DNA from: an uncultured bacterium | GTDB lineage: Bacteria; Gemmatimonadota; Gemmatimonadetes; Gemmatimonadales; Gemmatimonadaceae | Length of the DNA stretch: 57,165 nucleotides | NCBI GenBank assembly: GCA_963978095.1 | Contig: CAXBQP010000011.1 | Location: forward strand, 1-57,165 | Direction of reading: 5' to 3' | Shown: positions 1-57,165 of the stretch, in pieces | Position numbering within the stretch: position 1 is the first letter of the stretch | Layout of the letters: each line of letters begins with the position of its first letter | Notes under the pieces: model-generated | Seen by the model: only the letters and a program-made list of their open reading frames with translations | Databases searched by the model: none | Told to the model about the DNA's origin: nothing | Translations under genes and position numbers: made by a program

Positions 1-56
1 TGATACGGCGACCACCGAGATCTACACTCTTTCCCTACACGACGCTCTTCCGATCT
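1..56 (+). other. Illumina TruSeq universal (P5/Read1) adapter; assembly contamination
   Basis: TGATACGGCGACCACCGAGATCTACACTCTTTCCCTACACGACGCTCTTCCGATCT is the universal adapter lacking only its first two A's; it gives the DRKSVV tail of ORF 35..1222. Confidence 0.99.
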
Positions 57-199
57 AACATCCAGTCCGGCGTGCGGTGCGCCGAGACGATCTTTTTCTC
101 GTAGGGCACACCGAGGGTTTCGAGCATATCGCAGGCGCCGGCCAGATGTTCGTGGTCGCTGGCGCTGCCCATGATGACACCGACGAGGGGAGCGGTCAT
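57..199 (-). CDS. purE: N5-CAIR mutase PurE, 5' part only (truncated by contig end/adapter)
   Basis: MTAPLVGVIMGSASDHEHL...IVSAHRTPD carries the PurE GS.SD and SAHRTP motifs. Confidence 0.93.
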
Positions 200-340
200 G
201 GATGAAATATGGCGCATCGGCGTGGGGCGGGGAATGCGGTCGGCGGCCCCGGGACGCGCGTGCGTCCGGCGACGGCCTGCGCCAGCGCTTGTGGTGCCCT
301 TGGCGTTACTAGAGGTATCCACCTCCCACCGCCACGGATC

Positions 341-1336
341 ATGCAGTACACCCGCCTCGGACACACTGGTCTCACCGTCTCCCGGCTTTGCCTCGGCTGC
401 ATGTCCTTCGGCGACCCCGTCGGCTGGCGCGCGTGGGTGCTGGACGAGGCCGATTCGCGCCCCTTCTTCAAAACGGCGCTGGACGCCGGCATCAACTTCT
501 TCGACACCGCGGACATGTATTCGCGAGGCGTGAGCGAGGAGATCACGGGGCGCGCGCTGAAGGACATGGCGCGGCGCGATGAGATCGTCCTGGCCACCAA
601 GGTCTATTTTCCGGTGCGAGACGGTCACAATCTGGGCGGACTCTCCCGCAAGCATATCATGCACGCGGTGGAGGATTCGTTGCGCCGTCTGCAGACGGAC
701 TATATCGACCTCTATCAGATCCACCGCTTCGACCATGGCACGCCGATCGAGGAGACCCTTGGGGCGCTGGACCGGCTCATCCAGGACGGCAAGGTGCGCT
801 ATATCGGTGCGAGCAGCGGGCCGGCGTGGGTGATGATGCAGGCGCTTTCCGTGAGCGAGCGGCACGGCTGGGCGCGCTTCGCCACCATGCAGAATCACTA
901 CAATGCGCTGTACCGCGAGGAAGAGCGCGAGATGATGCCGCTCTGCATCGCCGAGGGGGTGGGGGTGATTCCGTGGTCTCCGATGGCGCGCGGCTATCTC
1001 ACGCGCCCATCGGCGACAACGAAAGCACGCATCACGCCGCGCGCGACCGGTGACAGCTACTCGATCGGGATGTACGACGACACCGTGAACTGGGCGATCG
1101 TCGACGCGGTCGAGGGCGTAGCCACCGCGCGCGGAATCCCGATGGCGCAAGTCGCGCTCGCCTGGTTGCTGGGGCGGCGTGGCGTGACCGCGCCGATCGT
1201 CGGGGCGACCAAGCTGGGACAACTCACTGATGCCATCGCTGCGCTGGACGTCACACTGACGGCCGAGGAGATCGCCGCGATCGAACGGCCCTACGCGCCA
1301 GTCCGCGTGCTGGGGTTCGAAGGGCCCAAGGGCTGA
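341..1336 (+). CDS. Aldo/keto reductase (aryl-alcohol dehydrogenase-like)
   Basis: MQYTRLGHTGLTVSRLCLGCMSFG, FFDTADMYS, LATK, IDLYQIHRFD and PWSPMARG motifs; start placed at ATG 341. Confidence 0.93.
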   Translation: MQYTRLGHTGLTVSRLCLGCMSFGDPVGWRAWVLDEADSRPFFKTALDAGINFFDTADMYSRGVSEEITGRALKDMARRDEIVLATKVYFPVRDGHNLGGLSRKHIMHAVEDSLRRLQTDYIDLYQIHRFDHGTPIEETLGALDRLIQDGKVRYIGASSGPAWVMMQALSVSERHGWARFATMQNHYNALYREEEREMMPLCIAEGVGVIPWSPMARGYLTRPSATTKARITPRATGDSYSIGMYDDTVNWAIVDAVEGVATARGIPMAQVALAWLLGRRGVTAPIVGATKLGQLTDAIAALDVTLTAEEIAAIERPYAPVRVLGFEGPKG

Positions 1337-1346
1337 GCGGTGACGC

Positions 1347-1967
1347 TCAGCGTCCGCCCGCGAACCCCTCGCCCCACCGACCCGCGAACGCGATATGCCC
1401 GAGCGGTTGGCGGGTCCGCGGCGTGAGTTCGCGGATCTTCATCGCGTCCGGTACCGCATCCACCGGCAGTTGGTAGCCCAGGGCGAACATCGTCATGATC
1501 GTGTAGCGATCCGGAATCCCGAAGGACGCACGGATGCCGTCGGTGTCGAAGCCGCCCATCTGGTGCAGCATCAGTCCGCGTGCGGTGGCTTCCAGCGCGA
1601 GACTCAGGGCCGCTTGTCCGGCATCATAGGCATGCCACCGATTGGGCGTGTCATCCTTGTCCATGCGGGTGTACGAACAGATGATGCCGAGGATCGGTGC
1701 GAAGTCGCACCAGCTCTGATTGCTGGACGCGAGTGCGTCGAAGGCCATCTCCCACGCGTCGGGGTCGGTGTGCCGGTCGCAGATGATGATGCGCCACGGC
1801 TGCAGGTTCATGCAGGACGGGGCCCAGCGAGCGGCTTCGAGGACCCCGGTAAGGTCGTCGTGCGACACCCGACGATCGGCGTCGTACGCCCGGCCGCTCC
1901 AGCGGTCGGTCGCGAGCGGGTTGATCGGCACCGCGGTGTGCGCGGGTTTCGGGATCACCGTGCTCAT
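1347..1967 (-). CDS. Nitroreductase family protein
   Basis: RWSGRAY, AARWAPSCMNLQPWR, YDAGQA, HQMGGFD. Confidence 0.9.
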   Translation of the reverse strand: MSTVIPKPAHTAVPINPLATDRWSGRAYDADRRVSHDDLTGVLEAARWAPSCMNLQPWRIIICDRHTDPDAWEMAFDALASSNQSWCDFAPILGIICSYTRMDKDDTPNRWHAYDAGQAALSLALEATARGLMLHQMGGFDTDGIRASFGIPDRYTIMTMFALGYQLPVDAVPDAMKIRELTPRTRQPLGHIAFAGRWGEGFAGGR

Positions 1968-2617
1968 GGGAGTGCGTTCACGGTGAGGGTCACCAACCCT
2001 GAGTTCGCCGCCGAGGCCGCGAGCAGGTCGTTGCCGAACGTGGTGAAACTCCCCGTACAGGAGGTGCTGGCGCGATACACGCGGACCTCCGTGTCGCCCT
2101 GATACCGCCAGTAGCCCCAGTATCCGGCGCTGGAGGATGCCGGATGCGTGCCCAGACAGAGCAGTCCTGCCGTGCGGGAGATTGCGACCATCACCGGGCT
2201 GGCGGTCTTGTTGTCGATCTTCACCGCGAAGTAACGGAACGGTCCGATGGTATTGGTGATCGTGATCGTGTCCTTCACGATGTTCAGCAAGCGGTCGAAC
2301 GATTGGGAGGTGGGGAGGTCATCCGTTCCCGAGTTTCCCCCGGGAAAGGTCACCAGAGCCGGCGGGGTCCACAGCGCTTGTGTCACGGTGAGATTCGCGT
2401 CTCCCGTGACCGTGGCGCCGCAGCACGCGAGATTCGCCACCCCCGCCGAGGCCAGCGACACGCTGATCGGCGCCACCAGGTAGTTGATGGCGGTCACCGG
2501 ACGCGTCGGCGGCAGCGGCGTATCGAGGATGTGGCAGGACGCCGTGGACGCGAGCAATGCCGCGCTGAGGAGCATCGGGCGCAGCGTGAGGAACCGGTGG
2601 ACGCGGACAGCGGGCAT
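1964..2617 (-). CDS. Hypothetical lipoprotein
   Basis: Hydrophobic N-terminus with lipobox-like LASTASC; Thr/Ser-rich beta-type mature part; its stop overlaps the nitroreductase start. Confidence 0.6.
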   Translation of the reverse strand: MPAVRVHRFLTLRPMLLSAALLASTASCHILDTPLPPTRPVTAINYLVAPISVSLASAGVANLACCGATVTGDANLTVTQALWTPPALVTFPGGNSGTDDLPTSQSFDRLLNIVKDTITITNTIGPFRYFAVKIDNKTASPVMVAISRTAGLLCLGTHPASSSAGYWGYWRYQGDTEVRVYRASTSCTGSFTTFGNDLLAASAANSGLVTLTVNALP

Positions 2618-2662
2618 GAAAGAGTCCAGTCGATGGGAATGATGTGAGCATAATGGCGGGGA

Positions 2663-2704
2663 ACGCAGAAAGGGCCAACCGCGAGCGGTCAGCCCTTCCT
2701 GCGT
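2663..2704 (-). terminator. Hairpin just downstream of tRNA-Asn (likely terminator)
   Basis: ACGCAGAAAGGGC...GCCCTTCCTGCGT near-perfect inverted repeat. Confidence 0.55.
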
Positions 2705-2723
2705 CTTGCCGATCTGTGGGAAG

Positions 2724-2796
2724 CTCCCGAGGAGGGACTCGAACCCCCGACAGGGTGATTAACAGTCACCTGCTCTACCACCTGAGCTACTCGGGA
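2724..2796 (-). tRNA. tRNA-Asn(GTT), CCA not encoded
   Basis: Minus strand TCCCGAGTAGCTCAGGTGGTAGAGCAGGTGACTGTTAATCACCCTGTCGGGGGTTCGAGTCCCTCCTCGGGAG folds as a cloverleaf with anticodon GTT. Confidence 0.97.
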
Positions 2797-2876
2797 ATAG
2801 CTTTGAAAAATACCCTAATCCCCACGCGGGGTCAACTTCGACCGGGTTCATCCCCAACTCGTTGTCCCGCAACGTG

Positions 2877-3740
2877 CTACGAGTCCCCCTCACGCTCCAC
2901 GGCGTCCTTGGCCAGGACAGCCGCGTCCCGCGTTCCCTCGCCCTCGGCGATCAGTGCGTCCATGCGCGCGGCGATGCCCGGCAGGACCGCCAACGGCAGA
3001 TCGCCGACGCTCTCCATCATCAAGCGCACGTCCTTGCGGGCCATCACGAGCTCGAAACTCGGCGTGAAGTCGCCCTTGGCCATCTGACGGCCACGTCCCG
3101 CCACGACGTTCCCGGGATTGAAGAAGTCGAGCAGTTTCAGTGCATCGTCCGCGGTCACCTGACGGCCCTTGGCGATGCTGAGCACGTCGGCCATCGTTCC
3201 GGCGATCCCGATGATGAACGCGTTGCCGAACAGCTTGTACACGGCCGCGAGGTCCGGGCGTTCGCCGAAGTATTCGAGCCGTTGCGCCATTCCGGCGAGG
3301 CCGGCCTGCACCGCGTCGAAGTGGGGTTTGGGGCCGGCGGCCATGATGATCCCCTGCCCCTGGCGTGCGGCCGCCGGTCCGATGAACACGGGGCAGTGGA
3401 GGTATTTCACGCCGCTCGCGTTCAGCCGGGCGGAGCGTTCAGCGGTGAGGGCGGGTTGCGTGGTGGTGTGATCGCAGATGATGGTGTCCGCGCCGAGCCC
3501 GGGGCGCGCGGCGGCGATGACGGACTCAACCGACTCGTCATCGCGCAGCACGAGGTGCACGCGTTCCACGCCGCGGACCGCGTCGGCGGCGGTCGCGGCG
3601 GTCGTGATGTTGAAGGAGCGAAGGGCGTCGGCTTTGGCAGCCGTGCGATTCCACGCGGTGACGCGGTCACCGCGCGCCGCGGCAGCTTCGGCGAGGGCGG
3701 CGCCGAGCAGGCCGGTGCCGAGAAAAGCGATTGTGGCCAT
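2877..3740 (-). CDS. NAD(P)-dependent oxidoreductase, 3-hydroxyisobutyrate/6-phosphogluconate dehydrogenase family
   Basis: IAFLGTGLLG Rossmann motif, WNRT, catalytic KLFGN, FELVMARKD. Confidence 0.9.
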   Translation of the reverse strand: MATIAFLGTGLLGAALAEAAAARGDRVTAWNRTAAKADALRSFNITTAATAADAVRGVERVHLVLRDDESVESVIAAARPGLGADTIICDHTTTQPALTAERSARLNASGVKYLHCPVFIGPAAARQGQGIIMAAGPKPHFDAVQAGLAGMAQRLEYFGERPDLAAVYKLFGNAFIIGIAGTMADVLSIAKGRQVTADDALKLLDFFNPGNVVAGRGRQMAKGDFTPSFELVMARKDVRLMMESVGDLPLAVLPGIAARMDALIAEGEGTRDAAVLAKDAVEREGDS

Positions 3741-3757
3741 GCGGTCCTCTCGTGGGG

Positions 3758-6595
3758 CTAGCGCCCCGGTTTGCGTGTCGGTTTTGCGGGGGCGATGGAC
3801 GTGGTGAGCAGCGGCGCCAACCAGCGTCCCGTGTGCGAGGCCGCGATCCCGGCGATCTCCTCGGGCGTTCCCATCGCGACCACTTGGCCGCCGCCGGAGC
3901 CCCCGTCGGGCCCCATGTCGACGATCCAGTCGGCGAGCTTGATGACGTCCAGATTGTGCTCGATGAGCACGACCGTGTGCCCGGCCTCGACCAAACGGTC
4001 GAGCACCTGCGCCAGCTTGCGGATGTCCTCGAGGTGCAGTCCCGTGGTGGGCTCATCCATGATGTAGAGCTTCCGCCCCTTCTGCTTGGCGCTGAACGTC
4101 AGCTCCCGTGCGATCTTCAGGCGTTGCGCCTCGCCGCCGCTCAAGGTGGTGGCGGGCTGTCCGAGGCGCAGATAGCCCAACCCGACCTGCTGCACCTGCC
4201 AGAGCGCCTGCCCGAGTTTCTCCTCGTGAGGGAAGAAGCGGATGGCTTCGTCCACCGTCATCTCCAGCACGTCGACGATGCGCTTGCCGAAGTACTTCAC
4301 CTCCAGCACCTCGGGCTTGAAGCGCTTGCCCTCGCATTCGTCGCACGGGACGAAGACGTCGGCCATGAACACCATCTCGACTTCCTGGTAGCCGGCCCCC
4401 TCGCACGTCTCGCATCGGCCGCCGGCCACGTTGAAGCTGAAAGTGCTGGCGGTGAACCGCTTCTGCCGCGCGAGCGGGAGTTCCGCGAAGATGCGACGGA
4501 TCTCGTCGTACGCCTTGATGTAGGTGACCGGGTTCGATCGGGGCGATCGCCCGATCGGTTCCTGGTCCACGAGCACCACATCGGTGAGCGATTCCCATCC
4601 GCGCAGCGCATCGAACGCACCGACTTTCTCCCCCAGGTGTTGCTTGGCGGAGTGTTCGCCGGTGATCCGCTGCTCGAGCGCGCGAAAGAGCACGTCATGG
4701 ATGAGCGTACTCTTGCCGCTCCCGCTCACGCCGGTGACCGCCGTGAGACAACCGATCGGGATCCTGATGTCGACACCGCGGAGGTTGTGCTCGCGCGCGC
4801 CGGTGAGCGTGAGCCAGCGCGGTCCGGTGGTGCGCCGCCGGTCCGGCAAGGGGATCGTCCGCGCCCCGGTGAGATATTGTCCCGTGAGCGGACTCTCCGT
4901 GGCGCGCGCCATCGGTCCGCTGAAGACGACCGTGCCCCCCTGCTCGCCAGCGGCCGGCCCGAGCTCGACCATCCAGTCGGCAATCCGCATGGCCTCGAGG
5001 TCGTGCTCCACCACGATCACCGTGTTGCCGCCATCGCGCAGCCGCTCCAGCAACGAGAGCAGCCGCTCCATGTCACGCGGATGCAGCCCGATGCTCGGCT
5101 CGTCGAGCACGTAGGTCGCGTCGACCAGATGCGACCCCAGCGAGTTGGAGAGCCCGATCCGCTGCGCCTCGCCGCCGGAGAGCGTCCGCGTGGTCCGGTC
5201 CAACGTCAAATAGGTGAGCCCCACGTCGCACAGGAACTTCAGTCGCTCACGCGCCTCGCGCAGGATGTGCGCCGCGATCGCGGTCTCGTTGGGCGTCAGC
5301 GTGAGCGCGTCCACCCATGCGCGCAGCAGGTCCACCGGCATCGCGGCGATGTCGGCGATGTTCCGCCCCGCGATCCGTACATTGAGTGCGTCGGCCTGCA
5401 GTTTGGACCCGTGGCAGCCGTGACACTCCGTGGCCGACTGGTATTTCCGCAAGAAGACCCGGATGTACTGCTTGTACTTCTTGGGCTCGAGCGACTCGAG
5501 GTGCTTCACGATGCCGAGGTACCCTTTCCCCTTGCCGCGCAGCAGTTTCTCGCGCGCCGGGGCCGGAAGCGTGCTCCATGGCGAATCCATCGGGATCCCC
5601 TCCTTCTTGGCGAACTCCGCGAGGGCGAGCCGTTTGTTGTCGTAGCGCGGCATCGTCCAGGGGTCGATCGCTCCCTCGCGCAGCGTGCGCTCGGGGTAGG
5701 GGATGATCAATGCCTCGTCGTACTCGAGGGTCGCGCCGAACCCGTTGCACACCGCGCAGGCGCCGCGCGGGTTGTTGAACGAGAACAGCTGCGGACTCGG
5801 CGCCGGCGCGGTGTGCCCGTCATTCGGGCATTCAAAGCGCGTGGTGAAGCGGAGTCGGCGTTCCGGAGCGTCAGGGGGGATCACGATCGCGGTGGCGTCG
5901 CCGTCCCCTTCGAGGAATGCCGTCTCGAACGCGTCGGTGAAGCGCGTGCGTGCGGCTGGATCGACCGTCAAACGGTCGGCGACGATGAGGAGCTCCTTCG
6001 TCTTCGCCAGATTCGCCTTGGGGGGGAGCTCGTCGAGATGCATCGGCTCCCCGTTCGCGACGACGCGCACGAACGCCTTGGCGCGGAGCATCTCCACGAT
6101 CTCCCGGTGCGTCGCCTTCGAGCTGCGATGCAAGGGGAAGGTGATCATCACCCGTGAGCGTTCGGGCGATTCCAGGGTGCGGTCGGCGGCGGACTGCGGG
6201 GTGTCCGGCTTGAGCTCCCGTCCGCACGTGGGGCAGATCGTGCGACCGACACGCGCCCAGAGGAGTCGCAGGTAGTCGTAGATCTCGGTCGCGGTGCCGA
6301 CGGTGGACCGCGAGGTGCGCGTCGGGTTCTTCTGCTCGATCGCGACCGCCGGGGAGAGCCCGTCGATGAAGTCAACGTCGGGCTTCTTCATGCGCTCCAG
6401 GAACTGGCGCGCATACGCGGACAGCGACTCGACGTATCGACGCTGCCCTTCGGCGTAAATCGTGTCGAAGGCCAGCGACGACTTGCCCGAGCCGCTGGGG
6501 CCGGTGACCACGGTGATGGCGCGCCGCGGGATCTCGAGATCGATCCCCTGCAGATTGTGCTGCCGGGCGCCGCGGATGACGATGCGGTCCTTCAC
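3758..6595 (-). CDS. uvrA: Excinuclease ABC subunit A
   Basis: GARQHNL, two Walker A motifs ([18 protein letters not shown]), two LSGGEAQR signatures, Cys zinc-finger motifs. Confidence 0.97.
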
Positions 6596-6604
6596 GGCCG
6601 AAAG

Positions 6605-7915
6605 TTAGTGGGCGACCGCCATCGGTGCGCTGCGGCGTGGACGGAGACGGAGGAAGACCATGATTCCGCCCGTGACGCGCCCGCCGTACGTGGGTTCGAG
6701 TTCACCGCCCACCAGATTCAGCGAGAGCCGTGCGCCGAGTCCGAGGTTTGTCCGTTCGGTCCGTGATACGGTGCGAACCCCGCCGATCGACAGGCTTCCA
6801 AGATCAAAACTGCGTTCCGGATCGATCGCTGTCGTCGCGGGCAGCGCCAGGTCGTCGGCTGTCTTCTGGACGAACTCCGCGCGCGCGAACACCGATCCGC
6901 GCTCTTCGTCGGCCACCTCGGCCTCGGCCAGCAGACTGTTCAGGACTCCCGCATGATCCGAGTGCGACATCCCGCCCCAGATGACCGATGCGGCGAACTG
7001 TCGTTGCGCGGAGAGCGCACGACCATACTGCGCGGCGGCCAGCGCGCGGTGCATCGAGTGACCGGCATCACGCGTTTCCGGACTCTTGATGAATCCGAAA
7101 CCTGCCGTGAGGCTCCAGTGCGCCGTGGGGTTGGCCGTGATGCGCGCACTGTACGATTGCAACGGCGCGAAGTCGAAGTTCCAGCGGTTCTGGTCCGGCT
7201 CGCGGCCGTTGAACGCCGAGGCTTCGATCTTCAGGCGATTCCAGACGAGCCCCGCGGTGGCCACGCCGAAGCTCACGTGCGACGCGTCCTGCCAATGGTG
7301 CCCGAGTGGCGCGGCCAGATCATCGACCGACGACGGCCGATGCATGAAGGCTGGTGGTCCCAAGGCCGGTTCACCGGAGGGCGCGAGATAGAGTTCCAGC
7401 GCGAACGCCTTGGTGATCGGCTGGTCATACAGCGCCGCCACCTCCATGAACGCGTCATGGGGGTGCTGGCGGTCATGGATCGCTGCTCCGTCGTACAACT
7501 CGCCAGTCTGCAGGAGCAACGGATACCCGGTGCCCCCGACCGTCGCGGCATCGACGCTCAGCATGGTGCGCAGTTGCAGCGCCCCCGCACCGAGGGGCCG
7601 CGAGGCCATGAGCATCCCCCAGTTCAGGCTGCCGAGTTGATCCGCACCGCGCGGCCCGGATTGATGGTCCAGCTGCAGAAACCCGTACCCGTGAGCCATC
7701 AGATGCCAGTCGCCCGCCATCCAGCTCTGCGACGGGAGCGTCACGGCATCGGGAATCCAGGAGGTGCCCGAGGCGAAGCGATTCATCGGGACGCCAGCGC
7801 CGAAGCGGACCATCGGCCCGCCTGACATCGCGGACATGTCGTGCCCCTCGTGCTGCGCGAGAAGTACCGCAGGGGCGAGGAGCAACAACATCGTCAGCTG
7901 GCCGAGCGTCGTCAT
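6605..7915 (-). CDS. Conserved hypothetical exported protein, His/Met-rich, probable outer-membrane beta-barrel
   Basis: Signal peptide followed by [23 protein letters not shown] and HHWQD motifs; alternating beta-strand pattern; start uncertain (7954/7915/7891). Confidence 0.7.
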
Positions 7916-8019
7916 CGGCCGCCGACCGAACAAGCAGAGAGGTCTGCGGGGCATGGGTGAATAATGCGCGAGGAGCGCTCGAGGTGCCCGGCACCCGCGC
8001 GTACGGCTAACTTGCACGC

Positions 8020-9837
8020 ATGGCCGCTGCCACGGACGACGACGCCCTCGCGAAAGCATTCGACTGGCCCCTGGCCAAGCGGCTGTTCGGATATGTGCGC
8101 CCCTACGGCCGGCTGGTGATCGGATCGTTCGTGCTGTTGATGGTCGAAGGGGTGCTGCAACTCGCCCAACCCCTGCTCACACGCCACGTGATCGACGTGG
8201 CGGTCCCGGCCCACGACCGCGCTGACGTCCAACGCAGTGCTCTGGCGTTCGTGGGGGTGCTCATCACCCTGCTGGGCACGTCGTACGGGCAAGTCATTCT
8301 CACGACCACGCTCGGCCAGTCCGTGATGCACGACCTGCGCCAACAGATTTTCGCGCACGTGCAGCGGCTGCCGATCCCCTACTTCGACAAGACACCGGTC
8401 GGACGGCTCGTCACGCGCATCACCTCGGACATCGAGTCGCTGAACGAGTTGTTCACCAGCGGCGTCGTGGCCGGGCTCGGCGATCTCGTCACGCTTGTCG
8501 CCATCGCGGCCCTGATGATCAGCGTCGATTGGCGCATGACGATCGCGGCCTTCGGCGTCGTGCCGTTCATCTTCCTCACGTCGTGGGTCTTCCGCGCCCG
8601 CGTGCGCGACAGCTATCGCGATATCCGCACGCGGCTCGCCCGCATCAACGCCTTCCTGCAGGAGCGGCTCACGGGAATTCGGATCGTCCAGCTCTTCGGT
8701 CGCGAACGGGACGAGGCCGACCGATTCGCCGCGTTGAATCAGTCGCATCTCGAGGCGCATCTGAAGTCGGTCACCGTCTATGCGTTGTATTTCCCGGCTA
8801 TCGAGATCCTGACCACCGTTGCGCTCGCGGCCCTGATCGTCACCGCGGTACCGCGCGTCGCCGGTCATCTGCTCACCGTGGGCACCGTCGCGGCGTTCCT
8901 GCAGCTCGCACGGCGCTTTTTCCAGCCGCTCCAGGACCTCTCCGACAAGTACAACACCCTGCAGCAGGCCATGGCGGCGAGCGAACGGGTCTTTGCGCTG
9001 CTCGATACCGCGGTGCCGCTCGATGCGGCCCCGGAGGGGATCGCGCCGCTGGTCGCCGCCGCCGGCGTGACGGTGACGTTCGAGGATGTCTGGTTCAGCT
9101 ACGCGGGGCCCGATGCGGCGGTGCTCCCGGACCCGCAGTGGGTGCTCAAGGGGGTGAGCTTCACCGTGCGTCCCGGACACACGCTCGCGCTCGTGGGCCA
9201 CACAGGAGCGGGGAAGACGACCGTCATCAGTCTGCTCCTGCGATTCTACGACCCGCAGCGCGGACGCATCCTGATCGACGGTCGCGACATCCGCACCCTG
9301 CCGCTCGACACCCTCCGCTCGCACGTCGGGTATGTGCAGCAGGACATCTTCCTCTTCGCGACCGACATCGCCACCAACATCCGGCTCAGTGCGCCCCTGA
9401 GCGACGCCGAGGTGGAGCGTGCCGCGGCCCGGGTCGGGGCGGACGCCATCATCAAGCGGTTCCCGGACGGATACCAGCACCAGCTCGCCGAACGCGGTGC
9501 CAGTGTGAGTGTCGGCGAACGGCAGTTGCTCTCGTTTGCGCGGGCCATCGCCGCCGACCCGGCGCTGCTCCTGCTCGATGAGGCCACCAGTGCGGTGGAC
9601 AGCGAGATCGAGGCGGCGATCCAGCAGGCGCTCGCAACGCTGATGCACGGGCGGACGACGATCGCGGTGGCCCACCGACTCAGCACCATCATCGCAGCCG
9701 ACGAGATCCTGGTGATGCATCACGGAGAGGTTCGCGAGCGCGGGACGCACCGCGCACTCTTCGACGCCGATGGGCTGTATGCCCGACTCTACCGGTTGCA
9801 ATCCGGCGAGTTCCGCGACACCCCGTCCCCCGTGTAA
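8020..9837 (+). CDS. ABC exporter, fused permease/ATP-binding (MdlB/MsbA-like)
   Basis: N-terminal TM helices; GHTGAGKTT; SVGERQL; LLLDEATS; AHRLST. Confidence 0.95.
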   Translation: MAAATDDDALAKAFDWPLAKRLFGYVRPYGRLVIGSFVLLMVEGVLQLAQPLLTRHVIDVAVPAHDRADVQRSALAFVGVLITLLGTSYGQVILTTTLGQSVMHDLRQQIFAHVQRLPIPYFDKTPVGRLVTRITSDIESLNELFTSGVVAGLGDLVTLVAIAALMISVDWRMTIAAFGVVPFIFLTSWVFRARVRDSYRDIRTRLARINAFLQERLTGIRIVQLFGRERDEADRFAALNQSHLEAHLKSVTVYALYFPAIEILTTVALAALIVTAVPRVAGHLLTVGTVAAFLQLARRFFQPLQDLSDKYNTLQQAMAASERVFALLDTAVPLDAAPEGIAPLVAAAGVTVTFEDVWFSYAGPDAAVLPDPQWVLKGVSFTVRPGHTLALVGHTGAGKTTVISLLLRFYDPQRGRILIDGRDIRTLPLDTLRSHVGYVQQDIFLFATDIATNIRLSAPLSDAEVERAAARVGADAIIKRFPDGYQHQLAERGASVSVGERQLLSFARAIAADPALLLLDEATSAVDSEIEAAIQQALATLMHGRTTIAVAHRLSTIIAADEILVMHHGEVRERGTHRALFDADGLYARLYRLQSGEFRDTPSPV

Positions 9838-9882
9838 ATACGGTTGCCCCCCCCAAGAGCGGGGGGTAAGTTCCACCATCCC

Positions 9883-11150
9883 ATGCCGCACATCGAGCAC
9901 GGCGGCCAGCGCATCCCGCTGGGGCCCGCCGACCTGACCATTGGCGCATTCGACGGCGCCACCGTCCGCCTCCCCGGGTCCGACCCGTCGGCACGGGCGG
10001 TGCTTTCGGTCGGTCCGGATGGGCGCGGTGTTGTACGCCGCGGCGCCCCGGAGGCCGTGGTCCTCGTGAACAATGTCCGGCTCGGCGTCGAGCCCAGTCC
10101 GTTGATGCACGGCGACAAGCTCGAGCTCGCGGGGGTCGTGGTTGCGTATGGCGACGACCACCAAGCAGGGAACACCCAGTTCGTCTCTGCCTCCGAAATG
10201 GCGGACGTCGTCCGGGCTGCTCGTGCCAGTGCTGCACGTCGGCGCCCGACGATGGCCACGGGAGGGCGCGTGGTGTCGCTGGTGGACGGGCGCGAGTACC
10301 TGGTGGGCGAAGCGGGGGTCTCGTTCGGCCGCGAGGTGGGCAATGAGATCGTCATCGCCTCGAACGACGTGAGCCGCCGCCACGCCACCATCAGTCCGGC
10401 CGAGCACGGCTATATCCTCACCGACGCCAGCACCAACGGCCTGTTCGTCAACGGCGAGCGCGTGGCCCACAGCGTCTTGCTGGCGCGCGCCGATGTCATC
10501 AAGATCGGGCCGGAAGAGTTTCGCTTCTACGCCGACGTGGCGCCGGCGGCACCTCCCACACCGGCCCCAGCCCCAGTCCCAGCCCCAGCCCCAGCAGCCA
10601 CCGCTGCGCCCGCGCGCCAAGCGCTCGCCACCCTCGTGATCATCAACGAGGGACCGATGAAAGGCACGCAGTTCGCACTGCGCGCCGCGCTCACGAACAT
10701 CGGCCGAGGGGAGCACAATGATGTCTCGGTGCTGGACGAAAGCGTCTCCGACTCGCACGCCAAGATCCTGAAACGGAACGATGCCTGGTGGCTCGTCGAC
10801 CAGGGGTCCACCAACGGTACCTATCTCGCGGGCCGACGGATCCAGGGGGAAGTGGAGCTCGTCGGGGCGCCGGACGTACGGTTTGGCGGCGTGAAAATGA
10901 CCTTTCGTCCGGCCGTTGATCCCGCGGCCGCCGAGGCCAAGGGAACGCGCGCCGTTGCTGCCTTGAGTGTGGACGCGGCCAAGCGCCTGGCCAAAGCCGC
11001 CCCGCGCGCGACCGCGACGACTCCGGCGCCCCAAACGGCTCCACCGACCGCGGGCAAGAAGTCGGGCTGTGCCGCCCTGTTCATCCTGCTCGTGTCGATT
11101 GCTGCGGTGGCGGTTTCGTCCGGCGCCGCGTTCGTCCTTGCGGTGCTCCG

Positions 11151-11154
<4 letters not shown>
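9883..11154 (+). CDS. Multi-FHA domain protein with C-terminal membrane anchor
   Basis: FHA motifs FGR...VSRRHA...STNG and IGR...VSDSHA...STNGT; degenerate N-terminal FHA; Pro/Ala linker; hydrophobic C-terminus. Confidence 0.88.
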
Positions 11155-11907
<753 letters not shown>

Positions 11908-11915
<8 letters not shown>

Positions 11916-12099
11916 CGCATCACCGCCGCAGACGGTCGGCGACCTCTCCACCCTGTACCTCGGCAACATCCTCTACGCCCTCGAGCGGTGCGCACTCTCG
12001 CTGGAGGAGGAGCGGAAGGGGGACGACGCCGCGTTCTACCGCGGGATCGGGCGCAAACTCGCCGAGGCGCACGGGCGGGAGAAGACCACGAACCGCTGA
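11908..12099 (+). CDS. Small helical hypothetical protein (63 aa)
   Basis: ATG overlaps the PP2C end; MADASPPQTVGDLSTLYLGNILYALERCALSL...; genome-typical codon usage; followed by a hairpin. Confidence 0.7.
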
Positions 12100-12105
12100 A
12101 TGCCT

Positions 12106-12134
12106 GAAGGGCGCGACGAGAGGGCGCGCCCTTC
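12106..12134. terminator. Hairpin between convergent genes
   Basis: GAAGGGCGCG / CGCGCCCTTC 10-bp perfect inverted repeat. Confidence 0.65.
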
Positions 12135-12151
12135 TGTTGTGGTGGCGCGAC

Positions 12152-13387
12152 TCAGTGCGCGTCGAGCACCGCGATGATGGCGGCGGGCTCCACGGCCACG
12201 CGCCGCGCGGTGAACACACGCAACCAGCGGGCGGACCCGTAGAGTTCGTCCGACAACGTGGGCAGATCGATCGCGCCAGCGAGCCCCGCCTGCGTGAGGC
12301 GTTGCACCGAGCCGTCGTCGGTGCGCACCGGCATGTCGAGCGAGAGCATCTGCGTCTTGGCCGGGTAGTCGAGCAGCACTTCGTCGCGATGCATGCCGAG
12401 CAGTCTGGCGAGCGCGATCTCACAGGCGGCGGTGCGCGCGGCGTCGTCGGCGATCCACTCGTAGCGGTCGGCGTCGAGCTGCGCGGCGGGGGACTCCCAG
12501 GCGCGCTTGTAGAGATGCCGGCGCAGCAGGGCCCCCTGCAACGCGGTGCGACTCGGACTCGGCGCAGCCACGTCGAGGGCATGGAGCAGCCCCTCGTCAC
12601 TGAAGCGGCCCACGGCGGCCGGGTCGATCACCCCGTCGGCCAGGGCGAGCGCCACGAGCCGTTTGTACATCGCCGTCGCGCTGCGCACCGCATGATGCCA
12701 GTACACGTTGCGGTACATCTGGTACTTGGCAAAGAGCAGGGACTCGAGGGCGGAGAGCCCCTTGGCGCGCATCCCGATGGTGGGGGCGCCCGTCTCCGCG
12801 TCGTTCACCATCACCAAGGCGTGGATCAGGCGGTCCTCGTCGATCTCGCCGTAGGGGACGCCGCACATGAAGGCGTCACGCTTGAGGTAGTCAATCTTGT
12901 CGAGGTCGATCGATCCGCTGATCAGGCGTTGGAGCGGGCTCGTGCTGGTGCCGCAGATCAGCGCGAAGACACGCTCAGGGGCGCCCTGGCCGATCTCGCG
13001 CCGCAGCACCTCCGCGACCTCCCCCTCCGTGACGAGTGGTCGCGAGAGCGCCTCGTGATGCGGCATCCCGATCTCCTCGAGCGCGTGCGAGAAGGGGTAG
13101 TGGCCGATGTCGTGCAGGAGCGCGGCGGCGGTCACGATCTCGGGCTCGTCGCTGGCGACTCCGTCGAGCGCGCCGGCTTCGCGCAGGTTCGCGATCGTAC
13201 GGCGCGCGAGATGGTAGGCGCCGAGGGCGTGTTCGAACCGGGAGTGTGTGGCTCCGGGGTACACGAGGTGCGCGAGCCCCAGCTGCCGGACATAGCGCAG
13301 CCGCTGGACGACCGCGGTGTCGAGCAGTTGCTCCGCGGTGCGCTCCACGCGGATGTTGTTCCAGAGGGGGTCTCGGATGAAGGTCAC
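12152..13387 (-). CDS. HD-domain phosphohydrolase (SAMHD1/dNTPase-like)
   Basis: IRDPLW, QRLRYVRQLG, HSRFEHALG, LLHDIGHYPFSH, DKIDYLKRD, VYWHH; start placed at GTG 13387. Confidence 0.92.
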   Translation of the reverse strand: MTFIRDPLWNNIRVERTAEQLLDTAVVQRLRYVRQLGLAHLVYPGATHSRFEHALGAYHLARRTIANLREAGALDGVASDEPEIVTAAALLHDIGHYPFSHALEEIGMPHHEALSRPLVTEGEVAEVLRREIGQGAPERVFALICGTSTSPLQRLISGSIDLDKIDYLKRDAFMCGVPYGEIDEDRLIHALVMVNDAETGAPTIGMRAKGLSALESLLFAKYQMYRNVYWHHAVRSATAMYKRLVALALADGVIDPAAVGRFSDEGLLHALDVAAPSPSRTALQGALLRRHLYKRAWESPAAQLDADRYEWIADDAARTAACEIALARLLGMHRDEVLLDYPAKTQMLSLDMPVRTDDGSVQRLTQAGLAGAIDLPTLSDELYGSARWLRVFTARRVAVEPAAIIAVLDAH

Positions 13388-13436
13388 GGGTGGAATCTCG
13401 GGGAGAGGGGTGACAATCGCAACATCATCCGGACGC

Positions 13437-13470
13437 ACGAGGGGCCGACGCGTGCGCGCCGGCCCCTCGT
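13437..13470 (-). terminator. Hairpin downstream of pckA
   Basis: ACGAGGGGCCG / CGGCCCCTCGT 11-bp inverted repeat. Confidence 0.6.
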
Positions 13471-13491
13471 CATTCCGCCTTCAGGCGGGAC

Positions 13492-15105
13492 TCAGCCTTT
13501 CGGCCCAGCCCCGATGATCGCCGGCGACACGGCATCGCCGAACTTCTTGATGTTGTCGCGGAACATCCCCGCGAGCTTCGCGGCGGTCGCGTCGTACGCG
13601 GCGGTGTCCGCCCACGTCCCGCGCGCGTCGAGCACCTCGGCGGGCACTCCGTCGATCCCCTGCGGGACGTTGAGGCCGAACACCGGATCGGTCTTCACCG
13701 GGGCGTTGTCCAGCTTCCCCGCCAGCGCCGCACGCACCATCGCGCGGGTCAGGCCCAGCTTCATGCGGCTGCCGGTGCCGTACGCACCGCCGCTCCACCC
13801 GGTGTTGACGAGCCACACCTTGGTCTCGGGATACTTGTCGAGCAGCTCGCCGAGCATGTTCGCGTACTTGGTCGGGTGCCACACGAGGAAGACGGCGCCA
13901 AAGCAGGCGCTGAAGGTCGCCTGCGGCTCGGTGACGCCCCGCTCGGTGCCCGCCACCTTGGCCGTGTAACCCGACAGGAAGTAATACATCGCCTGCTCGC
14001 GCGAGAGACGCGCGATGGGCGGGAGCACGCCGAAGGCGTCGGCGGTCAGGAACACCACGTTCTTGGGCACGCCGCCACGGCCGCTGGGCACGAAGTTGCG
14101 GATGTAGTGCAACGGATACGAGGCGCGGGTGTTCTCGGTGATCTTCTGGCTCTCGAACTTCACGCGCTTGAACTCGTCGAGTTCCACGTTCTCGAGGATC
14201 GTGCCGAACATCTGCGTGGTGGCGAAGATGTCGGGCTCCTGCTCCTTGGAGAGGTTGATCACCTTGGCGTAGCAGCCACCTTCGAAGTTGAAGACGCCGT
14301 CCGCGCTCCAGCCATGCTCGTCGTCGCCGATCAGCCCGCGGTCCGGATCGGCCGAAAGCGTGGTCTTGCCGGTGCCCGAGAGCCCGAAGAAAAGCGCGGT
14401 ATCACCCGCCGCGCCGATGTTCGCCGAGCAGTGCATCGAGAGCACGCCCTGCTTCGGCAGCAGGTAGTTCATCACGGTGAACATCGCCTTCTTGAGCTCG
14501 CCCGCGTAGCGCGTGCCGCCGATGAGGATCGTGCGCTTGGCGATGTTGAGGACGATGAAGGTGCTCGTGCGCGTGCCGTGCCTGGCCGGGTCGGCCTGGA
14601 ACTCCGGCGCGTGCAGGATGCTGAAGTTCGGCGCGAAGTTCGCGAGCTCGGCGACGTCCGGGCGGATGAACATGTTGCGCACGAAGTTCGCGTGCCAGGC
14701 GTTCGGCGTCACATATCGGCAGGAGAGGCGCAGCGCCGGGTCGGCGCCGCAGTAGAGATCCTGCACGAACAGCTCACCGAGCCCATTGAGATAGCCCTTC
14801 ACGTCGGCCAGAAGCGTCTCGAAGTGTTCCGGCGTCATGGGCTGGTTGACGGCACCCCAGTCGACATCGTGCTCCGACGACGGCTCCTTCACGACGAACT
14901 TGTCCTTCGGCGAGCGCCCGGTGTGCGGCGAGGTCACGGCAACGAACGGACCCATGTCGGCCAGTTCGCCTTCACCCTTGCGAATGGCGGCCTGCGCCAG
15001 CTGGGGGGCGACGAGATTCCAATGCAACGTGCCCTTGGGGGCCAGACCCTGCGCATCGAGTCCGTTCTTGCTCACGCGCGAGGGCGCGGTGGTCGTGTCA
15101 GACAT
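13492..15105 (-). CDS. pckA: Phosphoenolpyruvate carboxykinase (ATP)
   Basis: TGRSPKDK, YAGELKK, GLSGTGKTTLS, LIGDDEHGW, FEGGCYAK. Confidence 0.98.
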   Translation of the reverse strand: MSDTTTAPSRVSKNGLDAQGLAPKGTLHWNLVAPQLAQAAIRKGEGELADMGPFVAVTSPHTGRSPKDKFVVKEPSSEHDVDWGAVNQPMTPEHFETLLADVKGYLNGLGELFVQDLYCGADPALRLSCRYVTPNAWHANFVRNMFIRPDVAELANFAPNFSILHAPEFQADPARHGTRTSTFIVLNIAKRTILIGGTRYAGELKKAMFTVMNYLLPKQGVLSMHCSANIGAAGDTALFFGLSGTGKTTLSADPDRGLIGDDEHGWSADGVFNFEGGCYAKVINLSKEQEPDIFATTQMFGTILENVELDEFKRVKFESQKITENTRASYPLHYIRNFVPSGRGGVPKNVVFLTADAFGVLPPIARLSREQAMYYFLSGYTAKVAGTERGVTEPQATFSACFGAVFLVWHPTKYANMLGELLDKYPETKVWLVNTGWSGGAYGTGSRMKLGLTRAMVRAALAGKLDNAPVKTDPVFGLNVPQGIDGVPAEVLDARGTWADTAAYDATAAKLAGMFRDNIKKFGDAVSPAIIGAGPKG

Positions 15106-15132
15106 GTTCGTGTGAGAGGGGGGAGTCGGTGA

Positions 15133-17391
<2,259 letters not shown>

Positions 17392-17454
17392 AAGCCTCGA
17401 AAGATACTCGGAGGACCGGCTCGACGAGAATCTGGGTTCGGTGTGTGTTCGGGC

Positions 17455-17493
17455 AAAAAAACGCGGCCGTGTCCCACGGGGGGCGCCCACGGC
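17455..17493 (-). terminator. Probable intrinsic terminator ending the metal ABC operon
   Basis: Minus strand GCCGTG...CACGGC hairpin followed by CGCG and T7, just after the permease stop. Confidence 0.5.
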
Positions 17494-17503
17494 ATTCTGG
17501 CGG

Positions 17504-18328
17504 TCAGCGCTTCTGCGAACGCACCGCCCACGCCCCCAGCGCCATCACCGCGCTGCAGGCGATGATCGCCGGCCCGGACGGGAGGTCGAACGGAACCGAG
17601 AGCCCGAATCCGACGACGGAGGCGAGCAGCCCGCTGAGGATCGCGACGGTGAAGATCCCGCCCATGCTCCTGGCGATCAGCAGGCCGGTCACGGCGGGGA
17701 GCACGAGGAAGTTGAAGACGAGCATCACCCCCGCGAACTGCATCGCGAACGCGATCACGAGGCCGAGCGTCGCGTAGAGCAGCAGGTTCCAGCGCGTCAC
17801 CTGATACCCCATGGTCCGAGCCGTTTCGCGGTCGAACGACACGAACAGGAACTCCTTGTAGAACACGACGTGCACGAGCAGCACGGGCACGGTCACCGCG
17901 AGCAGCACCAGCGTGTCGGCATGGGTGATGCCAAGGATGTTCCCCTGCAGGAAGATGTCGTGCGCTTCTCCCGTCTTGGCCTTCGCGACCAGCAGGATCC
18001 CGGCCGCGGCGGCGCCGGCGTACGTCACGCCGATGGTCGCGTCCGGCGGCACGCCGGACTTCGAGCCGCCGCCCGCACCGAAGAACAGGGCGCCGAGCAT
18101 CGTCACCACGAGCGAGACGGCCACGGGATGCCCGGTGAGCACCCCCCCGATCCCGAGTCCACCCAGAAAGAGCGCGAGGCCGATGCCGGCGGAGGAGAGC
18201 TGTGCGAGCGCGGCACCCACGAAGACGATGCGGCGCAACACCACGTAGACGCCGAGCACCGAGCAGGCCAGCGCGATCACGAGCGCACCGTAGAGCGCCT
18301 CGCGGAAGACCAGGATCGTGCTAAGCAT
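17504..18328 (-). CDS. Zn/Mn ABC transporter permease (ZnuB/MntB family)
   Basis: LGVYVVLRRIVFVGAALAQ, DIFLQGNIL, VSFDRETAR, DLPSGPAI; multi-TM. Confidence 0.9.
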   Translation of the reverse strand: MLSTILVFREALYGALVIALACSVLGVYVVLRRIVFVGAALAQLSSAGIGLALFLGGLGIGGVLTGHPVAVSLVVTMLGALFFGAGGGSKSGVPPDATIGVTYAGAAAAGILLVAKAKTGEAHDIFLQGNILGITHADTLVLLAVTVPVLLVHVVFYKEFLFVSFDRETARTMGYQVTRWNLLLYATLGLVIAFAMQFAGVMLVFNFLVLPAVTGLLIARSMGGIFTVAILSGLLASVVGFGLSVPFDLPSGPAIIACSAVMALGAWAVRSQKR

Positions 18329-19103
18329 GGGTGTGATGCCCCGGGTTCGTCGGGGTCGCGATGCGCCGCGCGACGACGACGCGGTGCCCGTCAAAAGTCT
18401 CCACATCGACGGGAATCTGGTACATGGCGGAGAGCGTCGATTCCGTCAGGATCTCGTCGACGCGGCCGATCCGGAATCCCCCCTCGAGCACCAGCGCGAT
18501 CCGCTCGACGTAGTTCGCGACCTCGTTCAGGGCATGACTGACCATCAACACGGTCAGGCGGTCCTGCTCGTGGAGTTCACGTACGAGACTCAGGATCTGG
18601 GTCGTCGCGACGAGATCCATCCCTTCGGTCGGTTCGTCGAGCACGAGGACGGTGGGTTCACCGACCAGCGCCCGCGCGATCAGCGTCCGCTGCTTCTGGC
18701 CCCCCGAGAGTGATCGCAGCTGCTGCGTCGCGAGGTGCGGGATTCCGACATGTTCCAGCGATGCCATGGCGCGGTCCCGGTCCTCGGCGCTCGGACGACG
18801 GCCGAGTCCGATACGGTCGTAGCGCCCCATCATCACGACTTCGACCACCGTGAGCGGGTAGACCGAATCCACGGACTCGCGCTGCGGCACATAGCCGAAG
18901 CGCAGCCCGGGACGCACGGTGACGGTCCCGGACAGCGGCGCCAACGAGCCGAGGATGTTCCGGAGCATCGTCGTCTTGCCCGCACCATTCGGGCCGACGA
19001 GTCCGAGGAAGTCCCCTTCGGGGATCTCGTAACTGATGTCGGTGAGGATCTTCTTCGCACCATAGCCAAGCGTGGCGCGATCGAATGTGACCAAGGCGCT
19101 CAT
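18321..19103 (-). CDS. Zn/Mn ABC transporter ATP-binding protein (ZnuC family)
   Basis: GPNGAGKTT, GYVPQ, LSGGQKQR, LDEPT, VSH; start ATG 19103 overlaps the SBP stop. Confidence 0.93.
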   Translation of the reverse strand: MSALVTFDRATLGYGAKKILTDISYEIPEGDFLGLVGPNGAGKTTMLRNILGSLAPLSGTVTVRPGLRFGYVPQRESVDSVYPLTVVEVVMMGRYDRIGLGRRPSAEDRDRAMASLEHVGIPHLATQQLRSLSGGQKQRTLIARALVGEPTVLVLDEPTEGMDLVATTQILSLVRELHEQDRLTVLMVSHALNEVANYVERIALVLEGGFRIGRVDEILTESTLSAMYQIPVDVETFDGHRVVVARRIATPTNPGHHTHA

Positions 19104-20008
19104 TTCACGTGGGTGGAGAGTTCCGCGATGTCGTGCTGCATCAGCTGGATGTAGTTCGTGATTCCCGGAACGCCGCCGACCGAGGGGGGAAGCACGAGCA
19201 CGGTCGCACCGGTCTGGCGGGCCACGAGATCCGCCATCTTCTTGTCGTAGAACGGTTCCATGATGATCACCTTGGCGCCGCTCGTCTTGACCGCCTGTAC
19301 GACCTGCAACAAATGACTCGGCGAGGGGGGCACCCCCGGCTTGGGTTCCATGTACGCGACAATCCGCATGCCGGTGTACTCGGCAAAGTAGTTCCAGCTC
19401 GTATGCCAGGCGACGACCGGCTTTCCCTTGATCTGCGCGAGTTGAGCTTGCCATCCGGCTTCCGCGGTCCCGAGCTTCCCCTCGAAGGACTTTTCGTTGG
19501 CTGCGTACACCGCCGCGTTCTTCGGGTCGAGTTCCGAGAACTTGGCGAGGAACAGCTTCGCCATCCGGCGCCCGTTCTCGGGGTCGAGCCAGTAGTGCGG
19601 GTTCCCCAGCGGGTGCACGTCGCCCATCGAGCGGTCCACATTCCCCCGCGGCACATCGATCAACGGCATGGCGCGACTGACGTCGACATACCCCGATCCG
19701 CCGAGCTGGATCTTGGGGTTCCGCGCGCCGTCGAGCAGCAGCGGCATCCAGCCGATCTCGAGCTCGAGGCCGACGAACGCCCATACATCGGCGTTCCGGA
19801 GCTGCAGCACGAAACTTGGCTTCGCCTCGATGAAGTGCGGATCCTGGAAGCCTTCCCCGATGTGCGACGCCTTGATCTTGTCGCCGCCCACCGCCTCCGC
19901 GATGTCATAGAGATCGGTCGTGCTGGTCACGACCTTCAGCTGTGCCTGTGCCGTGCCCGGGATGCTCACGGCGAGCAAGGCGACGGTGATCCATTGACGA
20001 ACGTGCAT
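19100..20008 (-). CDS. Zn/Mn ABC transporter substrate-binding protein (ZnuA/TroA family)
   Basis: Signal peptide; QDPH, GNPHYWLDP and WHTSWNYF His ligands; EPKPGVPPSP. Confidence 0.93.
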   Translation of the reverse strand: MHVRQWITVALLAVSIPGTAQAQLKVVTSTTDLYDIAEAVGGDKIKASHIGEGFQDPHFIEAKPSFVLQLRNADVWAFVGLELEIGWMPLLLDGARNPKIQLGGSGYVDVSRAMPLIDVPRGNVDRSMGDVHPLGNPHYWLDPENGRRMAKLFLAKFSELDPKNAAVYAANEKSFEGKLGTAEAGWQAQLAQIKGKPVVAWHTSWNYFAEYTGMRIVAYMEPKPGVPPSPSHLLQVVQAVKTSGAKVIIMEPFYDKKMADLVARQTGATVLVLPPSVGGVPGITNYIQLMQHDIAELSTHVK

Positions 20009-20046
20009 GCGTATGACTCCCCGGTCGAACGACCGATCAGGACTGC

Positions 20047-21369
20047 TCAGAAGGGATGCGGCTTGTGGGGACCGACAGAGAACACGGCCTGCAGGAGCAA
20101 TCGGTCGACGCCGGCGGTCCCCGCCTGATTCAACCGTTCGTACGACGCCATGAGCTTGGAGAACTCACTCGGGAACCACTCGAGCACGCCGGAGCCGGCG
20201 GTGAGACTCGCGCCAGCGGCGAGCGGGTCCTGCACGCTGTCGAAGCGACCGCCGAGGTAGAGACGCTGACTCACCTGCCACCGTGCGAAGACGTACCCGC
20301 CCGTGAAGTCGCGGCGTGGGCCGGCATATCCCGCGACGAACCCCGCCGACGGCGCGAAGGACGCGGAACGGGCCGGGAGGGCGGGGTCACGTTCATTAAG
20401 CTGTCGCATGACCTCCGCCTGCAACAGAAACGATCGGTACAATCCTTGCTGAAGCGGCTTCCACCGATACGTCAGATCGAGTCCAACCACACTCTGCCGT
20501 GCGCCGACGGCGTCTGCGGTGACGTTGTCGATGGTCGTGTACGCGGCGACCAATGGTTGCGCCACCTTGCCGGTCATCGCACTCGCCGAGAGCTCGACGT
20601 TCGCATCCGGCGAGAGATCGACGTAGTTCCGCAGTCGCGCGGAATACCCGAGTCCGTTCAGCTCGCGATTCACGGGCTGGTCGAGAGTCATCCCCTCCGG
20701 CGCGTCGATGAAGTGATCGACCACGCCGACGATGAGTTCCTGATAGAAACCGAACGGCGCTAGCACCTTGCTCACGGAGACGCCGGTGCCCTTGAGTCCG
20801 TCGGCGCTGAGGAAGCGTTGCAGCACGTACGGGTACTCGACGGTATGCAAGTCGTGTCGATGCGTGCTGTTCTGCTTTCCCAGCGGCATCAGGAAGCGTC
20901 CGAGCTGCGCTTGGAGCCCGTTGGGGAGCGCCGTCGTGGTCAGGAACGCCTGTTCGATCGAGATCTTCTCGGTGTCATTGATCCCGAGGAAGATGTCGCC
21001 GCGGAAGTACGGGTCCACCACGGCCTGCACCGCCAACTCCACTTCGCGGACGCGGAATCGCGAGTGGTCTTCCTGCGTGCTGCGTTTCGGCGACAGGTCA
21101 CCGACCAGGTCGCCGACGGCGCTGAAGTCAGGCAGCATCCGCGGGTTGCTGGTCCCCTGGGGCCCAGTGGTGTTCGTCGGGGCGGGCTTCGGCGCCGCCG
21201 TGAGTTTCTCGAACTCCTTCATGATGGCGACCGAGTCCGCGATCGCACGAGCGGCCGAGTCGACCGCGGTCGCGGGCGGCGCCGGCGGTGAGGGCGGGTT
21301 CGAGCGCTGCGCCCCGGCAGGGGCGGCGATGGCGAGGAGCACGAGCACCCGGGTCAGGGTGTTGCGCAT
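20047..21369 (-). CDS. Putative outer-membrane metal-uptake barrel (resembles proteins annotated as zinc-regulated outer-membrane receptors)
   Basis: Signal peptide; EVELAVQAVVDPY, HRHDLH, PSEFS; C-terminus GPHKPHPF; first large gene before the metal ABC genes. Confidence 0.72.
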   Translation of the reverse strand: MRNTLTRVLVLLAIAAPAGAQRSNPPSPPAPPATAVDSAARAIADSVAIMKEFEKLTAAPKPAPTNTTGPQGTSNPRMLPDFSAVGDLVGDLSPKRSTQEDHSRFRVREVELAVQAVVDPYFRGDIFLGINDTEKISIEQAFLTTTALPNGLQAQLGRFLMPLGKQNSTHRHDLHTVEYPYVLQRFLSADGLKGTGVSVSKVLAPFGFYQELIVGVVDHFIDAPEGMTLDQPVNRELNGLGYSARLRNYVDLSPDANVELSASAMTGKVAQPLVAAYTTIDNVTADAVGARQSVVGLDLTYRWKPLQQGLYRSFLLQAEVMRQLNERDPALPARSASFAPSAGFVAGYAGPRRDFTGGYVFARWQVSQRLYLGGRFDSVQDPLAAGASLTAGSGVLEWFPSEFSKLMASYERLNQAGTAGVDRLLLQAVFSVGPHKPHPF

Positions 21370-21454
21370 GTATGACGTGATGGAAGTGTCCTGAGGGCGG
21401 CGTTCCCTGATCGACCGGAACGCGGGAAGCCGGGGCGTGGCCCGGCGGCACGAC

Positions 21455-21811
21455 TCAGGACCGCGCGGGCGGGGCTCTCGACGAGAGGAGACGCAGCTGC
21501 CCGGCGCGCACCGGGCGACCGACTCCCGTGACGACGGCGGTCGGTCGCAGCGACTCCGTGATGACGAACGTGGGGCGCGGGGGTACCGCACTCTGCTGCA
21601 GTTGGATCGAGCAGACCACGCAGGTCGTGGCATCGTGGGCGAACGGATGCCGGTTCCCGTGCTGCTCGGCGTGGGTGTCGAGGCGAACCTCGCTCACCGG
21701 ATCGAACAGCTGCGACCCCGCGATCAATACGTGAAGCACCAGCAACACCGCTGCCGAAGCACGGCGCCGCCAGCGCGTCCACCTGCGGGGGAGGGAAAGG
21801 GGCAAACTCAC
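21455..21811 (-). CDS. DUF2946-like upstream ORF: His-rich + CxxC + C-terminal RAPP arrest motif
   Basis: Basic/hydrophobic N-terminus, HAEQHGNRHPFAHDATTCVVC, ends SSRAPPARS*; start probably GTG 21811, 7 nt after TAACCT. Confidence 0.8.
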   Translation of the reverse strand: MSLPLSLPRRWTRWRRRASAAVLLVLHVLIAGSQLFDPVSEVRLDTHAEQHGNRHPFAHDATTCVVCSIQLQQSAVPPRPTFVITESLRPTAVVTGVGRPVRAGQLRLLSSRAPPARS

Positions 21812-21844
21812 AGTGTTGAGGTTACGCGTTCGAGGCACAGAACG

Positions 21845-22747
21845 CTAGGCGGACGCCCCGCGAAAGCCCCTGAGCAGCGCCAGCATCGCCCGATCGTTGG
21901 TCACCATGTCATCCCCCTTGGGTGTCTCCAACACCATGGGAACGTGGCTCAGACGCGAGTCCGTCATGATCCGGCGAAAGGCCGCTTCACCGATCATTCC
22001 TACCCCGATCAGCTCGTGTCGGTCCTTATGCGACCCGAGCGGCGCCTTGGAGTCGTTCAGGTGGATCAACCCCAGCTGGTCCAAGCCAAGCACGTCGTCG
22101 AATCGGGAAAAGACTTCGCCGCAGTCGCTCGCCAGGTCATAGCCGGCGGCGAACACATGCGCCGTGTCGAGGCACACCCCGACCCGCGGCCGCAATGCGG
22201 CGGGAATCCGGCCGAGCAGCTCGGCCATCTCCTCGAACGTCGAGCCGAGCACCGTGCCTTGTCCGGCGGTGAGTTCCATGAGCAGGCGGGTGTCACCCAC
22301 CTCCTGCTCGAGCGCCTGCACGATGCCGTCGGCGTTGCGCGCGATCCCGCTCGCCCGATCATCCATGAAGTTGCCGGGATGCGAGACCAGCGCGTCAAGC
22401 CCGAGCGCATGGCACCGTCGCAGTTCAGCGGCGAAACTCGCGATGCTCTTTTCCCTCAGCGCCGGATCCGGCGACGCGAGATTGATCAGATAACTGTCGT
22501 GCGCGTTGGTGAATCGCACGCCACTCGCCGCGATCCCCGCGGTGAAGGCCGCCGCGATCGCCGGATCGATCTCATGCTCAGCCCACCGGTTGGCCTGCTT
22601 GGTGAAGATCTGCATCGCGGTCGCGCCGATATCGTCGGCGCGGCCGGGCGCGTTGAGCACGCCCCCCGCCGTGGAGATGTGCGCGCCCAGCGGGGCGTCC
22701 GTGGACGCCGTCGCCGACTTGGCACTGGAAGCCTTGCGGGGGGTCAT
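21845..22747 (-). CDS. nfo: Endonuclease IV
   Basis: GAHIS, HDSYLINLAS, HPG, ELTAGQG, CLDTAH, HLNDSK, DRHE, LETPK. Confidence 0.95.
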   Translation of the reverse strand: MTPRKASSAKSATASTDAPLGAHISTAGGVLNAPGRADDIGATAMQIFTKQANRWAEHEIDPAIAAAFTAGIAASGVRFTNAHDSYLINLASPDPALREKSIASFAAELRRCHALGLDALVSHPGNFMDDRASGIARNADGIVQALEQEVGDTRLLMELTAGQGTVLGSTFEEMAELLGRIPAALRPRVGVCLDTAHVFAAGYDLASDCGEVFSRFDDVLGLDQLGLIHLNDSKAPLGSHKDRHELIGVGMIGEAAFRRIMTDSRLSHVPMVLETPKGDDMVTNDRAMLALLRGFRGASA

Positions 22748-22769
22748 GACGGTCGATGAGAAGAGGGAG

Positions 22770-23990
22770 TCACCGCTTGTTCCGCAACCACTCGAGCGGA
22801 TCCACGGCCCGTCCGTTGGGGCGAATCTCAAAGTGCAGATGCGCGTCGAGATCCGGGTCCGTCTTTCCCACGGTTCCGACGGTCTGCCCCTTGGCGATCG
22901 TCTCGCCCTTGGTCACGCTGATGCGCCCCAATGAGGCATAGACGGAATAATCCCCACCGCCGTGCTGGATGAACACCGTCGGGCCGTACGTTCCGAAGCT
23001 CTCGCTCACGAGCGCCACCACGCCGTTCGAGACCGCCTTCACCGGAGTCCCCACGCTGGCCGCGATCCCGACCCCATTCCAGCGGATCGTGGTGTTGTTG
23101 GGATTCACGGCCTTCCCGAATCGATAAATGATCGTACCATCCACTGGCCAATCGAGACGTCCGAGATCCGAGGTCCGCAGCGTGCTGGCGACCGGAGCTT
23201 TGGCGCCCGGGCGCGACTCGGCGCGCTTGCGCTCGGCCTCGAGCGAGGCGAGCGTCGCCACGATCCGTGCTTCATCCCGGGCGATCTGTTTCAGCCGCTC
23301 TTCCGTCGCCTGTTGACGTGCCTGCACCTGCGCGAGGCTGCGCGACCGCTGCTTCTCCAAGCCCGCGAGCCGCGACTCTTCCGCGGCCTTGTCCTCTCGC
23401 GAGGTCGCGACATCGGCGCGCAGCCGCATGAGCGTTTCGCGTTGCGCCGCGATCTGTTCCCCGAGTTTCTCGACCCGGTGCACCAGCGAGCGGTCACGCA
23501 TGGCCACCAGGTGCAGATACTTGTAGCGCGCTACGAGGCTGCCGAACGACTGCGCCGAGAGCAGGGCCTCGACGCTGTACAACGGTCCGCGCTTGTAGAT
23601 CTCGCGCACGCGATGCTGCAGAATGGCCTTCTTGACGGCGACTTCGTCCTGCGCCCACACGAGCCGCGCCGTGGTCTGGCGTTCTTCCTCGCCCAACGAC
23701 GTGAGCTGATTGTCGAGGGAGCGTACCACGCGCGCGGTCGCATCACGCTGCCGTTCGAGGTTCGTCCGCTCCTCGGACAGATCGTGGACCGAGGACTGGA
23801 GTTCACGCATCCGGCGCTCGAGATCCGCGCGCTCGGCCTTGATGCGGTCCAGCTCCTCGCGCTGCGTGCGCAGGCGCTCGGCGGCCGGCGGCTGCTGCTG
23901 CGCCGCCAGCGGCGCTGCCAGGACGGAACTCGCGACGGCGACGTACAGACCGAGCAGCCCGCGCACGGCGCGGCGACGGCTGGGTGTCAC
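22770..23990 (-). CDS. envC: Murein hydrolase activator EnvC (coiled coil + degenerate M23 domain)
   Basis: Signal peptide, long coiled coil, LDWPVDG, WNGVGI, LHFEIR; directly downstream of ftsEX. Confidence 0.85.
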   Translation of the reverse strand: MTPSRRRAVRGLLGLYVAVASSVLAAPLAAQQQPPAAERLRTQREELDRIKAERADLERRMRELQSSVHDLSEERTNLERQRDATARVVRSLDNQLTSLGEEERQTTARLVWAQDEVAVKKAILQHRVREIYKRGPLYSVEALLSAQSFGSLVARYKYLHLVAMRDRSLVHRVEKLGEQIAAQRETLMRLRADVATSREDKAAEESRLAGLEKQRSRSLAQVQARQQATEERLKQIARDEARIVATLASLEAERKRAESRPGAKAPVASTLRTSDLGRLDWPVDGTIIYRFGKAVNPNNTTIRWNGVGIAASVGTPVKAVSNGVVALVSESFGTYGPTVFIQHGGGDYSVYASLGRISVTKGETIAKGQTVGTVGKTDPDLDAHLHFEIRPNGRAVDPLEWLRNKR

Positions 23991-24835
23991 ACGCTCCGGA
24001 GGTGCCGGCTCACACTGAGCGCACTGCCGACGAAGCCGAGCAGCGCGCCGGCACCCACGCCCAGGATCACGAGTCGCGCATCGAAGAATTGGGCCGCGAT
24101 CACGAAGCGCGTGATCAGCGAGTACGACACCCAGGTGAGTGCCAAGGCGAGCACACCGCCAAAGGTTCCCTTCACGGCCCCGTCAATCAGGAACGGGCTT
24201 CGGATGAACCCGTCCGTGGCCCCCACCAAGCGCATGATGGCGATCTCCCGCGCCCGCGCGAGCACGGCCATGCGGATGGTCGAACCGATGATGATCACCG
24301 CTACCCCGGCGAATGCAAAGCCCAGGACGAGCCCCGCCAGCGTGGCGATGTTCCGGATGCGATACAACTTTTGTACCCATTCCTCGCCGTAGCGCACGTC
24401 ATCCGTGAAATCGTACGTCTTCAGGCGTTCCGCGACCGCTTTGACCGTGCTCGGGTCGCGGAACCCCGGCTTCAGACGCACGTCGAGTGACGCGGGCAGG
24501 ATACCGGCCTCGAAGACGTCGCTGAACTCGCCCAACTCCTTGCGGGCCCGCTCCAGGGCCTGCTCGCTGCTGACCAGCGCGACGGACTGCACCTCGGGAA
24601 AGGCCCCGATGTCACCGGCGGCCGCGCTCGTCGCTTCGGCCGCCGTTCCGTCGGCGACGAACGCACGGATCTCGACCCGGTCCTCCACCTGGGCCAACGC
24701 CGAGCGGATATTGAGCGCCACGAGGCCGAACAGCCCGAACGCGTACAAGGAGAACGCGATGGTGGTGATGCTCAACAGGCTGAGTACCGGCGAACGCCGG
24801 AAGCCGTTGATCGCTTCGCGGGTGGCGAGGCTCAT
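23987..24835 (-). CDS. ftsX: Cell division permease FtsX
   Basis: TM helix plus periplasmic loop; TIRMAVLARAREIAIMRLVGATDGFIRSPF. Confidence 0.93.
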   Translation of the reverse strand: MSLATREAINGFRRSPVLSLLSITTIAFSLYAFGLFGLVALNIRSALAQVEDRVEIRAFVADGTAAEATSAAAGDIGAFPEVQSVALVSSEQALERARKELGEFSDVFEAGILPASLDVRLKPGFRDPSTVKAVAERLKTYDFTDDVRYGEEWVQKLYRIRNIATLAGLVLGFAFAGVAVIIIGSTIRMAVLARAREIAIMRLVGATDGFIRSPFLIDGAVKGTFGGVLALALTWVSYSLITRFVIAAQFFDARLVILGVGAGALLGFVGSALSVSRHLRSV

Positions 24836-25536
24836 GCGCTCCCTTCCCCTGACGGGGACGCGATCGTTCCCGGAGCTGCCGAGTCGAACACCAGCGCACC
24901 GTGATTCAACTCCAGCGTGCGGCACTCCGCGCGCTTGACGAGGTCCAAGTCGTGCGTCGCCATGATGATGGTCGTGCCGGCGGCATTGATGTCGCGCAGC
25001 AGCTGGAAGACGCCGCGCGTCGCGCGTTCGTCGAGATTCCCCGTCGGCTCGTCGGCGATCACCAGCACCGGATCGTTGGCCAAGGCGCGGGCGATCGCGA
25101 CGCGTTGTTGCTCGCCGCCCGAGAGTTCGGGCGGGTATGCCGTCGCTTTGGAGGCCAACCCGACCTGCGTCAACAAGCGGGCGACCTTCGGGGCGATGCT
25201 GTCCGCCGGCGCCCCGGTGACCTCGAGGGCGAAGCCGACATTGGCCTCGACCGTGCGGTCGTCGAGCAGGCGGAAATCCTGGAAGATGACGCCGAGCTTG
25301 CGACGGAGTTTGGGGACGTCGCTCCCGCGGATGGCCACCGAACTCATGCCGGCCACGCGCACCTCGCCATCGTTGGGCCGTTCGTCCAGATAGCAGAGCT
25401 TGAGGATCGTGCTCTTGCCGGCACCGCTCGGTCCGGTCAGGAACACGAACTCGCCGCGCGCCACGTGGAACGACACATCGCGCAGTGCCATGCCCGTGCG
25501 CGGGAACTCCTTGGTCACGCGGGTGAATCGTATCAT
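24832..25536 (-). CDS. ftsE: Cell division ATP-binding protein FtsE
   Basis: GPSGAGKST, IFQDFRLL, LSGGEQQRVAIARA, ADEPTGNLD. Confidence 0.95.
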   Translation of the reverse strand: MIRFTRVTKEFPRTGMALRDVSFHVARGEFVFLTGPSGAGKSTILKLCYLDERPNDGEVRVAGMSSVAIRGSDVPKLRRKLGVIFQDFRLLDDRTVEANVGFALEVTGAPADSIAPKVARLLTQVGLASKATAYPPELSGGEQQRVAIARALANDPVLVIADEPTGNLDERATRGVFQLLRDINAAGTTIIMATHDLDLVKRAECRTLELNHGALVFDSAAPGTIASPSGEGSA

Positions 25537-25543
25537 CCGCCGG

Positions 25544-25843
25544 TCAGCCCACGCCGGGAGGCAGCACCGGCCGGTCGGCCGTGGCCTTCACCAGGCGAAC
25601 AATCTCGGAGAGCGTGACGCCGGCGAGATCGCGGACCACGACACCACCTCGCGGTACGGTGTCATCGATCAGCACGGGGGCGAACTCATGACGGCGCGGC
25701 CCGTAGACCCACACGAACTCGCCGTCGACCACGGCCCGCATGGCGGCGTCGTCACTGCGGAGTCGCACGAGCGGGCCCCGTTCAGGGTCCCCTTTCCGCG
25801 TCGCCACGAACCCGACCACCTGCAGCGGCGGATTGAAGGCCAT
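25544..25843 (-). CDS. Small protein resembling a molybdopterin-dinucleotide-binding/double-psi barrel domain
   Basis: MAFNPPLQVV...VRLRSDDAAMRAVVDGEFVWVYGPR...IDDTVPRGGVVV; ATG overlaps the upstream stop (TAATG). Confidence 0.7.
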   Translation of the reverse strand: MAFNPPLQVVGFVATRKGDPERGPLVRLRSDDAAMRAVVDGEFVWVYGPRRHEFAPVLIDDTVPRGGVVVRDLAGVTLSEIVRLVKATADRPVLPPGVG

Positions 25844-26397
25844 TACTGCACGGTCCGCAGCGGATGGTAGCCGTGCCCGGCCTGTCGGACGAGTCGCCGT
25901 TCGTGCAGGAGCTCCAGGATCCGCTGCACCTCGGCATGATCCCGCCCCGCGCGTTCCGCGAGGGCCTGCACGGAGGTGCCACCCATCGCGTACACCAGGT
26001 CCCAGAGGGCGCGCTCGTCGTCGTTCACCGCGCCGACCAGGCGCGCGCCACCGTCCGCGAAATGGACGACCATCGCGAGCCCGTGATGGTGCAGCACATC
26101 CTCGATGGCCTCGAGGTGGTGGTCGGTGATGCCATGGAAGGTCACGATGCCCCAGGTGCGCGCCGGCGTCCCGTGCGGCGGATCCTGCAGCAACTTGGCC
26201 ACGACCTCGTCCGCACAGGAGAAGTCCATCATCCCGATCTGCGAGAAATCGAGCGTCGCCGTTTCGTCGGCCGGGAGGAGCGCGAGCTCCTGCTCGATGC
26301 ACCGCCGCACCGCCGCGCCAGTGGAGCGCGTGACGAGATTGCTGTACGGCAGCTTCGCCGAGTGGCGGAGGACCGTCCCCACATCGATGCGCGTCAT
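25843..26397 (-). CDS. STAS-like (DUF4325-type) domain fused to a C-terminal winged helix
   Basis: LVTRSTG...LDFSQIGMMDFSCADEVV; C-terminal TSVQALAERAGRDHAEVQRILELLHERRLV. Confidence 0.72.
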   Translation of the reverse strand: MTRIDVGTVLRHSAKLPYSNLVTRSTGAAVRRCIEQELALLPADETATLDFSQIGMMDFSCADEVVAKLLQDPPHGTPARTWGIVTFHGITDHHLEAIEDVLHHHGLAMVVHFADGGARLVGAVNDDERALWDLVYAMGGTSVQALAERAGRDHAEVQRILELLHERRLVRQAGHGYHPLRTVQ

Positions 26398-27290
26398 GAC
26401 GCGGGGGCCGAGAGCTCGCCGGGGATGATCACGCGCAGCTGCGCCCCGGGAAAGGGCGCCAGGTTCTCCTGCAGCGGCACTCCGTCGTCCCACGACGGAA
26501 TGATGCCGATCCGCGCGGTCCCGCTCCGAATGGTCAGTTTGCCGTTGCGACGACCGATGTACCCGCGCGTGCCCTTGAGGCCCTGTCCGCGCCCGGCATC
26601 GGGGAAACGACTCACTCCCTGGATCAGTGCCGTTTCGAGCGCCAGCCCGTCCCCCCATCGATCGGTGATCGGACGCCGATTCCCCATCTCGAGCGAGCGA
26701 CGGAAGCCCATCCCGGGATCGCACACCACGATCTCCGCCACCCAGCGGCCCGCCAAACGCTGCCGGTACTGGTACGCCTGCGCCATCACCCAGCCGGGGC
26801 GCCCGGCGTGGTCCACGATGTTCTGGACCGTTTCCGAGAGCGCCATCGTGAAGCCCATCTGGGCGCGCGGCTCGAGCTTGAGCCGCGTCGTGAGGATGTG
26901 GCGCGCTTGCTCGGCGATCCGCTCCACCACCAAGTGCACGTCGGAGGCCGCCGCGATCGGCGTGATGCCCAGCAGTTTGTCCCCTTCATCCGTGGAGCGC
27001 ACCCGCGGTACGCTGCCCTGCACGTCGAACAGCGCTTCCGCGTGGCGGAAGAATCCGGCGCGACTCCAATACGTGGACACGTTGCCGTCGATCGGAGGGA
27101 GGAACGTCGCCTTCTCCGACCGCGTCTGCCCCAACGTGAGCATCGCGGTCAGGCCGTACGGCGTGCCGAACGTGCAGTGACGCGCATCGACGATGACTTT
27201 GGCGTCCTCGGGCTGCGCGGCAAGCTGCTCGAGCACCTGCTCGAAACTCTTGTCGTCCAGCGAAGGCGGCACAGTGATGACGGCAGTCAC
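26394..27290 (-). CDS. STAS-like domain + HATPase_c (anti-sigma/serine kinase-like)
   Basis: VIVDARHCTFGTPYGL (STAS-like); SETVQNIVDHA (N box), DPGMG (G1), GRGQGL (G2); no HisKA domain. Confidence 0.8.
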   Translation of the reverse strand: MTAVITVPPSLDDKSFEQVLEQLAAQPEDAKVIVDARHCTFGTPYGLTAMLTLGQTRSEKATFLPPIDGNVSTYWSRAGFFRHAEALFDVQGSVPRVRSTDEGDKLLGITPIAAASDVHLVVERIAEQARHILTTRLKLEPRAQMGFTMALSETVQNIVDHAGRPGWVMAQAYQYRQRLAGRWVAEIVVCDPGMGFRRSLEMGNRRPITDRWGDGLALETALIQGVSRFPDAGRGQGLKGTRGYIGRRNGKLTIRSGTARIGIIPSWDDGVPLQENLAPFPGAQLRVIIPGELSAPAS

Positions 27291-28282
27291 GAGCGGTGCA
27301 ACTCTCCCCGTAGATAGTGGGCCAACCCGGTAGCGCCGCGATGCTCCACATTGCGCGCCGCCGCAGCGAGCGCGCGCTGCATCGCTACAGACATAATATC
27401 ACCGGCGACGAGTCGCGAGAAATAGGTCGCACCCCACACGTCGCCGCATCCCGTCGGGTCGCCCCCGTCGGGCGCCTGTGCCAGGGACGGCGGGACGAGA
27501 GCGGTTCGCACCGCACCGAACGCGTTGCCGGCGGTCGCGTGGCGCGACACCGAAACGTCCGCCAGCTGTTCGAAGCCCGGTGCCGCGAAATACACCACGC
27601 CACGCGCGCCCATGGTCACCACCAAGTTCTGGACCCCCTCCCCAAGCGCGAGCGCCGCAAGGGCCATCGGATCCGCCGCCATCATCGCCAGCTCGTCCTC
27701 GTTGACCTGCACGAGGTCAAAACACCGGCACCACGCGGCGACGTCCGCGAGTGGTTGATAGGTGCGCAGCCCATCGGCCTGCACGGCCAACACCAATGAG
27801 TGCAAGTCGCAATAGATGGGGCCGCGGTAGTGCTGCCGGAGCAGCTGCGCGGTCTCCAGGTCGAGTTCGAAACCGCTGATCAGATTCACATACAGCGCAT
27901 CGAGGCCCTTCAGGAGCGGCTGCAACCCGGCCCAACTCCACCCGGGAACGCCACCGGTCAGTACCTCGCTCCGGCGCTCAGCGTCCCGATAAAACAGTTC
28001 CACCCGGTTGTTGCGATACGGCACCTCGATCGGCTGCGCGTCCGGCGCGAGGCGGCGCAGCGTACGCAAGAACTCCCGCGCCTGGGGCGCGAGGTCCTCG
28101 CCGACCTTCACCAGCGGGACGAGCTCCCAGTCGTCGGGAAGCGCGGCATCGCATGCGCTCAAGGCGTAGGTAATGCCCCCCCACTCCTCGATCGGCGCGC
28201 CGCGTCGGTCACGCCCGTGAATCACGTCCCAGACGAAGGTGCCGATCACGCCCAGCCGTCGGCGCCGCGACGGCCGCGTCAC
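27287..28282 (-). CDS. PfkB-family carbohydrate kinase
   Basis: GTFVWD, WGGITY, QVNEDE, VTMGARG, DPTGCGDVWGA. Confidence 0.82.
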   Translation of the reverse strand: MTRPSRRRRLGVIGTFVWDVIHGRDRRGAPIEEWGGITYALSACDAALPDDWELVPLVKVGEDLAPQAREFLRTLRRLAPDAQPIEVPYRNNRVELFYRDAERRSEVLTGGVPGWSWAGLQPLLKGLDALYVNLISGFELDLETAQLLRQHYRGPIYCDLHSLVLAVQADGLRTYQPLADVAAWCRCFDLVQVNEDELAMMAADPMALAALALGEGVQNLVVTMGARGVVYFAAPGFEQLADVSVSRHATAGNAFGAVRTALVPPSLAQAPDGGDPTGCGDVWGATYFSRLVAGDIMSVAMQRALAAAARNVEHRGATGLAHYLRGELHRS

Positions 28283-29277
28283 GCCTCGACAGGATGCTGC
28301 GCGAGGAACGTCGCAACGGCACCGACCGTCCCTGCGGTCCCGCCGAGCGCCCCCGGGACGATCCGGCAAGCCTCCACGGACGGCTTGAAGGCGCGACGCC
28401 GCACCTCGGCCCGCAATGGCCGGAACAGATCCTCCCCGGCCTGTGCCACGCCGCCGGCCAACACCACCACCTCGGGATTGAACAGGTTCAGCAAGTTCGC
28501 GATGCCGGTGCCGAGGAACCGCGCCGTCTCGCGCACCACCTCACGCGCGACATCGTCCCCCTTGGCCGAGGCGTCGTACACCATCTGGGCCGTGATCTTC
28601 CCCAGATCGCCACCGCACATGGCCGTGAGCTGCGACTCCTCGCCGCCGGCCATCCGCTCCCGCGCACGCTCGGCCGTCGCCGGCCCGGACGCATACGCTT
28701 CGAGGCAGCCGTAGTTGCCGCACTTGCAGCGTCGGCCGTTGGCATCGATGGTCGTATGCCCGATCTCACCGGCCGCGTCGCTCGATCCGTGGAACAACTT
28801 GCCGTTCAGAATGAGCCCACCCCCGATTCCGGTGCCGATGGTCATGCCGACCACATGCTGCGCCCCACGGCCGGCGCCGACCCACCACTCGGCAAGGGTC
28901 GCGCAGTTGGCGTCGTTGTCGAGCACGCCGGGCAACTTCACCACCTCGGAGATCCGGTCCCGCAACGGGAAGTTCGTCCAGCCGAGATTCGGCGTGGTGA
29001 TCACCAGCCCCTGCTCGCGATCGAGCGGGCCCGGAGAGCCGATGCCGACGCCTGCGAAGTCCGCGCGTGTGGCGCCCGTCTCCGCGATCGTCTGCGCGAT
29101 CACCGACTCGATGCTGTCGGTGATGCGGCGGACCACCGCATCGGCGCCCTCGGCGGCGAGCGTCGGAACCGCGCGCATCGCGATTTGGCGCGTGCCGTCA
29201 GCGGGCATCGCGCCGACGGAAATCTTGGTGCCGCCGAGGTCGACGCCGACGACGTAGGTGCTGGAAAGTCGGGACAT
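28279..29277 (-). CDS. ROK-family kinase (glucokinase-like)
   Basis: GVDLGGTK, GIGSPG, DNDAN, GTGIGGG, GEIGH, CKCGNYGCLEAYAS. Confidence 0.93.
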   Translation of the reverse strand: MSRLSSTYVVGVDLGGTKISVGAMPADGTRQIAMRAVPTLAAEGADAVVRRITDSIESVIAQTIAETGATRADFAGVGIGSPGPLDREQGLVITTPNLGWTNFPLRDRISEVVKLPGVLDNDANCATLAEWWVGAGRGAQHVVGMTIGTGIGGGLILNGKLFHGSSDAAGEIGHTTIDANGRRCKCGNYGCLEAYASGPATAERARERMAGGEESQLTAMCGGDLGKITAQMVYDASAKGDDVAREVVRETARFLGTGIANLLNLFNPEVVVLAGGVAQAGEDLFRPLRAEVRRRAFKPSVEACRIVPGALGGTAGTVGAVATFLAQHPVEA

Positions 29278-29296
29278 GGAGAGAAAGATGGGGGGA

Positions 29297-30358
29297 CTAC
29301 GCCGACGCCGCGAGCACCGTCGCCAGTGTCGCCTGAACATCGCCGATTCCAAGATCGCGCATGCAGCGGAAGTGGCCGCGCGGGCACGCCGGCGGTCCGT
29401 GATCATGACACGGCCGGCAACCGAGCCCGGCCACACCGGCGGAGGCGTGACGTCGGGCCAGCGGCCCGAAGCCGAACTCGGGGACCGTCGGCCCGAAGAT
29501 CGTCACCGTCGGCGTCCCGACCGCCGAGGCCAGATGCTGGGGAGCCGAGTCGTTGGTGACCAATGCCGCACAGCGCCGAATCAACTCTGCGGACGCCAAG
29601 AGCGGCAGTTGGCCGGTGGCATCGAGCACGTGGTCGCGGCCTGCGGCACGCACGATCTCGGCGGCCAGCGCGGCATCGTCGCTGCCGCCGACGACCACGA
29701 GCCGATACCGATCGCAGAGCGCGGCGGCCAGGTTGGCGTACCACGGCCATCGCTTGGTGCCCCAGATGCTCCCCGGTGCGAGCGCGATCCACGGTCGGTC
29801 GTCGCGCGGCCCCTGACCCAGGACGGCATCGACGCGCGCGCGCTCGGCCTCGCCCGGATACAGCCGCGGACGGATGCGCGCCGCATCGCCGGCGGGCGCG
29901 CGGTCGCCCACCGCCAATCGCCACAGCCGCTCGGCGTGGTGTTGCGTCCGGTCGTAGTGCACGCGCGCCGAGTAGAGCGCGCGGCCACTCGAGGTGTCGA
30001 ACCCGACGACGGCACGGGCCCCGGCGAGCCGCGCGAGCGCGGCGCTCCGGAGTGACCCTTGTGCCAGATAGGCGGACCCGATCACCCGCTCGGATCCGTC
30101 CGCGCGGCGCCGAAGGCGCCGTCCGAAACGCCAGAGCCCGGGGAGTCCCGCGTCGGCCCCACGCTTGTCGAACACGATCACATCGCGGACCGCCGGGTGA
30201 TGCGCGAGCAACGGAGCCCCGCCCGGCGTGACCACGACATCCACGGGACCGCGCGTGGCCAACTCCGCCACGAGCGGTGTGGTCAGCACGAGGTCGCCGA
30301 GGAAGCTCGTCTGAATGACCAGCGAACTGCCGCCACCGGTCGTGCGCGCCGTGCCCAC
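29297..30358 (-). CDS. waaF: Glycosyltransferase family 9 (LPS heptosyltransferase II-like)
   Basis: SFLGDLVLTTP, APGSIWGTKRW, NDSAPQHLASA, IFGPT, CRPC. Confidence 0.8.
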   Translation of the reverse strand: MGTARTTGGGSSLVIQTSFLGDLVLTTPLVAELATRGPVDVVVTPGGAPLLAHHPAVRDVIVFDKRGADAGLPGLWRFGRRLRRRADGSERVIGSAYLAQGSLRSAALARLAGARAVVGFDTSSGRALYSARVHYDRTQHHAERLWRLAVGDRAPAGDAARIRPRLYPGEAERARVDAVLGQGPRDDRPWIALAPGSIWGTKRWPWYANLAAALCDRYRLVVVGGSDDAALAAEIVRAAGRDHVLDATGQLPLLASAELIRRCAALVTNDSAPQHLASAVGTPTVTIFGPTVPEFGFGPLARRHASAGVAGLGCRPCHDHGPPACPRGHFRCMRDLGIGDVQATLATVLAASA

Positions 30359-30361
30359 GAG

Positions 30362-32158
<1,797 letters not shown>

Positions 32159-32394
32159 AGTGGGTCGGGATTCGGGACGGTTCTGGAATAGCCTTCTAAT
32201 ATAGCTCGCCCGTGTGGGATTCCCTACCGGTGTGGCGCCGGCGCCGGTGGCCGTGCCCTCCCGAGCCGGGAGGGACGGCAAGCCCCCAGCCGCTCGGGAA
32301 CCGGTGGCGCGCCAAGCACATGCACGGCCCCCCGCGTAATCACACACGGCCCTAGAGCCCCCATTCCCCCAGCACTACCTTTACCGGGCTGACA

Positions 32395-33306
32395 ATGGCC
32401 GATACCAAGAAGCGCGCTGACCTCGTCGACCCATCCTCGCTCGCCGCCCTCGGGCGGATCGAGGTCATTGCGCGTTGGGTGGTGGAAGGGTTCCTGACCG
32501 GGTTGCACAAGTCGCCCCGGAAGGGATTCTCCGTCGAGTTCGCCGAACATCGCGCGTATCAGCCCGGCGACGACCTCCGCTATCTCGACTGGCGCGTGGT
32601 GGCCCGGGCCGACAAATGGCTCATCAAGCAGTTCGAGGAGGAGACCAACCTCCGCGCGACCATCGTGCTCGACGTCTCCAAGTCCATGCACTGGACCGGC
32701 TCCCCCGAGCGCATCACCAAGCTCGCCTACGCCGAACGGGTGGCCGCGGCCGTGGCCTGGTTGCTGCTGCGCCAGCGCGATGCCGTCGGACTCATCCGCT
32801 TCGACGACCAGGTCCGCACCGTGATTCCGCCGCGGGCGCGCTCCATCCAGTGGCGACGCATCATCGAGGCGCTGGACGATCCCGGCGCCGGCAAAGGCTC
32901 CGACGGGCCCGGCGCCCTCATGCACGCGGCCCGGATGGTGACCCGACCCGGAATGGTGGTCGTGATCTCCGACCTGCTCGTGAACGAGGACGAAATGCAA
33001 ACGGCGATCGCCACGCTCCGCGCGGTCGGCCACGATGTCACGGTGCTGCACGTCATGGACCCCGCCGAACGCGACTTGGGCGTCGCGCGCAGCGAGGCCG
33101 ACCTGGTCGACCCGGAGACGGCGCAGGAGATCAACGCGATGGTCAGCGAGATGCGCCCGGCATATCGCGACACGGTGCTCGCCGCGATCGATGAGTGGCG
33201 TGGCCGGTGCGCGGCGAGCGGTGCGTCCTATGAAACCGTCTTCACCGACCAGCCCTACGGCATCGGACTCCGCCGCGCCTTCGCCGCCCGTCAGGCCCTG
33301 CCGTGA
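32395..33306 (+). CDS. DUF58 family protein (vWA-like, MoxR-associated)
   Basis: GLHKSPRKGFSVEFAEHRAYQPGDDLRYLDWR, DVSKSM, ISDL. Confidence 0.9.
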   Translation: MADTKKRADLVDPSSLAALGRIEVIARWVVEGFLTGLHKSPRKGFSVEFAEHRAYQPGDDLRYLDWRVVARADKWLIKQFEEETNLRATIVLDVSKSMHWTGSPERITKLAYAERVAAAVAWLLLRQRDAVGLIRFDDQVRTVIPPRARSIQWRRIIEALDDPGAGKGSDGPGALMHAARMVTRPGMVVVISDLLVNEDEMQTAIATLRAVGHDVTVLHVMDPAERDLGVARSEADLVDPETAQEINAMVSEMRPAYRDTVLAAIDEWRGRCAASGASYETVFTDQPYGIGLRRAFAARQALP

Positions 33307-35126
33307 ACTTTCTGGCCCCCTTCGCGCTGCTGCTCTCGGGAGCCGCGGCCGTTCCGCTGGTGCTGCACCTCCTCCGGCGTCGCCAGGGAGACAAGGTCGA
33401 GTTCCCGGCCATGCGCTACCTGCTGCGTGCGCAACAGGAGCATTCCAACGAACTGCGGCTCCGGAACATGCTGCTCATGTTCCTGCGCATCGCCGCGGTC
33501 CTCGCCTTCGCGCTCGCGGCCGCGCGTCCCTTGGGACGTCTCTCGGCCGGTGGCCATGCGCCCACCGCGCTCGCCATCGTCCTCGACAACTCGCTTTCGA
33601 CCTCCGTGGTCGTGGAGGGTGCCCCCGTGCTCGCGCGGCTCAAGGACGCGGCGCGCGCCGCGGTGGACCGCGCGGCAACGGGCGATCGTCTCTGGCTGAT
33701 CACCGCCGAGGGCCGTGTCGTGGGGGGGAGCGCGAGTGCCGTGCGCACCGCGCTCGATCGTCTCGAACCGCTTCCCGGGGCGGGCGACCTTCCCACCGCG
33801 GTGCGGCACGCGGTCGCCCTCGTGCGCGGGTCCGGGATTCCGGCACGACAGGTCGCGGTCCTCACCGACGCCCAGGCGACGGCCTGGGACGTCGACGTGC
33901 CCATGGAAGGGGTCGCGACCACCCTCTTCGCGCCGGCCCTGAATCCGCCCCGCAATCGCGCGGTGGTGCGCGCGACCCCGGAGCCGGCGCATTGGACACC
34001 ACGCGGGGCGGTGCGGGCGGCCACGTCTGCCACCGACTCCACCACCTTCCGCGTCATGCTGGGCGCCCGCGCCGCGGCCCGCGGCACCGTACCGCCGGGC
34101 GCCGACATCGTCGTGCGGCTCGATCCCGTGGAACGCGGATGGTTCGCCGGGGCGGTCGAGCTCGAGCCGGATGAACTCCGCGGCGATGATGTCCGCTGGT
34201 TCGCCGTGCACGTCGGCGCCGCACCGGCGGTCACCGCCGATCCCTCGGCCGGCGCCTTCGCGCGGACCGCCCTCGATGCGCTCGTGCAGGACAACCGGGT
34301 GGCGCGAGGCACGGCGATCGCCATCACCGGCGCCGAAGCGGCCAGGGCGTCGGCCCTGATCTTCGCCCCCGCGGATCCTGTGCAGCTCGCGGCCGCGAAT
34401 CGAGCGCTCGAACGCGCGGGCATTCCGTGGAAATACGGCGCCCTGCGGAACGGCCCGGCGGCCGTGAAGGGTGCCGGGCTCGCGAGCGTGAACGCCCTCA
34501 AGTGGTACGCGCTCGAGCCGCGCGGCGCCGACGCGGGAACGGCGGCCGACACGCTCGCGACCGTCGGCGGAGAACCCTGGGCGGTGGCCGGCAACGGTTA
34601 CGTGCTCGTGGCCTCCCCCCTCACCGCGGACGGCACCGACCTTCCGCTCCGCGCCAGTTGGGTCCCCTGGCTCGGCAGTGCGATCGCGAGCCACCTCTCC
34701 GGCGACGCGGGCGGCGTCACCGACGCGACGCCCGGCCTCGTCGTCGCGCGCCCCGTGTGGGCACGCGAACTCGAGGCGCCGGATGGCTCCCGCATTTCCG
34801 CGCGCGATGCGCGGATCCCCGCGCCCTCGCGCCCGGGCGTGTACTTCTGGCTCCGCGGCGCCACGCGCGCCGCCGCGCTCGTGGTGAATCCCGAGGCCAA
34901 GGAGAGCGACCTGACGCGCATGCCGATGCCCGCGCTCACGGCCCGGTTCGCGGGCACGACGGTCGTGGCCAACAGTGCCGCCGCGTCGTTCACCGCCTCC
35001 GCCTTCGCCGTCTCGGGCAGTCGCGCGCTCGACGGCCTCCTCCTTCTCCTCGGACTGCTGCTCCTCGTGGCCGAAGCGGTCGTGACCCGCGCGCGCGCCG
35101 GCGAACACGTCGAGGGCGACCGCTGA
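33303..35126 (+). CDS. BatA N-terminal domain + vWA membrane protein
   Basis: MNFLAP...PLVLHL...FPAMRYL...ARP; LDNSLS MIDAS-like motif; LTDAQ; C-terminal TM. Confidence 0.85.
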   Translation: MNFLAPFALLLSGAAAVPLVLHLLRRRQGDKVEFPAMRYLLRAQQEHSNELRLRNMLLMFLRIAAVLAFALAAARPLGRLSAGGHAPTALAIVLDNSLSTSVVVEGAPVLARLKDAARAAVDRAATGDRLWLITAEGRVVGGSASAVRTALDRLEPLPGAGDLPTAVRHAVALVRGSGIPARQVAVLTDAQATAWDVDVPMEGVATTLFAPALNPPRNRAVVRATPEPAHWTPRGAVRAATSATDSTTFRVMLGARAAARGTVPPGADIVVRLDPVERGWFAGAVELEPDELRGDDVRWFAVHVGAAPAVTADPSAGAFARTALDALVQDNRVARGTAIAITGAEAARASALIFAPADPVQLAAANRALERAGIPWKYGALRNGPAAVKGAGLASVNALKWYALEPRGADAGTAADTLATVGGEPWAVAGNGYVLVASPLTADGTDLPLRASWVPWLGSAIASHLSGDAGGVTDATPGLVVARPVWARELEAPDGSRISARDARIPAPSRPGVYFWLRGATRAAALVVNPEAKESDLTRMPMPALTARFAGTTVVANSAAASFTASAFAVSGSRALDGLLLLLGLLLLVAEAVVTRARAGEHVEGDR

Positions 35127-35128
35127 CC

Positions 35129-38100
35129 GTGTCGCTCCCGACGGTCATCGAGCGCTTCTCCGCGCTCCCCGCCTTCACGCAACTGCTGGCCGCAATGTCG
35201 GAATCGCGGGCCGTGACGCACGTGGCGGGACTCGCCGGCTCCGCCGACGCGGTGCTGGTCGCCGCACTCGCTGAACGCGAGCGTAACCGGTTGATCGTCG
35301 TCGTCACCGATCAGCTCAGTGACGCCGAACGCTGGCTCGCCGACCTGGAATCGATCACCGGCCGCGATGGCATCTCCCTGTATCCGCCCCGCGAAGGGTT
35401 CGGCGAAGTCGAACCGCACGCGGAGGTCGCAGGCGAACGGGTCGAGACGCTCGAGCGGATGACCCGCGGCGGCGTGCGGATCCTGCTCACCACCGCGCGC
35501 GCGGTGCTGGAACGCACCCGCGTCCCGGAAGCGCTCGCCTCGGCGAGACTCGAACTCCGGCGTGGTCAGGTCTGGCGTCTCGAGACGCTCACCGACCACC
35601 TCGTGTCGGTCGGCTTCGAACAGGTCGAGATGGTCGAAGATGTCGCGCAGTTCGCCGTGCGCGGAGGCATCGTGGACATCTACGGATTCGGCATGGCCGA
35701 ACCGGTCCGGCTGGAGTTCTGGGGCGACGATCTCACCGAGCTGCGGCACTTCGATCTCGCGACGCAGCGCACGACGCGTCCCACCGAGATGGCGCTCGTG
35801 CTGCCGGTGGATGTGCGTGGCGACGACGACTACGCCGAGCGGTTCGAACGCAGCACGCTCGCCGCGCTCTGGCCGCCAGAGACGCTGGTCATCGCGCCGC
35901 GCAATGTGCACATCGCCCCGGAGATGCAACGCACCTGGGACGAGGCCGCGCATCATCTCGACGTGGCGCGCCGTCGCGGCGAGGACGTCTCGACGCGCGA
36001 CGCGCTGTATCAGGCGCCGGACGACGCGCTGCGCACGCTGAACCGGTTCGCCACGCTCTCCCTGTACGAGGCGCCGCCGGAAGGGCCGTCGATCGTGCAG
36101 TTCCCGCTGCGGCGTCCGGAACCGATCGACCGCGACATGCTTCGGCTCGCGGCGGTCGTGCGTGGTCCGACGCCGACGCTGATCCTCTGCGACAATGCGG
36201 GACAAGCGGAGCGGCTCGAGGAACTGCTGAACGAGGGGAAGGGGGGCGCCTCGCGGGCGATGCTCGCCATCGGGGCGCTGGGGGGTGGCTTCGTCATCCC
36301 GTCGGTGGGAAACGAGCCGGGACTCCGGGTCCTCACGGATCACGAGATCTTCCGGCGCGAACGCCGGATCCGGCGCGCCCGTCGTTACGCCAGCGGGGCT
36401 GCCATCGAGGCGATCACCGCGCTCAAGGCGGGCGATTTCGTCGTGCATCTCGAGCACGGCGTCGGGATCTACCGCGGCCTCTCCACCATTTTCCAGGGAG
36501 AGACCACGCTCGAAGTGATCGTGATCGAGTACGAGGGCGGGGACAAGCTCAACGTCCCCCTGTACCGGCTCGATCAAGTCGAGCGATTCCGCGCCGTCGG
36601 GGACGTCGACGAGGACACGCCGCCGCCGCGCCTGCATAAGCTGGGTGGCACCAAGTGGAAGCAACAGCGCGACCGGACGCGGGGCGCCATCCAGGAACTC
36701 ACGGTCGAGCTCCTCGATCTCTATGCGCGCCGCAAAGTGGCGAGCCGCCCGCCGCACCATCCCGACGGCGCGTGGCAGCGACAGCTGGAGTCGAGCTTCC
36801 TCTTCGAGGACACCCCCGATCAGCGGAAGGCCACCGAGGACGTGCGCAACGACATGGAAGGCGCCCGCCCCATGGACCGCCTCCTCGTCGGCGACGTCGG
36901 CTACGGCAAGACCGAGATCGCCGTGCGCGCCGCCTTCAAGGCCGTGCAGAGTGGGCGGCAGGTCGCCGTGCTCGTGCCGACGACCGTGCTGGCCGAACAG
37001 CATGCGCGCACCTTCGGTGACCGCTTCGCCGATTTCCCGGTGCGGGTCGAGGCGATGAGCCGGTTCCAGACACCCAAGGCGACCAAGGACGTCCTGCAGG
37101 CGCTGAAGGACCACAAGGTGGATGTCGTGATCGGGACGCATCGCCTGCTGAGCAAGGACGTGCACTTCGCCTCGCTGGGGTTGATCATCGTCGACGAAGA
37201 GCACCGCTTCGGCGTCAAGCACAAGGAGCGGCTCAAGCAACTCAAGCTCGAGACCGACGTGCTCACGCTGACGGCCACGCCAATCCCGCGCACCCTGCAT
37301 CTGTCGCTCGCCGGCCTGCGCGACATGACGCTCATGCAGACCCCACCGCGCGACCGCTCCCCGGTGATCACTTTCATCGAGCCCTGGGACGACGGGCTGA
37401 TCGAGGAGGGGATCACCCGCGAGTTGGACCGCGGCGGACAGGTGTTCTTCGTGCACAATCGGATCGAGACCATCGAGGCGATCGCCGACCACGTGCGACG
37501 CGTCGTCCCCCGAGCCCGCGTCGCGGTGGGGCATGGCCAGATGCACGGGCATGAACTCGAGAAGGTCATGGCGTCGTTCGTCGCCGGCGAGGTGGATGTC
37601 CTCGTCTCGACGCTCATCGTGGAGAGCGGACTCGACGTCCCGAACGCCAACACGATGTTCGTGAATCGCGCCGACCATCTGGGGCTCGCGCAGCTCTATC
37701 AACTCCGGGGCCGCGTGGGTCGCTCGCATCGTCGCGCCTATTGCTACCTCATGGTCCCGGATCATGTGGACCTGGACGCCGAACGCCGCCTCAAGGTCCT
37801 GGAGCACCACACCGAGCTTGGGGCGGGCTACCGCGTGGCGCTCAAGGACATGGAGCTGCGCGGGGCGGGGAACCTCCTCGGCCCGGAACAGTCCGGGTTC
37901 GTCACGGCGGTCGGGTTCGATCTGTACTTGCGCATGCTCGACGAGACGGTCAAACGGGTCATGCGCGGCGACGACGCCCCGCCCCCACCCCCGGCCGACG
38001 TCTCGGTCGACCTCCCGGCGTTCATTCCGGACGACTACATCCCGAGCGCGGACGCCAAGCTCGATGTGTACCGCCGCCTGAGCGCCGTCACCGAGGTCGG

Positions 38101-38434
38101 AGCCATCGATGACGTCCGCGACGAGGTCCGCGACCGCTTCGGGGCCCTCCCTGCGGCCGCGGAGGCCTTCTTCCATGTCTCCCGCCTGCGCCTGATCGGC
38201 GGGGCGATCGGGGTCGAAGGAATCCTGGTGCGCGGCGACGAAGCGCGTGTTACCTTTCACGGCTCTGCGCTTCCACGCATGAAACCGCTGTCCGCGGCCT
38301 TCCGCGACGTGCAGTTCCAGGTGGATGTGCGGCGCGTACAGCCCTTGTCGCTCAAGCTCACCCGGCTGGGCGGATCGCCCCTGCTCGAGGGGCTCGTCCG
38401 AGCCCTGCGAACCATTGTGTCCGAGGAACGGTAG
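35129..38434 (+). CDS. mfd: Transcription-repair coupling factor
   Basis: FAVRGGIVDI, VVHLEHGVG, GDVGYGKTE, VDEEHRFGV, TATPIPRT, QLRGRVGRS, TRCF C-terminus; start GTG 35129. Confidence 0.97.
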   Translation: MSLPTVIERFSALPAFTQLLAAMSESRAVTHVAGLAGSADAVLVAALAERERNRLIVVVTDQLSDAERWLADLESITGRDGISLYPPREGFGEVEPHAEVAGERVETLERMTRGGVRILLTTARAVLERTRVPEALASARLELRRGQVWRLETLTDHLVSVGFEQVEMVEDVAQFAVRGGIVDIYGFGMAEPVRLEFWGDDLTELRHFDLATQRTTRPTEMALVLPVDVRGDDDYAERFERSTLAALWPPETLVIAPRNVHIAPEMQRTWDEAAHHLDVARRRGEDVSTRDALYQAPDDALRTLNRFATLSLYEAPPEGPSIVQFPLRRPEPIDRDMLRLAAVVRGPTPTLILCDNAGQAERLEELLNEGKGGASRAMLAIGALGGGFVIPSVGNEPGLRVLTDHEIFRRERRIRRARRYASGAAIEAITALKAGDFVVHLEHGVGIYRGLSTIFQGETTLEVIVIEYEGGDKLNVPLYRLDQVERFRAVGDVDEDTPPPRLHKLGGTKWKQQRDRTRGAIQELTVELLDLYARRKVASRPPHHPDGAWQRQLESSFLFEDTPDQRKATEDVRNDMEGARPMDRLLVGDVGYGKTEIAVRAAFKAVQSGRQVAVLVPTTVLAEQHARTFGDRFADFPVRVEAMSRFQTPKATKDVLQALKDHKVDVVIGTHRLLSKDVHFASLGLIIVDEEHRFGVKHKERLKQLKLETDVLTLTATPIPRTLHLSLAGLRDMTLMQTPPRDRSPVITFIEPWDDGLIEEGITRELDRGGQVFFVHNRIETIEAIADHVRRVVPRARVAVGHGQMHGHELEKVMASFVAGEVDVLVSTLIVESGLDVPNANTMFVNRADHLGLAQLYQLRGRVGRSHRRAYCYLMVPDHVDLDAERRLKVLEHHTELGAGYRVALKDMELRGAGNLLGPEQSGFVTAVGFDLYLRMLDETVKRVMRGDDAPPPPPADVSVDLPAFIPDDYIPSADAKLDVYRRLSAVTEVGAIDDVRDEVRDRFGALPAAAEAFFHVSRLRLIGGAIGVEGILVRGDEARVTFHGSALPRMKPLSAAFRDVQFQVDVRRVQPLSLKLTRLGGSPLLEGLVRALRTIVSEER

Positions 38435-38479
38435 AGGAGGAGCTCGGCCGTTCGTAGTATGACCTTTTTCACTCCCGCC

Positions 38480-39973
38480 ATGACCCGCTCGAAGTCCCGT
38501 GCCGTTCTGCTCGTTGCCCTGCTCGTTCTCTCGGCCTGCGCCGGACTCAAGGACGCGCTGACGGCCCACGTCGATGTCGTTGCCCGCGCCGGCTCGCAGG
38601 AACTCTCCGTCTCACAGCTGGCCAAGCTGATGAGCGATGCGCAGGTCCCCGCCCGCAAGGACGTGGCCACCGCGATCGCGAACCTCTGGGTCAACTACCA
38701 GCTCGTCGCCATCGGCGGCGCCAAGGGCGACACGGCGGTCGACGCCGCATCGGTCGCCGAGGCCATGTGGGCGCAGGTCGCCCAGGTGAAGTCCAAGAAG
38801 TTCATGGAAGCGCTCGCCAAGAAGACCCCGCCGGCCGATCCGGCGACCTACCAGAAGCACTATGACGACGGCGATCTGCTGGCCGCCCGTCACATCCTCT
38901 TCATGGCCCGTCAGGGGATCGCCTCCCCGGCGCAGCGCGACTCGGCCAAGAAGCTGGCCGAGAAGATCGCCAAGCAGGTCACTGCGGCGAACTTCGCCGA
39001 CATGGCCAAGAAGTACAGCGCCGACGGCTCCAAGGAGCAGGGCGGCGCCCTCGGCGTCTTCCCCAAGGGCGCGATGGTCAAGCCCTTCGAGGCCGCGGTG
39101 CTCGCGCTCAAGCCGGGGCAGATCAGCCCCGTCGTGGAGTCGGAGTTCGGCTTCCACATCATTCTGCGCCAGCCGTACGCCGAGGTCGCCGGTGAGTTCG
39201 CCGCCAAGTACGGCCAGAGCGCGTCGCAGACCGCCGAGAGCACCTTCGTCGCCGGTCTCGAGAATGGCGCCAAGGTGGAAGTGAAGGGCGGTGCCGCCAA
39301 GATCGTGAAGTCGATCGGCGAGGACGTCGACGCCTACCGGGACGACAACACCGTGCTGGCCACGTCCAAGGTGGTGAACCTCACCGCGGCGCGCATGGCC
39401 AAGTGGATCGCCGCCTTCCCGCCGCAGGTCCGCATCCGCGAGCAGATCGCGCAGGCACCGGACTCGGCCATGCCGTACCTCGTCAAGAACATCATGCGGC
39501 AGGAGCTGCTGCTCCGCGCCGCGGACAGTGCCAAGCTCGGACTCGACACCGCCGAAGTGAACGGCATGCAGCGCGCCTTCCATCAGGCCTACATGGCCGG
39601 CATGACCGCGCTCAAGGTGTCGCCGACGCAGTTGGCCGACAGCGCCAAGTCCGCGTCGGAACGCGAGCGCCTCGCCGCCAGCCGCGCCAATGCGTTCCTC
39701 AGCGGCGTGCTCAGCCAGAAGGAGCAGTTCGTGGAGGTGCCGGAACCGATCGTCCTCGCGTTGCGTAAGAAGTATGAGGGACGGGTCGTGCAGGCCGGCA
39801 TCGAGCGGACCGTCACGGAAGTCGAGAAGGCCAAGGCCAAGGCGGATTCGGCGCGCAAGGCGTCGGCCCCGCCGTCGATCGTTCCGATGCCGGGCGAGAC
39901 GCCCGCAGGCGCCGCGCCGGCTCCGGCCGCGCCGAAGGCCGACAGCGCCAAGCCGGCGCCGAAGAAGCCGTAA
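38480..39973 (+). CDS. Parvulin/PpiC-type peptidyl-prolyl isomerase lipoprotein
   Basis: Lipobox LSAC; ARHIL, GGALG, MVKPFE, SEFGFHII. Confidence 0.88.
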   Translation: MTRSKSRAVLLVALLVLSACAGLKDALTAHVDVVARAGSQELSVSQLAKLMSDAQVPARKDVATAIANLWVNYQLVAIGGAKGDTAVDAASVAEAMWAQVAQVKSKKFMEALAKKTPPADPATYQKHYDDGDLLAARHILFMARQGIASPAQRDSAKKLAEKIAKQVTAANFADMAKKYSADGSKEQGGALGVFPKGAMVKPFEAAVLALKPGQISPVVESEFGFHIILRQPYAEVAGEFAAKYGQSASQTAESTFVAGLENGAKVEVKGGAAKIVKSIGEDVDAYRDDNTVLATSKVVNLTAARMAKWIAAFPPQVRIREQIAQAPDSAMPYLVKNIMRQELLLRAADSAKLGLDTAEVNGMQRAFHQAYMAGMTALKVSPTQLADSAKSASERERLAASRANAFLSGVLSQKEQFVEVPEPIVLALRKKYEGRVVQAGIERTVTEVEKAKAKADSARKASAPPSIVPMPGETPAGAAPAPAAPKADSAKPAPKKP

Positions 39974-40003
39974 CAAGAAGCCGCAACGCAGGAGTCCGTG
40001 GTC

Positions 40004-41329
40004 ATGCGTCGTTCGTTCGCCCTTCTGTTGTGCAGCGCCATCCCCGCCATCGGGATGGCGCAGCAATCGGCCGCCCCGCTGCGTTCCGTCGCGGTCGACA
40101 AAGTCGTCGCCGTGGTGGGCACCCACCCGGTCCTCATGAGCGAAGTGCTCGACCGGATCGCGGTCCTCCGCTCGCAGGGGGCCGAGGTGCCGTCCGACAG
40201 TGCAGGGCAGATGCAGATGGCACGCGATGTGTTGAACATCGTGATCGACGAAGAAGTCCTCATCGCCGCGGCCAAACAGTTCAAGATCGACGTGCCGGAA
40301 ACGGACATCAACAACAACGTCGAAAAGAAGTTCAAGGAAATCCGGGCCCGCGTGAAGACCGACGCCGAGTGGCGCTCGGCGCTGAAGCGTGAGGGGTTCG
40401 GGACGGAAGGCGAGTTCCGCAAGTTCCTCACCGACGGTGAGCGTCGCGCCGAGCAGCAGCGGATCGCCATCGATTCGCTGAAGGCGCACGGTCGCTTCTC
40501 CGCACCGGTGCAAGTCACCGAGAAGGAGATCGACGACGGGATCGCCAAGGTCAAGGACCGACTTCCCAAGCGCCCCACGTCGATCTCGTTCAAGCAGGTC
40601 GTGATCGCGCCCCGCGCCAACGCGGCCAACGACAAGATCGCGCTCGACAAGGCGCAAGCCGTCCTCGACGAGATCAAGAAGGGGGGCGACTTCGAGCAGA
40701 TCGCGAAGCGCGAATCCATGGACCCCGGTTCCAAGGAGCGCGGGGGGGACCTCGGCTGGAATCGCCGCGGTGTCATGGTGCCCGAGTTCGATCGCGCGAT
40801 GTTCGCCTTCGGTCCGGGGCAGCTCGTGCCCGTCGTGATCAAGACCACCCTCGGCTACCACGTGATCAAGGTCGACCGCGTGCAGCCCGCCGAGGTGAAG
40901 GCGCGCCACGTGCTGATCATGCCCAAGCTCGATTCCGAGGATGTGCGGCGGGCGCACTCGCTGGCCGACTCCGTACAGAAGTTGTGGAAGGGGGGCATGC
41001 CCTATGACTCCGTGGTCGCCAAGTTCCACGACAACGGCGAACTCACGAGCTACCCCGACCAGTATCCCGTCGACAGTCTGCCGCCGGAGTACAAGGCCGC
41101 TGCCGGTGATGCCAAGTCCGGTGAGTTCAGCAAGCCGTTCGAGATCCCGAATCCGCAGACCGGATTCCCCAAGGTGGTGGTGCTCCGCGTCACCGAGCGC
41201 ACCGAAGGGGGCGAGTTGACCAAGGCCGATGTCCGCGACCGGATCCGTCAGCAGCTGCAGCAGGAGAAGCAGTACCGCCGCATGTACGACCAGCTCCGCA
41301 AGGAGCAGTACGTGGTCATCCGCATGTGA
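40004..41329 (+). CDS. surA: SurA-like periplasmic chaperone/PPIase
   Basis: Signal peptide, DKVVAVVG SurA N-terminus, GGDLGW, MVPEF, GYHVIK, ARHVLI; immediately precedes pdxA. Confidence 0.8.
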   Translation: MRRSFALLLCSAIPAIGMAQQSAAPLRSVAVDKVVAVVGTHPVLMSEVLDRIAVLRSQGAEVPSDSAGQMQMARDVLNIVIDEEVLIAAAKQFKIDVPETDINNNVEKKFKEIRARVKTDAEWRSALKREGFGTEGEFRKFLTDGERRAEQQRIAIDSLKAHGRFSAPVQVTEKEIDDGIAKVKDRLPKRPTSISFKQVVIAPRANAANDKIALDKAQAVLDEIKKGGDFEQIAKRESMDPGSKERGGDLGWNRRGVMVPEFDRAMFAFGPGQLVPVVIKTTLGYHVIKVDRVQPAEVKARHVLIMPKLDSEDVRRAHSLADSVQKLWKGGMPYDSVVAKFHDNGELTSYPDQYPVDSLPPEYKAAAGDAKSGEFSKPFEIPNPQTGFPKVVVLRVTERTEGGELTKADVRDRIRQQLQQEKQYRRMYDQLRKEQYVVIRM

Positions 41330-42222
41330 TGACGCCCCGCGTGCGTCTCGCGGTCACGCTGGGGGATCCCCGCGGGATCGGTCCCGAGATCGTGCGCAAG
41401 GCGTTGGCCGACGCGCGCGTGCGCGCGGCCTGCGATCCGATCGTGGTGGGTCCTGAGGGAACGGGGACCCCTGTGGATGCGTCGGTCGGCCACTGGTCCT
41501 CGACCTCCACTGAAGCCGATGCGGGGCGATGCTCCGGGCTCGCCATCGCTCACGCGGTTGAACTCGCCGCCGCCGGCACGGTGCAGGGGATCGTCACGGC
41601 GCCGATCGACAAGCATGCCTTGCTCGCCGGCGGTTACGACTATCCCGGCCATACCGAGATGCTCGCCGAGCTCACCGGTCGCCCCGTGGCGATGATGCTC
41701 GCCTCGGACAAACTGCGGGTGGTCCTCGCCACCACGCACATCGCGTTGCGCGATGTTCCCACCGCCCTCACCGCGGATGCCTTCCGGCGTGCGTTCGAGG
41801 TCACGCGGGCCGGACTCCGTGATCAGTTCGGCATTGCCGAGCCGCGGCTCGCGCTCTGCGCGTTGAACCCTCATGCCGGCGACGGTGGCCGCTTCGGCAC
41901 CGAGGACGACCTCCTGCTGGCCCCCGTGGCCCGGGAATGCGGCATGGCGGGACCATTCCCCGCCGATACGGTCTTCGTGCGCGCCATGCGCGGCGAGTTC
42001 GATGCGGTGATCGCGCCGTACCACGATGTGGGGATGACGGCGATCAAGGTCGCGAGCTTCGGGAGCGCGGTGAATGTGACGCTCGGGTTACCGTTCCCGA
42101 GGACGTCGCCGGATCATGGGACGGCGCTGGATATCGCGGGGCAGGATCGGGCGGATCCGTCGTCGATGATCGCGGCGATGCAGGTCGCCTGTTCGATGGT
42201 CGTGCGAACGGCGCGCGCGTAG
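41329..42222 (+). CDS. pdxA: 4-hydroxythreonine-4-phosphate dehydrogenase
   Basis: GDPRGIGPEI, GHTEML, LNPHAG, PADT, YHD, RTSPDHGTA. Confidence 0.95.
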   Translation: MTPRVRLAVTLGDPRGIGPEIVRKALADARVRAACDPIVVGPEGTGTPVDASVGHWSSTSTEADAGRCSGLAIAHAVELAAAGTVQGIVTAPIDKHALLAGGYDYPGHTEMLAELTGRPVAMMLASDKLRVVLATTHIALRDVPTALTADAFRRAFEVTRAGLRDQFGIAEPRLALCALNPHAGDGGRFGTEDDLLLAPVARECGMAGPFPADTVFVRAMRGEFDAVIAPYHDVGMTAIKVASFGSAVNVTLGLPFPRTSPDHGTALDIAGQDRADPSSMIAAMQVACSMVVRTARA

Positions 42223-42301
42223 CAGGTTCCGGCGGTCGGGGATGGCCCCCGCACGGTCGCGAGGCTCACCGGCCGTTCGACGCCAGCGACGCGCAAGCAG
42301 G

Positions 42302-43612
42302 TCAGCCCGAGGCCGGGTCCTGGTGGACGAGCAACACCCCAACGCGCCGCCCCACCATTGACCGTACGACGAACGAAGCTCCACCGCCCGACACTCGATC
42401 GCCAACGACGGGCAACCGCCCCAACGCCCCGAATACGAAGCCACCCACCGTCGTGAAATCCGCGTCGGGGACGGTCAGGTCGTAGCGCGCGTTGAACTCG
42501 CGGATCGGCGTGGAGCCTTGCACCTGCATCTCTCCCGATGCGGTGGCCGGAAGCCTGACCTCGGTCGTCTCGTCGTATTCGTCCAGGATCTCGCCGACGA
42601 TCTCCTCCAGCAGATCCTCCATCGTGACCAGCCCCGCGGTGCCGCCGTATTCGTCGAGTACGATCGCCATGTGCTCCTTCAGCCGCTTGAAATCGCTCAG
42701 CACCTCCTCGACCTCGCGCGAGCCGGGCACCACGTGGATCCGGCGCATGATCTGCCGCACCTCGAACCCGTCGGCGCGCGAGGGATCGCGCAGGAGCGGG
42801 AGCAGGTCCTTGGCGTGGAGCATGCCGACCACGTTGTCGATCGTCTCGTCGTACACCGGGTAGCGCGAGAAGCCGGCCTCCTCCACCGTGCGCGCGGCCT
42901 CGTCCAGTGCGGCGTCCACGGTCAGCGCCACGATCGCCGTGCGCGGGGTCATCACCTCGCGCGCGTTCTTCTCCGAGAACTCGAACACGCCACCGATCAA
43001 CTGCGCATCCTCGGCGTCGATGGCGCCCTGTTCCTCGCTCTGCTCGATCAGCATGCGGAGTTCGTCCGGCGAATGCACGGCGTCATGCCCCACCTGGACC
43101 CGCTGACCGAACAGCCGCAGCACCGCGCGCGCGGAGAGGTTGAGCACCGTGGTGAACGGATGGACGAACCAGGCGAACACCAGCAGCGGTGGCGCGAGCC
43201 ACTTGGCGAACACTTCCGGCCGCTCCAGCGCGGCGGCGCGCGGCGCCAACTCGCCGAACACCACATGGCACACGGTCACCGAGAGCAGCGCGGCTATGGC
43301 GCCGGCGCTGACACGGAGCGATTGTTCTAGTGCGAAGGGGAGGCTGGCCAGCAGCGATTCGAAGGAGTGCGCGAGCGCCCCTTCGGCGGCCCAGCCGAGT
43401 CCGAGCGATGCGAGGGTGATCCCGAGTTGGCTGGCGGAGAGCACCCTCTCGAGATTCCCGGAGGCCTGAAGCGCGAATCGGGCGATCGGATCGCCCGCGC
43501 GCACCATGGCCTGCAATCGCGTGCGACGTGAGCGCACGAGCGCGAACTCCACGGCCACGAAGTAGCCGTTGAGCAGCAAGAGGAGAGCGATGACACCGAA
43601 GCGCGCCAGCAC
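42302..43612 (-). CDS. Hemolysin/CNNM (DUF21-CBS-CorC) family protein
   Basis: FVAVEFAL, QLGITLASL, GELAP, VMTPR, SRYPV, DEYGGTAGLVTMEDLLEEIVGEI. Confidence 0.93.
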   Translation of the reverse strand: MLARFGVIALLLLLNGYFVAVEFALVRSRRTRLQAMVRAGDPIARFALQASGNLERVLSASQLGITLASLGLGWAAEGALAHSFESLLASLPFALEQSLRVSAGAIAALLSVTVCHVVFGELAPRAAALERPEVFAKWLAPPLLVFAWFVHPFTTVLNLSARAVLRLFGQRVQVGHDAVHSPDELRMLIEQSEEQGAIDAEDAQLIGGVFEFSEKNAREVMTPRTAIVALTVDAALDEAARTVEEAGFSRYPVYDETIDNVVGMLHAKDLLPLLRDPSRADGFEVRQIMRRIHVVPGSREVEEVLSDFKRLKEHMAIVLDEYGGTAGLVTMEDLLEEIVGEILDEYDETTEVRLPATASGEMQVQGSTPIREFNARYDLTVPDADFTTVGGFVFGALGRLPVVGDRVSGGGASFVVRSMVGRRVGVLLVHQDPASG

Positions 43613-43664
43613 GGATGCAAGTTACCCCGATTGTTCGACGCACCGCCAGCGCACGCAGGCGGCC

Positions 43665-44639
43665 GTGCACGGGCATCGGCACGATCACGCGCGTCCCCAC
43701 AGCCACAGCCACGATCACGATCATGATCACGGTCACGGCCACAGCCACGGGCTTGGCGCGCATCATCATCACCACCACAGCGGCGCGGGGCTCAAAGGGG
43801 CGTTGATCATCACCGCCGTTTTCCTGGTCGCGGAGATCGTCGGCGGGCTCGTGTCCAACTCACTCACGCTGCTCGCCGACGCCGGGCATATGGCCACCGA
43901 TGTCGGAGCGCTCGCCTTCTCGTTGTTCGTCGCGTGGCTCAGCCGCCAGCCCGCCACCGAGGAAAAGAGCTACGGCTACCTCCGCTGGGAGATCCTGGCG
44001 GCGCTGCTCAACGGCGCCACCTTGCTCGCCATCTCGGCTGCCATCGTGTGGGAGGCCGTGCTGCGCTTCCGGCATCCGGAACCGGTGGCCACCGGCATCA
44101 TGCTCTGGGTGGCCGTCGCAGGGTTCGTCGCCAACGCCGTATCGGCGCGGTTGCTGCACGCCGGCGCGGAACACTCGCTCAATGTGCGCGGCGCCTATCT
44201 GCACATCCTGGGCGACTTGTTGGGGTCCGCCGCCGCGATCGTGGCGGCGTTGCTGATTCGTTACAAGGGGTGGACGATCGCGGATCCGATCGCGTCGATC
44301 GTCATGACGGGCATGATCATCCGCGGGAGCTGGTCATTGGTCAAGGAGAGCGTGGACATCCTGCTCGAGGCGACCCCCGACCATATCGATCCCGCCGCCG
44401 TGCGTGCGGCGCTGGTCGAAGTCCCCTCGGTGGACTCCGTGCACGATCTCCACATCTGGACGCTCACCTCCGGGGTGATCGCGATGAGTGCGCATGCCTT
44501 GGTGTCGCATCCCGCGCGCCATCAGGAGGCGCTCGAGGCCATGACGGCGGCGGTGGCGGCGCACGGCATCCACCATGTCACGATCCAGATCGAAGGACGC
44601 TCACTGGCCGCCTGCGCGCCGGAGCGGCTCGCTACCTGA
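43665..44639 (+). CDS. Cation diffusion facilitator (CzcD/ZitB-like) with His-rich N-terminus
   Basis: HSHSHDHDHDHGHGH; LADAGHMATD; GAYLHILGD; HDLHIW; start uncertain, GTG 43665 chosen. Confidence 0.92.
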   Translation: MHGHRHDHARPHSHSHDHDHDHGHGHSHGLGAHHHHHHSGAGLKGALIITAVFLVAEIVGGLVSNSLTLLADAGHMATDVGALAFSLFVAWLSRQPATEEKSYGYLRWEILAALLNGATLLAISAAIVWEAVLRFRHPEPVATGIMLWVAVAGFVANAVSARLLHAGAEHSLNVRGAYLHILGDLLGSAAAIVAALLIRYKGWTIADPIASIVMTGMIIRGSWSLVKESVDILLEATPDHIDPAAVRAALVEVPSVDSVHDLHIWTLTSGVIAMSAHALVSHPARHQEALEAMTAAVAAHGIHHVTIQIEGRSLAACAPERLAT

Positions 44640-45450
44640 CTTCTCGGACCTTCGTGCTCGCGGTGACCATCGGGAAGGCCGCCGTCGTGCAGGTCTCGCA
44701 CAGGGCCTCCGAAAAGTCCGTGTCCGTCTGAGCGAGTACATAGTCCTCCAGCGACTGCCACGCTCCGTCGGGGGTGCCGACCCTCCGGCACTTGGAGCAT
44801 TGCGCCAGCGTCCCGCGGATGACGCGCAGTTCGCGCAGCGTGTGCGCGAGGGCCTGCCGGGCTGTTTCATCGACGCCGGTCCGCAGCTTGGTCCGTTGGA
44901 CCGACAGATACCACCCGATCACATTCGCGATGACGCAGGTTTGCACGTACGCCACGATCTCGAACGCCGGGATCGCGGAAGGGCGCAAGGCAAACATCAG
45001 CGAGCTGCCGACGCCAAGCAGGACGCCGGCCGTCGTTTGCCACCGCAGATTCGCATGCGTCGCGACGTAGAACCCGACCATCATCAAGAGGTGCAGGCGG
45101 CTGATCGTCATGCTGTCCGGCGGCCGGTACCACTGAAACAGGAGCGAAATGCCGACCGTCAACAAGCTGGTAGTCGTGACGACGACCTCGTATCCGCGGG
45201 CTGATCGGACGCGGGAGAGCACCCCAAGCGCGCCGGAAATCAGCAGGATGGAGAGGACGCGGATCGTCACCAACGGGCCGATACGACTCGGATCCGCCCG
45301 CCCGATGGCGATGTCCGTGGGTATCATCGCCACCGCCGGCACGAACATCGTCAACAGGACGAGTCGGGACGTCCGGATCGCGCTGGCAAGCCGCAGGGCT
45401 TCCAGCGCCGGCTCCAGACTGACGAGAGGTGAGGGGGAGACTTTTGGCAT
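44632..45450 (-). CDS. Hypothetical multi-pass membrane protein with C-terminal CxxC...CxxC domain
   Basis: About 6 hydrophobic segments, then LRVIRGTLAQCSKCRRV...WQSLEDYV...FSEALCETC. Confidence 0.75.
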   Translation of the reverse strand: MPKVSPSPLVSLEPALEALRLASAIRTSRLVLLTMFVPAVAMIPTDIAIGRADPSRIGPLVTIRVLSILLISGALGVLSRVRSARGYEVVVTTTSLLTVGISLLFQWYRPPDSMTISRLHLLMMVGFYVATHANLRWQTTAGVLLGVGSSLMFALRPSAIPAFEIVAYVQTCVIANVIGWYLSVQRTKLRTGVDETARQALAHTLRELRVIRGTLAQCSKCRRVGTPDGAWQSLEDYVLAQTDTDFSEALCETCTTAAFPMVTASTKVREVR

Positions 45451-45473
45451 CTGCTGAGATATATTGCAAGGCT

Positions 45474-47306
45474 ATGGATATCCGCAACATTGCCATCATT
45501 GCACACGTCGACCACGGGAAGACCACCCTCGTCGACCAGATGCTCCGTCAAGCCGGTGCGTTCCGCGCGAATCAGGTCGTTGCTGAGCGCGTCATGGACT
45601 CGAATCCGCTCGAGCGCGAGCGCGGCATCACCATCCTGGCCAAGAACACCTCGGTGCGCTGGCACGGGACCAAGATGAACATCGTCGATACGCCAGGCCA
45701 CGCCGATTTCGGGGGCGAGGTCGAGCGTATCCTGCGCATGGTCGACGGCGTGCTGCTCGTCGTGGACGCCTTTGATGGCCCGATGCCGCAGACGCGCTTC
45801 GTGCTGCGCAAGGCGCTCGCCCTCGGCCGTACCCCGATCATCGTCGTCAACAAGATTGACCGTCCCGGGGCCGACCCGATGCGTGTCCACGAGGAGGTGC
45901 TCGACCTGCTGATCGAGCTCGAGGCCAACGAGTCCCAGCTCGACGCGCCGTTCGTGTACGCCTCAGGGCGCACCGGCGTGGCCACGATGGACATGGACAC
46001 GCCGGCGGTCGATCTCGTCCCGCTCTTCGAGACCATCGTCAAGCATGTGCCGCCCCCGCCGGCGGAGCTCAATGGCGCCTTCCAGATGCTCGTGTCCACC
46101 ATCGACTACTCGCCCTACCTCGGGCGCTTGGCGATCGGGCGCATCGAGCGTGGCACGGTCAAGGTGGGCGATCAGGTGGCGTTGCTGCACCTCGACCAGA
46201 CCGCGAAGGCCACGGTCAGCAGGGTCACCAAGCTCTACGGATTCGAAGGGCTCGAGCGCGTCGAAATCCCGAGTGCCAACGCGGGCGAGATCGTATCGCT
46301 CGCCGGGCTCGAAGGCGTGGAGATCGGCCTGACCCTCACGGATCCGGAGCAGCAGGACCGACTCGAGGGGATCGCCGTCGAAGAACCCACGATCTCGGTC
46401 GACTTCCTGGTCAACAACTCGCCGTTCGCGGGGCAGGACGGAAAGTTCGTCACCAGCCGTCAGATTCTGGAGCGCTTGCAGAAGGAGCTCGAGAAGAACG
46501 TCGCGCTCCGTGTGGAAGAAACCGATTCGACCGACACCTGGACCGTGAGCGGCCGCGGGGAGCTGCATCTCACGATCCTGATGGAGACCATGCGGCGTGA
46601 AGGATTCGAGTTCCAGGTCTCGCGTCCGCGGGTGATCCTGCATGTGGGGCCCAACGGCGAGAAGCAGGAGCCCTACGAGGAGCTCGCGATCGATGTGCCC
46701 GAGGAGTACATGGGCGTCGTGATTGAAGCCCTCGGCCCCCGCAAGGCGCAGATGTTGGAGATGAAGAACCCCGGGCAGGGGATGGTCCGCATTCTCTACA
46801 AGATCCCGGCACGCGGCTTGTTCGGCTATCGCTCCGAGTTCATGACGAGCACGCGCGGGACCGGGATCATCCATCACCGGTTCCTGGAATACGGGCCGTG
46901 GGCGGGGCAGTTGGAAGGGCGTGCGCGCGGCGTGCTGGTGTCGATGGAGGCGGGGACGATCATCGCCTTCGCGCTCGGCAACCTGCAGGATCGCTCGACG
47001 CTGTTCGTGTCGCCCGGCGACGCGGTGTACGAAGGCATGGTGGTGGGCGAGAGTGCGCGTCCGGGGGACATGGACGTGAACCCGACGCGAGAAAAGAAGC
47101 TCACCAACATGCGCAGCAAGAGCGCCGATGATCACATCACGTTGGAGCCGCCCCGGGTGTTGACGCTGGAAGGGGCGCTTGAGTATATCGAAGACGACGA
47201 GCTGATCGAGGTCACGCCGAAGTCCATTCGGTTGCGGAAGCGCAAGTTGTTGGCGAGCGACCGGAAGAAGGTCTCGCGCGAGGCCAAGCGGGAGCGCGAA
47301 GCGTAG
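45474..47306 (+). CDS. typA: Translational GTPase TypA/BipA
   Basis: [47 protein letters not shown]. Confidence 0.98.
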
Positions 47307-47412
47307 GACGTGTCGCGTTCCCCGCCGTGGACAACGGTGGGCGGCAGTCGTTCGTAAGCACCTGGTATTCGCGCGTCTTCCCCTTTGATTCATCCAGCGG
47401 AGATCTGGGCAT

Positions 47413-47766
47413 ATGTCGGGCAGTGTGGCGTTGTTCGCGACCGGAGAGCACGAGTTCAATCTGGACGCTGCCGCCGAGTGGGCCGAGCAGGTACGAGGGG
47501 AAGGGCGTTGGCGTGCAGCGGGCAAGAGCGACGAGGTGGATCCGGAAGATGAGCCCTTGGACGACGACCTCGACGCGGACGACCTGGACGAGGACGACGA
47601 GTTCGACGATCCGGAGGACGCGGACGACGAGGATCTGGACGAGGACGCGCTTGAGGATGACGACGAACTCGGCGATCTGGACGATGACCTGATCGATCTG
47701 GACGACGAGTACGACACCGGCGATGACGAGGACCGCGGGCTCGGCGGCCACCGGTACGACGATTAG
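47413..47766 (+). CDS. Small, extremely acidic hypothetical protein
   Basis: C-terminal two-thirds is Asp/Glu low-complexity (DDDLDADDLDEDDEFDD...); fills the typA-tRNA gap. Confidence 0.6.
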   Translation: MSGSVALFATGEHEFNLDAAAEWAEQVRGEGRWRAAGKSDEVDPEDEPLDDDLDADDLDEDDEFDDPEDADDEDLDEDALEDDDELGDLDDDLIDLDDEYDTGDDEDRGLGGHRYDD

Positions 47767-47814
47767 GGCGTGCGCGTCCGGGCGCGGGAAGTCCCCGGGG
47801 GAATGGCTGAAACG

Positions 47815-47845
47815 TTGACGGACAGCCTCAGAGCGGCTTTATTTC
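47815..47845 (+). promoter_or_regulatory. Putative sigma70 promoter of tRNA-Ile
   Basis: TTGACG at 47815, 17 nt, then AT-rich TTTATTTC about 35 nt upstream of the tRNA. Confidence 0.5.
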
Positions 47846-47879
47846 AAGGCTCTGCGAGATTGGTAGCAGTCGGTCGGAA

Positions 47880-47953
<74 letters not shown>

Positions 47954-47963
47954 TGATGCAAGT

Positions 47964-48006
47964 CGAAGCCCCGCAACGGTTTGTCCGTCGCGGGGCTTCG
48001 TGTTTT
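47964..48006 (+). terminator. Intrinsic terminator after tRNA-Ile
   Basis: CGAAGCCCCGC...GCGGGGCTTCG followed by TGTTTT. Confidence 0.8.
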
Positions 48007-48103
48007 CCGGGCGATCAAGGCACGGCGTGTTCTCTGGTGCGTCCACGAGGGGCCTGGCTCCACGTTCGGGACGCCGAGCGCGGTCGAAATCATCGCCGCC
48101 CAC

Positions 48104-48907
48104 TCACCCCCGACACTGCGCCTTGGCCACCCGCGCGCGCACATCCGCCGCGCTCGTTGTCCGCTCCGCCGATGTCGGCGCGCTGAAGACCATCACATAC
48201 GCGCCATCCGCCATCGTCTTCTGCCCCTGTTTGACGTAGCCCAATGCCCCCAGCTCGCACGCGAGCAGCCGCGTTGGTGTGCCGTGACGATCGGTGGGGC
48301 CGTCCACGTCGAGCACCGCAAGGCGACCGCCAGCGCGAAAGGACGGAGCGAGTCGGTGAAGGAGTGCGAAGGGCTCGGTGATCTCATGATACATGTGGAT
48401 CATGATCGCGACGTCGATGCTCGCCGCCGGAAGCGCCGGGTTGTCCGGCGTGCCCTCGATCACGCGAACGTTCTTCCATCCGCCGGATTCCACGCGCTCC
48501 CGGAGCAGATCCAGATACCGCGGTTCGATGTCCTCGCCAAAGACGAGCCCGGTGGGGCCCACCCGTTCCGCGAGTCGCGCTACGTAGTAGCCGTCGCCTG
48601 CGCCGATGTCGGCCACGCGCGTCCCACGCCCGATACGGAGGAACTCCATCACGCGGTCGGCTTCCCCCAGCGCGTCGCGCCGATCCTCATCCACCCAGCG
48701 GGGGGCCACGATGCTCGAGACCGGACGGTCAGGGCGCGGGAACAGTTCGGACTGCGCGCGGGCACGCGCCGGTACGAGCACCAGCGCGATCATCGGCGCG
48801 AGCACGGTCGCGCGTACTGCGGTGCGCACTGCGGCGCGCACTGCGGTGCGCACGGATCCGCGTGTGGTCACGGTCCGGAAACAGCGGGCGAGCGGTCGAA
48901 TCGTCAT
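48104..48907 (-). CDS. Exported class I SAM-dependent methyltransferase
   Basis: VADIGAGDGYY, EDIEP, HMYHE; signal-like N-terminus; start uncertain (48907 or 48793). Confidence 0.85.
   Translation of the reverse strand: MTIRPLARCFRTVTTRGSVRTAVRAAVRTAVRATVLAPMIALVLVPARARAQSELFPRPDRPVSSIVAPRWVDEDRRDALGEADRVMEFLRIGRGTRVADIGAGDGYYVARLAERVGPTGLVFGEDIEPRYLDLLRERVESGGWKNVRVIEGTPDNPALPAASIDVAIMIHMYHEITEPFALLHRLAPSFRAGGRLAVLDVDGPTDRHGTPTRLLACELGALGYVKQGQKTMADGAYVMVFSAPTSAERTTSAADVRARVAKAQCRG
48814..48853. repeat. Imperfect 12-bp tandem repeat (about 3.3 copies)
   Basis: GTACTGCGGTGC GCACTGCGGCGC GCACTGCGGTGC GCAC, encoding VRTA-VRAA-VRTA on the minus strand. Confidence 0.7.
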
Positions 48908-49060
48908 CACCAATAAGCGCGTCGGTGTCGTCTCGGGTTCCCGGTGCGGCCACGCGCGGTGGTGCGTAGCCACGCGCGACTGTGATCCGCGTCCGCCGTC
49001 CGCGGCTGCCGACCACGGAGAGTGGCGATATATTCCCTCTATGCGGTGCGGACCAACCGG

Positions 49061-49792
49061 ATGCTGAAGCGTGGGGCCGCGACGCGGATCCTCCTGGTCC
49101 TCGTCGTGCTGGTGATTGCGGTCGTGCGTCTCTGGGCGCCGCGCGCGAGCCGCGCCCCGCGCCGTCCGCAGGCAACGCCGCAACCACGTGCCCAGGTGGC
49201 ACCGAACGCTCCGGGCCAGCAGGGCACGACAGACGCCGACTGCCCGCTTGAAGGGGACGCCAAGATCCCCCGCGTCGCGGCGTTGAACCTCCTCAAGAAC
49301 CGTACGGCCGTTCCGGGGCCGGCCGATTTCGACACGAGCGTCACGCTCGCACGACTTGTGGCGCCGGGGGACGACCGGAACCGGTTCCGCACCAACCGCG
49401 CGGTCCGCGTCGCCGGCTACGTGGCGGACGTGAAAGTGGGGGGCATCGAAACGGTCAACTGCAAAGCCAAGGAACCGGACGCGCGCGACACGCACATCGA
49501 GCTCACCCTCGAGCCGATGTCGGCGGACGAAGCGAAACACGTGATCGTCGAGGTGATCCCGCGGTGGCGGCGCATCGTCGGTGCCGGCGGTGACGATTGG
49601 CATACCAACGCGCTCCGCCGCACCCTCACGGGACGCTGGATCGAAGTCACGGGGTGGCTCCTGTACGACGAAGAACACGAAGCGAACGCCGCCAACACGC
49701 ACCGCGGCAGCGCCAAGATCTGGCGCGCCACAGCGTGGGAAGTGCATCCGATCACCAGCCTCCGCGTGCTGGAGCGGCCGCCCGTGCGCTGA
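49061..49792 (+). CDS. Hypothetical membrane-anchored/exported protein, possible OB-fold
   Basis: N-terminal TM; LKNRT, DTHIEL, VEVIPR, VTGWLLYDEEH and WEVHP motifs. Confidence 0.72.
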   Translation: MLKRGAATRILLVLVVLVIAVVRLWAPRASRAPRRPQATPQPRAQVAPNAPGQQGTTDADCPLEGDAKIPRVAALNLLKNRTAVPGPADFDTSVTLARLVAPGDDRNRFRTNRAVRVAGYVADVKVGGIETVNCKAKEPDARDTHIELTLEPMSADEAKHVIVEVIPRWRRIVGAGGDDWHTNALRRTLTGRWIEVTGWLLYDEEHEANAANTHRGSAKIWRATAWEVHPITSLRVLERPPVR

Positions 49793-49869
49793 CCGCGGCA
49801 CATGCCGGGTGCGAGCACTGCCCGCACGCAATATCTTTCGCCACCGAACCGAACGCTTTCGAGCACACC

Positions 49870-51390
49870 ATGGCCAAGATCTCGCGCAGGACATTCATCG
49901 GGGGTGTCGCCATCGGCGGCGTGGGACTCGCCGCAGGGACCTGCTACGCCCGGCAGGAGAAACCGGCCCCCTTCCTGCCGCGGCGTGCGGTGGGGGACGT
50001 CGTCATGCTCGACACGGCCTTCACGAGTCGCCCCCCGAACGTCATCCTGGTCAACTGCGACGACCTGGGCTACGGCGACCTGGGCTGCTACGGCAGCACG
50101 GCCGTACGAACACCGCATATCGACGCGCTCGCCGCACAAGGGGTCCGCTTCACGGATTTCCACGCCTGCGACTCGGTCTGCACCCCCTCGCGCGCGGGGC
50201 TGCTCACCGGCCGCTATCCGAAGCGCATGCGCCTCGACTTCCCGCTCTTCTCCGGCGCCACGTCACTCAAGGTCAAACTGCTCAACCAGTTCGGGTTCGC
50301 CGCCGGCGCCGCGGGCATCATGGACATGGACTCGGAAGTCGGTGCCGAGGGGCTCAACCCCTTCGAGATCGCCATCGGCGACGCCCTGCAGCGCCGCGGC
50401 TACCGCACGGCCATGATCGGCAAATGGCACCTCGGCGATTTCATCAAGGCGCCGCAGTTCCACCCGATGGAGCATGGGTTCCAGAGCTTCTACGGCGTGC
50501 CGCACAGCAACGACATGACCCCCTTTCCGCTGTACCGGGACCGGGAGACGATCGAAGCCGAGATCACGGATCGCACCAAACTCACCCGGCTGTACACGGA
50601 CGAGGCGATCAAGGTCGTGGAATCGAGCAAGGACAAACCGTTCTTCCTCTACCTCGCGCATACCTATCCGCATCGTCCGCTCGCGGCGTCGGCACAGTTC
50701 AAGGATTCCTCGGCGGGCGGACTGTACGGCGACGCCGTGGAGGAGATCGACTGGAACTTCGGGCGTCTCATGGACACGCTCAGGGCGGCCGGTCAGGACA
50801 AGAATACCATCATCCTCTTCACCAGCGACAACGGTCCGTGGTACGACGGAAGCCCGGCCGGATTCCGGGGACGCAAGGGACAGAGCTTCGAAGGGGGGCA
50901 CCGCGTCCCCATGATCGTGAAATGGGACGGCGTCGTGCCGCGCGGTCAGGTGTGTGACGCGCCGGCCATGAACATCGATGTGTTCCCGACGCTGTTGGCG
51001 ATCGCGGGCGTCCGCACCCCCTCAGACCGGGTCATCGATGGGCTCTCGATGGTGTCACTGCTGACGCACCCGACCGACGCGCCGACCACGCCGCGCGAGC
51101 TGTACTTCTACCACCAGGGGACGCTCGAGAGCATGCGCGCCGGTGAGTGGAAGTTCATCCGGAAGATCAACCACTACGTGTGGCCCCTGCCAGTGAACGA
51201 GAAGCTCGGATGGTTGACGCGCCAGACCACCGGGCCGCTCCCCTTGCTCTACAATCTCAAGACCGACCCGGGCGAGGCGTACAATCTTGCGGGGAAGTAT
51301 CCCGAGCGGGTCCGTGAATTGTCAGCACGGATGGAACGCTGGGAGAATGAACTCCGGCGGAATCTGTATGGGGTGCGCGACGCGGGTTGA
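49870..51390 (+). CDS. Tat-exported Cys-type (formylglycine) sulfatase
   Basis: SRRTFI twin-Arg signal; DDLGYGDL; CTPSRAGLLTG; GKWHLG; SDNG; FEGGHRVP. Confidence 0.94.
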   Translation: MAKISRRTFIGGVAIGGVGLAAGTCYARQEKPAPFLPRRAVGDVVMLDTAFTSRPPNVILVNCDDLGYGDLGCYGSTAVRTPHIDALAAQGVRFTDFHACDSVCTPSRAGLLTGRYPKRMRLDFPLFSGATSLKVKLLNQFGFAAGAAGIMDMDSEVGAEGLNPFEIAIGDALQRRGYRTAMIGKWHLGDFIKAPQFHPMEHGFQSFYGVPHSNDMTPFPLYRDRETIEAEITDRTKLTRLYTDEAIKVVESSKDKPFFLYLAHTYPHRPLAASAQFKDSSAGGLYGDAVEEIDWNFGRLMDTLRAAGQDKNTIILFTSDNGPWYDGSPAGFRGRKGQSFEGGHRVPMIVKWDGVVPRGQVCDAPAMNIDVFPTLLAIAGVRTPSDRVIDGLSMVSLLTHPTDAPTTPRELYFYHQGTLESMRAGEWKFIRKINHYVWPLPVNEKLGWLTRQTTGPLPLLYNLKTDPGEAYNLAGKYPERVRELSARMERWENELRRNLYGVRDAG

Positions 51391-51473
51391 GCGGGACGCG
51401 CGCGACAGGCACGTCGAGTGCTCGCTCGAGCGCATGCACGAGGACGACGCCACGCACATGATCGTGGAGGTGA

Positions 51474-51504
51474 CCTCGGCTCCTCGACGACAAGGAGCCT
51501 GAGG
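51474..51504. terminator. Hairpin between convergent genes
   Basis: CCTCGGCTCCT...AGGAGCCTGAGG inverted repeat. Confidence 0.45.
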
Positions 51505-51517
51505 CCAGCCCCAGTCC

Positions 51518-53095
51518 TCAGGGATGATACGCCATCGATGCTGCGACCGGTGTGGTCGATGCGCTGACGGTGATCGTCTGGAGCGAGTTGGACGGATAAT
51601 AGGTCGTCCCACAGCCGCCCTGATAGCCACAGTACGCAACATCCCAGCCCAATGTGTAGCTCCCGGGCGGGACGTTGTTCACGTCGACCGTGGGTGACGA
51701 GGGATTGATGTACCAATCCCGCTGCGCACGACCGTCGTTGATCGTGATATGCACGAGCCCTGAGTTGCCGGCTTGGATACCAGTCGTCGGAATACCGCTG
51801 ATGGAGAGACGGATGATCCCGGTCTTCGGGACGTATGGCATCGCCGCAGCGTTCGGGGTGAGCGACGCCACCACCGTGATGCTTTGCGTGGCGCTCTGCG
51901 GTCCCCACGTGACGGGATTGCCACAGCCACCCTGCACTCCGCAGTCCGCGGTCTGCCAGTTCACGGTATAGGTGCCCGGCGGTACGTCATTCAGGTTCTG
52001 CGTTGCGCCCGCTGAGATCGTGAAGACCCGTGTGTTCTGCCCGACGACGACCGATGCGGTGCCGTACAATCGCGAGTCGAGCCCCGGGACCGAGAACTGG
52101 ATGATGCCGGTGGTGGGCACGTAGGCCATCGTCGCGGCGATCGGCGTGGTCGACGCCACCACGGTGATGCGCTGCGTGGCCGAGCTCGGGCCCCACGACA
52201 CCGCTTGCCCGCAGCCGCCCTGCACCCCGCAGTACGGCACGTTCCAGTTGATGGTGTACACGCCCGGGGCGAGGTTCGCGAGGGTGATCGGCGTGCCGGG
52301 TGAGTCGAGGCGGAAATCGTGCGAACCGCCATTCGGATCGATCCACGTGGAGAGGATCGATCCTGCAGTGGATGGGAGCGCGGAGGTGTTCAGGGTGATC
52401 GACCCCACATTGGGGATCGACGTGAAGCTGAAGGTGACCGGCGTCAATCCGCTCACCGTGGCGGTCGCGCTGTTGGTTCCGGCGGTCGCGCCCGCCGTGA
52501 AACGGGCGGAGGCCTTGCCGGCGGAATCGGTGACGGCGGTCGCTGGTGAAACGCTCCCGCCTCCAGCGGTCACCGCGAAGTTCACCGTGGCCCCCGCGCG
52601 CGCATTACCGAACGCATCGGTCACCTGCACGCGTACGGAATCACCGATCGCGAATCCCGCCACGATGCTCGTGGGATCGGTCCCGATCCGCGCAACGTTC
52701 GCTGCGGCCGCCGCTGTCACGGTGATCGCGAGCGGTGTAGTCGAGAGGACGCCTTCTCCCTGCGCGGTGATGGTAGCCGTTCCCACACGGCCCACGGCCG
52801 TGACGAGCCCGCTCGCGCTCACGGTGAGGATACTCGGGTTCGACGACGCAAACGTGAGAGGCTTCCCGCTCAGCGCACCGCCGCCCTTGTTGCGGGCGAC
52901 CGCGCTGACCTGCATCGTGGTCCCGGCCACGAGTGATGTGCTCGTCGCGGTGACGGAGATGGTCGCGATTGCCGTGTCAGGGGAATCGAGCAGCGGGCAG
53001 CCGATGCTCGCGACCAACAGAGCGACGAGCGCGAGCGAGCGCATGCCGGTGCGTGACAAGGCGCTCAGGAAATTGACCGAGCGGAAGTTCGACAT
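51518..53095 (-). CDS. Surface lipoprotein: Big_2-like + Big_1-like Ig domains + three beta-sandwich repeats
   Basis: Lipobox-like VASIGC; FASSNPSILTVSASGLVTAV; VTDAFGNA...TDSAGKAS; three repeats containing CGxQGGCG. Confidence 0.82.
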   Translation of the reverse strand: MSNFRSVNFLSALSRTGMRSLALVALLVASIGCPLLDSPDTAIATISVTATSTSLVAGTTMQVSAVARNKGGGALSGKPLTFASSNPSILTVSASGLVTAVGRVGTATITAQGEGVLSTTPLAITVTAAAAANVARIGTDPTSIVAGFAIGDSVRVQVTDAFGNARAGATVNFAVTAGGGSVSPATAVTDSAGKASARFTAGATAGTNSATATVSGLTPVTFSFTSIPNVGSITLNTSALPSTAGSILSTWIDPNGGSHDFRLDSPGTPITLANLAPGVYTINWNVPYCGVQGGCGQAVSWGPSSATQRITVVASTTPIAATMAYVPTTGIIQFSVPGLDSRLYGTASVVVGQNTRVFTISAGATQNLNDVPPGTYTVNWQTADCGVQGGCGNPVTWGPQSATQSITVVASLTPNAAAMPYVPKTGIIRLSISGIPTTGIQAGNSGLVHITINDGRAQRDWYINPSSPTVDVNNVPPGSYTLGWDVAYCGYQGGCGTTYYPSNSLQTITVSASTTPVAASMAYHP

Positions 53096-53270
53096 GTTGT
53101 TCGAGTCTCCGATGGCGTTCGATTGCAGATATATGAGGAAACGGACGAACGCACAAGACGCCAAAGTTCCCGACTTCGTCCTCTCGCCTTCTCGACACAC
53201 GTGGCCAGGCCGAGGGCATGACGAAGCTGTTACATGGTGAGCGGGCCGATGGGCGATGGAGCGCCGTCGT

Positions 53271-53438
53271 TCAGCGTTCAGTCGTGCCCTGTTCACACCC
53301 GCAGGCGCCCGGGGCGCACGCGTGTCCGGGACGCGTCGCACGCGCGCTCCGCACGTGGCGCCAGAGTCGCCGCGCGACGTACCACGCCGCGCTGGCGACC
53401 GCCGCAACCACCAGCGCGCGGTCCGTCCACTCTGGCAT
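53271..53438 (-). CDS. FeoB-associated Cys-rich small membrane protein
   Basis: MPEWTDRALVVAAVASAAWYVARRLW...CAPGACGC; ATG overlaps the feoB stop (TGATG). Confidence 0.75.
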   Translation of the reverse strand: MPEWTDRALVVAAVASAAWYVARRLWRHVRSARATRPGHACAPGACGCEQGTTER

Positions 53439-55378
53439 CAGCCCCCTCCGACGCCGAGTGCGAGCGCTGCGCGATATACCACGAACGCGCTTCCCCACGC
53501 GAGCAGAAGCATGTAGCCGAACTGCAGCCCCGCCCAGCGCGCGCCCTGCCAGCCGCCACCGGTCTCGCGCACCGTGACGGCGATGGTGCTGGTGCACATG
53601 AGCGCGAACACGTAGAACGCGAGCAAGCCGAAGGCCGCGGCGCGTGTGTACTCCGGGCGGCCGGACGTCGCGGACTTCGCATCGCGGAGACGCGAGGCGA
53701 GTTCGGTGCGCACGGTTTCGTGCTGCGGGACGCCGTACATCGTGGCCATCGTCGACACGAACACCTCGCGCGCGGCGAAGGACGCGACCATCGCCACACC
53801 GATCTTCCAGTCGAGTCCGAGGGGGCGCACGGCCGGTTCCACCGCGCGCCCAACCCGACCGAGCGCCGACTGTGCGAGCTGAATTTCCTGCTGCGTGGTG
53901 CCGGAACTGTCGGCCGTGGCGCCGCTGCCGGCGGCACGCGGGTAGTGCCCCATGGCCCAGAGCAGGACCGAGATGGCGAAGATCACGGTGCCGGCGCGCT
54001 GCAGGAACACCGCGACGCGCTGCCACACCGTCGAGAGCAGCACGCGCGCCGTGGGCATGGCATAGGGCGGCATCTCGATGATCAGCGCGCGGGTCTCGGA
54101 CCGCAGAAGCGTACGACGGAAGACGGCCGCCGCCGCGAGCGCAGCGACGGTGCCGAGCAGGTACATCGCCAGTAGTGCGAGCCCCTGAAGGGTGAGCACA
54201 TGCCCGACGCTGACGGCTGGCACGAAAGCGGCAATGAGGAGCGCGTACACCGGCAATCGCGCCGAACAGCTCATGAGCGGCACCACCATGATCGTGGCGA
54301 GCCGCTCCTTGGTCTGGGGAATGGTGCGCGTCGCGAGGATCGCCGGAACGGCACAGGCGTAGCCGGAGAGCAGTGGAATGAAGCTCTTGCCCTGCAAACC
54401 CAGCGGGCGCATGAAGCGGTCCATCACGAAAGCCGCGCGCGAGAGATAGCCGCTGTCCTCGAGTGCACCGATGAACAGGAACAGCAACGCGATCTGCGGG
54501 ACGAAGACGATCACGCTGCCGACGCCACCGAGCACGCCGTCGATTAGCAAACTCTGGAAATCCCCAGCGGGAAGCCAGCCCCGCAGGATCTCGGAGAGCG
54601 AACCGAGCGCCGACTGCAGCAGCGATGCCACCGGAGTGGCGACCATGAAGAGGGCTTGGAACGCCACCGCCATGACCGCCAGGAAGATCAGCGGCCCCCA
54701 GACGCGGTGCAGCAGCACGGCGTCCACGCGATCGCTGGGGCGCGCGCCACGTCCGCTGGTGCGCGACACGGTGCGCGCCATCACCGCGGCGATCCACTCG
54801 TAGCGGCGCTCGGCGCGGTCGCCCTCGGCGATGGTCCCGGGCTCACGCAGTGGGGACGGCGGCACGTCCAGCGCCCGCGCGATGCAGTGGCGGACCCGCT
54901 CGACCCCTTCCTGCGTGGAGGCGACGGTCGGCACGACGATCGCCCCGAGCGCGTGGATGAGCTCCACGACGTCGACCTTCATGCCGGCGGCCGGGAGCCG
55001 ATCGATGCGGTTGAGCACCACCACGGTAGGCCGGCCGAGCTCGAGCACTTCGGTCGCGAGATACAAGTTGCGCTCGAGATTCTCGGCGTCGAGCACCACC
55101 ACGAAGACATCCACTGGCTCCACCCCGACGGCGCGGTCATGCACCACGTCGTAGGTGATCACCTCATCCGGCGCGTCAGGGGATAGGCTGTAGGTGCCGG
55201 GGAGGTCGAGGATGCAGACCGTGGTGCCGTCGTGGACGTAGGTCCCCTCGACCCGCTCGACGGTGACACCAGGGAAGTTGGCGACCTTCTGTCGACGCCC
55301 AGTGAGGGCGTTGAACAGGGTGCTCTTGCCGCAGTTGGGGTTTCCGATCAGCGCGACGCGGAGCGTCGGCCGGGTCAT
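53438..55378 (-). CDS. feoB: Ferrous iron transporter B
   Basis: GNPNCGKS, NFPGVTVE, DLPGTYSL, LEDSGY, MSCSARLPVY, AREVFV. Confidence 0.96.
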   Translation of the reverse strand: MTRPTLRVALIGNPNCGKSTLFNALTGRRQKVANFPGVTVERVEGTYVHDGTTVCILDLPGTYSLSPDAPDEVITYDVVHDRAVGVEPVDVFVVVLDAENLERNLYLATEVLELGRPTVVVLNRIDRLPAAGMKVDVVELIHALGAIVVPTVASTQEGVERVRHCIARALDVPPSPLREPGTIAEGDRAERRYEWIAAVMARTVSRTSGRGARPSDRVDAVLLHRVWGPLIFLAVMAVAFQALFMVATPVASLLQSALGSLSEILRGWLPAGDFQSLLIDGVLGGVGSVIVFVPQIALLFLFIGALEDSGYLSRAAFVMDRFMRPLGLQGKSFIPLLSGYACAVPAILATRTIPQTKERLATIMVVPLMSCSARLPVYALLIAAFVPAVSVGHVLTLQGLALLAMYLLGTVAALAAAAVFRRTLLRSETRALIIEMPPYAMPTARVLLSTVWQRVAVFLQRAGTVIFAISVLLWAMGHYPRAAGSGATADSSGTTQQEIQLAQSALGRVGRAVEPAVRPLGLDWKIGVAMVASFAAREVFVSTMATMYGVPQHETVRTELASRLRDAKSATSGRPEYTRAAAFGLLAFYVFALMCTSTIAVTVRETGGGWQGARWAGLQFGYMLLLAWGSAFVVYRAALALGVGGG

Positions 55379-55626
55379 GCGGCGTTCGGATCCACCACGA
55401 TCGCGCCGGCCATGGTGGCGTCGAGTGCGAGTCGCGACCCGCACACATCGAGCAACACCCCGTTCCGGCGATCCACAATCCCGACCTTCGCGCCCTCGTA
55501 CACGCCGAGGGTGCGGAGGCGCATGGCATCGGCCTTGGCGCACTGGAGCTGACGCACCGTGGCACGTTCACCAGCCAAGCAGGCGTCGAGCGTGCAGGAG
55601 GGGGCGCAGAGTTGCACGTCCGACAT
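55375..55626 (-). CDS. feoA: Ferrous iron transport protein A
   Basis: RLRTLGVYEGAKV...GSRLALD FeoA SH3-like pattern; overlaps the feoB start; alternative start GTG 55695. Confidence 0.85.
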   Translation of the reverse strand: MSDVQLCAPSCTLDACLAGERATVRQLQCAKADAMRLRTLGVYEGAKVGIVDRRNGVLLDVCGSRLALDATMAGAIVVDPNAA

Positions 55627-55751
55627 GGCGCGCGACGGCGTCACGGCAGCGGACCTCTTTGCCCTCCAGCTCTTCCAGACTCGCAGCAGGTTCACGATGC
55701 TCGAATGATCACGGGTCCGTCAGTCGTGCGATGCCTACGTCAGCAGTCGGT

Positions 55752-55766
55752 TGAGAACGAATCTCA
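55752..55766. promoter_or_regulatory. Fur-box-like 7-1-7 inverted repeat upstream of feoA
   Basis: TGAGAAC-G-AATCTCA, close to TGA(T/G)AAT-N-ATT(A/C)TCA. Confidence 0.6.
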
Positions 55767-55874
55767 GCGCTGCACAGGGGTAACGTAGTCACCGGTTGCG
55801 CGACTTCGCGACAGGGTTTCCCTGACAAAGGGAAATAAACTACTCTGGAATGTAATTCACGGGCACCGCAATGT

Positions 55875-55923
55875 GCTCCCCCCTCCCCCTGCCGCGGCCT
55901 GTGACGCGACGGGGCGGGGGAGC
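55875..55923 (-). terminator. GC-rich hairpin after the 55930 gene
   Basis: GCTCCCCC...GGGGGAGC inverted repeat directly after the stop codon. Confidence 0.45.
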
Positions 55924-55929
55924 TGGGGG

Positions 55930-57159
55930 CTAAAAGTGCGCGGAGACCCCCAGGGCGAACCACCAGCCGTTGAGCGCCGACGCGGTGGTTCCGCCGCTGG
56001 TCGTGGTCACGGTCCGGCCCCGTCGCTGCACCACGACCGTCTTGGTCGAGGTCAGCCCGTAGCTGGTTGAGGCGTTCCCGATCGTGTAGCCCAACTCCGG
56101 GGTGAGTTCGAAGGCGGACGATGCCGGGATGTCGGCATTGATCGCAAAGTTCGCCGCCCAACCGGAGGAGGAGGTCGCGAGCGCGGTCGCCCCGCTCTTG
56201 GCGTTGGCCGACGCGGCGGTGGACTGGAACTGGACGCTCGGTCCCCACGTGGCGTTGCCGACCGGGAAGCTCAGGGCACCGCTCAGGCCGAAGCTGTTCC
56301 CCAGCGGCAGCAGGCGATTCGGCTGGTCGGCGCGGGTGGCACCGAACGGCGACGTGTACCACGCGGTGAAGGCGCTGTCCCAGTCATCGCCGGTGGAATC
56401 GGAGGGATTGTCGATGGGCAGCCGCAACTCCAGTCGGAGGGTGGTCTCACCGCCGCCGGGGTACAGATTCTTGCCGCCGAGGGAATCGGCGCTGCTCGAC
56501 GAAATATCCACCATCGCGGCGAGCTGCCCTTTGCCGATGTTCCCATACAGCGTGGACCCTACGGCCCAGGTCGTGCCGCGCCAGTAGACCTCTTGGGTGG
56601 CCGCGGGCTGGCTTTCCGTCTCGAGCGCCCCGCGAAGATTGAGCACCAGCTTGCCGATGGGATACGAGAAGACCGCGCGTCCGCCGAACATTGACGGGGC
56701 GCCGAGGCTGTTGGCTTGAACGTCGACCAACGAACCACCGGCCACGCCGATTGCGTTGACCTGCAGCGAGTCCAGTGTCGCGGGGTGGCTTCCGCTCCGT
56801 CCGTATACCATAAGCGAGTCGCCGGGCCGCAGCGTGTAGTCGAAGCGCACATTGGCGTTGCCGGTTCCCGAGATGGTGCGCCCGAGTGCTCCATACTGCA
56901 GCGACGAGCCGTCGACACCGAGTCCCCACTGCGGGGTACGGTACTCGAACGAGGCATTGCCGGTCTGCTCGCTGACCTTGGAGCCGCCGATGGTATAGCC
57001 GCGCGTGCCGTACTGGAAGGAGACGTTCGTTTTCGGGCCGGCCGGCGGAACGTTGGCTTTGGCGGTGGAATCCTGCGCCGACAATGCGTGCCACGGAACG
57101 ACAATCGCCGCGACCCAAAGGGCCGCGACGATCGTCCCTGCTCCGGAGCGGGCCAGCAC
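55930..57159 (-). CDS. Hypothetical outer-membrane beta-barrel protein (start may lie at the window edge)
   Basis: Signal peptide (ALSA-Q), amphipathic beta strands, C-terminal LGVSAHF ending in Phe. Confidence 0.7.
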   Translation of the reverse strand: MLARSGAGTIVAALWVAAIVVPWHALSAQDSTAKANVPPAGPKTNVSFQYGTRGYTIGGSKVSEQTGNASFEYRTPQWGLGVDGSSLQYGALGRTISGTGNANVRFDYTLRPGDSLMVYGRSGSHPATLDSLQVNAIGVAGGSLVDVQANSLGAPSMFGGRAVFSYPIGKLVLNLRGALETESQPAATQEVYWRGTTWAVGSTLYGNIGKGQLAAMVDISSSSADSLGGKNLYPGGGETTLRLELRLPIDNPSDSTGDDWDSAFTAWYTSPFGATRADQPNRLLPLGNSFGLSGALSFPVGNATWGPSVQFQSTAASANAKSGATALATSSSGWAANFAINADIPASSAFELTPELGYTIGNASTSYGLTSTKTVVVQRRGRTVTTTSGGTTASALNGWWFALGVSAHF

Positions 57160-57165
57160 GCCGAG

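Follow-up and report, generated by a model that had tools for sequence, protein, structure and literature searches.

How does a bacterium with no clear Zur gene control zinc uptake, and what is the short reading frame that stands ahead of its uptake operon? The question arises from a 57,165-nucleotide stretch of DNA of an uncultured member of the Gemmatimonadaceae (the window), in which a 118-codon frame lies between nfo, upstream, and a gene for a 440-residue outer-membrane protein, followed by genes for a solute-binding protein, an ATPase and a permease (Table 1). An earlier note on this DNA read the frame as a metal-sensing ribosome-arrest leader in front of a zinc-type uptake operon. The coordinates bear out the 85 nt that it placed between the leader and the operon, whose porin ATG is at 21369.

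Table 1. Features of the leader and of the operon behind it (positions in the window)
Feature	Position	Strand	Basis or remark
Leader ORF, 118 aa, CruR/CutF (DUF2946-like) putative arrest peptide	21455..21811	-	translation, profile, alignment, pN/pS
Predicted export signal or membrane anchor, residues 9-36, predicted helix	21704..21787	-	hydropathy proxy, structure model
Candidate metal site H47-x-E49 ... H55 ... H59 ... C64xxC67	21611..21673	-	alignment; putative metal binding
RAPP arrest motif, 44 residues past CxxC	21467..21478	-	spacing across family
-10-like hexamer TAACCT, candidate leaderless or near-leaderless promoter	21819..21824	-	7 nt before leader GTG
Candidate -35-like element CTAGCG, over nfo stop codon, 18 nt before -10	21843..21848	-	comparison
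5' arm of predicted masking stem: post-RAPP codons and stop, beneath stalled ribosome	21454..21466	-	pairing analysis
3' arm of predicted masking stem, CTCAGGAC, -26 to -19 of porin ATG	21388..21395	-	compensatory change in G020
Porin-fold outer-membrane protein, 440 aa, homolog of Vibrio 'Omr'	20047..21369	-	model, Foldseek, hhalign
ZnuA-type solute-binding protein, Vpa1307/ZnuA2 subfamily	19100..20008	-	PF01297
ABC ATPase	18321..19103	-	best NCBIfam AztA 195.7 bits, below cut-off 220
ABC-3 permease	17504..18331	-	Pfam/NCBIfam

Re-translation and hydropathy agree with the export-like start described for the product: an Arg-rich n-region is followed by a hydrophobic stretch (15-residue Kyte-Doolittle peak 2.3). 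Translating 21811 to 21455 on the minus strand likewise puts RAPP (residues 112-115) three codons ahead of the stop, within the C-terminus SSRAPPARS. The four histidines reported as an array are all there, in the arrangement H47-x3-H51-x3-H55-x3-H59-x4-C64VVC67. The sole Pfam match of the leader is PF11162 (DUF2946), at 22.6 bits against a cut-off of 23.7 (E 1.9e-4). In six-frame translations of the window's own genome, R[AG]PP fell near the end of 79 of 26106 stop-to-stop segments; three of these 79 had a CxxC 38-52 residues upstream, and only the leader had one at 41-47. AlphaFold gave two helices, one spanning residues 9-36, and coil (pTM 0.35), a largely unstructured model in which a usable metal site is absent.

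The earlier note had proposed looking for an upstream CxxC...RAPP frame in orthologous operons, and most of them carry one. We gathered 110 porin loci: 61 related genomes supplied 30, and the other 80 are the best of 353 found in the genome collection. They include the window itself and three genomes fetched twice, and seven have too little upstream DNA, leaving 103 evaluable. A leader precedes 94 of these 103 porin-ZnuA-type operons of Gemmatimonadota (the best 80 of 353 included), and nine lack it. Our script called a CxxC and RAPP leader at 81 and RAPP with a reduced Cys motif at 10, and it missed 12, three of which do carry a leader whose RAPP stands 9-12 codons ahead of the stop. Across 78 distinct leaders the CxxC-RAPP spacing is 42 (one leader), 43 (19), 44 (55) or 45 (three), so the assignment to the DUF2946/CruR type of CxxC and RAPP leader holds by spacing (44 here; 43-45 in 77/78). 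Matches to PF11162 at E<=0.01 were found for 36 of 80 family members, the best at 1e-6.

An 80-row alignment of leaders has H59, C64, R112, P114 and P115 invariant, with E49 in 73 rows, C67 in 72, H47 in 62, H55 in 13 and H51 in only six. All four array histidines occur together in 3 of 76 leaders. This rules out the H-x3 array as a trait of the family; because H51 and H55 are poorly conserved, the array described in the note is local to the window's clade. From the alignment, the family core appears to be H-x-E, a variable His/Cys, a His and CxxC. E49 had no place in the first description of the leader, and nor did the RNA stem discussed below. Judged by hydropathy as a proxy for a signal-peptide predictor, 79 of the 80 leaders have a hydrophobic stretch and 75 a net positive n-region. 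Against the closest relative (G022), pN/pS in the sensor half is 0.029/0.547, and pN is below pS in that half in all nine pairs compared, values that indicate strong purifying selection on the frame at the protein level. A leader profile found matches in 57 of the 61 relatives and in 176 of the 201 genomes of the family, and the leader is the first gene of a metal-homeostasis operon with a long intergenic gap (median 115 nt). These comparisons confirm the frame as a gene of the CruR/CutF (DUF2946-like) kind, encoding a putative arrest leader.

Two characterized leaders invite comparison. CruR of Bordetella pertussis (Bp2923, PF11162; Roy 2022, PMC9426467) is likewise described as the first gene of an uptake operon, with an export signal, RAPP three codons before the stop and a CxxC-RAPP spacing of 45 (here 44) that is conserved within one or two residues; metal is predicted to relieve its arrest and shut import (PMC9426467). 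Arrest of CruR at RAPP was demonstrated in vitro (PMC12992588). CruR differs in responding to copper, in its TonB receptor cargo, in its Rho-dependent output and in having a dispensable signal, whereas the leader in the window has extra H-x-E and His ligands, a zinc-type porin-ABC cargo, a covarying start-masking stem and a host in the Gemmatimonadota. CutF of Rhodobacter capsulatus (Ozturk 2021, 2023 and a 2025 preprint) also has 118 residues and is exported, and its stall opens a stem over the ribosome-binding site of the next gene (PMC9973294). It carries CxxxC and a Pro-rich motif instead, its stall is promoted by copper and turns on a detoxifying oxidase, and its stem is intergenic, whereas one arm of the stem here consists of the leader's own last codons. 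The signal is required by CutF and dispensable for CruR (10.1101/2025.02.05.636593). SecM, ApdA and ApdP share the arrest motif (RAPP/RAGP), and in these too the stalled ribosome unmasks a downstream start; they differ in being secretion monitors that head sec/yidC genes and have no metal site. The output of SecM is a start-masking stem opened by the stalled ribosome.

A stem of this type is predicted for the leader family. We compared 61 leaders less than 45% identical, drawn from 88 loci after removing four duplicate or frameshifted loci and two more, of which one lacked a start and the other had a wrong one; six downstream starts were corrected by hand. Pairing between the ribosome footprint and the cognate start region averaged -12.65 kcal/mol versus -9.36 when partners were swapped (z -9.9), and seven control window pairs gave absolute z values of at most 2.4 for the 61 leaders and 3.6 for the full 88. 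In sliding windows the covariation peaked for RAPP+9..+30 with ATG-25..-1. With the footprint blocked, ATG-25..+5 could be opened for 10.6 instead of 14.1 kcal/mol (11.8 with foreign footprints), with an easing of more than 1 kcal/mol in 45 of 61 leaders and a change in the wrong direction in six. Given this covariation between the post-RAPP codons and the ribosome-binding region downstream, a ribosome halted at the motif would expose that region.

The start-masking stem, as in CutF and SecM, is predicted across the family, and weakly in the window itself. There the stem pairs GTCCTGAG with CTCAGGAC and ends 19 nt before the ATG, and 5 bp more can extend it to that codon. Blocking the footprint is predicted to gain little, from 7.7 to 6.0 kcal/mol (about 1.6), and nothing for -12..+12, and the leader-porin region of the window folds no better than its shuffles (z 0.06). 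The sense of the stem was the same whatever the cargo, with z values of -7.6 for porin leaders (40 of 80 representatives), -8.0 for 41 receptor leaders and -6.7 for 32 pump leaders, after removal of nine loci whose starts were uncertain and of four earlier ones. The G026, G031 and G023 loci had prompted the idea of an inverted logic for pump operons, in which the stall closes the start. This was ruled out by the 32 pump leaders, 25 of which open by more than 2 kcal/mol and three of which go the opposite way.

We consider it probable that the leader's RAPP stalls its own ribosome when zinc is scarce, opening the stem that masks the start of the porin-ZnuA-ZnuC-ZnuB genes. The leader would be made from its own promoter-like hexamer, with an export signal, the H-x-E/H/CxxC cluster and, 43-45 residues later, RAPP. 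By analogy with CruR and ApdA/ApdP, arrest would leave one proline of the motif in the P site and the other in the A site, and the footprint of the stalled ribosome would free positions -25..-1 of the next gene from the post-RAPP codons and stop. At that point C67 is 47 and H47 is 67 residues from the P site; since the tunnel is spanned by roughly 30 residues (PMC4571824), the ligands would be located at the Sec channel or inside it. Zinc bound to the nascent chain there would fold it and pull the arrest loose, after which the ribosome would terminate, the stem re-form and translation of the importer drop. An engineered precedent is ADR1a-SecM, in which zinc-driven folding releases SecM arrest (PMC4571824). 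The leader thiols may oxidize in the periplasm. Such a leader would stand in for Zur, and in relatives the same switch would control a ZneA-like RND pump as well as TonB-dependent receptors.

These other cargos came from 132 further leader loci (of 150 listed and 216 matches), at which the leader heads a porin gene 50 times, a TolC-type gene 45 times, a TonB-dependent receptor gene 34 times and something else three times; most TolC assignments are based on the first gene alone. In five of six longer regions, TolC is followed by an adaptor and an RND gene at the site of the window's operon, before maeB. At L185 (G026:C7), L186, L188, L189 and L190, TolC-adaptor-ZneA-like RND genes occupy the nfo-leader-maeB site and replace porin-ZnuABC. 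All four RND products tested score above the CusA/CzcA cut-off, and the closest structure is ZneA (764 bits; CusA 531 bits). In the sensor half, the pump leader of G026 and the importer leader of the window (genome G000) share 49 of 60 residues. On a FastTree of 167 leaders, built on few columns, 13 cargo changes are needed, at least seven of them forced by well-supported branches. Of 60 genomes, in which kin are not independent and several are incomplete, 28 have ZnuA, 25 have the pump clade (>=68% identity), none has both and seven have neither. Both types occur inside three genera. Genes of the ZIP family are found in 21 of the 25 pump genomes and 22 of the 28 ZnuA genomes, which rules out the RND pump as the only possible route of zinc entry; the pump therefore need not be an importer.

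Because the same leader heads either the pump or the importer and never both, such pumps may help zinc acquisition. The ZniCBA and ZneCBA systems of Cupriavidus metallidurans, the latter containing the closest solved relative of this cargo, are reported to rise in EDTA-starved cells, and a role in supply has been proposed (PMC11647595). They differ from our pumps in that their control is ascribed to antisense RNA, and the parts of the Cupriavidus literature that we covered hold no description of exclusion between ZniCBA/ZneCBA and ZnuABC. In the same species CzcI, encoded before the czcCBA RND operon, is CutF-like and is without the Pro motif. It is tempting to speculate that the Gemmatimonadota zinc-starvation response runs on an arrest-peptide zinc sensor in place of Zur and, jointly, that the ZneA-like RND clade serves zinc acquisition, by import or mobilization, rather than detoxification; we put this forward tentatively, as a combination with the odds against it.

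Pump cargo raises the question of polarity. Heavy-metal pumps of the RND family are normally induced by metal excess, and such cargo fits the polarity of CutF as well. The same leader and stem would then work with metal prolonging the stall and the cargo switched on in excess, the pumps exporting and the ABC transporter clearing the periplasm or being substrate-induced. The TolC-type cargo at 45 of those 132 loci, the CusA/CzcA-level scores of all four RND genes checked and a stem wired as in CutF are in keeping with this, as is the place of outer-membrane efflux proteins as commonest neighbors in Ozturk 2023 (PMC9973294). We nevertheless hold it unlikely. Importers make up two of the three cargo classes, the Vibrio counterpart of the operon is induced by zinc limitation (PMC9817125), and ZneCBA/ZniCBA are up in starvation (PMC11647595). 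One polarity must serve both cargo types, since near-identical sensors head both. Being on in scarcity fits all three classes, the pumps included because ZniCBA/ZneCBA are reported as starvation-induced, whereas being on in excess fits only the textbook role of the pump.

We return to stalling in scarcity as the preferred reading, and to the metal. The 440-residue protein has no Pfam or NCBIfam match, and carries a conserved NxxHxH and a C-terminal His. It models as a porin barrel (pLDDT 88.5), with OmpT, OprP and MOMP as Foldseek matches; model and Foldseek speak against a TonB-dependent receptor with its 22-strand barrel and plug. Its family has more than 5000 representatives, with a single homolog in the plasmid collection; relatives that carry a taxon name put the window in the Gemmatimonadaceae. 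An acidobacterial protein of 731 residues (P0151) joins the domain of this porin family to a segment annotated as a metal ABC permease.

A Vibrio campbellii porin homolog (hhalign 99.7%) heads the same porin-binding protein-permease order. That locus has two TGTTAT-N3-ATAACA boxes, the core of the Vibrio Zur site (PMC9817125), and no leader. From gene order and the published primers, translated by eye, we infer that it is omr-znuA2-znuB2, the name given in V. campbellii to a member of the Zur regulon that is induced 283-1034-fold by zinc limitation in V. parahaemolyticus (PMC9817125). Its binding protein Vpa1307 (ZnuA) is needed for growth in TPEN (PMC3794297). Outer-membrane protein, binding protein and permease are thus homologous and in the same order as here, and the Vibrio cluster differs in having Zur boxes, no leader, no ATPase and an 'Omr' annotated as TonB-dependent (PMC3794297, PMC9817125). 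The annotation of Vibrio Omr as a 'zinc-regulated TonB-dependent receptor' (L115:4818-7740) looks wrong, as the homolog models as a porin. The binding protein of the window matches its Vibrio counterpart at 141 bits (33% over 225 aa) and the best solved structure at 78 bits.

This binding protein is encoded by the only PF01297 gene found in the genome. H58, H132, H138 and H202 are conserved in 87/87 sequences, and Val takes the place of the AdcAII Glu in 79/87. By alignment it has the three His ligands of ZnuA (cluster A-I, zinc) and no fourth Asp/Glu of the manganese type; H58, H138 and H202 are presumably the ZnuA metal ligands. For several of the receptors behind a leader, ZnuD is the best or second-best match. 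ZnuA-type ABC, ZnuD/heme-type receptor and ZneA-like RND genes were found as cargo, and copper-related cargo was not. Zinc is the likeliest metal of operon and leader, as the Vibrio counterpart is Zur-controlled and induced by zinc limitation; together with the ZnuA ligands this sustains the description of a zinc-type uptake operon. As the note had remarked of the window, no Zur-type box was seen: none of 88 leader loci matches either of two box patterns, which could miss a phylum-specific box. The single Fur-family gene of the genome scores 89.5 bits with Fur and 38 with Zur, and no clear zur gene was found in this 91%-complete assembly, all model scores being below cut-off. Most relatives have one strong match to the Fur family (Fur or Zur). 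Manganese has a separate mntH-usp-mntR locus in the same genome. A second heavy-metal RND gene, 44% identical to the G026 pump and with no leader detected, lies near that locus (G000:C16:2988-9500, L114).

It is rather improbable that the sensed and imported metal is cobalt, nickel, copper, cadmium or manganese, or that several metals are read. His, Glu and Cys ligands are unspecific, a fourth His of the binding protein is invariant too (H132, 87/87), and the characterized family members sense copper (PMC9973294). TPEN and EDTA chelate other metals too, so the published experiments that used such chelators do not single out one metal. Against this, the Vibrio counterpart has Zur boxes and responds to zinc add-back (PMC9817125), the binding protein lacks a manganese-type Asp and mntH-mntR is separate, the operon has no copper chaperone or oxidase, and the RND cargo scores far higher with ZneA than with CusA.

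The signals around the leader bear on how its expression is set. A generic scan of 21300-21950 found neither an intrinsic terminator nor a sigma-70 consensus promoter. TAnnnT occurs 4-11 nt before the leader start at 55 of 83 loci, compared with 10 of 664 shifted controls and 0 of 83 porin starts; its recurrence backs the leaderless promoter that had been proposed at TAACCT. A -35-like element 17-19 nt before the -10 is present at 20 of 83 loci versus 1 of 664 shifted controls, a signal that may partly reflect the nfo stop codon. The combination CTA[AG]C-N18-(CG)TAnnnT over that stop, here and in orthologs, may be a Gemmatimonadota form of housekeeping promoter.

Rho-dependent termination could be the control, as in CruR, with the stem secondary. 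A rho gene is present, C exceeds G in the last 150 nt of the leader in 61/61 cases, and the intergenic regions are long and structured. However, the C excess vanishes at synonymous sites, where C/(C+G) is 0.51 in the leader and 0.52 in the porin gene, which leaves a selected rut site unsupported, and the covariation targets exactly the start region. The stem is thus the better-supported output and control by Rho improbable, and the two layers can coexist. The genome also holds a second rho-like gene (G000:C6:22982-24049; 437.6 bits, below cut-off).

A leader that monitors secretion or disulfide formation as SecM does, and not metal, would account for the export signal in 79 of 80 leaders, and RAPP leaders precede sec and DsbA genes too (PMC12992588); it is very improbable given that all three cargo classes are metal transporters and that conserved His and Glu stand beside the Cys pair. 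A chance frame, or a free small metal-binding protein with no role in cis, would suit the weak Pfam score and the unstructured model, and can practically be dismissed in view of the fixed CxxC-RAPP spacing, the leader's first place in operons, the covarying stem and a pN far below pS.

The leader family and both mechanisms, those of CruR and CutF, are already published. The earlier note held that use with metals other than copper was not characterized. This was overstated, as Ozturk 2023 inferred nickel/cobalt members (including His-only clusters beside HupE/UreJ) and RND neighbors (PMC9973294); it was also understated, as the leader is found before TonB-dependent receptor genes too, and before an RND clade that does not occur together with ZnuABC. 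The family contexts given in PMC9426467 are copper ones, and that paper states that copper and zinc have no known riboswitch and calls CruR the first metal-sensing uORF. Gemmatimonadota are not named in those parts of its text and supplements that were searched. ZnuA, zinc ABC transporters and gemmatimonad members were not found in the main texts of the family papers that were searched; File S1 of Ozturk 2023 and the EMBO J appendix and large files may list such neighbors. Among the papers listed by our literature searches, none deals with a zinc-sensing arrest leader or with ZnuA/pump exclusion. Related earlier work includes PMC8456105 and PMC6103462; PMC9431628 mentions a DUF2946 gene, with no bearing on a zinc leader.

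What the leader offers is a probable new metal for the CruR/CutF kind and, from the comparison of genomes, a clue to RND pumps that starvation induces. An arrest peptide that senses zinc in nature would extend metal-sensing uORFs to a second metal, would explain the control of zinc uptake in a phylum with no clear Zur, and would join the polarity of CruR to the output of SecM and CutF. The cargo swap makes it testable why pumps of the Zni/Zne type are induced by metal starvation, with the near-identical leaders of G000 (importer) and G026 (pump) as a ready pair. A translational zinc biosensor might also be made from so short a leader.

Some loci depart from the common arrangement. In G028:C18 (L008/L180) and G029:C255 (L010) a porin stands without its own leader or binding protein, and a leader lies behind it and before pump genes, a possible intermediate of the cargo swap. 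At L175-L178 (G023, G019, G004, G027) two leaders stand back to back, before a pump and before a TonB-dependent receptor. At L026 and L028 the leader is lost between nfo and the porin, and a common motif, CACATGGAGTTAGCCTGGA, lies upstream of the porin. Two leaderless loci, L042 and L063, share a non-coding motif, GGACAATTCCCCGA...GGAATCGTCATG...TTGAGGT.CCGATCCTA, about 250 nt before the porin, which may belong to a divergent gene. Neither motif matches Rfam, and 12 leaderless or leader loci gave no Rfam riboswitch match. Finally, two positions in the leader stand out. About eight residues before CxxC, 39 of 44 receptor leaders have Cys, compared with 3 of 46 pump leaders, which mostly have His. 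At residue 27 (21731-21733 in the window), in the middle of the hydrophobic signal, 68 of 80 leaders have Gln or His, which may tune Sec engagement.
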